Assembly (NCBI GenBank): GCA_964016885.1
Contig: OZ024745.1
Span: 62,558,001 to 62,622,000, forward strand
Reading direction: 5' to 3'
DNA: 64,000 bases
Source: Eledone cirrhosa
Taxonomy: Eukaryota
Positions 1 to 64,000 of the stretch are shown in pieces. Each line of letters starts with the position of its first letter. Position 1 is the first letter of the stretch. A program made the position numbers and the translations under genes. The notes beneath the pieces were generated by a model. The model worked only from the letters and a program-made list of their open reading frames with translations, was not told the origin of the DNA and searched no databases.

Positions 1-1581
1 ATTTTATATAATGTAATCCCGCTATGTGGATGAAATAAACGTCGTAGTAAAAACACCGCCAGAGGAGACCAGTCACAAATTAGAGAAGACCACCATGGAA
101 AGTATCCAGCAAATACCTAAATCCATCCACCAGAGTATTAAATTTACTATAGACTGCCGAACTAAAAACCCCAACCATAGATTACCCGTACTAGACACAG
201 AACTCTGGTTGGAAACTACTAGTAATAGAACGCAAATCCCCCATTCTCATTATGCCAAACCCATAACCTCCAAATACCTGATCCACCGAACCTCAGCTGT
301 TTTGGATCACATCAAAATCAATACACTGATTGCGGACTTAGTAAGAGTGATTATGAACGTCTCTCGCATATGCAATCCTAAAGAATTAGAGAGACACATT
401 AAAGATCAGGGCATATCAGAGAGAGAAGATCAGGCTATGTAATGAAGCCAGAACCAAATGCGCAAAGATTGTAGAAATGATGCAAATGGGACTTGCCCCA
501 TTTATAGGAGCAAATTTTGGAACAGAATAGAAAGGATTAGGAATAAGCCAAATAAAATCAACTCATGGTGTGATAGCAATAAATACCAGAGTGTAATATT
601 CGTCAATACAACCCCTAGAGGCGAACTAGCTTACAGATTTTGAAGGGCCCTAGACAAACTCAAATTAAATATTAAGATATTTGAAAGACTAGGTATTCCC
701 ATAAAAACCTTAATTAGTAAAACATACACATTTCAACGAACCCATGCACTGATAGGAAATACATAGACTGCAATCTAAGCCGGCAAACTAACTGCAAAAC
801 TAGGAACGTAGTATATAACAGAAGATGAACTGAGGGACAGTGTAGGATTAGAACATAACATGCACAGGTGAAACAGCCCGTAGCATAGAGGAAAGGATAA
901 GTGAACACTGGTGAGAACTCCAGAATGGGAAAAACTCATCAGTACTCCACCAACATGCTAAAATAGAACATAGGGGCACATTAGAGAACATAGAGATAAA
1001 AATTATATCCACACACAGAAAAGATGCAATGATCAGACAAATCACATAGCCGACAAACGTAAAGGAACTCCAAACAAAATAAACAGAAAACACGAGTGGA
1101 ATAGCAACATCGCAACTAGTAATTAAGGACAAAATGAAGACATACAGACACACTGGAAAACCAAACTAACAAAACAAATTTAGACACACAGATAGAACAA
1201 ATAACCACCTAGTGACAAGTAAATAAACACATAAATAATTATACACAGACACACACTCACCCGGATGTAACGCATGCGGAAACTAAGCACACAACACAGA
1301 ACACACAAACACAAGATGGTGTAGGATAAAACAAAGGAGAGTCACAAAATAAAAACATATTCCTTGAGGATGTCATATACTGTGTGATGAAAGAGCTTTG
1401 ACAATATATAAACAACCATCCGGTTATCTAACCAACCAGCCAACCGGAAACTTATAATAAATTGAAGTGAAAACCAACATGTGCGTGTGTTTTTGTTGGC
1501 AGCATGATACTGCCTATAACAATATCTATTTCAACACACGTTTTCAGATAAGAAATTTTGAAAAGCAAATTCAAAATCGAA
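1..1581 (+). mobile_element. Penelope-like element family A, decayed 3' part (RT motif C, thumb, GIY-YIG, 3' UTR with tail)
   Basis: RYVDEINVVVK (degenerate YVDD), LPVLDTELW and HYAKP in ORF 26-442. Homologous to 11500-13020. Ends in the family tail next to a short TA run. Stops and frameshifts are present. Confidence 0.9.
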
Positions 1582-1634
1582 GTATATATATAAGTGGAAA
1601 ACTATGAACGTATATACAAAACTGAGAACGTATA

Positions 1635-2026
1635 TAAGCCCGGCTGTCAGAGAACTTCGTCGACCACACTTCACCTGACATCTAGCCTCCCAGCTCGCCT
1701 GACAGCATCCCCCTCGACTTCTTTGTGTGGGGCGCAGTGGAACGAGACACCAACAGATCTAGCTGCAATACGAAAGACGATCTGAAGGCCAGGATCACAA
1801 GTGGCTTTAGGGGCCTAAGTGGTGGGATAGTGACGAAGACCTGTAGCCGGTTCCGAGGCCTGCCTTGAGGCCGTCATCAAAGCCAATGGCGGGTTTATCG
1901 AGAGAGATCGAAAGAACAAGTCATTAAGACAAACTGACCCAAGTTTGATAAATATATCTTAAAAAATAAAACTACTGTTTTAACCTTTCCTAGACAGTAA
2001 TCTTGCGAACAAATATCGTCCGCACC

Positions 2027-2029
<3 letters not shown>
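1635..2029 (+). mobile_element. Tc1/mariner-superfamily transposon, 3' fragment with right TIR
   Basis: Translates to PPSSPDSIPLDFFVWGAVERDTNR (third catalytic Asp region) and LEAVIKANGGFIE. Ends ...GCACCCTG|TA, a typical CAGGGTG terminus at a TA target. Confidence 0.8.
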
Positions 2030-2109
<80 letters not shown>

Positions 2110-2926
2110 TATGACTTGGTAAACATATAGTAATGTATATATATATTACCCAGGAATATTTCTAATGTATTTTAGTCACAACGTACGTTAATTCGTTTCA
2201 TAAAACACTCTAAAATAGAAGAAAAAAAAAACGTAATATGTAAATATTTTCCTGTTACGCAGTGCATGTAAACTGTCCTCCCATATTTTAGACGCCCACC
2301 AACATACCATATACTATTCTGATTATCAAAGGTTGCAGCGTTGTATAGAATGTGTTCTTTTGGATAAAATGCATGGAAGAAGATAGATACACAAAGAAAT
2401 ATATTTTAAAGCTAAATGATAGAAAAGTTCAATTCCGTAAGACTCTATATGGCCTCACCTAACAATCCAACTTGACAACTTGGCTATCTAGTTTACTCAC
2501 TGTCTTTATCAGTGAACATCCGGTTGACGAAGTCGTGACGTTAGTGTCACTGGGTAACCGAGTGATTCTTGTAATGTTTGCTTTTGCACAATCAATATTT
2601 ACATATCACGGATGTTGAAATACAACCTATCTCTGCTCCCAATCCGTACAAGCAATACAAACATCAATAACGCTCAAACGTTTTCACAGTCAATGAAAGA
2701 GATAGATTGCAAGAATTGGTGCACAAATTACAAGCATTATAGTACGAATCAAGAATCGGATCCCAATGATTAATCATAGAGACGTAAGGAGGGTTTGGTG
2801 AAAATTGCTATTTTCTTGCTATTATTTTCAAAATAATATTTTCTCAACATATCTTTTTATTTCGTTTGACCGCATAAATTTACTTATATTTTTATTTGGC
2901 TCTCTCACCTTGACTTCTCCACAGTC

Positions 2927-3258
2927 TTTCTTCTTCTTCTTCTTCTTCTTCTTCTTCTTCTTCTTCTTCTTCTTCTTCCCATATTGCAGTGTATCGTCAC
3001 TTCCTATTATTGAAATACATATTCTACAGCTACCCTCGAAAGACGTATTTGTGCCTATTTGCTTATAATATCTTTGCTCTGACATCGAATCCCATCGAAA
3101 TTATCTTTGCCATTCAGCTTTTCGCAGTATATTAAATAAAGTTCATCGATTTTCACCTTGCAGTAAATTAATTCTCTTCTGGGTAAATGTTAAACCATTC
3201 TTCTTATTATTAGTTGGGCGGTAGATTGGCAGTAGCGGTAGAGCGTCGGACATCATGC
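2927..3258 (-). repeat. Interspersed composite repeat with (GAA)n tail, copy 1
   Basis: About 300 bp near-identical to 56101-56537 in the opposite orientation. Includes an antisense SINE head. Confidence 0.8.
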
Positions 3259-3435
3259 TTTGCGGCATAGAGTTAAGGCCCTTTGCCTTCTGACTTCAAC
3301 TCCCGCCGCTGTAACCTTTGCTTACCATGCTTACAGCGTCGATAAAATAGAGTAGTGGTAATGCACTGGGGCTGATTTTATCAACTTCCACTTCCCGTAA
3401 ATTGATTGCCTTATGCCTAAATCAGAAACCATTAT
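3217..3435 (+). mobile_element. tRNA-derived SINE (Nin-domain type), diverged copy
   Basis: Box A-like TGGCAGTAGCGG, degenerate box B, GTCGATAAAAT core. A second partial copy follows at about 3490-3545. Confidence 0.7.
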
Positions 3436-3928
3436 TACAGCCCAGTTTCAGCAAAGCGGCGGACAGTATGGTTTGCGGCCTCCTATATTTTGAGTTCAAA
3501 TCATTACGGGATCGATAAAATAAAGTACCAGTAACACACTGGATTCGATTTAATTAGAATACACTAGGTTAGAATTTCACCACATTTCATTTATTAGGTA
3601 ATACCTGATATACCCATTTCAATGTCATCTATTACGTAACTGTAAATTCTCTGAACCGATTTCTTCATGTAGTTTTCATCTGTGTATATATTAGTAATTT
3701 AATGTCTATTATAGGCTATATTGCCGGGCCGACTTACGATGTTGCTTGTTCACTGCACGGTCAACATCCCAATTATAACACAAACGGTCGGATAATTGCT
3801 AGTAGACAATAATCATATCGCTCATCATGTCGAAGGGCCTATTAATTCAGAAAGTGGTGCTAACGCGACGTACAGTAACCAGCTTGAACTATTAGACCAT
3901 AATGTGTGTGTCTGGTTTTGCTTTTGTG

Positions 3929-3931
<3 letters not shown>

Positions 3932-4006
<75 letters not shown>

Positions 4007-4017
4007 GAGAGAGAGAG
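3932..4017. repeat. (GA)n microsatellite
   Basis: Directly visible. Confidence 0.98.
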
Positions 4018-5169
4018 AAATTAAAAAAAGATTATGGATTATGTTCTGTCTACTATATTATCGATAAATGTGTATGTATGTAAGTATGCATGAATATACG
4101 TATATCTTCATGGACTCATGTATGTATGCATTTATGTTTGCGTGTGTATATGTGTGTGTACCTATATATACGTCCTTATAGTTATGGATGCTTATATTCA
4201 ATATTTATCGATAACGTCATTTCAAAGTGAAATATTATCACCAATATTTATAATGCAAAAAGCTTGTTATTGTGAATTGATTAAACAATTGCTATGTCAT
4301 TTCATAAAAGCAAAAATACATTATCTCAAATCAAACAGATTTTACCGTTGCACGCGTGCACACATAACAACATGTCATTGCGTGGTTTCTAATATGTTGG
4401 ATAAATATGCACACATATATACTAATGTCTATATAATCGTTTTGTTTTGTGAATATTATTTTTTACAATTCAAAATATATTTTACTTATATTTTTCGAAA
4501 TTGACAGTGAAAAAAAGTATTTTTTTCTCAGATTAATACGAAACCTTAGTTTAATCAGAAATATTTCACTTTAAATATCTCGTGTACTGTAAGAAAACTA
4601 AAACTAAATCGAATGTTGAAATTCAATATTACTACATGCTTCAGAAGTGGAGTAAATACAAATATGTAATTAGTAATTGTTCCTGCCTTCTGAGCAAAAA
4701 TTATGCGGGAATTGAATTTTCTTCTCATTTTACGTGGATCAATAGATAACAACCAGTCACCTACAAAATAAAAGATATATTATCTTAGAAATCAACCATC
4801 TTATAAACTTATATTCATGAGTTTATAACATTTGGGTAAACTAGAGAGGGCTTGATAGATCTTCGGTTTGGTCAGAGTTGATATGCATTTAATTTTTCTA
4901 AAGTCGAGAATAGAAGTTTATTTAGCTGTCATCGACTACATTATTCACGAACACGGTGTTGTATTTATAGTCTGCTATAATATAGTAATCTTTAGTCTGA
5001 ATGGTATCCCATCGTGCTTATAGAACTAATATAGAATTAACCAAAGCGGAAAAAACACAAATTATATCGTAGCTTGCATTATTAGCAGCACATGTCCATA
5101 TGTCAGATATGTTTGGTAAAATATCATAAAATACCAAAAATATAATTTCATTTCCATATCATCCCCACT

Positions 5170-5730
5170 TCATATTGGCAATGACGTCGTGGAATCTCAC
5201 AGCTCATTCATTTACTTGGGCTTGACAGTCACCTTCAATACAGACATAACTCCTGGAGATCAACTGTAGTTGTGGTTTGGTCGTTGGGGACATGCACTCC
5301 CTATGGTAGCCCCTTTGACACTACTGCTCTATCTCCCGAAAAACGAAGCTCGGTATCTACAACGTGCCGGTTCTCTCTATCCTCCTATATCGAGCTGAAA
5401 CATTCCCCCCCCCCCTCGCCCACACTCACACAAAGACCTTGGCAAAGAGGATCGACAGCTTAGATAGCAGAATCCTGAGGAATATCGACAACATCAGGCG
5501 ATACCGCCACATTTCCACCAAAGTGTTGCGAGCGCGCAACAATCAGCCCGCCGCTTCATAGCCATCCGCTCAATTTGCTGGTAGGGACATATCCTCCACT
5601 AGCCTCAGATCAACCTACCAGGGCCGTACTCTTGTCCAACACAGTAGTTACAAGCTGGAATACGCCCTGTGGCAGTCCCGGCACCAGATGGAAGAATATC
5701 ATCAAGGAAGATCTCCAGAGGCTGATTTGA
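5170..5730 (+). mobile_element. RTE-clade LINE, decayed C-terminal RT region
   Basis: FIYLGLTV, LSILLYRAETF (cf. LLYGAETW) and a degenerate RPxGRPxxRWKDIIKEDL end motif. Confidence 0.75.
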
Positions 5731-6381
5731 AAGCGCCACAACCCACCCACGCACCTTCATATATCAGTAGCGACATTTCCGCCAGGCTTGCATGTTAAAT
5801 CACACGAGAATGCCAGGAGCTGCTCTTAATTGGCAGAGGCTGTTTGAGGCACATTCTGCGAGGTGCATTTGTTAAGAAGTGAGAGTTTATCTGCACTACC
5901 ACCTATAGGGTTAGCAACCCATACTGCACAGTATATTTATTCGTGTTCATACAAGAATAATGTAATGCCCTCCCTTTGGCTCCAAGGCCCAGTTAAGGCC
6001 ACCGCTGTCGTCTGTACCTAGTGATACAGAATGCGTTGAGGAGCGATTGGAAAAGTAACCTCTTTCATCAGGCATTAGCATGATGATCAAAATGTTGGCG
6101 TCTAATGTCACAAAGAAAGTTCTCAAACGATATGCAATCTATTCCCCAGGCTGCTTAGCGGATAGCGGTTTGTCGCCGTTAGCCGACGCCGCATTTAGTA
6201 AGTAATATAAAATGCCACTTTAATTCCTCATCAAGAGCTCTTTCTTTCGTAATAACATATCGCCAACCAAACAACGACACATACACACATATTATACATA
6301 TATATAACGGTGAGAATGTCACAGAATGTCACCGGTGACATTTTCTCACTCGGTAATGAAAATGTATATGTGGAAATGTAC

Positions 6382-6473
<92 letters not shown>

Positions 6474-6504
6474 GTGTGTGTGTGTGCATGTATGTGTGTG
6501 TGTG

Positions 6505-6536
<32 letters not shown>

Positions 6537-6800
6537 CGTGGGTCGGCTCCACAGAGCAGGCAAGCGTGCCAGATACATATGTCGTTCCGTGAAGGAAATC
6601 ATTAATCACGATATTTACACATTTTTTCTTCATTTTCCGTATATGTTCTCGTACATATTTTGTACATTTTTATCACGTTTCAGAACAGTCGTAACTTAAT
6701 CTCTTTCCATACAATATAACATTCATTTTTTATGAAGTAATTCAAATGTGATGTGTTTATATTTGTTGCATTTGATAGACATACATGTAGCAAACGTGAA

Positions 6801-6879
<79 letters not shown>

Positions 6880-7140
6880 ATATAACAAAGTATCTCCTTT
6901 ATTCCCTTTACCTTTATAAAGGATTTGGAATATAGGTTTATATATTTTCAAACTATATATATACGAAAGTTCATTTTTAGATTAATCACCATGGAAAAAT
7001 AATAAAAGCTAAAATTTCAATCAATTGTGACATATTTCTCTTAAAATAAATTTTATGATTTATAATCTTTTATTTTACTCAAAAATATACCGATTTTGAA
7101 TCTTCGTCCAAAAAAGGTAATGAAATTTTATAAAAAAAAA

Positions 7141-7189
<49 letters not shown>

Positions 7190-7217
7190 TTGCATATATA
7201 TACATACATATATATAT

Positions 7218-7271
<54 letters not shown>

Positions 7272-7791
7272 TAGACTGGACTGCGATTACCTGTTTCTCT
7301 CTTTCTCTCTTACTGCTCCCCCGTTCTCTTTGTTTCTCTTACCTTCTTTCGCCCCTCTGTCAGTTACACTATCTCTCGACTGACCTCTACCTCGCACTTC
7401 CACCCACTCACTCTCTGTTTCTCCCCTTCTCACTTCCTCCCGTTCGTTGGTAGTGGGGTTCCTTCTTTCTCACACCTCATTCACGGCGTACGGTCTGTTT
7501 TTCTGACCGCTCATGAAATTCATCCAGCTTATGCTGACCGGATAACCATCATGTTGCTTGCTGTTTTCCGACCTTCGGTTTGCTTTTCCTTCTTGTTGTT
7601 TACTTGTCTCACTCGCTTTACGCGATTCACCTGTCCTAATAGGTTATTTTAGTTATTGCTCGCACCAACCTGAGGTATCTGATTTTTAATGCGACGAAAT
7701 ACAAATGATGGTTGGCAAATCACTGATGAGGGACTAATTTTATAATATGTGTAACCCATGTGCAACCACGCAGTATTCCTCTTCCCTTGTT

Positions 7792-7863
<72 letters not shown>

Positions 7864-7952
7864 ATGTATCTCTCTCTATATATGTATATGTATATATATA
7901 TATGTATATCTATATATATATATATATGTATATCTATATATATATATATATA

Positions 7953-8001
<49 letters not shown>

Positions 8002-8004
<3 letters not shown>

Positions 8005-9600
8005 GTTTCTGAATTTGTTTAGCAAGAATCTTTATCTGAAAACGTGTGTTGAAACCGATATTGTTATACTTTGGGAGGGTCATGTTGACAATAAGAAACA
8101 CACTTTAATTTATTATAAATTAAATTTATAAATTTAAGAATTTATAAATTTCCGGTTGTTTGGTTGGTTCCACAACCAGACTATTGTTCATTGTCAAAGT
8201 TCTTTCGTCACACATTCTGTGACCTCTTCAGTGACTGAGGATTCTTTTCTTTGTTTTTGTGCCTCTCCTTTGTTCTGTCCTACGCCATCTTGCTTTTGTG
8301 TGTGTTGTGTGCTTAGTTTGCACATGTGTTACATCCGGGTGTCTGTGTGTGTTTATATTTGTTTATGTATTTGTTTATATACATGTTACTGGTTGGTTGT
8401 TTGTTCTATGTGTGTGTGTTTTCATGTTGTCCTTAATTGTAAGTTGTGATGTTGCTGTTCCATTCATGTTATCTGTGATTTGTCTAAACATTGCGTATTT
8501 TCTGTGTGTAGATTCTATTTTTATTTCTATGTTCTCTAATGTACCCTTATGTTCTATTTTAGCATGTTGGTGGAGTACAGATGATTCTTTACTATCTTGA
8601 AGATCTCGCCAGTGTTCATTTATCCGTTCCCCTATACTACGAGCTCTCTCACCTGTGTACAATATATTCTTATCTCTACAGTACAGCTTATGCTATATAC
8701 TACATTTCTAGTATTACATTTAATATGAGGGCTTAATTTACAGATTATACATTTCTTAATTATACAAGGAGGTCTTTGAAAAGGGTATGTATTGCTAATA
8801 CGTGTTTTTATGGAGGTACCTGGTCTTTCTACTATCTTAATATTGAGTTTATGTTTATTTAGGGCCCTTCTAAGTTTGTAAGCTAATTCACCTCTAGGAG
8901 TTGTATCGATGAACATTACACTCTGGTATTTATTGCTATCATACCATGAGTTTATTCTATTAACCTTTTTCCTAGTTCTTTCTATTCTATTCCAAAATTA
9001 GCTCCTATACAAGGGGCAGGTGCCATTTGTATCATTATATATCATTTTTTCCCATTTGGTTCTGGCTCCTCTATATACTCTGATTTTATCTCTCTGATTG
9101 TAACCATACAGTGGATGAAGTGTTGTATGTGTCTCTCTAGTTCTTTGGGGTTGCACATGCAGGACACGTTTCTCAACACCCGTACCAAATCCGCAATCAG
9201 TATGTTGATTTTGGTATGGTCCGAAACAGCTGAGTTTCGGTGGATCAGATATTTGGAAGTCATGGGTTTGGCATAATGGGAATGGAGGATATGTTTTTTG
9301 TTATTAATGGTATCTTACCTGAGCTTTGTGTCTAGTACAGGTAATCGATGGTTGGGGTGTTTCTTTGGGTAGTCTATAGTAACTCTAATACTCTGGTGGA
9401 TGGAGTTAGCTATTTGCTGGATGCTTTCCATGGTGTTTTTCTCTAATTCCTGACTGTTCTCTAGTGCGGGTATATTTACTACGATGTTTATATCATCAAC
9501 GTAGCGGGAGTTCATTATCATGGTTAGGAGTTTGCTGTCTTCTAATTGTTCTTTAAGTTTAAGTTTAAGTCTATTGTCCCACCATACCATGAATAGGTAC
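8002..9600 (-). mobile_element. PLE family A, 1.6 kb 3' fragment with tail; left arm of an inverted pair
   Basis: ORFs 9315-9629 (SRYVDDINIVV), 9042-9263, 8632-8916 (C-x4-C-x2-C, NVVYSISC) and 8375-8662 (YTGERARSIGERINEH). The 3' end abuts (TA)n. Confidence 0.93.
8193..8235 (-). ncRNA. Minimal type I hammerhead ribozyme, family A
   Basis: Minus strand: GTCA CTGAAGA-G GTCAC agaatgt GTGAC GAAA GAAC TT|TGAC. Stem I GTCA/TGAC, stem II 5 bp, one extra nt after A9. Confidence 0.75.
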
Positions 9601-12600
9601 ATCAACAATAATAACATCACAATCAACAATCAACAATCAACAATAATAACAATCATAACAATCATAACTGTTTCTACTTTAGGCACAAAGCCAACAATTA
9701 CCAAGTACATTACTGGTACTTTATTTCATCGACCCCGTAAGGATGAAAGGCAAAGTTAACCTCGGCGGGATTTGAACTCAGACTGTAAAGGGACGTAACT
9801 ATGCTAGAAAGCATGGCGTCCAACCCTCTACCGATAATCAACAATAATAACATACTCAAAAACAACCTCAACAAACACGGAGACAACAACAACACACATC
9901 AACTACAGCACACATCAACAACAACAACAACACATATTCTATGCCTCTCACCACATCCACAATCTTAACAAACACACAGACACAGAAAACGGGTAATGAC
10001 AGTAACACAGAAATATGGGAAGGTAATAGGATTGAAAGGAGAAGGGAGGCTATCGATACTGACATAGAAAATAACCAGGAAGAACACACAGACACACAAA
10101 ATAGAATAGATAATAACAATGAACCAGAGGAAAGAGGCAGGAGTAATAATGAGAGACATAGAAACAACCATGATGCTGTTGGTGGAAATAGAAATAGTAA
10201 CAACACAACTAACAATAACAATAGCAATAGTACACATAAAGCAGCAGCCTGGAACTCTACTTTTTATAATCCTCCCGATATGTCTTTCGACCTACGACGA
10301 GTCCACGCCACGCCTTCAGCTTTTAACAAAGCACGCAGTTGTCGTTGCAGGTCGATGAACAAACAGAAGCCCAATTTAGTATAGCTAGATCTAAACTTAG
10401 AAATATTATAGAACAGTATAGCAGGAATCAAAATAGAATGGAGGCCCAGAAACTGGGAGAAAAATGTGCAAATAGCTTGTGTAAGCTCATGCGGTGCTCG
10501 CGTAATGGAGAGATTGCATGCTTTCCAACATACAAGTCTGGAAGACTGTATGTTGACAGTCTGTCAAACTACATCCAGGCAATGAAACCCCACAACTAAC
10601 ACAAGAGAAGTAACACCACAAGAGCATGAGGATAGGGAAAAAACCCTCAATGCCTATATGATGATGTGGACAAATATAATGCAGCCCAACAAAAAGACTG
10701 CCAACAACTTCCAGACCTGGAACAATGACGTGCCAGCGTTGTATGGGCTTCGAAAAGACCATAGAACGAGCAGTGACCCTGTCACAGGACCACCAACACG
10801 GCCAGTCTGTGGAGCTAACATTGCTAGTAACTACAGACTTTCCTACTTCCTCTCCCTGATCATACGCCCCATCATTGAAATGTCCCCAGATATATGTGAC
10901 AGCACGGAGGACCTCCTCAGCAGAATCGGCGAGAGTAACCGATCTGGGGACCTAACAAACTACATAATAGGTACTATGGATGTTGTGTCCCTATATCCAT
11001 CTATTGACGTGGATTTTGCTGTGGAGAAATGCGTAGAAATGATCAGTGAGAGCACTGTTGCATTCCGTGTGATTGATGCTAGTGAGCTGGGACTGCTACT
11101 TAAACTTACCTATAGTAATGATTATCTAGATACATATGACCAGAGCAACCTGTGCCCTACAAGACCAGCAAGAGGCAGACCACCTACCATTACCTCAATG
11201 GCCAAGAAAACCCACACAGATAGATGGAACGGGTGGACCAGAGCCATACGGACACCCGAACACCACGATGAACTAAAGAAAATGATTGCACATGCGGTGG
11301 AGGACAGAATAAAATTAACCCTTAAGGAACATATGTTCAAATTTAATGGAAAAAACATATACCCAAGAGGAGGGAACAACCATTGGTGTTAGCATTGCAG
11401 GTGACATAGATAACCTATTCATGGTATGGTGGGACAATAGACTTAAATTTAAACTTAAAGAACAATTAGAAGACAGCAACCTCCTAACCCTGATAAGGTA
11501 CTCCCGCTACGTTGATGATATAAACATCGTAGTAAAAACCCCCCACTAGAGAACAGTCAGGAATTAGAGAAAAACACGATGGAAAACATCCAGGAAATAG
11601 CTAACTCCATCCACCAGAGTATTAGAGTTAGTATAGACTACCCAAGCAAACACCCCAACCATCGATTACCTGTACTAGACACAGAGCTCTGGTTAGATAC
11701 CATTAATAACAAAAAACAAATCCTCCATTCCCTTTATGCCAAACCCATGCCTTTCATATATGTTCAACCGAAACTCAGCTGTTTCGGACCATACCAAAGT
11801 GAACATACTGATTGCGGATATGGTACGGGTGATGAGAAACGTGTCCGCATGTGCAACCCCAAAGAACTAGAGAGACATATACAACACTTCATCAACTGTA
11901 TGCAGTTCTCTGGTTACAATCAGAGAGATAAAATCAGAGTATATAGAGGAGCCAGAACCAAATGGGAAAAAATGATATATAAGGATACAAATGGCACCTG
12001 CCCCTTGTATAGGAGCTAATTTTGGAATAGAATAGAAAGAACTAGGAATAAGGTTAATAGAATAAACTCATGGTATGATAGCAATAAATACCAGAGTGTA
12101 ATGTTCATCGATACAACCCCTAGAGTTGAATTAGCTTACAAATTTAGAATGGCCCTAGATAAACATAAACTCAATATTAAAATTGTAGAAAGACCAGGTA
12201 CCTCCATAAAAACACTTATTAGCAATACATACCCTTTTCAAAGACCTCCCTGTTTAGATAAGAAATGTATAATCTGTAAATTAAGCCCGCGTATTAACTG
12301 TAAAACTAGAAATGTAGTATATAGCATAAGATGTACTGAAGGACAATGTAGAGATAAGAATATAGTGTACATAGGTGAGACAGCTCGTAGTATAGGGGCA
12401 CGGATAAATGAATACTGGCGAGAGCTTCAAGATAGTAAAGAATAATCTGTACTCCACCAACCTGCTAAAATAGAACATAAGGGTACATTAGATAACATAG
12501 AAATAAAAATAGAATCTACACACAGAAAAGACGCAATGTTTAGACAAATCACAGAGGCAATAACCATAAATGAACTCCAACCAAAATTAAATAGAAAACA

Positions 12601-13023
12601 TGAATGGAACAGCAATATCACAACTTTTAAGGACAAAATGAAAACTTACACATAGAACAAACAACCAACCAGTAACATGTAAATAAACAAATAAATAAAC
12701 AAATATAAACATACACAGACACCCGGATGTAACACATGCGCAAACTAAGCACACAACACACACAAAAACAAGATGGCGTAGGACAGAACAAAGGACAGGC
12801 ACAAAAACAAAGAACAGAATCCTCAGCCACGGAAGAGGTCACAGAATGTGTGACGAAAGAACTTTGACAATATATGAACAATCGTCTGGTTGTGGAACCA
12901 ACCAACCAACCGGAAATTTATAAATTCCTAAATTTATGAATTTTATTTATAATAAATTGAAGTGAAAGCACTGGTGCGTGTGTTTCTTATTGGCAACATG
13001 ACCCTCCCAAAGTATAACAATAT
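9601..13023 (+). mobile_element. PLE family A, 3.4 kb longest copy (pseudogenised RT + GIY-YIG), lacking the tail; right arm
   Basis: PALYGLRKDH, PPTRPV, MDVVSLYPSID, GTTIGVSIAG and RYVDD; Cys-rich linker and VVYSIRC...YIGETARS. Split over ORFs 10339-12445. The linker resembles Neptune/Nematis-type PLEs. HHR copy at 12826-12868 has a core mutation (CGGAAGAG). Confidence 0.95.
9667..9842 (-). mobile_element. tRNA-derived SINE (Nin-domain type) nested in the PLE
   Basis: Box B GAGTTCAAATCC and GCCTTTCATCCTTACGGGGTCGAT core on the minus strand. Confidence 0.9.
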
Positions 13024-13059
13024 ATATATGTATGTATATTTAATCACTTCATGTATATA

Positions 13060-13107
<48 letters not shown>

Positions 13108-13352
13108 AAGTGATTAAATTTCAAATTCTTTACCTTATTTACTGTTATGTGTTCGGTTCTTTACCCAGAGGTTCTTACCCTGTTTGCTACGTTCAATTCA
13201 AGTAAACTTATTTGTCCGCTAATATGGATTAGATTAGTAACGTGGTATTTTAAGAAGATAATATCGAACAAATAATTGATATATTTACAGGTATATGTTT
13301 CTTTGTATGAGTAATGTATGTATATGTGTGTATGTATGTATATATATATATG

Positions 13353-13428
<76 letters not shown>

Positions 13429-13597
13429 CAAAGAGTTATTTAATTTGTTGGTTATTCAACACATTTATTTATAACAGATTCGAAGCGCTCTACAGTATTC
13501 TTCTGTACTATAATAAAGAAAGGTCTGCGGGACTGCGTACTGTCTATTTTTTTTTTTTTATCCCGTTAGTAAAATAAGTTGGATTACTTTGAATAAA

Positions 13598-13910
13598 TAA
13601 TTGTTTCTACTTTTGGCACAAGGCCAGCAATTATATCAGTGTATTACTGCTACTTTATTTTATCAACCCCCGTAAGGATGAAAGGCAAAGTTAACCTCGT
13701 CGAGATTTGAACTCAGATCATAAAGGGCCGTAACACTTTGCTGCAAAGCATGGCGTCCGACTCTCTACCGATACTGCCAATCCATCGCCCTTTGAATAAA
13801 TAATTGTTTCTATTTTAGGCACAAGGCCAGCAATTATGAGTACATTACTGGTACTTTATTTTATCGATCCCGTAAGGATGAAAGGCAAAGTTGACTTCGG
13901 CCGGATTTGA
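13598..13910 (-). mobile_element. Two adjacent SINE copies (one full, one 5'-truncated)
   Basis: Same consensus with box A/B, at 13598-13790 and 13800-13910. Confidence 0.9.
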
Positions 13911-14329
13911 ATAAATAATGAATGAATATTACATAATTTATCTATTAAAGTTCGTAAACAAAAATAATTTTGTAAAAATAAATAATTTTAAATTGAATTC
14001 TTTTCAAAGTTGCACTTCCGGTATATCGTTGCCACCACCACCACTTCAACTACCATATTTATAGAAAGAGAGAGGGTATGATGTCAACACTTCCTGTGGC
14101 GATCACTTAAATAAACATACTAATTTTCTGTCACTAATTTTCTCCTAATGCAGTTTATATATAATATCGTCTTTTTTTAATGTATCATGGATTACGTTAC
14201 TGATTACATAAGACAGTGTAATAACATCTTCATTCAATTTCTGCTTATAATGTCAATTATGATTTTATTTGATGTATCATATCTACACGTATATATACTT
14301 GCGTATAATATCTATATACACAATACATA

Positions 14330-14707
14330 CGTTAGCAGAAAACCACCCAAAGGGTGATTTTTCTGCTAGTAATATTAAAAACTATCTTATAAAGCCATAT
14401 TTATTTTATTATATATATTTCAAGGGTACCAACATTTTGGCACGCTTTCATCAGATAAAATACAAAAGTTGTTTTACAGATAGTGACACATCCCAAAACA
14501 AGGACGTATGTTATCCTCATTAACATATTCATCCTAAGATTTGAATTTCTTTTTCATTATTCAACAGAACTTAAAACGATAAGTTCTTGTTTTTGGATAT
14601 GTCCCTATCTGTAAAATAACCTTTGTATTTTATCTGATGAAAGCTTGCCAAAATGTTGGTACCCTTGAAATATATATAATAAAATAAATATGGTTTTATA
14701 AAGATAG
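14330..14707. mobile_element. TA-associated inverted module, family H, with degenerate HHR
   Basis: Arms 14382-14505 and 14583-14707. CTGATGA...GCC AAAA TGTT at 14634-14658. Tail hairpin at 14333-14368. Confidence 0.7.
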
Positions 14708-14756
14708 CTTCCATTTATTAATATTATATATATATATTAATATTTCTACTATATAT

Positions 14757-14951
14757 AACGAAGGAAGTGTGATAAGGAACCAGGTAGACCATTACACACC
14801 AGAGTATTCGGTATTTAGGGTAGTAGTGTGGGTAATAGAATAATGTTCAAGACCCCGACCGTACAGCTCAAGCGGTTTGGACGGCTATATCAGTCTAGAA
14901 ATAGCTGTTGAAACGATTTGAGCTCTGCAGTCGGGTTCTTGAACATTTTCC
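14757..14951 (-). mobile_element. TA-embedded hairpin module, family B, older copy
   Basis: Homologous to 18193-18392 in the opposite orientation. Imperfect inverted arms plus a tail of about 80 nt. Confidence 0.8.
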
Positions 14952-14967
14952 TATATATATATATATA

Positions 14968-15168
14968 CTTTCAATCGTTCAATCGACTGACAGGAAGGTA
15001 TGCCGTGCTGATGACAGCAAATAAGCTACAAACTAGTTCATCTTTCCTTTGTCAGTGTTGAACAAAAGGGCAACGATGATTGCCGAACACTGTACGGCTT
15101 AATTCGGGCCTGTTTGTTTACAAACAAACCGAACATTATAATAAATGTTCGGTAAACCCATACGCACA
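14968..15168 (+). mobile_element. TA-embedded fragment with degenerate HHR and terminal hairpin
   Basis: GTG CTGATGA cAGC aaataa GCTa CAAA CTAG TT CAT at 15005-15041 (palindromic loop, GAAA mutated). Hairpin ACCGAACATT/AATGTTCGGT at 15128-15153. Confidence 0.55.
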
Positions 15169-15300
15169 TATATATATGTGTGCATGTATGTATGCATATA
15201 CATACTACTGTACGTCTGTATACATATATGTACGTATATATACTTATATTTAAGTATCAGCCGTACTAAGAGTGAGAAATGAAATGAAATTTCATGTTTT

Positions 15301-15368
<68 letters not shown>

Positions 15369-15395
15369 AATCATATATTCATATATATAATACAA

Positions 15396-15454
<59 letters not shown>

Positions 15455-16149
15455 TACATGTGTACACAAATATTCATGTTCAAATATAAAGTGTGAATAT
15501 ATGAATATATGTGTATCTATGGTTTCATCTCATTATATATATGAGATATCTAATGTACTATTGCTTCAATGCTCTCTGATGTGGCGTTTAAATTGTTTTT
15601 TAATAGCATCATCAAAATGATGTAAATTCTGTTTGACAGGTTATATATCTGAAACGCTGATAGTTTAAGTATGTGCAGTTGGTTGCAACAGTCAAAAGAT
15701 TGACAGTTACGTTACAAACCATTATATGACAAATCTTGTATAATATATACTCATGGCAGGTGTCAGCATATGCAGAAATAACACCAAAAATATATAGCTA
15801 CAATAGTGTTTGCTGATAAAACCTTGCATATATTAAATCTTATTAAATGTAAGGAAAACACCCACCATTATCAATTGTGCATTTTACAGTTTATATCTTT
15901 GAAGTTTTAAGTTCCTATGTATTTCAGATTAATTTGCGTTCCATACTCCCGGTATTTAAATGAGGGCAGATGATGGTCTAAACTCGTATATCTGATTTAG
16001 AAGCCATTACTCTCATTATTTTTGATTATGTTGTACTGTTATATGTATGATTTAACCACTGTCCCATTCACAGCACTGTTAGCATTTAGCAAGTGTGTGG
16101 TTTTTCGTATAAAAAATGATATGAAATTCTGATTGTAGGATTTTGTAAG

Positions 16150-16720
16150 ATACGTATTCATATAGGAATGGTTTCTGTTTTAATTCCAGGATGCTAATGA
16201 TTTCTATCTTCGGATCCTTTCACCAAAATATTGTATTTTTCAATTCCACTTGAAAAAAGAAATTGCCTGTGAAGATCCAAGCGCTGACTTCAAGCGAATT
16301 TGTTAAAAGATTGATAAGAGTAGGGAAGATGATCCGGAAAAGCAAAATGTGAGTATCCCTATATATAAAGGCGGAGGTCAACTTGTAGAAGAAACGCCAG
16401 AATTATTGGTGAGGTTGACACTTTGGGATTTTCCCTGCATAACATTCGGAAGTCCCCATATTTGTGAATCTGTCATTGTTCTACATTCCTCATTGTATAA
16501 TTTGTTTTCGTAATGTCATGTATCACCTTTTCATGTATCCATAAATCCACAGTGTATCAAAATTGCACCTGTACATTCATTGTTTTCTGTAGTTTATAAA
16601 GCACTTATTTCTATTATTCTTTGTTTCCCCTCTTCCTTTCGTTTTGTTTCTGCCGAGTGTCTTCCTGAAACCTAGTTAAAATAAACTCAATGGTACTACA
16701 GTTAACGCACCATATTGATT
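16150..16720 (+). mobile_element. Possible highly decayed PLE 3' fragment
   Basis: VSIPIYKG resembles the Penelope/Poseidon IPYIKG linker motif. Degenerate HHR-like CTGCCGA...GAAACCTAGTT at about 16650-16678. Ends at (TA)n. Confidence 0.35.
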
Positions 16721-16780
16721 ATATATACAGCTTTATATATATAATTTATAAATATAGTATATATATATATATATATATAA

Positions 16781-16845
<65 letters not shown>

Positions 16846-16853
16846 TTTATATA

Positions 16854-17096
16854 TGACTAAAGAAATTAAATAAATTATTTAGCCTGATAGTGGGGTTAAG
16901 AACCCTCGGAGAAATGGAAAAAGATGAGTATTGACGTACATGGGAGTCAATACTCATCTTTTTCCATTTCTCCGAGGGTTCTTAACCCCACTATCAGGCT
17001 AAATAATTTATTTAATTTCTTTAGTCAAAATACGGCGATAGCTTACATTTCTAATAATTTCAAACCCACTCGCTGTTTCGAAAATATTCTTACTTG

Positions 17097-17097
<1 letters not shown>
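16854..17097 (+). mobile_element. TA-embedded hairpin module, family F
   Basis: Perfect 82-bp inverted repeat (16854-16935 / 16946-17027) with a 10-nt spacer and a tail of about 70 nt on one arm only. Confidence 0.85.
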
Positions 17098-17122
<25 letters not shown>

Positions 17123-17127
<5 letters not shown>

Positions 17128-17518
17128 GTTATACTTGGGGAGGGTCATATTTGTGTAATATTGCCAGAATTAATAACAGAACACACTCACTGTTTGGTTG
17201 GTTTTCGCTTCTCACTGTCTTTTATATCTGCGATCTAACTTAATCGGACCTCAATGTTGCCATTGACTGACCGACGGTCAAAAATAAATTGTATCTGTAT
17301 TATTTTTGACCGTCGGTCAGTCAATGGCAACATTGAGGACCGATTAAGTTAGATCGCAGATATAAAAGACAGCGAGAAGCGAAAACCAACCAAACAGTGA
17401 GTGTGTTCTGTTATTAATTCTGGCAATATTACACAAATATGACCCTCCCCAAGTATAACAATATTTGTTTCGACACACGATTTCATATAAAAACCCTCGC
17501 TAAACTAATTCATCGCCG

Positions 17519-17519
<1 letters not shown>
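17123..17519 (+). mobile_element. TA-embedded hairpin module, family A-related 3' end
   Basis: Arms 17123-17287 / 17300-17464 with about 2 mismatches and a 12-nt spacer. Shares GACCCTCCC(C/A)AAGTATAACAATAT and a homologous tail with family A. Confidence 0.85.
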
Positions 17520-17588
<69 letters not shown>

Positions 17589-17621
17589 TTATATATATAT
17601 ATACTTATATATACTTATATA

Positions 17622-18183
17622 TTTCGTTTCTGAATTTGTTTAGCAAGATTCTTTATCTGAAAAGGTGTGTTGAAACCGATATTGTTATACTTTGGGAGGG
17701 TCATGTTGCCAATAAGAAACACACGCACGAGTAGCTTCACTTCAATTTATTATAATAAATTTATAAATTTAGGAATTTATAAATTACCGGTTGGTTGGTT
17801 TGTTCCACAACCAGATGATTGTTTATATATTGTCAAAGTTCTTTCGTCACACATTCTGTGACCTCGTAATTGACTGGAGGTTCTTTTCTTTGTTTTTTTT
17901 GTTTTTTTGTGCCTCTCCTTTGTTCTGTCCTACACCATCAAGATGGCGTAGGACTGAACAAAGGAGAGGCACAAAAAACAAAGAAAATAATCACCAGTCA
18001 CTGATGTGGTCACATAATGTGTGACGAAAGAACTTTCACAAACATCTGGTTGTGGAACCAACCAACCAACCGGAAATTTATAAATTCCTAAATTTATAAA
18101 TTTTATTATAATAAATTGAAGTGAAAGCAACTGGCGTGTGTGTTTCTTATTGGCAACATGATCCTCCCAAAGTATAACAATAT
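17622..18183. mobile_element. PLE family A 3' UTR hairpin (tail-bearing left arm, tail-less right arm)
   Basis: Arms 17622-17939 and 17941-18183 meet at CCATC-AA-GATGG. HHR copies at about 17833-17875 (-) and 17997-18039 (+). Confidence 0.9.
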
Positions 18184-18192
18184 ATATATATA

Positions 18193-18392
18193 GGAACAAG
18201 TATGACCCCGACGGCAGAGCTCAAGCCGTTTCGACGGCTATTTCTGGACATAAAAGTCACGAAATAGCCGTCGAAACGGCTTGAGCTCTGCCGTCGGGGT
18301 CATACTTTTTCTATTACCCACTCTACTACTCTAAGTATTGAGTACTTTGGTGCGTTATGGTCCATCTGGTTCCTTACCAGAATTCCTTCGTT
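18193..18392 (+). mobile_element. TA-embedded hairpin module, family B, young copy
   Basis: Perfect 47-bp arms (18198-18244 / 18261-18307) with a 16-nt loop and a tail to 18392. Confidence 0.85.
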
Positions 18393-18910
18393 ATATATAT
18401 ATATACAAAATTAAAATTAAGGGTTGTCATGTCTGAGAGACATGCGCCATATCCGCCGTAGAATAAGCTCAAAGATTAGAACCGAATAACTAGAAATGGA
18501 TTTGACATATATATATATATATATATATATAAAATAAACATATAAATCAATCACAGGGAATAATTTGTAAAGAATGTAAGCACACATAGCTAGGTAGGTA
18601 ACTAATTAAAGTTTAACTAGAACTTCAAATATAGATACCTTTTAAAATGATTAATCTCCTTTGTATATATTTCTTTAAGTAAGAAATATATTTCACCTAT
18701 TAATCCGTAAATCACAGCAGTTAAATTTGTGAATGTTCACCAAAGCAGAAGATAACCCACTGCGTTTACAAAGCAAATGCAAATCTGTGAATGACTCGAA
18801 CCACGTGTTGGTTTGTGTATCACTATTGAGTCAGAAAGGATCTAACCCAAAGGACACAGACTATTCGAAGAGAGAGACGTCTTCATGTAAATGCAACTCC
18901 GACAAATTCC

Positions 18911-19155
<245 letters not shown>

Positions 19156-20319
19156 AAACCCATACATGTGAATGTGCATTTTTTATATCTATATATATAT
19201 ATAAATTACACATATTGCGCAATTAGGTGTTCACTCTGGTGTGAACTGCTACTCGGTGAAGAAAAATCAATTATTGTATGTTAAGTATAATAACATTTAT
19301 TAAATGCTGTGTCTATGTTGCATCTCTACAATTTTTCATCGCAATGAGCTTATTTGGAAACATGCCAAGGAATAATTGTCGATGGGATGTGTACTTGTTA
19401 GTATTTCGTGTATATATGCCTCAGAAGTGTTTCATTTAATACATATCATTCTTCCGTTTGATCAATTTGTATCTGTATTCTAAGATAATTCCGCATGTAG
19501 CCACATATATACCACAAATAGAGGTTCGATTTTTTTCTTTTTTATTCTTGGAAATTTGATAGAAAATATGTAGAATTTGGTTGGATTTCAGGTGATGATT
19601 TTTAATACACTTAAACAAAACGTAATATAAACTGTTACTTTATTTCTAGTTTTTACAAATTTATGTCCAGATAACAGAGATATTAGAACTGTTAATATGA
19701 TCTCACTCCCTGAAATTTTACGTAAAATTCTAAAGCTAGTAACGAAAACATACATATGCCATAAACTATGTTAAGCGCATCAAACTATTTCTAAAAATAA
19801 TTATCTACCAAAGAAAAATTAATCTTTCCGTTAAAACGCCGCTGATTTAAGAGTATCAGACAACTGGTATAAATACATTAAGTGATGTTTCTATATAGAG
19901 ATCAGTTAAATAAAATGCAGCTGTTTCTACATTAACCTATTATTATTTTGTAGAAAGTAAGGGAGTGGATATAGTGTGCTACACATTATTTATTGATTTA
20001 CTTCACTAGATTGTAACCTCTAACAGCGGTTTACTTTAACACATTAAGATGGAATGAAATGAAACGGGAATTTGAATCAGATATTTCTACCTGCACCTGG
20101 GAAAATTTCAGTTAATTAACGTTTCCACTATAATAATAAAAACAATAATTTTTTCTACTGCTTACACAGGGCCAGCGATTTCAAGGCATTGGAATGTCGA
20201 TTAAATACACCTCAGTTTGTAACTGGTATTTTCTTTTCTTTTATCGACGACATAAGGGTGAAAATCAAAGCTAACCAAGGTGGGATTGGAACGCAGAGTT
20301 AAATATCTAGCTCATTGGT

Positions 20320-21450
20320 CATCTTCAATATATACTACTGACGAAATGAATGTGGACGACTTTTATTCTTACTTGAAAGATGTCACAGCATGTGTGCCAC
20401 CACACAATCATTTAGTAATTGTTCGAGATTTTAATACCAAGCTAGGACGTGTGGATATAAAATTCTCATATAATACAGAAAAAAAGAAAAACAGAGAGCC
20501 GTTGATTACATAACCTTTCTATAGAGTTCACCCTATTCAACTCTAACACCAATTTCATGAAAGACAAAACAAACATTCGACCCACCAGCAACCAAATGGG
20601 TCCGGATCAAGATTTCATTACATCTAAGCTCGGAAAAAGTGGAATAATGGTGTGCATCATGTTTAGGTCTAATTATCGTTTACTTCAGTAGAATATGGCT
20701 ACGGAGTGATATATATTAACACTAAACTGTATCTTCACTACTCAATGCGATCATGACCTAATACAATTAAAGAAATAATCTGGTCAAGAGTCACATCAAA
20801 CACTACCATTAGACATACATGTTTTCATAGGTTTCAATAAATGTCATAATGCACTATCAAACCCCTCTGATGGTATTGACACTCGCTGCAAAAAATTACA
20901 AGCATGTACAAAGGACATGAAACTTTCTACATTACAAAAAAAAAGAAAAACCTCAAAGGTTCCACCCTGTTCTGCATCCACATTTGAAATACAAAAATAG
21001 AAATTCATGGTGTTTAACAGCGCTAAGAAGGGAATGGATGAAAACATCCATTTAAAATTTATTCAAAGCCCCCCCCCCCCCCCCCCTTACACTCGACTAA
21101 CTAACACGCTTCATCTTGGAAAATCATCAACAACAAAAACAACTGAGGGAAAATCAAACATTCTATTAGGGTGAAATTAGGGATCAATGTATCAGAGAAA
21201 ATCACTTTGGCTCTATCATTTTCAGGAAACTCCTAGGGTATGAAGCCAAATCCTATGGCTTATCACTGCCGAACATTTGCTTAACAACAATACTTAACAA
21301 GAATACTACTAATATTACTGTCGATGAGATCAAAGGAACAGTCAAATATTTCCCAAATAATAAATATCCTGGCCCTGATAATACTCCTACTTTTACTAAT
21401 TTTGCTATATTCCTCGCCTTGAAAATGCCAAAGAAGGAGATGAAAAACAC
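20320..21450 (+). mobile_element. Decayed LINE (RTE-like): APE endonuclease to start of RT
   Basis: VPPHNHLVIVRDFNTKLG (cf. GDFNAKLG) and KYPGPDNTP (cf. KSPGPDGIP). Preceded by a diverged minus-strand SINE at about 20150-20300. Confidence 0.7.
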
Positions 21451-22223
21451 ATAGGGATATTGTTTTCATAGTATCAGCCAGCAGACAGGTATTTAGCAGA
21501 CCATAATCCCGTAAATTCACTTTGTAGGCAGCTATTAAGGTAACGTTAACATTTGAGAGTTTTATGAATCTATCTTTAAAAGAAATCGAATATTTGACCA
21601 TGGATATTCACCTGGAATATGTTGAGGTGCTTACTGCCACATGATATCTTTAATAGTTCTGTGTATTCAAAAATGTGATGCGAAACCGTGGGCTCAAATG
21701 ATTAATTACTCTTTGCCTTACGTTAGAAATAGGTTCGTTATAAATAAAACATATCTTCAAATATGAATTGGTAAAACAATTCCAACCTTTATCATATAGA
21801 TCTAAACCAATTATGGGCAAACATGCAGCCGGTTTGCCGTTCTGAATTTCACAACTGTCTTGAATTATATGCGGCGCGATAGTAGTGCTGCTGATTGTTC
21901 GAAACAGGGTGCCCATGCTTGTTCTAAACGTATGAAAATATAATATAGGGATTCTATATTGAGGCTGATGCATCCCTATAGCAGGCACATTTCGACATTC
22001 ATTATAAAAATGATAGTATTCTAAATCTAGACAATCAAGAAACCAAATGTTCGAATTTCGTCAAATAATTGTTTTCATTTTAAAGTATTTAGCTGCATAT
22101 AGTCATTCAAAATATATATACGTTATGTTCTACAGAATATTATCATATTAATTAACATTGTAAAATAAACATATACAAACATCATTCTTTAATACAGAGA
22201 GTCAATTACATATGCGTGATGTT

Positions 22224-22273
<50 letters not shown>

Positions 22274-24951
22274 ACTTTAACTTACTTCAATGAGATAACT
22301 TTTATACTAATTTATGGTAACTTTACTTTCAAACTTCTATTTATTTTTGGAAAAGTGTTAATGCTATATCTGAAAATTTCCCTAACTTTGAATTCTAAAG
22401 TTTGCCATAGAGGATATGTAACATATATTAATTAACATTTTTCTAAAGTCTGCTTGAGAATACAGAAAACTTACTTGTAATAACAAACAACATTTAGTCA
22501 GAAGCCTTTTTCTTTGTTGGATATATATTATCTCACACGAAATACAAAGATATTGCATAAAACGAAAAAAGTAAAGAAATGGTAGTGATTGGAACATGTT
22601 CATTTTTATATGAATGAACTTAACGAAAGTAACAGATATGCAAGTAAACAATCAACGAAACGTATAAATAAATTCGTTTAGCTACAATTTCTGTCAATTC
22701 AAATACATTTCAAAGTGTATATTCAATTTTGGCCGAATGCTAGTTTTGATCAACTATTCGCCGGCTTAGCTACAATATGAAAAGAAAATACATTTTCCTG
22801 CATTTAATAAACACTGTATTCATGCACTATAATGGATGTTCTATATTTCAACCTTGGCAACTGCGTAAAACCGGTTCATTAGCAAGTAGGAATCACGTCC
22901 TATTGCTAAATGCTTTCTCAATTATCATTATACGGGCTATGGACGATATCTATATGTTCATTAGCATCAATGCAGCTTTTATCAATGTGATTCGTGTGAA
23001 TTAACGTATCCAGAAAATGTATAATGGAAATTCCCCACCACTAGCTATATTAATTAGGCTACAAAATAGGCAAACGTGCGTTCCTCAAAACGAGATATAT
23101 AAATGAAATGAAAGAAAGGTAAAGGACACTTGATGCCTTTTATTTATTAGTGCTGTCTTGAATATACTTAATTTTCCTTTACTAGTTTTTCTAATAGAAA
23201 TATATTTCGAACTCCCAGAGAGATAAGTACATCGTATACAGATGATAAAAAAGAGAAATGTGTAAATTAGAACTGAACTTATTTAAGTTTACTTCATATT
23301 CTCTAATATATATGTGATATTTTATTCCATGATAAGGATGAACTTCGTTCTCCAAAGATAGCATTCCTTGGAATACTTTTTATAAGATCATATGATGATT
23401 TATAACATCATTGGTTATTACATATTTCTGAATTTAATAAAAGAATTCACAGTCATATATTCTATTTCATTTCTAAGTTCTTATAATCTGAAAGTTACAT
23501 TTAACCTGTTGCATTTGATACTCATTAATTCATTAACTAAATTCATTTTTACAAAAATTCATTTTGTTTGAACATTGAATACGTTACAATTATTCACCAG
23601 TTACAATCCGCCCATTCTGATGCAAATATAGTTTATGAATCATTGTGTGAGCTGTATTGTATGTTAACATACAATATTATACTATTGGTGTTGGTGATTT
23701 TCATGGATTCAATGTTATATATCAATGATATATCAATGACATATATTGTGGCATTATGTAAGTCATACATTACATGGTAGAATGATCCACGCTACCATTA
23801 TCTCAGTAAATCCCATATAATATATTGGTCAGTTTGCGGATAGACAATTTGGAAGATACTTTAAATTTAACATCGTCTTCCGGCCGGCAACAAATTATTT
23901 TCAATAATAATACTCTATTTTCTATTCAACTGTCCAATTTCGATAATCATTTGTCAGCACCTCATGTTAAATAAATGAAATTAATGAAACACTTTCGATT
24001 ATTTTGTGTGTTAAGGAAGTAAACACAAGGTATCCAGAAATAATAAGCCGAGGGAAAAAAGTGTAAAATGATGGAACTTCAAATTTTATTGGATTTTCGG
24101 GGATATTGGTGTGGGAGAAATATGACATTTTCTTAAAGGAAATATTAATAAATTAAAGGATAAAAAACAAATGACATTTCCTCGTTCGTAAAACATTTAT
24201 ACTCATTGTAAATATTTATTTAAAATGTTTATTCTTCCAATGATGCAATTAAATCATCCTTCTATTCCATTCTGTGAAAACAATATCTATTTGCTCACGT
24301 TTCAACTTATTAACAAGGGAACTAACTTGATTTCAAATGTGTCGGATTTATATTGAATACAAAGTAAAACTCACATGATGATACATATACAAACATATAA
24401 AATGCCCAGTCATATAGCACAGAAATAAGCAGTAATATTATCTATAAATGGATGATTCTGCCTATATATCTTTGCATATATGAATATACATAGATTTGAA
24501 TTGTGTAGATTTATGTGGATTAAGCCTGCTCAAGTGTGTTTCTGTTAACTCCGTGAATTCCAAGTTATAAAACTGAAACAATACTACCATTATGTGTATA
24601 TATGCAGTTGCAAGTATGGTTATAAGCAATACATTTAAAGTAACGCATCGCTGCCTATTGAATGGACTTAGTTTATCAGCGAAATTGTCACCACAGGCTG
24701 ATTAGGTTGGTTATTTACTTAAGAACACAGTATGTTCCAATCCAGTTTCCGTGGAACTGTTAGTCCCATAAAATTACTCAGCCACCTAGTCTTGATACAT
24801 GAGTGGTAATGACAAAACTCCAGTTGCTGCAGGCATTCCTAATATCTTCAATTCCATTGGCGAAGGCACTTGCAAGCTACATATAGGGGAATAATATAAG
24901 AATTCTAGTATCTCCCATACGAAACACGAGGCATAACTGACGTATCAACAA

Positions 24952-25072
24952 TAATTGTTTCTACTTTTGGCACAAGGCCATCAATTACTCAGTACATTAC
25001 TGGTACTTTATTTTATCGACCCCGTAAGGATGAAAGGCAAAGTTAACCTCGGCGGGATTTGAACTCAGACCG
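24952..25072 (-). mobile_element. SINE, 5'-truncated
   Basis: Matches the consensus and includes box B. Confidence 0.9.
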
Positions 25073-25303
25073 TATTAACAATAATAGTTCCATATAATTG
25101 TTAGAGTGTTCGAGGATATAAGTTTTTGAAGATTCTCCCGACCATTGACTCACATGGTTTTATTTTCATTATTCTCATAAATGAATAATGGAAACAATCT
25201 CCTAGGATTGTTTGACTGTTTCATATTTTCAGATTGAACAAACATTTTTAGTTGTTTTCAAAAATTGCTTAATGGCTAAATTTGTAATTTATCAAGTCTA
25301 TTC

Positions 25304-25779
<476 letters not shown>

Positions 25780-27421
25780 CACACATATATATGTGTGTGT
25801 ATGGATGCATGTAAGCCCCAAATTTTCATTAATATATGTGGATAAAACCTTACACCATATATATGAAACATGAATGACTATAATTTATGGTTTGCATTAT
25901 TTTGTCTCGTCTCACAAGAACCTTGTCCAAATACTGTAAATGGTTTCTATCAGATTCAGTAAATTAAGTATCCGTAAATGGTTAATTGACATATTTTTCA
26001 CTCGCAAATAAGTCAAAGTAAATGTTGAAAGTAAAATCTACCAACATCTAGCCTTATTCATTCACACAATCATTAACGGCCATGCAGTCGCAGACAATAA
26101 ATTCACTCAGCACCACATACACATACACTTCAGATACAGTAACATTGCATTACTGACGACGTACGTGCGTACTTGCTTTTACTTTCATTCGTTCAGTAAA
26201 ATCGATGGTTTGATGCAGAATAGAGAGATTGTAGTATACATATTTATTACGCGTCTTGAACCACTGGATAAACAAAGAATAGATAAATCCTAATCACATT
26301 TGCATTGCCGGATTAAACTGTAGAGTATTAACATTCGTTTCTCGATATCGTTTGCTATTTTCATTATACGTTTCATTTCACACAGGAGAGCTTTCGGTGA
26401 GACGGCAAATTGCTTGTTGACAATGGAGTGCCTAACTACGTTATTTTCTTATATACATATATGTTATCCGTTGCACGTTATCTTATATTCTGTTTAAATT
26501 TGCCGAACTATCTTAAACATCATCAGAAACATAAGCATATCTGAGAGCAATCAACTATAAAAATTCCATATCTGCAAGTGATGAAGAATTATTTCGAATG
26601 TTTATCACGTAGACATTCCGCTAATCTCGACATTTAATATCTTTCCATATGATACATTTACATGTGTATCCTTATAAAATATGCTTCAGAACATAACAGG
26701 GTATCATGCCATTATCAGAGATACTCCATCAACAGGTTCCGTTTCTTATAGATAACGAGCAGGTTCTCAGATATATACTATATTCGAACAAATGGAATCC
26801 CTCATCCTAAAATTGAAATTACTTATCATTACATTTGTTTCTTCGTGCTCAAATCCATTTCTTTATCCACCATTTTCCAACATCTCATCGTCATGGCCAT
26901 CATCCTGAACAATACCACTATAAAAAGCACCATGGACATTTTCGTAATGCTCAGCTACATCAAACACCTTGGTATAATAAACACTTCGGTATTATACCGA
27001 GCATGATTATCTTCATGGTGTTCATTATCCTCTTCTTTTCAAACATGCCATATTGTTGATTATTCTTCTCCATACTTAAAATACTCAGCACTACCTTACG
27101 CATATTTAACCCTAGGTAGACGGTAGTATATTTGACGATTCTTCTCTGTTGGAAACGTTATATCTGGAGAGAGATCAGCTTGTAATATTTGAATCAGCCC
27201 CAAAAATTATGAATTCAAATCCCATGGAGAACAATTTTGGTCTTCATTTTTGTAGATCGAAACTATATACCACCAAATCTAGTATTATAATCTGATTTAT
27301 CAACGACAAATCCATGTCAACATTCAACGAGCTTGGGGGAATGCATTGAAGCCTAAATTCACATCAATATGTGACACAAAATTGAACCCACTATGAACAC
27401 ACTATGTTATGCTAAAATAAC

Positions 27422-27494
<73 letters not shown>

Positions 27495-28322
27495 GTATAT
27501 CTTTTGCACCCAAGTCATATGTAGGCTTTTGAAAAATAAGCAAGTATAGATCCGAAAGGATTAGAGGCTATTTCAATCAATTATCAAGTAACATTCTATT
27601 TCCCTTCAAAAAGTGATCCTGAAAAATCGAACCTGTTGATTACGTATACGTAGAATATATAATTAGAATTATTGTAATTATTGTGTTTATTGTTTTGTTT
27701 CCTAATGCTGCTGTTGCCATTATACACTTCGTAACTGAATCAGCTTTAGCGGCTATTTGCGTGTTTAGATTTGATAAATTGCACTGCCAACATATTCAAT
27801 GACAACGAATCATTTACTCTTGTGCGTGTAATATTCACACAATTCGGTATGAGGAGGTGATAAGAGAAGAATATATAAATGCAATGTTATTCAAACTATC
27901 TTTAATTATCACGTTTACATCGATAAATGCTGATATTTTTGTGTTAGATAATAGATTATATTTTTAAAAGGTGCTACAAATCAAAAGGTGTTGCCATTAA
28001 CAGTTCTTTACTTTTGTCAGTAACCGAGATGTCTATTAATAAAGACACGCTTCCTTCATATACATTTACTCCTTAATATTTACGAGAAGAGATCATATAT
28101 TAAGGTTCCCTTTCCGTTGAGGAAACGCTATCTCTACTACCTTAACAAAATATCAACTGACAGCTCTTCAATCATAAAAAGAGGCGATACATTGAACAGG
28201 GTTTCCAAACGCTTACCAAGTTATATTCATATGTTTATATGGTATTTCCAAAGCCTAGTGTGTATATTGATATAGTTGAAGTATATGTAAAATGAAATCA
28301 GTGGCAGAAAGAAATTTATAAT

Positions 28323-28360
<38 letters not shown>

Positions 28361-28368
<8 letters not shown>

Positions 28369-29198
28369 TATAAAAAGGAATAATAGATACAATATACCTA
28401 TTTTTTCTTAAGTCCCGACTGTACAGTTTCGCTGGTCACTATGCAAAAATGTTATATCATAGATATGTAACATTGTAGTGAGGTAAGCCAGCTTATCAAG
28501 AGAGCACCTCAGGGAAGAGCCCTAACTACATACGTCCGTAGCATGCGAGAAAATCTCAGAAAGGCGGAGGGAGACTCTATCACGTGATACACCGGTCAAG
28601 AAAGGGGATTAAACCCTTGTAGCAGTGAAAATATCTCAGAAGGCGGAGGGAGATATTGATATGATACATAGGCTACAGAAGGGTGGTAAGGTTGAATAGA
28701 AGTGTATATAGTGTTTGCTTGAAAGCAGTCACTATACTTCCGGGGTTACTCTACCGTGAGGGAGTTAGAGACAATAATGAGAGGTATACAAATATATGTG
28801 TATACATACATATACATGTATATATAAACATATATTTTTCACGAGTATGTGAGATTGTATGTTGTCGACCTTAACCAGTGTTACTCTATGATTAGGAGAG
28901 ACAAAATAATCGAAATAATTAAATTGACACAATATCAGAGTTATGTAAAATATTATAAAAAGGAATAATAGAAAAATAAAGAAAAAAATAGGTATATTGT
29001 ATCTATTATTCCTTTTTATAATATTTTACATAACTCTGATATTGTGTCAATTTAATTATTTCGATTATTCTGTCTCTCATAATCATAGAGTAACACTGGT
29101 TAAGGTCGACAACATACAATCTCACATACTCGTGAAAAATATATGTTTATATATACATGTATATGTATGTATACACATATATTTGTATACCTCTCATT

Positions 29199-29201
<3 letters not shown>
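28361..29201. mobile_element. TA-embedded module, family C: partial tandem (585-nt period) plus inverted 3' end
   Basis: Direct repeat TAAAATATTATAAAAAGGAATAATAGA at 28361-28387 and 28946-28972. Inverted arms at about 28770-28972 / 29002-29202. Confidence 0.85.
28413..28503 (-). ncRNA. Type I hammerhead ribozyme, U3-A8 variant, extended stem II
   Basis: Minus strand: TCTC TTGATAA GCTGG..TCACTA..TAGTGA CCAGC GAA ACTGTACAGT C|GGGA. Stem III is a perfect 10-nt palindrome with a GUC triplet. Confidence 0.85.
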
Positions 29202-29288
<87 letters not shown>

Positions 29289-29423
29289 CATATATTAATT
29301 AAAATAACAGATTAATTAATTAAACGGTTCTTATATATTTGATATATATTTATCCTTATGGAGCCCTCTTTGGATTTTAGTCTTCAAATTTATTATTATT
29401 ACTATATATATATATATATATAT

Positions 29424-31318
29424 AAGTAAGATGTATGGTAGGTCGTATGTGAATCGCGATGATCACGCCTGACCTACCAAATTTGCGACGGTAGCTAGTT
29501 AAGCTCTATGCGTATAAGCAGAGCAGAAATATTAATGAAAAAGAACAAAGGAACTATTATGACATTATAACAAGTTTATTGCCGACAGCCGTTTCTTCCG
29601 ACCATATGGTGGGACTTTTGAAGGCATGTAACAGGTGAATGTAAGTTCATTATTTACATCAACGTTTCACTCAAGATTAGCAGTTTGAAATTGTGGTATA
29701 CATCAGCAGCTCTGCTTGTATATTTGGGGTCTATATTCTAAGGGGGCTCTTTTATATTAGTTGTCGGAGTTGTAAAAGGGATAGGTTGTGGGGAGTTAAG
29801 AGAATTTGAAAAGGGCCTAAGAGTCAGGGATTGAAGGTTAAAAATTAGATAATTTATAATTTACGCATTAAAAGTAAAAGACTTGGGATCTCATAGAAGC
29901 ACCTTAAAAAATCCCTCAATAAGTGCATAAAGCTTATAAGCCCCAATAAACCTAACAAACCAGAAGAGATTGAGAGGCTAAAAAAAAAAAAAAAATAAAA
30001 ATATAAAGTTTCCTAAAAAAATATAAATTTTCCTAAAAAATTCCTTCGAAAGAAAAAAATCTTTTTCCCAAAGAAAAAAAAAAATGTCTTCCCTAGAGAT
30101 CACGTTAAAAAATTTCAGAACATTTACGAAGTTTTGATAATCCCTACTAAGTTGAAAGAAACTAATCAATTAAAGGTTAATTCAAAAAGCCCTAAAAAAA
30201 TCCCTCAGTAAAGGCCCCTTTAATATTTTTAATAAGAACCTCTTCCGAGAGACCCTTCGAAGAATTAAAATTTTAGAGAGCATTTAAAGATATATATAAA
30301 CGAATTGAGGAAAATTACAAATTAAAAGTTAAAAATTACGGGATTTGGGATATCCGAGGAATTTTCAAAGGGCTGCTTCAACAGATACAACTTAGGTATA
30401 ATAGATAAAATAATTAAAGTAATTTAAGTAATTTAATTAGGGAGCAATTCAAAGAGCTTATCAAGTTGGGCAAGATTAAAGAAAATGATAAGTAAGAAAA
30501 TACATAAGCAAAAAGAAAATAATTATAAAATGTATTTTTAAGAAGGTATAAGGTAGCTTCAGTAATCTAATAATGTACTATCAAAAAATTATTATAAAAT
30601 TACTAATACAGGATTAACAAAGACATAATAATATATTCCTGCCTAATTAACAAACAATCAATAAACAATTAACAGTCAAGCAAAATTAGCTCAGGGATAT
30701 CCCGCGCTCGGATACTTTACACACATACAGCAACACATAGGATTAACAAAGACATAATGGTATATTCCTGCCTAATTAACAAACAATTAATAAACAATTG
30801 ATAGTCAAGAAAATGTACTCAGGGATATCCCACGCACGGATACTTTACACACATACAGCAAGATGAACAATACAGGTGACCTTGTGGGTGCGATATCCAT
30901 TGTGCGCATGTAGTCATCTGCATAGCTCCAGGCACAGTTTTTAAGGTGCTTCTACGAGATCCCAAGTCTTTTACTTTTAATGCGTAAATTATAAATTATC
31001 TAATTTTTAACCTTCAATCCCTGACTCTTAGGCCCTTTTCAAATTCTCTTAACTCCCCATAACCCATCCCTTTTACAACTCCGACAACTAATATAAAAGA
31101 GCCCCCTTAGAATATAGACTCCAAATATACAAGCGGAGCTGCTGATGTATACCACAATTTCAAACTGCTAATCTTGAGTGAAACGTTGATATAAATAATG
31201 AACTTACAATCACCTGTTATATGCCTTCAAAATCCCACCATATGGTCGGACGAATCGGCTGTCGGCAATAAACTTGTTATAATGTCATAATAGTTCCTTT
31301 GTTCTTTTTCATTAATAT
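29424..31318. mobile_element. TA-embedded inverted element, family D, copy 1
   Basis: Tail-bearing minus arm 29424-30936 and tail-less plus arm 30937-31318. Degenerate HHRs at about 29580-29626 (-) and 31222-31267 (+). Internal 129-bp tandem duplication at 30610-30861. Confidence 0.9.
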
Positions 31319-31329
31319 ATATATATATG

Positions 31330-31422
<93 letters not shown>

Positions 31423-31425
<3 letters not shown>

Positions 31426-32786
31426 CGTTTCTGAATTTGTTTACCAAGATTCTATATCTGAAAAAGTGTGTTGAAACCGATATTGTTATGCTTTGGGAGG
31501 GTCATGCTGCTAATAAGAAACACACGCACCAGTTGCTTTCACTCCAATTTATTATAAATTAAATTTATATATTTAAGAATTTGTAAATATCCGGTTGGTT
31601 GGTTCCATAACCGGACGGTTGTTCATATATTGTCAAAGTTCTTTCGTCACATATTCTGTGACCTCTTCATTGATTCTTTTCTTTGTTTTGTTCCTCTCCT
31701 TTGTTCTGTCCTACGCCATCTTGTTTTTGTGTGTGTTCTGTGCTTAGTTTGCGCATGTGTTACATCCGGGTGTCGGTGTGTTACTGGTTAGTTGTTTGTT
31801 CTATGTGTGTGTGTGTTTTCTTGTGGTCCTTAATTGTAAGTTGTGATGTTGCTATTCCATTCATGTTTTCTATTTAATTTTGGTTGGAGTTCATTTATGT
31901 TTATTGCCTCTGCGATTTGTCTAAACATTGCGTCTTTTCTGTGTGTAGATTCTATTTTTATTTCTATGTTCTCTAATTTGCCCTTATGTTCTATTTTAGC
32001 ATGTTGGTGGATTTAGCATGTTGATGATTCTTGAAATTCTCTCCAGTGTTCATTTAACCGTTCTCCTATACTACGAGATGTCTCACCTATGCACGCTATA
32101 TTCTTATCTTTACATTGTCCTTCAGTACATCTTATGCTATATACTACATTTCTAATTCTACAGTTACAGGGGGGCGTAGTATACAGATTATGCATTTCTT
32201 ATCTATACTGGGAGGTCTTTGAAAAGGGTATGTATTGCTAATAAGTGTTTTTATGGAGGTACCTGGTTTTTCTATCTTAATATTTAGTTTATGTTTATCT
32301 AGGACCCTTCTAAATGTATAAGCTAATTCACCTCTAGGGGCTGTATTGATGAACGTTACACTCTGGTATTTATTGCTACCATACCATGAGTTTATTCTAT
32401 TAACCTTATTCCTAGTTCTTTCTATTCTATTCCAAAATTTGCTCCTATACAATGGGCAGGTCCCATTTGTATCATTATTTACCATTGTTTCCCATTTGCT
32501 TCTGGCTCCACTATACACTCTGATTTTATCTCTCTGATTGTAATCAGAGAACTACATACGGTGGATGAAGTGTTGTATGTGTGTCTCTAGTTCTTTGGGG
32601 TTGCACATGCGGGACACGTTTCTCATCACCCGTACCAAATCCGCAATCAGTATGTTGATTTGGTGTCATCCGAAACAGCTGAGTTTCGGTGGATCAGATA
32701 TTTGGAAGTCATGGGTTTGGGAAAATGGGAATGGAGGATTTGTTTTTTGTTATTAATGGTTTCTAACCAGAGCTCTGTGTCTAGTA
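31423..32786 (-). mobile_element. PLE family A, 1.36 kb 3' fragment with tail
   Basis: ORFs 32144-32518 and 32013-32195 (NVVYSIRCTEGQC..CIGETSRSIGERLNEH). HHR remnant at about 31633-31673. The 3' end is at (TA)n. Confidence 0.92.
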
Positions 32787-33149
32787 AAGAGAGCTGTTTA
32801 CATTAATATGTGTCAGGAAGTAACGAGCCAATGCTTAAATATGAAGTAACTTCAAAAGTATGAACAACCTGAATGATCAAGTCCTTCATAGAATCTTCCC
32901 GGAGATAACAGAATTCAGAGATTCGCAGACATGGGAATAGGTAAAGAAAGATGAATTTAAGGAATCTACAGAGGGAATGCTAATGATTGCACGGGAGAAG
33001 GACAATAAAACAATAAAGGAAAACCAAGGACAATATAATGAAGGAAGTGATTCGATATGAAATCATTAGAAGAGTTAGGAAAATGTTAAATCACATCTGA
33101 ATAGTAGAAATGCCAGAAGTGTAATGCATTCCCGAGCCGTGTCTAGGTA

Positions 33150-34170
33150 CAGTGCGGGAATTCTTAAATCGAATGTAAATAAACAAAACATACAGGATAG
33201 AAAGACAATGAAATGAATGACTACCTACAGTATGCTTTCTAAATAGGATGTTGCTGATAGACGTAAAGAGAGGCGGGAGAGGTTTTATGAGCGTGGAGGA
33301 CTGTGCGTGGAATGTGTGACTGAATGAAAGGAGCCAAAGCATAAGACAGTATCGAAGACGGAAATAATAGACCAAGGCATGTCCAAGAATGAAGTACCGC
33401 AACGAGGAAGAGTATCCTGTATGACATGCTCTACATAGATTCTTCTTAACAAAACCGAAGTGAGAGATCCTTGGAGGGGATACTAATGGGTATACAGTAG
33501 CAAGCTCTTAGAACGTAGAGGATGAAACATCATGTTGACAAGGAGGAAGCTAGCCCGCTCTATAGGATCTGTGGAGAGAAAGAGGGAGACGAATGTGTGG
33601 ATCACACCGTATCCGAGTGTAAACACCATATCCGAGTGTAAACACCGTATCCGAGTGTAAATAAAGGGTAGAGGCATAATGGCGTCAGAAAAGTGCACCA
33701 CTGGCATTTATACAAACTCAATGATTTAGCCCACTTTGGAAAGTATTATGAGCATGGGCCATAGTCTGGGATTAAGAAAATGATCGTGTGAGTTGCTGTG
33801 GGATTTCAGGATACAAACAGATAAAGAATTAGTACACAATGGTCCCGACTTAGTGATGTTTTACAAGGAAAGATAATCTTGTTTGATTATAGATGTAGTC
33901 TGCCACTTTGACACAAGAGTGCGAAAGCATATAAGAAAATTAACCGGTATTAGGATCTAAAGTGACAACTGAAAAGGATTTGCGTCTGTCATAAAATGAA
34001 AGTCGTATCCATTGACATAGGAACAACTGGGACAACCTCAAAGAATTTCCGAGGCTGAATATTAGCCCGGCCATAGTTTATGGAACACTTCAAACGGAAT
34101 GCCTATTGGGAATAGTTATGACCCTCAGATATGTCCTGAACATCTGATGTTGAGGGTAGCGTTTTGATGT
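33150..34170 (+). mobile_element. R4/Dong-like non-LTR retrotransposon relic 1 (CCHC + restriction-like endonuclease)
   Basis: GGRGFMSVEDC, VDHTVSEC, RHN, WDFRIQTDKELVHNGPDLV and LIIDVVCHFD. Confidence 0.8.
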
Positions 34171-34234
34171 TCGTTTGGGAAGACTTTCCAGTTAATTAAC
34201 ATCAAGGACCGAGATATCAAATTCATAATAATGA

Positions 34235-35130
34235 TAACTGATGCGGTCTGTTATCAAAGAAATATAAACATAGACCGAAGTTGGTTAAAACAATGTTTAG
34301 TGGTAGGAATATGATACTTGCTCTCAAAACATTCGCTGTCGAAGCTCTAATGGATATTTCTAGTGTAATAGAGTTGATTTTGATGAACGTAAGGAATTTG
34401 ATAAAAAGACCAGGGAAATGATGACACTACACCAAGAAAGTGACGTCGACAGGTTGTATTTATCACGACAGAGTGGTGAAAGAAATCTCATCAGGTGTGA
34501 AATGTGTGTCATCTCTGAGGAAAGTAATCTCACAGGGTATGTAAAGAATTCAAAGGAGATATTAATGGAAGAAGTAAGAAATATAAAGATCCTAAACAGT
34601 AAGAAGCACAGGAAAACGTAGAATATAAACATGACATACAGAATAAGAACATGCAAACAAAAAGTATGATCAATTATTGTGTGATATGTCTGACATAGTA
34701 GACAAAGGTAAGGGCTGTGAATGGTCTAGGAAAATCGATTTAAAAATTTGAAATTTTAAGCCATTATTTTCATAGCCCAGGAACAAGCACTGAGAATGAA
34801 TTATCATGTTCAATATTTACAAGTCAGTTTGGTGAGAATGTTGAAATAATAAACCAGATTATTAGTGAATGTGAGATGCTTGCTCAAAATGAGTACAAGA
34901 TAAGGCACGACAAAAATGTCACGTTGGTTCATTGCAATCTCATTCATAAGCATGAAATTAGAGAAATGGTATGAGCACAAACAGGAAAGGGTTGCTGAAA
35001 ACGATTTTGTGGGACGTGACTACCCAGTGCGACCATTGTATCGTAACTTGAAAACCTGACATTGTTGTCGTAGTAAAGAAGAATAACAAGGAAAGTATTA
35101 TAGATATTGCTTTAAGAGGGTTTTAGAAAG
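34235..35130 (+). mobile_element. R4/Dong-like relic 2
   Basis: LHQESDVDRLYLSRQSGERNL, AQEQALR, SECEMLAQNEYKIRHD and KPDIV. Confidence 0.8.
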
Positions 35131-35232
35131 TTGAATGATCGGAAATGAACCAAAGTACCTTTGGCCATCGGTTATGCATCGGTATAACATCTACCAGAGG
35201 AAAAGCGTTATGAATGATGATGATAACAATAA

Positions 35233-35414
35233 AATAATTGTGTCTACTTTTGGCACAAGGTCAGCAATTACCCCAGTGTATTACTGGTACTTTATTTTAA
35301 TTGATCCCGTAAGGATGAAAGCCAAAATTAACTTCGGCGGGATTTGAACTCAGACCGTAAAGGGACTTAACTATGCTGGAAAGCATGGTGGCCGACCCTC
35401 TACCGATACTGCCA
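35233..35414 (-). mobile_element. SINE, full length
   Basis: Matches the consensus with box A and box B. Confidence 0.9.
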
Positions 35415-35419
35415 AAGGA

Positions 35420-36360
35420 ACTTACACATGACGGGGGTGTATTACATGAAAGCTTACGACATGGTACTCCAGAGTTAGATATTAAAGTGTCTGAAATTTT
35501 CTCAAGTACAAAACAATGTAATTATATTTATATAAAAATATTGATGAACAGCTGATAAACAGTTAATTTCATGTGGGGATCTGCCTTGGCTCTATCATCC
35601 TACGATCGGCATTATTTCATGGAGACAATTGATCAGCACTCTTATTTGACATCTGTATGATATCCTTTAGAAAAGTGAAACTGCGACATTTGCTAGATGA
35701 TATTAACATCAATCACCTGTTATTCATGGATGATTTAAAGCTGTTTGCGGAAAATAAGGACTAAATTGGCAGCTTAACATCTACCGTAACCCTGATTAGT
35801 CAGGATATGAGGATGGAGTTTGGGATAAAGGATAAGTGGTGTTGCAACATTGAAACGTGGAAAGCTAACAAAGAATAAATGGATTGAGCTTGCAAATTAC
35901 CAGACTATTAAAGAAGTTGGATAGCAATACTATACTCAATTGGGCGTCGTTGGATAAGATTAAATACAAAAGAAATGAAGTTGATAAAAAAAGAATACTT
36001 TACGTCTTAACGTAATGGAAGGGATCAGTTCAACGTTACGAGTACATGGGCTGAATACTGCTGATACAGTATCCCCTAATTGATGCAAGAAGAGAGTGAT
36101 AAAATAATTTGAAAATGAATGGAAATATAAACTTATGCATGGACAGTACACTAGATACAAACTAGACATTGATTGAGAAAGAACTGGTCAAGGCTTCAAA
36201 AAGGTGCCCTGAAAGTATGAACCAAAATTATGGAGTGGAGCTCTCAGAAGCAGACTCTTCGAATTATCTACATTAAATACCAAGACGACAAGATTAAATG
36301 ACAATTAGGTAGAATGTGTGGAAAAAGGGAGAAACGGTTAGTTATATTGTAAGTGAAAGT
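35420..36360 (+). mobile_element. R4/Dong-like relic 3 (RT core to zinc knuckle, internally deleted)
   Basis: NHLLFMDDLKLFA, MEFGIK, LMHGQY and RMCGKK.ETVSYIVSE. Confidence 0.8.
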
Positions 36361-37272
36361 TTTAATATCAGAGAAATGTAAGTTTGTCAAAGCAATTAAA
36401 TTATACAAATATAAATATCTAGAGAACCTGAATGAGATTGACTAAAACAGATACACAATCTATAATAATAGGTGATGTGAGAAGGATACAAATGCCCAGA
36501 GGCATATATATAACGAATACCAATGGTATATCACGGGCAAAGTTTTAACGTCTCTCTATTCTATCCGAACTGTATCCGAATTGAACAAGCATATTCTTAC
36601 TAACACACATTCTCAGTATTTTAGACATTTTTAACGTCTAAACATGTTACTTAAATTAAATGTATCGATACAACACATTTTCAATAAAATTTTAATTGTC
36701 ATCTATCACAGTGAATGGGAAACATAGGTTATCATTTACTGCCCTAATAATAAACACTGCAATATGTGTGTGAAAGTATCATCACAAAAGTGGAACATGT
36801 AAACGATTTTCTGACAAATGTAATACTGTTTGCAACACCTGTTCATATTATTTATTTGTCTATATATTCATTTGCTTTTTAGTTAGACAGTGTTTTAACA
36901 ATAAGAACAATTGCATATTTCAAAAACAGCTGTGCTATTGCCACTTTAAAATGTAAGACAATAAGTATATGTTAATATGACGGAACAGACAATCCTATGA
37001 CAATTACCTCTTAAACGATTCATCAAATTTTATTTAGCTTTGCATTAAAGTGTTTTCCATTAAAGTGTTTTATTGATTTATGTTATAGATAGGATTTTGT
37101 TTTTAGTGAACAGCTTGTGTCAGAGTTAAAAGACTTGGCATTTCTAAATATAATAATTCTATTGCTTTATGAATATAAACAATGCAAGAAAGGCTACATT
37201 TTATAAATATCCAGATATATATTACAAGTCGTATTGCTTGTCGTGTATAAATAAATAAATAATTAAATATGC

Positions 37273-37306
<34 letters not shown>

Positions 37307-37319
37307 GCCTGTGTGTGTA

Positions 37320-37387
<68 letters not shown>

Positions 37388-37419
37388 TATGCATATATAT
37401 ATATACATGTATATGTGTG

Positions 37420-37552
37420 TGTCCATATAAAAACGCATAAAGAGAGGGGGAAGTGGAAGTAAGAGACAATAACACACACACATATGTATAGCTGGTTGGT
37501 TGTTTAATTATCAAAGCTCTTTCGTCACACATTCTGTGACCTCCTTAATCAT
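37420..37552 (-). mobile_element. Fragment carrying a family-A-type HHR with a different 3' end
   Basis: Minus strand: GAGGTCACAGAATGTGTGACGAAAGAGCTTTGATA. The core is degenerate and the fragment ends in a microsatellite. Confidence 0.6.
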
Positions 37553-38272
37553 TAAATTTGTAGTTATTTTGTGTCATTTAAATTAACCTCTTCCGTTCCA
37601 TCACTCATGTGCACGACCCCGAGATACTTGAACCTTTCCATGTGCTTCAATGGAAATTAATTCACATGTAGAGTGTCTCCGTCTTCTCAGTACTCATTTT
37701 CAATCTAGCCTTGTTAGTATCTTCAAACACTTAAATATAGCTGTCATAATTATCCATGTTTGTATATTCTAACGTATTATGTTTAAATATAGTTTTGTGT
37801 AATATTACGCTATTTTGTTATATCATTGTGTCAATTACATTTAGAAAACATATACTACACACTTTGCAGTAACTTCAGTATTTTGTGGGAATTTACAGAA
37901 CGGTGCTTGCCAAATAAATTTTAACATGGTTATCACTGGATATATATAACTCTAGATGTATTGTTTGCTTTCTTTCTCTTTCTCTGAACTTTGATTGTTA
38001 TATTTCAGGCGAAAGATATTTGTTGTGTTAATAATGTCCTCAGGAAACAATATTATAAATGTCAACTATAAATTTTAAATATCGTTAAAATGCTGTAACG
38101 TTGATCAGTCTATAACGTTCTACTTATATTAATATAAACACATACATGTATATCCATATAAAATGGCACATATTGATATGTGTAGACACCATTTTAATCA
38201 CTCGTGCATTAGTAACAGTAAGTATACTTGTTATTCTATTGTTCTCTCTATGTTAAGTTTCTAGCATATCTA

Positions 38273-39208
38273 AATAATTGTTTCTACTTTTGGAACAAGG
38301 CCAGTAACTACCCCAGTGCATTACTGGTACTTTATTTTATCGAACCCGAAAGGATGAAAGGAAAAGTTAACATCGGCGGGATTTGAACTCAGAACGTAAA
38401 GGGATATAACTCTATGCTACAAAGTATGGTGTGTGAGGCTCTACCGATATTGCCAATCGACCAAAGAATGAGTTGTACTGGATTTATTCGTTCAACTGGA
38501 TTTATTCAGTCAATTAGTAGTCAAATGTCTCTCTGAGTAGTCGGAAATCTAGAAGCATTAAACAATGGAGATATCTCCAGCAATTTACTCAAAACATTAT
38601 TTATCGGTAGAGAGTCGGACGCCATGCTTTCCAGCATAGTTACGTCCCTTTGCGGTCTGAGTTCAAACCTTGCCGAGGTTGACTTTGCCTTTCATCCTTA
38701 CGGAGTCGATAAAATAAAGTACCAGTAATGCACTGGGTAATTGCTGGCCTTGTGCTTAAAGTAGAAATAATTATTTTAGAAGCTGTACGGATCTGTTCTT
38801 TAAACGGAATGGCATATAACAACTGATATAGCTTGACCTTGTTAAATTGATTCAGCGTGTTGTAAGAACAAATTAATTAATATACGTAGAATTATATCGA
38901 TTATATTGGAGTTGATAATCAAGATCAAGAATATCGCCAAAACAAATACTTTAGAGGAATGTTTTGCACGATAGATACAAAAACGGTACATTTTACCAAA
39001 ATAACATTTAGTAAAATGAACAACACTCATTGAACTTATCCATATAATTAATTGTTTCTACTTTAGGCACAAGGCCAGTGCATTACTGGTACTTTATGTT
39101 ATCGACCCCGTAAGGATGAAAGGCAAAGTCAACCTCGGCGCGATTTGAACTCAGATCGTAAAGGATGGCGTAAAGCATGGCGTCCGACCCTCTACCGATA
39201 CTGCCAAT
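38273..39208. mobile_element. Three SINE copies: 38273-38460 (-), 38600-38775 (+), 39050-39208 (-)
   Basis: Each matches the consensus. Confidence 0.88.
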
Positions 39209-39476
39209 AATGACAATACTTTAGTCACGTGGTGTTTAAAAAGTGAGAATCCAGAAACGCAACATAGGCTCGGGGAGTTTCTTTACACCCTCTACTGGGA
39301 GAAATAGACATGTTTTGGTTATATGAAACATCAGGACGAGAATATATTCATTTTATTTGGTAATATCATCAATGACCAATAAACATAGAGAAATATTAAT
39401 CATCCTCTGTATGTTAATTTCAAATGCATATTGAGTATAATAGTTTTCATGGAGGATGAGTAATAATGACACACAC

Positions 39477-39510
<34 letters not shown>

Positions 39511-39516
<6 letters not shown>

Positions 39517-39696
39517 CAGATTAAAGTTTAAGCAAAACATCGCTGGTTTGACCCTGAAACGTTTCAGAAGATACCGTTAAGGGTCAAACCATCGATTCTT
39601 TGCTTAAACTTTAATCTGTTATTTTGATAAATTGTTATTTTGATAAATTGTTATTTTGATAAATTGTTATTTTGATAAATTGTTGCTCTACGGTTT
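39511..39696 (+). mobile_element. TA-embedded hairpin module, family G, with degenerate HHR
   Basis: Arms 39511-39555 / 39580-39624. CAGAAGA tACC gttaag GGTc AAAC cATCGAT. The tail contains a 16-bp unit repeated four times. Confidence 0.7.
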
Positions 39697-39699
39697 TAT

Positions 39700-39737
<38 letters not shown>

Positions 39738-39800
39738 GAGAAACAAGAAAATTATAAAATTATAAAAAAATTATAAAATTGACTTACTTACTAAAATATC

Positions 39801-39882
39801 ACTTCCAACTATTTAGTTTCTGGAATGGAGTAAATATATTTTCCGAAGAATATATAGTAAAGCATTCCGTCGTCAGGAAAGT
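39801..39882 (-). ncRNA. Type I hammerhead ribozyme in a TA-embedded fragment (39738-39895)
   Basis: Minus strand: ACTTTC CTGACGA cGGAATG..ATATATTc-TTCG-gaAATATAT..CATTCCa GAA ACTAAATAGT T|GGAAGT. The first stem II pair is mismatched. Confidence 0.7.
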
Positions 39883-39895
39883 ATATTTTCATGTA

Positions 39896-39947
<52 letters not shown>

Positions 39948-40009
39948 TATCCTTACCGAGCTCTCTTCGAATTTTAGTCCTCACATTTATTAGTATTACA
40001 CTATATACA

Positions 40010-40050
<41 letters not shown>

Positions 40051-40164
40051 ATTCTGTTACCCGGAGATTTACGCATCTGCATTGTTGAGGCTTCCAAAAC
40101 GACCCCCCCCCCAAAAAAAAAAATGTATTATTCCATAATACTTCAACCAAACTTCAATATATAT

Positions 40165-43121
40165 ATAGACAGAGAGAGGGAGAGAATATTTAAGTATCTA
40201 GAGAAAAAAGAAGAGATAGGCGATACATGTAGTATTTGCCTGTAGCATATGCAAAAGGTGCTCAATACTTGTGCGTGCAGTGTTAAATATTAGAAGTGTT
40301 AATATCTAGTGGGCGAGAAAATCACAAGAGCGGATACACGTGGAGAAGTATATAAAGGAGAACAAACCGTTAAGACATGTTTATTTAAAATAGCACCTAC
40401 GTACGTTTCGCCCGAATAGGCTTCTCAAGGGCATAAAGAACAAAAAAAGCGTTCCTTACATGACCCAGAATGGGTTTTAGAGATAAGTTCACATCACAGT
40501 TTATTCTTCGTAAAAAACATGTATTGATTTTGCAGTAGGTCAAGGGAGATAACTCTAGCCGGTGTTAGAGCAGTGTTCTCCAGGCTACGTTTTACCCGTT
40601 ATTACTTTATGGTTACTGCTTTACCATTGTCGATTCACGCAGGGTAAGGGAAGCAAAGTTAGTTTCCAGATGTTTGTTTGCTGCGCCTGCCCGCCGGGGT
40701 CGATTCATGCCTGGTCTGAGATGCATGGTTGGTTTCCGGATGTTTTTTGCAGCGCCTGCCCGCCGAGGTCTTAAGGTTTTGGTGCAGGGTTTACGGTTTT
40801 CACGCCTCATTCCTATTCCAGCTGGAGTAACAGATTTTTAAGCGGTGCGTACAGCTTATCGTCGTTTCTTCTCGTTTCTGCTCGTGGGGTCCATGAGGCA
40901 AAGCTCGCACTTCCTCTTGAAATTGAACGATGCTGCTCTGCCGACAATTTCCCAGTGCGTGGAGAAGCTAATGGTTGAGTCTTTTAATGCGAGCGAAGTG
41001 GAGCGTCTTAGTTTCTTGTTTGCGAAAGAATGGAGATGTGTTCGAAATTTATTTTTGAGCGGGCCAGAGGTAGCCCCTATATAATGTTTAACGCTATTAT
41101 GGCTAGTTACGGTGCAACTATAAATAACCTTATCAGTCAGGCAGTTTCCTCTAAGAGGGCAGCGTCCCCTGTCACGGCAGTTGCAATTTCGGTCGCAGTC
41201 CCTTCTAGTTCCCAAGGTAAGGCTATTATTATTGATATCTATGTTGTTACCTACGCCCCTACACTTGTCATTGGTACCATTATAACCCACTGTGTGCAGA
41301 GTAGTACCATTATCATTCCGAACGCCACAACGCCTTCTGTTGTCGTTGGGTGACCCTTAAGGGTCACCTGCATATTCCCCAGTCATGTCGCGGTTATGTT
41401 GGTTGCGTCTGTAGTGGCTGTTGCCAGAACTATTGGATGCTACCTAGGGAGTCGTTAAGGCGGATATAGTTGTTGTCAGGTGTAGGTGTATCGGTGTCAA
41501 GGTGCTGTGTCTTGGTGATCTTACTGTGATTAGTAGTTCCTATGATGTCTGCTAGGTTAGGAGTAGTAGAGAAGGATATTTTTATATTGTTCCTATTAAG
41601 GATTTTCCTATATTTATGGTTGGGTGGGAAGTTCTTCTCTAAGGCTTCGAAGAATATCCGAGGTATGTCGGAGGCCACTCTCCGAGAGTATGGAGGATGG
41701 AACCATAGGACGTTACGGTTGCGATTCCGTGTCTTTGTATGTTTGCTAAGGGTTGTGCTATCAGGGTGGCCGGTCTTATGCATGTTATCGTGCTATAGCC
41801 CGTTACGTGTCCCTTTCGCTTTATGCTCGGGTGCACTCGGCTTCCTTCTGCTACGTTTATGTATAGGAAGACGCTGGTTGGAAGGCGTTTGTAGTAGGCC
41901 ATCGATTTTGTTGATCTTATAGTAGGGGAATAATTCGAGTAGGCTACAGTGGTCACTGTCACCGGGGTCGTGATCCTTATTGTGTGGTAAGCTACCAATA
42001 CTATCGCTTGTGTAATTGACATTGTGGCCGTGTTCCCTAGTGCAATTCTATATACTATTATTTCTGACTCTTTCAAAGCCGTCGCATGTTTAGTTATAGG
42101 TATGGTTTACTATAACATTAGTCTTATGAGAAGGGTGGTTTCTGGAGCTAGCATTAGGGATATAGGAGATTCTTCGGTTAAAACCGGCCCAAAGCTAGGC
42201 CTTATTGTAGTAATCTGCCGCTTGGTTGAAGATATTCTCATTGTCGGAGAGCCTCGAGATCCTATGTGAGATGCTATAAACTATCGAGTTGAGAGTCTGC
42301 TTAGGGTGGTTAGAGGTATAGTTAATATAAAATAGGCTCTCTCCGGGCTTATGGTATGGCTTGTATAGGCCCGTACTCAACTCCAGTGTCACGTAAAGGA
42401 AGTTGACAACCTGGTGGTTGAGGTCCATAGTTACAGATAGGCCGTATGACTTGAAGAATCTGTGTATGTGCATGTTAAGGTTCTCTATTCTGCGGGGGCT
42501 ATGCTTCCTAACGGTAAACAGGGCATTGTCTCTATATACACCTCCTTTTAGGGCCGGTATCTCGTCCCTATGTCTATGGAGGAAGGTATATTCCGACCAG
42601 GACGGTTGCTTGCGCCGAGTCACTGGACCCCATCATGATATCGAAGTTATCAGGACGGTTGGTTCGGGTCCAGTGGGAGCCTTCGAACTGGATAATGGTT
42701 CTACGTGCTTCTAGAACTATATCTATCTGGTTTTTAGTGAGGCTAGTGAGGATTTAGCTAAGATGAGTGCCTTATTTAAGAGTATAGGGGAGATAGAGGC
42801 GTAGTAACTATCTATGTCAAACTGGATGAACTTCAGGGTCGCTTTATCAGGTAACTCGGTGAAACAATCAATGACCTGGTCAGTGTTGCTCCAGAGACAG
42901 ACCTTAGCTTTTCTATTAAACTCCAGTAGTACTCTATCGAGGATCACTTTACTAATCTGTGATGTGAACTTATCTCTAAAACCCATTCTGGGCCATGTAA
43001 AGAACGCTTTATAGTTTTTTATGCCCTTGAGAAGCCCATTCGGGCAAAACGTACGTAGAGGCTATTTTAAATAAACATGTTTTAACGGTTTGTTCCCCTT
43101 TATATACTTCTCCACGTGTAT
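40165..43121 (-). mobile_element. PLE family E (YRDD/WFNPPYS type, probably Hydra group), 5'-truncated, with a short inverted 3' end at 43013-43121
   Basis: FIQFDIDSYYASIS, GVYRDNAL, VNFLYVTLEL, YINYTSNHP, WFHPPYS, CNCRDRGRCPL (CxCx5C), VIYSCTV..HYIGAT and KCELCL. Frameshifted. The clade name is from recollection of the CxCx5C linker and needs a phylogeny. Confidence 0.9.
40393..40434 (-). ncRNA. Minimal type I hammerhead ribozyme, U3-A8 variant, family E
   Basis: Minus strand: GCCC TTGAGAA GCC tattcg GGC GAA ACGTACGT A|GGTGC. The second copy at 43023-43062 (+) has GAAA mutated to AAAA. Confidence 0.75.
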
Positions 43122-43929
43122 ATATATATATATATTATGAATGTACCTTCTGACGAAATATTAGAGGTGTTAGTCATCTGATGTTCCACACGATCCACAT
43201 ATATTTAAGTAGTCTGAAAGACGGGATTCTGCACATGTCTTACCTTGCAAATTGGAAACACGAGAAGAGATAACATATCTGATATGGGGAGGCTACTCCA
43301 GTAATACCTTATCCATTCACTTCTGATTTCATCTGATAATATACTATTTCACATCATTATATTTGATTATATCACATCGGCATTCCCGTCCTCCCACAAC
43401 AACATATGTGTCAAGATCGCATGCTCTCCGCAACACATTCTCTTATTTTCAATTACTCTATTAATATAACTCACTGTTACAATTCCTATACATACCTATA
43501 TGTATGCATATACGCATGCGTGGGTAGCTGAAAATGAGAATATATATATGCTAAGTAAAATAATTTACTTCCATCTTCATTTTTGAAATTATTTCTGGGC
43601 TGGTGCTTCACCATACAAGAAACAAGGCCACCTATATTTTTTTCTACGTGATTATTGCTTCTTAAGCATTTATTTCAAAACAACGGAGTCAATCATTCTA
43701 CGTAACAGCTATAATAAGAAAAAAATATATATTACTCCACACGTGTACTAAACTTTTTTCACTTGCAAGTATAGACACACATGCAAATTCACTCACATAC
43801 ACGTACGCATGTATACTCGCGCACAGGCACGCATACGCACACACGCACATATAAGTATATATGAATACCGGTTAACTAAGAAAGCATTAAGAAACTTTGA
43901 AATGTATGCGTCCCAACGGAAAGAACCAT

Positions 43930-44113
43930 AATAATTGTTTCTACTTTTGGCACAAGGCCAGCAATTACCCAGTGAATTACTGGTACTTTATTTTATCGAC
44001 CCCGTAAGGATGAAAAGGCAAAGTTAACCTCGGCGGGATTTGAACTCAGAATGGAAAGGGCCGTAACTCTTTGCGTTAAAGCATGGCGTCCGACTCTCTA
44101 CTGATACTGCCAA
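43930..44113 (-). mobile_element. SINE, full length
   Basis: Matches the consensus. Confidence 0.9.
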
Positions 44114-44492
44114 TACACCATAATAATGCTAGTCGTCCACTCAGTATTTTTTGTAATTGTTACCCTTTTTATTGACTCATTGGACTTGACCACACAGTGG
44201 TATCATTGGTATTAACATTGGTGTATGTATTCATCAAACTTATTTGCTGTATCTTACCATCAGCCTTTTTAGTATATTTACTGGTAAACATATATTGCCG
44301 TTTACATTATTCATAGCTTAATGAGCGAGTACAATAGAATATCCCCTCGTTGGCGAGTAGCGCAAGGATGTTCTTAATTTTAGATGATTACGATATCTTC
44401 AATATATTTGCTGAATAGAAAGTAATAAAATTTGCCAATATATTAAAGGCGTAGATAATACAATACATGATAGTTTCTAGAAAGCGTTATTA

Positions 44493-44501
44493 GGTAGTAG
44501 T

Positions 44502-44572
<71 letters not shown>
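44493..44572. repeat. (TAG)n/(CAG)n compound trinucleotide repeat
   Basis: Directly visible. Confidence 0.97.
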
Positions 44573-44573
<1 letters not shown>

Positions 44574-44663
44574 TGTAAGGCTCTCTCAAATTAAAATCTC
44601 TCATATTAATTTTTCCAGATATGTCAAATGAAATATTAACACAACACAAATACTTGTATATTT

Positions 44664-44771
44664 TTTCTCTGAAGCAACTATGCTTATGCATGTATGTTCT
44701 TCTGGTTTTATAATTTCACAAATTTTTTACCAGAAGAACATATATGCATAAGCGTAGTTGCTTCAGAGAAA
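44664..44771. repeat. 43-bp inverted repeat with a 22-nt spacer
   Basis: Arms 44664-44706 / 44729-44771, with 2 mismatches. Confidence 0.85.
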
Positions 44772-44816
44772 GTATGTATGTATAAATGTATGTTTGAATG
44801 TATGTATGTATGAATC

Positions 44817-45300
44817 AGGTCTCTCTTCAGCCCTACTGGTAACTAGTAACTCAGTATAACCAGGGCATGGTCGGGTTCTAGGCGACTAAATCAGCAGCCG
44901 CAACAAGCTTGCTTGGTGAAGTGGATGATTTCGGACACCCTGCGGGAGGAAAAACTAAACCGGTCAAAGGGCAGAGGAACTCAGGAGAGTCAATAACCAT
45001 CCAATAATTTGTTGTTTTGTGGAGCGGGAGACTCCTCGTCTTTATTAAGACATCTCTCTTGTAGAAGGTCACTCTGATTTAAAACCTGCGATTTCGTTTG
45101 CATCCAAAGCGTATCGAATAGAATGGACACAGCTTCGGTCATTTCCGGAGTCCGCATTCTTGGAATGGAAAGGACTGTGTGGAGAGAGAGTACACCACGT
45201 TGATTGACACAAGTGAATATAGTAGTAATCCTCAACTTTCATGACGTGTGACCCCACATCAATGACAGAGTAAGCCAGACCTGACCATTTACAGGGAACA
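44817..45300 (+). mobile_element. Probable RTE LINE 5' UTR and start of APE
   Basis: GTAGAAGGTCACTCTGATTTAAAACC resembles the common RTE 5' UTR motif. RILGMERTV resembles RIGTWNVRT. Confidence 0.45.
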
Positions 45301-45968
45301 CACGTTGTTGTTGATTCAAACTATATACACTTGTGTGTATGTGTGCGTGTGTGTTCGAGTCTATGAGCCTATAAAGATGCACGTGTGTTTGTGTGTGTCT
45401 GTGTAAGTATGGATATATCACTTTATGTACGTATAGGTCTATAGTGTATTGTAAAAAAAATATATAATATCCCGCAAAATTTAGAAAACATTTCTATACG
45501 AAACACGAATATGTTGGTCTGAATATATTGCGACATAGCTATAAACTCTACTCTGTAATACGAACTGAAATTTAAAATATTCCTACTGAAAAAATTGTAG
45601 TCGTTTCTGGGTACGACTAAACAAACAAAACAGGAGGAAATTCCAGTAAATCAACAATCGAAATCATTAATCATTCATCAAAATTATAATACTTTCAAAA
45701 TATTTCGAGAATCGAGTAAGACAATTATATATTTAATAAACCGATTATTATGGGAAGATAAATGAGCATCGTCATGAATTAAATATATACATATATATAT
45801 TTGTTTATCTTTTAGTTTTACCACGTATCAGTGTTTTCTTACCTATGCCCTAGGAATTATCATGCGTTGCTATGATTAATGACTAGATAGACAACAATCA
45901 TTATATGCATGTACACACACATACACACACACACACACACGCGCGCGCGCACATACACATATGTATAT

Positions 45969-46013
<45 letters not shown>

Positions 46014-46014
46014 C

Positions 46015-46082
<68 letters not shown>

Positions 46083-46128
46083 AACCAATATATATATATA
46101 TATATCAGTATATATATATATCAAACCA

Positions 46129-46164
<36 letters not shown>

Positions 46165-46215
46165 ACCAAACTTATACTAGAGTGTATATATATATATATA
46201 TATATACATACGTGT

Positions 46216-46312
<97 letters not shown>

Positions 46313-46356
46313 TGAAAAAGAACAAAGGAACTATTATGACATTATAACGAGTTTAT

Positions 46357-46403
46357 TGCCGACAGCCGTTTCGTCCGACCATATGGTGGGACTTTTCAAG
46401 GCA
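46357..46403 (-). ncRNA. Type I hammerhead ribozyme, U3-A8 variant, family D left arm
   Basis: Exact reverse complement of 48078-48124. Confidence 0.85.
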
Positions 46404-48077
46404 TATAACATGTGATTGTAGGATCAGTATTTACATCAACGTATTACTCAAGGCTAGCAGTTTGAAATTGTGGTATACATCAGCAGCTCCACTTGTATAG
46501 TTGGGGTCTATATTCTAAGGGGGCTCTTTTATATTAGTTGTCGGGGTCAGGGATTGAAGGTTAAAAATTAGATAATATATAATTTAGATAATATATAATT
46601 TACGCATTAACAGTAAACTAAAAGACTTGGGATCCCGTAGAAGCACCTTAAAAAATCCCTCAATAAGTGCATAAAGCTTACAGGCTCCAATAAGCCTAAT
46701 AAACTAGAAGAAATTAAGAGGCTAATAAAATAAAAAATAAAAATAAAAATATAAAGTTTCCCTAAAAAATTTCCTATGAAATTCCTTCGAGAGAAAAAAA
46801 TCTTTTTCCCAAAGAAAAAAAACTTTCTTCCCCCGAGATCACGTTTACAAATTTCTGAAAACTTACGGAGTTTTGATATTCCCTACTAAGTTGAAAGAAA
46901 CTAATCACTTAAAGGTTAATTCAAAGAGCCTTCTATAAATCTCTCAGAAAAGGCCCCTTTAATATTTTTAATAGGAACTTCCTCCGAGAGACCCTTCGAA
47001 GAATTAAAATTTTAGAGAGCCTTTAAGGATATATATTTGCCTGACTGTTAATAGTGTATTGATTACTGGTTAATTAGGCAGGAATATATTATATATTATT
47101 ATGTCTTTGTTAATCCTGTATCAATAATTTTATGTTAATTTTATGATAATTTTTTGTGATAATACATTGTTGGATTACTGAAGCTACCTTATACCTTCTT
47201 AAAAATACATGTTATAATTATTGTCTTTTTGCTTATGTATTTTCTTATTTACCACTTTCTTTAATCTTGCCCAACTTGATAAACTTTTTGAATTGCTCCC
47301 TAATTAAATGACTTAAATTACTTAAATTATTGTATGTATTATGCCTAAGTTGTATCTGTTGAAGCAACCCTTTGAAAATTCCTCGGATATCCCAAATACC
47401 GTAATTTTTAACTTTTAATGTATAATTTTCCTCAATTCGTTTTTATATATATCCTTAAAGGCTCTCTAAAATTTTAATTCTTCGAAGGGTCTCTCGGAGG
47501 AAGTTCCTATTAAAAATATTAAAGGGGCCTTTTCTGAGAGATTTATAGAAGGCTCTTTGAATTAACCTTTAAGTGATTAGTTTCTTTCAACTTAGTAGGG
47601 AATATCAAAACTCCGTAAGTTTTCAGAAATTTGTAAACGTGATCTCGGGGGAGGAAATTTTTTTTTCTTTGGGAAAAATATTTTTTTCTCTCGAAGGAAT
47701 TTTATAGGAAACTTTATATTTTTTAGGGAAGCTTTATATTTTTATTTTTATTTTTTATTTTATTAGCCTCTTAATTTCTTCTAGTTTATTAGGCTTATTG
47801 GAGCCTGTAAGCTTTATGCACTTATTGAGGGATTTTTTAAGGTGCTTCTACGGGATCCCAAGTCTTTTAGTTTACTGATAATGCGTAAATTGTATATTAT
47901 CTAAATTATATATTATCTAATTTTTAACCTTCAATCCCTGACCCCGAAAACTGATATAAAAGAGCCCCCTTAGAATATAGACCCCAACTATACAAGCGGA
48001 GCTGCTGATGTATACCACAATTTCAAACTGCTAGCCTTGAGTGATACGTTGATGTAAATAATGATCCTACAATCACA

Positions 48078-48124
48078 TGCCTTGAAAAGTCCCACCATAT
48101 GGTCGGACGAAACGGCTGTCGGCA
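48078..48124 (+). ncRNA. Type I hammerhead ribozyme, U3-A8 variant, family D right arm
   Basis: TGCC TTGAAAA GTCC cACCatatGGTc GGAC GAA ACGGCTGT C|GGCA. All three stems form, with a GUC triplet and predicted cleavage after 48120. Confidence 0.87.
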
Positions 48125-48270
48125 ATAAACTCGTTATAATGTCATAATAGTTCCTTTGTTCTTTTTCACTAATATTTCTGCTCTGCGTATACGCTTAACT
48201 AGCTACCGTCACATATTTGGTAGGTCAGACGTGATCATCGCGATTAACATACGACCTACCATACATCTTG

Positions 48271-48380
<110 letters not shown>

Positions 48381-48509
48381 CGTATGTATATGTAAATATA
48401 TATATATACACTCTAGTATAAGTTTGGTAGACATATACAAGGGTATAAGCACCCAGCCTATAGGCCGAGTTATGTATAATTAGTTATCGATTCGTGGTTC
48501 AGATAACGG

Positions 48510-48900
48510 CTTTTCAATCGGCTCTTGGACATTCCGACATAAGTCCAAGGTTCAGTTTGGTGGTGTTTGTTGGTGGAAGGCTATTGCGTTTGCCGATGAT
48601 GTAGTCTTTAATTTTATTTGCACATGAGTAACCCATTTTCACTGTGTAACAATTGACGTGGGAAGGATTCTCCAAACCAGTCCCATGCTGCATTTCATCA
48701 CGGTCCCCAATAACGATTGTGAGACCAGCTCTGCTTTTTTCGATTTCAATGAAATGCATCTCTACTTTAACGTTCTCTTCTCGATTGCTGCCATCACCTA
48801 CAATAGACAATTATGTTGGCCCTGGTTTTCTCTCTGTTTATTAGTTTGCCAGCGTAGGCCAAATGAGTTCATTTATTCGAGATGTCGAATTGCCGAATAA
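48510..48900 (+). mobile_element. Decayed non-LTR RT fragment (R2/NeSL-like)
   Basis: KAIAFADDVV, with FADD at 48589-48600. The surrounding frame is broken. Confidence 0.5.
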
Positions 48901-49605
48901 AAAAAAAAGAAAAGAAATTAAAGGAATCAAATTAAACAAGATCTAAAATAGATGGAGGTGGACACATAGAGGGTCCAGTGAAAGACCACGCAATAATATG
49001 AACTGTATTAAATTAAGTTAATTGTATCCATTTGTAATACAGACAATTCCACAAACACGAATCAAAATTAGTTCTATTATTTAATACAATTAATTAGTTA
49101 TATCTTTCCGCCGAAAGAAAAGCAACAACAATATTTTCTTTCTAAATAGTTGTAGGTTGTATTTAGATATAACCAGGGAACATAATATTGTAAGAGCAAT
49201 AATAAGATTAAACTAAAGACGTTTGACAATTTTGATAATAATGGGTCGTTGAAAAATATAATAAAATCACGGATGATTATATCAATTGTGTGAAGGCCAC
49301 AGGTGCTGAAGAGTGGTCTTAAAACAACACTTAAGATAAAATGATTAAGATATATTGATTACTTTTTATCAGCTCAATAGCAGCATGGTGTGTAAAGTAG
49401 ATGTTTTATCAGGTGTATTTATCAAAACGGCTTATTACCATATAAGAATGGGTGAAAATATGTGAACTTCAAGGAAAGAAATCCATTCCTCGTACACATA
49501 TACATAAATAAATGAATAAATACACATACATGCCTGCGCGCCCACGCGCACGCACCCACGCGCACGCACCCACGCACACGTATATATATACACACACACA
49601 CACAC

Positions 49606-49649
<44 letters not shown>

Positions 49650-49671
49650 TTGTCTGTGTGTGTATCCTTCC

Positions 49672-49710
49672 TTCTCTGATGAAACTGGGTAAACAGGTGA
49701 AACTCCAGAA
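49672..49710 (+). ncRNA. Degenerate HHR between TA arrays
   Basis: TTCT CTGATGA AaCTG ggtaaa CAGgT GAAA CTCC AGAA. Stem I and the core are intact; stem III is damaged. Confidence 0.5.
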
Positions 49711-49740
49711 CAACAAGACAGAATATCAGCCTTAATAAAA

Positions 49741-49787
<47 letters not shown>

Positions 49788-49886
49788 TAGCACTACTTTT
49801 CTTAACTATTGGAGCGCTTGCCAGCATGTTTACGATTTTGCGTTTCGTTTCGCTTTTTCTATCAGCCGAAATACGATTCTCGCTGA

Positions 49887-49966
<80 letters not shown>

Positions 49967-50262
49967 TGGGAGGCCCCTATCTCACCGATGACCATTTGTT
50001 TGCACCTAGAATGTTCCCTTCGAGGTGCAAGCCTGGGCAAAGTTTGTTTGTGCAAGACCAGCAGTCGTCCATGCATACCAGTCTGCATTCACCAGGCCTC
50101 CAATGCTGTCCAACGGAAAGGTAGAAGGCGATACAGCTTGGCACCAGTGACTTCGCAACTATCTTCTACAGCTGAGATAAATTGGACAAAACTAATCAAC
50201 CGGTCAAAGGATCGAATTTACGATCTGTCAGTTGCAAACCGAACGCTCCAACCACTAAACCT
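49967..50262 (-). mobile_element. Second SINE family (octopus OR/CORE-like), diverged
   Basis: GATACAGCTTGGCACCAGTGAC..CTACAGCTGAG block, recognised from octopus SINEs. A tRNA-like head lies at about 50200-50262. Confidence 0.65.
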
Positions 50263-50384
50263 TCAAAACACACGCACACACACATGTGTGTGTGCGTTTG
50301 TGTGTGTGTGTGTGTAACGTTTGTATATGCACACCAATATGTCGTTAAGGGTGTTGTTTAAACAATAGTCGTATTATAACAGTC

Positions 50385-50492
50385 AGCCGAGGTTAACTTT
50401 GCCTTTCATCCTTACGGGGTCGATAAAATAAAGTACCAGTAATAGACTAGGTAATTGATGGCCTTGTGCCAAAAAAGTAGAAACAATTATTA
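50385..50492 (+). mobile_element. SINE, 5'-truncated
   Basis: Matches the consensus. Confidence 0.88.
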
Positions 50493-50879
50493 TTGAAATT
50501 GTGATAAATAACTTTTGACGAAGTAATATCTATTAAAAGGATGCCATTGAACGTTTCAGATAAATCGAAAGGGGAATTTGCGATGCATTCTTTCTGGAAT
50601 AAAGCAATACAGTCGTTGTTATTTTTTTGTTTTTATGATGTCCATGTAGTTTTACATTTTTTTCTGTTTTTGCCCCAATTGTTTAGTTATAGCGAAAATT
50701 AGGCGACCACAATCTAAGCCACTTATCAATTCATACCTCTTTAGCGATATACGATCAATGCTAGAAAATTTGCTTTCTTATGTATTACTGTTTTTTTTTA
50801 AAAATAATTGTAATCTTATAATTCACTAAAATGTATACATGTTCCTCCCTTTTATTTCTTTATCTTCACAGGCTTGGTT

Positions 50880-51950
50880 AGTTGTTGATGAAGTTTTGTT
50901 CAATTTTGTTATGATTTATGTATTCTCCAATGATATAACAGGATTCAGTGAACGTTCTTCCGCCTGACATCTGTTCGGCTCTTAGGTCCAGTAAACACCA
51001 GCTCAAAACTGTTACGGCTAGTCTGCAACTGATTAAAGCACACATGACACTCTTCTTCTTGAAGAATTTATTCACCATGCCCCTTGCAGCAATCTTGCAT
51101 CCCTCCTCATGAATATTGAAGTGTGTATCCGGCGCACTGTCATCATGCAACGTTAAGAGTCCTCATAAACAAGGTCAACTACAACAAAATAGAGTCTACT
51201 TTGATCGGAAATGGGAGACGGCATACTGGAGCCGGTACCATCTTCTCTTTGTAGTCCACACAAAGCAATTGGGATATCATCGTATGTGAGATGGCCTAGA
51301 GCGCCTGCTTGAAAAGCACCGCCTGAAATGCTTTCGCTCGACCTCCGAATCCGATAGCAGTGCCTGGCTGAACGTCGTACCCATACTTTCAACGGGAAGC
51401 CACATAGACAGCGTATCTGTGCATGTGTTTCTCTGCGGCTTCACATCCTAATTAGTGAGCCACACTTATGATACTGTAGATCCAATTTGGATACGTTCAG
51501 CCCTCCCCCACTGCCATGCCGCGCAGCACAGACCGCCTCCCATGCTATGCCGTTTTCACCGAAATCATACGATATGATGTGGACGCAGGAGTGCTCCTCT
51601 CGCAGCTGAAGCACCGGAGAGGAAGGCAAAGGCCGGAGTAATAATGTCTCCAGCGAAAACCCGGTTCATTGAGAAAGAGCAAGCAGTATAAGTATCAGCC
51701 GAACACAGGCAAGTGATTTGTTGAAACTATAGTAACGAAGACGCCATGCGTTCTTTCTCTCCGGACCACCTCTCTACTCATCTTTACTATCGGGGTGGAA
51801 TCGGTCAAATGTTAGGGGTCACCATCCTAGCAAACGCTTTCGCCTTTTTGTCCACCGGTACAACGAGGCGGCCAGCACCCTTACACGACATAGTGAGCTA
51901 CCCGACAATCTTCGGCTCTGCACCATTGGCATAGCGTTGTTTGAGCAGGT
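50880..51950 (-). mobile_element. Decayed L1/Tx1-like LINE, post-RT region
   Basis: IAWEAVCAARHGSGGGLNVSKL (cf. VAWxxxCxPKxxGGLGI). GC-richer than the flanks, with broken ORFs. Confidence 0.5.
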
Positions 51951-53019
51951 ATTTAGAATTTAAGGCAACGTTGAAATTAACTAAATTGTGACGCGGATTG
52001 TATTAACATAGATAACCAACAAATGTTACCTTTTCAAGAGATACATTTTCAAAATCCAGCAATGTTTAAACTATGGCTTATAACTCTACTAATATTACTT
52101 CATACACCACATTATCGTAGCTTAGCAAATCGAAGCCTTCATGAATTTGCGACTGGATACTCTTTTCTCGCCAAAATATAATCAAAGTTTAATTTCGACT
52201 GTCGTACTTGTTAAAGATCTCAGGTATATAACTATTTCGTCTGTATTTAATCGCCTGTACTTGTTGTTTTCATTTGAGAAGACATAAGTCTTTCCACATC
52301 CACGTTTCTTTAGCTGGGAACCAAATACTGTAGGCTTGTAATTTGCATACAGGGATCACATTTAATAATTCTATTATCAACCTTTCTATAAGTTGTGTAA
52401 TATATTTTCTCATATTTCATATGATTTTAAAATATAAAGGATTATTTATGCATGAAGTGACACGATGGCTAAATGGACACTATATTTCGTTTCGCATATG
52501 CATTCTGTCCTAATTTTTGTTGAACGTCATTGTCAGGTTCAAGGTATACGATTGGTATAACATTACCTTCTTGAAAGCATAATGAATTACCGAAAGTTTC
52601 GTCATCATTGACTATTTATGTTTTGTCTGTATTTGTTATATCATCTCTTTAAATTTAATATATGAGTTTATATAATATTCCTGAAATAAGTTGTCTATTT
52701 ATGTTCTCGTAAATACTGTAGCCCGTTCCGTAAATTCGCCCAGCTTTTTGTAAAGCATCAAGCACATGTCACATCTTAGAACATCTTTCTCATATTGAAG
52801 TATTTTCATTAAAAAATGGCGACGTATATTATCATTTAGATATGTCTTTTCTGTATTAGAAATTGTGTCGCTCTTATCTTTCTATCCTGTTAAATTCACT
52901 TTCGTTTGAACACGTCATAATTGTCAATAAAACAGATAAGGAATCATAGTGTAAGCGTTTAAGATTAACTGTTCTTTTCTGATAGTGGGAAATCCTGTCA
53001 TTATATTTCAGATCATTAT

Positions 53020-53333
53020 TTCTGAGTTCAAATCCCGCCGAGGTTAACTTTGCCTTTCATCCTTACGGGGTGGATAAAATAAAGTACCAGTAATGCACTG
53101 GGTAATTGCTGGCCTTGTGCCAAAAGTAGAAACAATTATTATTGTGAATTGGCAGTATCGGTAGAGGGTCGGACACCATGCTTTGACGCATAGAGTTACG
53201 GCCCTTGCCATTCTGAGTTCAAATCCCGCCGAGGTTAACTTTGCCTTTCATCCTTACGGGGTCGATAAAATAAAGTACCAGTAATGTACTGGATAATTGC
53301 TGGCCTTGTTCCAATAGTAGAAACAATTATTAT
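53020..53333 (+). mobile_element. Two tandem SINE copies (truncated, then full length)
   Basis: Match the consensus: box A TGGCAGTATCGG and box B GAGTTCAAATCC. Confidence 0.9.
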
Positions 53334-54869
53334 TAACTGCTTAGATGTGTTCATGTTATAAAATATATGTATTTATCGATCAAAACATACATTATCAGAG
53401 AGTGGTTTGCATATGAACAAATCGATATTTCTTTTTTTTTTCTATTGGCAGTTTGCACTACCCCTTAATATTTCTTCCTCAGATCAAACTGGTGTACCCT
53501 TATCGAATTAATTGTAATGGATATCACCAATGGTATTATAATAGTAAATTTGTATTTTAAACTTAATTCAAAATTTCATAAAATGTAGCCATTCATGAAT
53601 ATTTCCAAGGCAATTAGTTTTATCGAATTTGACATATAATTATTTCTGCCGTTAACAATTCTTAAAGCCGTTTTACGCTCTGACAAGCTATTCCAATTTT
53701 TTAAAAGTTTTTAATGGATATTTAATATGCATGCCAATATTCTCAAAGGCATCTCTGATATTTATCCACCTAAGATCAATGTAGATTAAATGTTAAATAT
53801 CTATTTGGAAAACATTTAAAAAATGCGAGTTTTGTTACAGTTATTGAATATTTTGTGTACTTGATAAGATCAGATATCACCTCGAAACAAATTTGACTCA
53901 TTGATAATACATAAGAAAAATTATTATTGATGACCTTTGATGTATAATGATCATTTCTACAACTCCATCTCATCATTTATGTGACTGATCTATATCGATT
54001 TATATATCATTTGAAGCTATTCATTCTGTAATATTGAGATTATTGCAGCAAATAAAAACGAAGATCTATCAAACGAATTATCATAGAACTTAGAAAGTGA
54101 TTAAAACAATCGAAATAATAAAATATTTCATTCAGACCGAATAGATAAGGTGTAATTAATATATTCATAATGCATATATTTGATATTTTGCAAGTGAAAG
54201 AGTAAATCATTTTATTGTGTTTTCTACAACCACTTGATTTAATTCTGAATATTACATATCAGATTTTCTTGCAAAAATGTAAAATATTTTATAGGTTTCC
54301 CCATACCACATCATGGCATCCAAATATTACCGTATGATGTTACGAGTGCATATATTAGACCTTCAAATGGGTAAAAAAATACAAGAACAGTAGTTAAATG
54401 AGGAGCTGAATTAATAGTATTATGGGTAGGCGGGAAGGAGTGAAAATACAATGTATTTCTTGAGTGGAATTGTAAAGTGTTATAGCGCAATTCTCTGACA
54501 ATCAGACTTATAACTTATTTCATATGGACCATAATATTGTTGCATGTAGGTACTTCACCATTGCAAATAAATAAATAGCATGTTGATGGGCGTATCATTT
54601 GCGCATTGTGCAGAGTCAATGAGCTCAAATTTGGCAAGGCCGATGGAGAGGAGGAAATCCGGTCCTAGATGTTAAAAACCTTAAAGCAAGTAGGTATTCT
54701 CTGGCAAAATCATGTGTGCCAGGTAGCCTAGATCTCCGGAAAGGCACCTAAGTAATTGCAATTGAGATTTCAAATTCCAATTACTAAAAGGGTGACAAGA
54801 AAAATTACACCAATTATAGAATGATCTCCTTGCTTGTCCTTCCCGGAAAAGTCTCTGCCAAAGAGATGT

Positions 54870-56100
54870 AAGGATATTATTGAGTCTATGGTAGCTGATA
54901 AACAGTATGGTTTTCGCCCCGGACGCAGCACAACTGTCCAAATATTCACATTGCGGTAGTTCGCTGAAACATTGTGGGAGTACCTCCAAGAGATGTATTC
55001 TTAATTTGTAGACCGCTCAAAAGCATATGAGCACCTCCTTTTGAAGGATCTATAGGAGTATGGGAGCGATTATCAGCTCCCTGTTGCCTTGGTTGATCTA
55101 TATGAATGATCATTATATATGTTCTGATATCATCTGAGGGAGGTGGATTGGCAGTATCGGTAGAGGGTCGGATGCCATGCTTTGATGTATAGAGTTACGG
55201 CCCTTGCCATTCTTAGTTCAAATCCCGCCGAGGTTAACTTTGCCTTTCATCCTTACGGGGTCGATAAAATAAAGTACCAGTAATGCTCTGGGTAATTGCT
55301 GGCCTTGTGCCAAAAGTAGAAATAATTATATATGTTCTGATAAATGATGTTAAATGGAAACCATTCAATGTGGAAAACGGACTCAGCCAAGGGTGTATAC
55401 TCTCACGTCTGCTGTTCATCATTTTTATGATATGAACAGGATTGACATGTGGAGACGGATTTGAAGTGTAGCATCATTCGGTAGATGATATCGTATTACT
55501 TACCTCTTCCGGAGTTGATCTCCGTCCGATATGCACTTGCTAGGTTTGAGGCAGAGTGTTCAATGGCTGAAATGAAAATATGTGCTGCGAAGACAGACAC
55601 TCTTCGTTACAAAGAAGCCTGCGCAGGACACTCTACATGTGAATTGAATTACACTGAAGCAGGTGGATGATTTAAAGTATCTCAGAGCTGTGTTCACAAG
55701 CGATGGAAGGCAGGACGCTGAATCAAGTGACAACATTGCAGCAGATGGTGCAGTAATGCACCAGCTTAAGTAATCAGAATGAGGGACATGGATTACAGCC
55801 CAAACTCACTATCTTCACTTCGGTCTTCGTGCCAAACCTTACATGAGGCCAGCAATCTCGCGAATAAAAGAGCCTGAAATGGTATTACCCCGAAGAGTCC
55901 TTGGAGTAGCTTTTCTCGAAGGAGTGAGTAGCTCGGAAATCAGAGAGTCGTCGAGGTGGAGCCACTACTTCTCCGAATTGGGAAATCACATCTCCTATAT
56001 TATGGGTATGTGAAAAGGATCAGAAGAGGATTTCCGATTAGATTCTTTCAGCCAAAACAAACCGGCATGAGACCCAGGTGTAAACTTCGTGCAAGATAGC
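54870..56100 (+). mobile_element. RTE-clade LINE RT relic, interrupted by a SINE at 55141-55329
   Basis: QYGFRPGRSTTVQIFTLR, FVDRSKAYE, GLSQGCILSRLLFII, DDLKYLR and a terminal RPR motif. Confidence 0.85.
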
Positions 56101-56537
56101 ATGATGTTCGACGCTCTACCGCTACTGCCAATCTACCGCCCAACTAATAAGAAGATTAATGGTTTAACATTTACCCAGAAGAGAATTAATTTACTGCAAG
56201 GTGAAAATCGATGAATTTGTGAGATACTTTATTTAATATACTGCCTAAAGCTGAATGGCAATGATAATTTCGATGGGATTCGATGTCAGGGCAAAGAGAT
56301 TATAAGCAAATAGGCACAAAGACGTCATTTCGAGGGTAGCTGTAGAGTTCATTAAATTGAGAATATGTATTTCAATAATAGGAAGTGACGATACACTGCA
56401 ATATGGGAAGAAGAAGAAGAAGAAGAAGAAGAAGAAGAAGAAGAAGAAGAAGAAGAAGAAGAAGAAGAAGAAGAAGAAGAAGAAGAAGAAGAAGAAGAAG
56501 AAGAAGAAGAAGAAGAAGAAGAAGAAGAAGAAGAAGA
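56101..56537 (+). repeat. Interspersed composite repeat with long (GAA)n tail, copy 2
   Basis: Homologous to 2927-3258. (GAA)n at 56407-56537. Confidence 0.8.
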
Positions 56538-58270
56538 TCGTTATAATATTGTCAGTTTTTATTAGAGGACCATTTTTAATTCTGTTTTAGCGAAGAGTTG
56601 CAGGATTCACGTGCCGTCGATGAGTTTTCTGTGGATAGAAATATAAAGATTAATATCATCTGAACATGAGTGAATGTGTTTGGTGTGACTACATAGACGT
56701 TGCTTGCGTGAACGAGAGACAGTGTGAACAACATAATCGTGGCTTGGGAAACACCAGAATGTAATTACAATGGCACGGGAAGGGAAAACCTAATTCACAT
56801 GCTGATGTGATATGAACAGGAAGCTTCTTATCTAACATAACAGAGGGAGAGATAGGTCGCTTAGACAAACAGTATAGAGTAGAATGGTTTGCTTTGCTTA
56901 TATCAACTCTCAATTCAATGCCGGGCATATAATCTTCATATGCGAACCGGGTACCATTCAAAATGAAATATAATTAAAGAGAGTAAACTGTACCACAGGG
57001 ATATGGAATGGATACGGTTTTAGGTATTTGTTTCTCTAACATATTTGTATTCTTTTGGGTGAGGATAATGTACGAGCATCTGCCTTTCAATTCATATCAA
57101 ATAATAAATATATGATGTTTATTATATAACCATATACTCGTTAAATGAATGGAGAATTCTCTAAAGCAACAAATATTTTGAGGATGAGTGTATCATGTTA
57201 TACAATGTAACTGAAGAATGATCATGTAAATATGGAAGAGATAGCAGCTCAGTACACTGGAAAACAGATTGTGGAAAGATAATATCGTCTCTGCGCACCT
57301 GAATGTAAAGTACATTTTAATATAAAAAATATATATCTACTTTCTCTACCGTTAAGTCTATGATTGACATTTCTGATATTATTAACAACTATAATAGTAC
57401 GCTGAATTTAAAAAAATGTAAATGAGGCAAACTTGCATGGGCCTGACCACCTGAACCTACACACTCAATACTATTATTATTATTTCTGTTTAGCTTCAAA
57501 CCATCCTTGGTTGAACAAACCTATGATCAGAAGCATATATTAACAGTGGATACTCAACCTATAGATACTTTGGATACAACTGGCAATGTACCCCATTTGT
57601 ATACAGATATTACACAACTAGATTTTCATTATACAACGTATTCTATTCAATACATCATATTAGAATTATAATATCAACTACTGCAAACACAAATAATGCT
57701 AGGTCTAATCAAATCGATATTTTTAGCCATCAAAGGAGTTCTGTTTAACAATGTGACATTTTCTAGTATGAGGCGAAATGCATGCTTAATAAAAGAAGAA
57801 AACGTGCTCTTAGATTTATCTTGCATTTCACTTATATTATCCCCGTAAAAATCGTTTGTTGTGTAATTAGATAATATATATACTGGTAAAAAAACGTATA
57901 TAAACAGAAACTATATTTCTTGTGAAAGAATCGAACACATGATCTTAATTTATATACCATATATATATATGTGTGTGTGTGTGGGTGGGCGTGTATGTAC
58001 GTGTGTATAATGTAATGCATGGTAGTTTAACATGGTCTATTTGAATTGCTAATGCATTAAAAGTAAATTGTTTGACGTATTTGCGGATCCTTCTACAGAA
58101 ATTAATGTCCTTCTCGTACACAAACTATTTTCCGTTTCTTTTTTTTCTTCTTTAGTTCAATACCGTTGTTGCACTCGGTTTGTTACTGCCTTCTGTTATT
58201 CAGTCTAAAATTAGACGAGGTGAATATGCTGCACAATTGTGTGTGGGTATGTGGGTGTGTGTGGGGGGGT

Positions 58271-58311
<41 letters not shown>

Positions 58312-58467
58312 AGGTGTATATTAGGACAGTCAAGGAAAACGAAAGTAATTGATGATATATATTAGTTTGACGCTTGGTATTATAGAATAGAGTTAAACAT
58401 TTCGGATGTTATCCATATATCGGGAGATAGAACTACAAATAAAATGATCAAGAAGATAAAGAAAAAA

Positions 58468-58541
<74 letters not shown>

Positions 58542-58799
58542 AATTATGGATTACATTTGTAAAGCACTATCTTTATAATAAGGAAAGACAGATCGGAGAA
58601 TATAGAAATAGATTTACTAAACACTAACACGAAATTAAATGTTTATAAAAAATATTTAATGTAAACATAGACCTGAATTATATAACATGTACAGATAATC
58701 AATAGATATGGGATTATATCTGTAGTATTATCGTGTTGAGTAACAGAATTACAATCGTGTTACCAACATAAAAATCAGTTAATCTGCCTATCTTTAAAT

Positions 58800-59760
58800 A
58801 ATTTGGACTGTTCAAAGCAGTGTGTTTTCATCACATTTCGGACTGGCCAGTCTTAAAGCAATCCTTTGCTCGTAGAATTGTTTTCGAACCAGCACCGCTC
58901 CTCGATAATACTGGAAGCAGTGGATCTCTGGAAATTTTCCCTAGACTCTGTGCGAAAGTCCTACGGAAACACTCTTGCAAAATACTTCTGGACAGTGTAC
59001 AGATTTCCTTCTAGCATTCCGCCATACTTCTTCAACACTAGATATCTGAATAACGTTAGCATGGCATTTCTGCTAAGCACATTGCTCAGCTGGTAGAGGA
59101 CTGTGACGCCTGACACTTGTTGAGATGTCATATGTCCAATCTCAGTCTTCATTTTAGCGATGACTGTAGCTCAATCAAACAGATGAGCTGCTAAAGGTCG
59201 TGCATTGCAAATAGTCAACATACATGTTGACAATCTAAGAACACTTAGAAGTGCTGTATAATCGGCCTAAACAGAAAAGGGCGTCCCATCCACAGTAACT
59301 GCCAGAGCAGGCTGGAAGTATCACAAATTTGTGAGCTGTACATGTAAACATTCGTGATTGTGGATATGCTATGTGATAGCTTCTCGTCCACACCGCCGTA
59401 TTGGGGAAACTTATTCATACCTGTTAGACAATTAGAACCCATTGACCCGGTTTCCGGAGCCTCTTCACACGCCGTCGTCTACCAGTTGCTCCAACAGAGT
59501 CCCTCCGTGCGTCCAAGATTCCGATCCAGACCCCGCTAACAGTAATGTTTGAGATGCTCCAAGAGATGATTCCTAGCTCCAAAAGTAAACTGACCATCCT
59601 GATCTAGTCGGCTCATAGATGGTCACCTATCAGAAAGTAAACTGCTTTTCACATCCAGGAACATCAGCTAACCGTCCTCGTCCAGAGCAATCATCCGTAT
59701 CTCAAGTTCCAGGCTTTTCAATACAGCAATGCCACTCCAAATCCAATTTTAGACAGTTTT
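58800..59760 (-). mobile_element. Possible decayed L1/Tx1-like 3' region
   Basis: GC-richer block. FPQYGGVDEKLSH resembles a degenerate CPxCGxxETxxH knuckle. Confidence 0.3.
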
Positions 59761-62700
59761 AGTGATGAGTATCTCTCCTATCTTCAAAATAAGGGATAGT
59801 TAACGTGTATCGGAAATCCTAGATACGTAACGGCTGCCACACATATTGTTAATGACATGTGGTCGTTGAATAAGTGACCTTGTATGCAGGACGATAATTG
59901 ATACAACCTAAACTTATATTAAACATGCTGGCTGGGAGGCAATAGGAGATAGAATTGTGAGTTACTTAAAACCCATGTTCCGCTAAGATCATATATATCG
60001 ATATTTGTTTGGGATTCATTTGGGAATCCCTTTCCAAGCCTTATGGCGTCGTAACATGTATCCACAGAGATCCTGATTATCTTCAAAACACAATGAATGA
60101 ACTGGTAGTGAAAATCTGCTCTTCAATTTGGATGACCGAATTTTGTGTTATGACGGATGTTTGTTTCTTCGTCCTTCTTACTATCACAAATTCTATCAAG
60201 AGGATTCATTCATGTTAGTGTCCGTTGTCATGAATAAGTTATCCTTGAATGCCTTGAAAAATTGCTCGGCATTACATAATTCTTTACGATTATATGAAGA
60301 CATTGACGTAGGTGCGTTGAAATACCTACAAGCCTTTTCATCTTAATGAAATTTAATTCTTAGATCTACCTTACCGCCCTTACCTTAGTGCATGTCTGTA
60401 CAGCATACGACTTGTGTATTCCCTTATTTTTTTTATTAAAAACTGCCATGATTGCGCATATTAGAGCATAAATTGGGATGCAACACAAAATATATATAAT
60501 ACATACTATATTGAATTAAATCACTTTTGTAGACCCTTCATTGAATACATATAAACAATTTCCAAGGCGTGGTCTAAGTGTAGAAAAAATACAACTAAGC
60601 AATACAAATATGTATATATTCTATCACTACATTATTTCTGCTATACACCAGCATCTACTTTATAAAATAATATCTATATAATTCGCAAGCTTAATACCTA
60701 CTTATGCTTAAGATGTAGAGACCATTTATTCCACACTAATCTAATTTGCGTAGTTAGTTTCTTTAGTAAGAATACCGGGTTGTAAATTTAGTGTATGTTT
60801 TAAGATTGCTTATGCTAGATTTAATTTCCCATCTCTTCACATTTACGAGTTGACAGGAAGCCAATGGAGAAAGTGTAAACATTATTCTACGTTAATTTAA
60901 TTTCCCATATTGATAATATGACAAATACCGATAACAAACCTAATGAAAAAATGTGACAGTAACAGCATAACCAAACTACACATAGCATACACATTTGTAC
61001 TAACAAGAGATTCATTTGATATATAGATAAATCAATTTTAAATTTTAAATTTGACTGCAGATGTATCACTAAAATATTTTTTTCTTTTTTATGGGCGGTC
61101 GGAAATAACGGTGTCTGCAATTCTTTTCTACTTACGGCTAATGTCTTTATTCATTTGTCTGAACATGCTCTCGTAATCTGTGGAAGTTAAAGAATATTAC
61201 GTTAAGAAGGATGTAACGAAATGAAATGTCTTAACATTTTAGTTTTAACCGTTCTTTAATTAAATAGATTGTTGTACAGAAGGATAGATAATATGTTTAA
61301 ATTCTAAGTTGATGACACGACACTGTGAAAAATGCATTTGGTACGAAATATTTACCACAAAACGCATTAATGCATCAGAGTATATTCTGAGAGTTTATAT
61401 TTCGAAGTAAGATAACTTCCGAAACTAACTACTGAAAATCATGAAATATTCAGTGCAAGCAGAACCAAATTATAACAAAATGCATTATTTCTTTGAGCAA
61501 GATTCCTTATTTCAAGTTGCCCATAATGCAAGGTTTTGCGCTTGGTAGTCAGTATAATCGATGGAAAGTGGTATAGAAACATTATTTTTCTGGTCCGATC
61601 AGACGCGTTCCACCCTAATCGTTAAGCGAATGGCGCTGGGACGAACTACAGCAACGAAATTAAAGTTAGCAATGCCTTGATAAGAAGAATATGTTACTAG
61701 GGAAAAGAGCCATATATGGGGATCATCAGGACAATTAAATTACGAAAATACCCAATGAATAATTAGAAATGGGCCCTACATTTCACACATGGTTAACATT
61801 TTATTGGCCTGTTTTTGGTTTAAATATATATTTACATAATGACAATTAATTTTTAAAAATGAGTGTGTGTGTGGGGGGGGGCGTGTATGTGTGTGTGTAT
61901 GTATATGTGTGTGTGTTAAAGTGTGCGTGAATGTGCCTGTGTATGTGCGTTAGATCAATAATATATGTATGCGAAGATAGAGTTTGGCTCCTATTTCTAG
62001 CAAATAGACGTACATACAAAACCTTGCTCGTTTGTATTGCGTGGTGATACATGTGCATTTTATTTACATAAATGTATATTTGCCTGTTTAATGAAGTATA
62101 TGGTTGAGAGTGCGTGTGTGTATTTGCATGTGCGTGAGTTGATGTGCATAGGTGTGATTAAATCAGTTGCAGTTGGCAGATAATGTTATATAATGATTTA
62201 TTTCAGTTAGTAACACTATAGCGAAAGTGTAAGCATTCACTGGATGTTGCATGGCAGTTTTATTATTTACCTAATGTTCTCCTATCTTAGGAAATAGATA
62301 AAACTTAATCAAAAGAATTAATCGCTCCTTCAATATATATTAATCTGACGAATTAAACCTGATTCCAACTGTTAGAATAAAATAAGGCATTTAAGATGAT
62401 ATCCCTATTCAACCTAGTTTAGACATCAATCTAGAAAGACTGATAACAATTTATTGTCTCCCTATCTTCATAATATCGATACAATTTTAATTTATTCTAT
62501 ACATGTAGAAAGTCAATATTTCATCACTATAAAGTTCAAACTTAGCTGATATGAAAATGTAAAAAAATCAATATCATAAATGCACTTGAGTATTCCCGTC
62601 TCTCATTAGACTAAGTTTGTCATATACAATATACCCCATATCCAAATATTATCTATATCATTCCAGCACTTTTATTTCTTTTACACTTTGTATTTCAATA

Positions 62701-63506
62701 TTTGCAGATTTTGGTGTCCGATGTTATTTTAAGACGTGTTTCCATTTAATAGATCGATGGCAACATATCAGTAGAAAAACGTGACCGATAAAGACAATAA
62801 AGTAAAATATGGGAAGAAATGTTTCAGTAAGATGTGATCAATATTGTTAAAAAGCTATTGCTAGTAGTTTGATATTTAGACGACAGACAGCTGGGTCACA
62901 ATATCTGAAATGTAAACGGATGAACAGAGGGATCATACTAACGGACGGAGATTGCATTTAATAACCAGGTGGTACGAGGAAGCAGGTGTCCTTTATTATT
63001 AATACCGGTACACTTAATGCACACACACACACATATATATATAATAATAAAGTATATATCCCTACACGCAAAAAGCGTATAGGGACACATGTATTGTCCA
63101 ACCATATGCCAATGTCGTTCAATAGCAGGTTAATAAATTAACGAGCCAGAACATATATGATCAGTTTCGAATCGGTTTCGAGTCTATTTATAGTAGTAGT
63201 AGACTGACCTCCCTGCCTCTGCTTCTATCTTTACACACGGCACTGGACAGAATTGCTTCCACATCATTCAATCTCATCTAGGAAACAATTTTGAATAGCG
63301 ACAGTTCGTAATTTGAACTCGGGAATTTTATATTCTCCGAGTGAAAAGAACCTTGTGAAGAGAGTTTATCTTTTCAATGGAAGCCCGCAAGGACTGTACA
63401 TTTATTTTTGAGACTCGAAACCGATTCGGTAAAGGTAACCATAGTAAGTACAGTGAATTTTTTGAAATTTATTTTGAAACTCTTTCTTATGTGTTAAACC
63501 TTGATT

Positions 63507-63563
<57 letters not shown>

Positions 63564-63566
<3 letters not shown>

Positions 63567-64000
63567 TAGGATTTCGCTTCAAGCATAGCTTTATACAATA
63601 TGTATAAGTATTTCGTATCTCCAAGGAAATACGGTTTTAGGAAGCCGTAGCTATGCAAACACCGGTGGGCTAACGCCCTCTGGTGATGTCCAGCAGAAGC
63701 AAGTGGGACAACCGTCTATGCATTTCAGGCTTAACTGGCCTTCGTCAGGACGGTCTCTCCCACCGCTTGCGACTGCTGGACTAGAAGACAGCCGAGAATA
63801 TATACATTTCTCGTCTGTGTAAATGAGGTGATTAATCTCATTTGCATATGAAGCTGCATAAGTTGACTTAACTTATAATAAAAAAGAAATAGGATTTCGC
63901 TTCAAGCATAGCTTTATACAATATGTATACATATTTCGTATCTCCAAGGAAATACGCTTTTAGGAAGCCGTAGCTATGCAAACACCGGTGGGCTAACGCC
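63564..64000 (-). mobile_element. Tandem 323-nt HHR-containing monomer (candidate non-LTR retrozyme); runs off the window end
   Basis: 63564-63677 repeats at 63887-64000 with 3 mismatches in 114 nt. It is non-coding, highly self-complementary and abuts (TA)n. Confidence 0.8.
63711..63754 (-). ncRNA. Intact minimal type I hammerhead ribozyme
   Basis: Minus strand: ACCGTC CTGACGA AGGC cagttaa GCCT GAA ATGCAT A|GACGGT. Perfect 6-bp stem I, 4-bp stem II and palindromic stem III. Confidence 0.92.

Follow-up and report, generated by a model that had tools for sequence, protein, structure and literature searches.

A 323-Nucleotide Repeat with a Predicted Hammerhead Ribozyme in the Genome of Eledone cirrhosa: A Probable Retrozyme with Penelope-Like Insertion Ends

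Introduction

Non-LTR retrozymes of animals, described from coral, mussel, and axolotl, are hammerhead ribozyme repeats of 170–400 nt that yield RNA circles, according to the available portions of PMC7229834. In the available portions of that work and of a preprint (bioRxiv 10.64898/2026.07.22.740005), the enzymes of Penelope-like elements (PLEs) are proposed, not shown, to move animal retrozymes by way of such circles. As far as it is accessible, the preprint also places Xenopus retrozymes close to PLE terminal repeats (pLTRs) and reports that eight of nine predicted retrozyme dimers did not cut. An inverted 5′ copy and a tail of 30–40 nt are typical of PLE insertions in the accessible parts of PMC8557442 and PMC3846280. 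In vitro, the tail is the distance between two internal start sites of the reverse transcriptase, both strands of the target being cut and extended; for Poseidon of Anolis, uncut RNA was the main substrate, and ribozyme cutting was dispensable for insertion (PMC11167929).

We analyzed a 64,000-nt stretch of DNA from E. cirrhosa (contig OZ024745.1, positions 62,558,001 to 62,622,000 of the forward strand; hereafter the window), the right end of which carries a 323-nt repeat unit, together with related copies from the genome. Our reading is that the unit is probably a retrozyme and that a PLE enzyme probably copies its RNA into DNA at breaks in TA repeats. The class of animal retrozymes and the proposed PLE link are already in print, in the portions of PMC7229834 and bioRxiv 10.64898/2026.07.22.740005 available; the sequence family is new, and likely belongs within the known animal non-LTR retrozymes.

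The Unit at the Right End of the Window

The features of the locus are as follows.

63506..63563, no strand assigned: at outer end T1, the (TA)n microsatellite used as target and a few additional A/T bases
63564..63886, minus strand: one full 323-nt unit, the RNA sense being the minus strand
63564..63597, minus strand: "tail" of 34 nt between start sites T1 (unit position 1) and T2 (position 35), where arms start
63688..63781, minus strand: rod extending stem I in the circular fold (63688–63696 pairs with 63773–63781), kept in the oldest subfamily
63710..63755, minus strand: type I hammerhead motif, with cleavage predicted between 63717 and 63716 (between AUA and GAC)
63887..64000, minus strand: partial second unit, continuing to window-equivalent 64014

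Bases 63564–63886 recur in 63887–64000 with 111 of 114 positions equal, which gives a period of 323 nt that begins at the border of a (TA)n array (63506–63568). The unit has a GC content of about 43%, its T2 site sits in the loop of an AU hairpin, and no ATG-initiated open reading frame (ORF) longer than 57 amino acids overlaps the element. In these respects a preliminary description of the window, which had reported an ORF-less 323-nt period next to (TA)n, was accurate. It had also taken the locus for a tandem array of monomers, a view that did not survive extension of the sequence beyond 64000. The first arm stops there after 451 nt, or 1.4 units; nine filler bases follow, then an inverted arm of 418 nt (64024–64440, positions 1961–2377 of the extended locus L001), and then (TA)n again, with no ORF behind the element. 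The inverted arm carries a ribozyme with GAAC instead of GAAA and has an atypical outer end, at unit position 208. With only one ribozyme in each arm, the locus is unable to release RNA of unit length; head-to-tail copies with two ribozymes are found at the level of the family and are absent here.

All core and stem elements of a type I hammerhead are present on the minus strand at 63755–63710, with the cleavage site where it had previously been predicted. Stem I has 6 bp plus a G-U pair, the core reads CUGACGA and GAAA, stem II has 4 bp with a 7-nt loop, and stem III has 2 bp with a palindromic GC loop, a combination that matches the canonical metazoan form as given in the accessible part of PMC4209133. 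The region folds with a z score of -4.77, matched by 0 of 200 shuffles, and the core is intact in 47 of 80 segments that cover it and were picked by their tail. In the window, Rfam gave no match at gathering threshold and, at E ≤ 5, four weak low-complexity matches, none to a hammerhead family; a search for a hammerhead motif on the opposite strand of the unit found none. Self-cutting and circular RNA are predictions for this family. The three sequencing holders of the sequence are contigs of one sample that look like genomic DNA and confirm a high-copy repeat only; the listed holders include no RNA runs, so they have no bearing on expression either way.

Folded as a circle, the unit reaches a predicted minimum free energy (MFE) of -107.3 kcal/mol, compared with -71.3 ± 5.6 in 100 shuffles (z -6.5), and the self-paired circle is stable in prediction throughout, with z from -6.5 to -8.5. 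The rod and hairpins listed in the preliminary description recur in the circular MFE structure, among them the TGTAAATGAG/CTCATTTGCA helix, which is complete on the plus strand and contains a C-A mismatch on the ribozyme strand. The near-total base pairing claimed there does not hold, since 63% of bases are paired and shuffles average 59% with a maximum of 66%; it is the energy, not the pairing, that is unusual.

Copies in the Genome and Their Ends

Exact matches to a 37-mer of the ribozyme number 376 in the genome and those to a 25-mer of the tail region 679, and a relaxed pattern of the hammerhead core matches 1,410 times; reversed patterns, used as controls, match nowhere. At least 40 loci are 94–97% identical over nearly the full length, copies are spread over many chromosomes, and on average they lie 3.3–3.6% from the family majority. 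These figures agree with the earlier characterization of the repeat as an ORF-less, non-autonomous hammerhead retroelement with many recent copies, and the copy number rules out a one-off duplication.

We analyzed 177 non-redundant loci with 315 arms, chosen by best matches or exact patterns and mostly from contig C1, after setting aside 14 duplicates, 29 PLE loci, and 60 loci of older subfamilies. Arms start at two preferred places: 141 of the 315 at T1 (positions 1–9) and 125 at T2 (positions 24–47, mode 35), the other 49, some of which are alignment breaks, starting elsewhere. Among single positions, 133 arms start at position 1, 64 at position 35, 18 at position 29, and nine at position 38. 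An inverted pair of arms is present in 116 of the loci and absent from 61; 75 of the 116 pairs combine T1 with T2, compared with two that combine T1 with T1 and three T2 with T2.

In the first 117 loci, (TA)3 stands within 22 nt of 85 of 95 T1 ends and beside 63 of 90 T2 ends, against a background of 12.5% at locus edges. The inner joints between arms, in the same loci, mostly show an overlap of 0–4 nt (microhomology) or a short filler; joints at paired hairpin partners were looked for and not seen. The unit junction is crossed by 130 of the 315 arms, and two ribozyme positions are spanned by 16. Most copies comprise 0.3–2 units in two opposed arms, not a long array; target-site duplications are unreadable inside (TA)n. 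A tail of about 35 nt on one end, an inverted arm, and a (TA)n target together make good evidence that the insertion footprint is of the PLE type.

A few loci are of another kind. L156 (G000:C2:83920630-83923935) holds about ten units in tandem, 4–19% apart, two of which have a common deletion and a poly-C patch, and its outer end is at T2; it has the look of an old insertion that grew by higher-order duplication, and the longest arrays (L135 and L156) look like local duplications. Seven identical ribozyme matches at G000:C1:143348607-143796123, spaced by about 58–60 kb or by 105 kb, are a large tandem segmental repeat that carries one older copy.

Local duplications (L135, L155, and L156) are what would be expected of a satellite-like DNA repeat spread by recombination at the DNA level, in which the ribozyme motif would be incidental. 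The dispersal of copies over many chromosomes speaks against such an origin, and it is contradicted by the two fixed outer ends at (TA)n, next to variable inner ends, and by the covarying RNA helices described below; we regard it as the least credible of the explanations considered here.

Comparison with Described Elements

As far as the available descriptions reach, the family resembles animal non-LTR retrozymes in the size of its unit (170–400 nt), a GC content below 50%, a single canonical type I hammerhead in each unit, the lack of an ORF, copy numbers in the thousands, coexisting PLEs, and a stable predicted circle that leaves the ribozyme free to fold. The closest of these in size and in the weakness of stem III are axolotl Rtz331 and the newt repeats. 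Unlike the retrozymes of those descriptions, it occurs mostly as 0.3–2 units in opposed arms rather than in long arrays; its PLE tail and inversion footprint and its series of subfamilies are not among the retrozyme features given in the accessible portions of PMC7229834 and 10.64898/2026.07.22.740005.

With the insertions of EN+ PLEs, as partially accessible sources describe them, the family shares the partial tandem with an inverted 5′ arm, the 30–40-nt tail on one end, a target that is AT-rich or (TA)n, inner joints with microhomology, and a hammerhead upstream of the start sites. It differs from EN+ PLEs in lacking an ORF for reverse transcriptase (RT) or GIY-YIG endonuclease, in its period of 323 nt, and in its ribozyme, which is canonical and not of the minimal PLE type (PMC4209133, accessible part). 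Non-autonomous Chlamys elements such as MRC1, which the available part of PMC8557442 presents as ORF-less dependants of PLEs with multicopy head-to-tail insertions, are similar in this respect. Hammerhead viroids and plant LTR retrozymes (discussed in the accessible part of PMC7229834) are likewise small, structured, non-coding, hammerhead-bearing, and possibly circular. The present ribozyme differs from theirs in being of type I, of one polarity, and unblocked by pairing in the predicted circle; the family, moreover, shows genomic insertions with PLE ends, and no LTR, PBS, or PPT is apparent in its architecture. We found no cephalopod or octopus retrozyme in the literature, the supplement of PMC7229834 (invertebrate retrozymes), Repbase, and Dfam being outside the scope of that search.

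Subfamilies and Selection on the Fold

The relaxed pattern revealed older ORF-less subfamilies of the unit. Subfamily majorities are about 321–324, 338, and 334 nt long, and copies lie 3.3%, 7.5–7.7%, and 11.6% from their own majority (49, 14, 15, and 48 segments). The oldest and youngest subfamilies are 21% apart, and the oldest is tandem in the same way as the young copies. The test set consisted of 104 pairs, all predicted using only the majority sequence of the young subfamily, and was examined with three alignments and 5000 shuffles. Two-sided (compensatory) changes keep 11, 9, and 11 of the 104 pairs in the oldest subfamily, where the null expectation is 2.5–2.6, and these counts were reached by 0, 1, and 0 of the 5000 shuffles; 12–17 pairs are broken, with about 29 expected. 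Compensatory pairs in such excess indicate that the fold has been under selection. The covarying pairs include three of the four in stem II and two in stem I, around an invariant core, and the ribozyme therefore matters to the spread of the family.

Copies that have landed decay neutrally. Their C>T (321) and G>A (353) changes show no strand bias, and their ribozyme region is unprotected, being 4.1% diverged compared with 3.4% elsewhere. Covariation between subfamilies, combined with this neutral decay, indicates that the fold is selected in the propagating RNA and not in the DNA copies. The counts of A>G (134) and U>C (113) changes gave no signature of A-to-I editing (p 0.66).

Another reading is that of a viroid-like circle that would also replicate from RNA to RNA, genomic copies being by-products. 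The opposite strand folds as well as the ribozyme strand or better (z -7.0 to -9.9, versus -6.9 to -8.5), and some loci have private variant sets in both arms, as such replication might produce. By symmetry, however, any sequence rich in hairpins will fold on either strand; the opposite strand is without a hammerhead motif, and the asymmetry between A-C and G-U that would mark selection on it is not significant (10 versus 5, p 0.30). We therefore consider RNA-to-RNA replication of this kind highly improbable.

The RNA Template

For the analysis of end points, we used 96 arms that had been selected by matching the tail and not the ribozyme. Of these, 79 pass the cleavage site, none ends at 150–156, 29 cross the junction, and six pass a second site. 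In the full set, three of 315 arms stop 2 nt or less from the cleavage site, and one gap occurs in the 12 alignment columns around it. Since most tail-picked arms continue beyond the cleavage site, linear monomers that had been cut, whether or not copying jumped from end to end, are unlikely to have been the templates; the template must have exceeded one unit in length and been intact where the ribozyme would cut.

Within a locus, sharing of common variants is seen in 21 of 27 comparisons with the next unit and, between arms, in 49 of 66 and in 10 of 13 comparisons (74–78%); between loci it is 10%. Sharing so far above that between loci implies that each insertion drew on one template type for both arms and for successive units.

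The behavior of rare variants (<3%) is more complex. A pure monomer circle predicts no effect of unit index on their sharing. They are shared at the same unit index across the two arms in 28 of 476 cases, between next units in 5 of 269, between different indices in 2 of 121, and between loci in 0.5%; with L135, L155, and L156 left out the test gives p 0.003, several sites per locus not being independent. Restricting the comparison to matched positions leaves the difference in place (15 of 259, versus 4 of 208 and 3 of 110). Where a position is covered three times, all copies have a minor allele (<8%) in four of 24 cases, and ten of the other 20 come from three composite loci. In both arms of L235, the second unit, and no other, carries two rare alleles. 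Rare variants thus lean mildly against a pure monomer circle, and either a heterogeneous multimer or later conversion from arm to arm would yield the same-index excess.

These observations bear on a variant of our reading in which element and PLE enzyme are the same but a genomic tandem locus supplies the template, as a linear transcript of several units that has not been cut. The ribozyme would then trim transcripts or be a legacy of PLEs, and there would be no circle intermediate. Besides the same-index excess and the pattern of L235, the existence of arrays (L156, about ten units) and the preference of Anolis Poseidon for uncut RNA (PMC11167929) favor a linear template. Against it, arms that cover two ribozyme positions are few (16 of 315), and with truncation the element would become shorter in every generation; L156 is old (5–10% from the majority), whereas many copies are near 1–3%; and the ribozyme stems are under strong selection. 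The private variant sets of L158 and L160, which recur at no other sampled locus, also speak against it, though conversion would give the same. We hold a linear template to be unlikely, yet give it a real minority share of what we count as the best explanation.

The chance that an arm ends, per 50 nt, is 0.04–0.2 in the first 270 nt and at least 0.3 afterwards; this rise is as expected from strand displacement by the enzyme after one round, but also from short sources. In all, a circular template seems plausible for the family on these sequence patterns: we would assign about half of the weight to a monomer circle, about a third to an uncut linear multimer, and the small remainder to other routes.

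Penelope-Like Elements in the Genome

Some PLE families of the genome that target (TA)n are very large and retain near-intact frames. Family A, with about 25,000 first-look genome candidates, is represented in the window by broken copies (8138–12445, 17–1165, and 32144–32551) and elsewhere by L101–L104, with an open frame of 995 amino acids in L101. It has a CX4CxxC linker ahead of GIY-YIG and a hammerhead-like motif in its pLTR, and appears Neptune/Nematis-like by the description in the accessible part of PMC8557442. Family B (window 40856–43061; L105–L109 and L281–L310) has frames of 968–979 amino acids (L105/L106) with an asparagine/glycine-rich insert before the endonuclease, and no CUGANGA core was seen in its pLTR. 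Family C is broken (L179/L180). Pfam gave only a sub-threshold GIY-YIG match on four PLE fragments of the window.

The preliminary description had attributed mobility of the element to the (TA)n-targeting PLE machinery of the window. The footprint in (TA)n is indeed of PLE type, but the two PLE families of the window have no sequence in common with the unit. A blastn comparison of the unit with 11 long-frame loci of families A, B, and C gave no match, and no autonomous partner was found among these three families. The two ends are about 140 nt apart in family B and about 57 nt in family A, neither of which equals 35; the spacing in family B far exceeds the 30–40-nt tail of PLEs in the accessible descriptions. 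When the unit was aligned locally to family B, 5, 4, and 0 of 200 shuffles scored at least as high; the null of this test is weak, since the AT-rich family C likewise gave 0 of 200. At the end of family B a stem closes on GATACG with AAATA after it, and the stretch preceding T2 is similar, though the score is weak. PLE fragments in the flanks of copies are apart from the unit or broken. One of them, just upstream of the unit at L143, was considered as the body of an element with the unit as pLTR and rejected, the unit being inserted into a broken ORF.

That the units might be the pLTRs of an autonomous PLE, the ORF-bearing copies of which were not sampled, is suggested by ends, tail, and inversion, all PLE features, and by the closeness of Xenopus retrozymes to PLE pLTRs in the available part of bioRxiv 10.64898/2026.07.22.740005. 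The sample, moreover, covers 177 young and about 50 older loci and three PLE families of probably many. Yet 130 of the 315 arms pass from unit to unit, where an RT and GIY-YIG ORF would lie, without an insert; the oldest subfamily is equally tandem; and both the blastn result and the canonical form of the ribozyme (see PMC4209133, accessible part) point the other way. We judge a pLTR origin improbable.

The resemblance to the end of family B enters into a bolder reading, to which we give a similarly low rank. The family might be an endogenous viroid-like RNA circle of an animal, a lineage of 323–338 nt in at least three waves within one genome and with no sequence kin among the resident PLEs, copied from RNA to RNA between rare integrations. 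It would recruit a PLE enzyme by mimicry of a start signal (a stem ending in GAUACG and then AAAUA, such as family B has at its end), and both arms would come from one circle.

A Proposed Cycle

Returning to a retrozyme moved by a PLE enzyme, we propose the following cycle. Transcription would begin from a rare locus with two tandem ribozymes. The hammerheads would cut, probably as a dimer, because stem III has only 2 bp and its loop is palindromic, and a host ligase would close the 323-nt circle, as suggested by other animal retrozymes. The RT-endonuclease of a PLE, by analogy with the Anolis Poseidon work, would nick both strands of (TA)n, and copying of the RNA would start internally, from T1 for one strand and from T2 for the other, where the ends of copies are observed. 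Each cDNA would pass the cleavage site, often going beyond the unit junction, and the two would be joined head to head through the 0–4 nt of microhomology or short filler seen at the joints. Landed copies would then decay in the neutral fashion recorded above, while a master lineage keeps the fold, as the compensatory changes indicate.

For the proposal that PLE enzymes move animal retrozymes, the family offers genomic support of the PLE part, in the form of two fixed start sites, inverted arms, and TA targets. It would also make a compact substrate for tests of PLE priming in vitro.

Neighboring Repeats

Directly left of the (TA)n at the window locus, 63150–63505 is a high-copy repeat with an 18-nt perfect inverted repeat (63168–63185/63411–63428), probably another PLE-type insertion in the same microsatellite. 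To the right of the element (L001 2373–3337), a 217-nt repeat occurs in two copies, spaced by 601 nt, between TA runs; after these comes the end of another common TA-flanked repeat family, which also adjoins L018, L020, L026, L030, and L067. Elsewhere in the window, 14387–14701 is a two-armed element with inverted arms of 123 nt that are 93% complementary; each arm has a type I hammerhead motif (14626–14686 on the plus strand and 14462–14402 on the minus strand), and the element belongs to a different family from the 323-nt unit.
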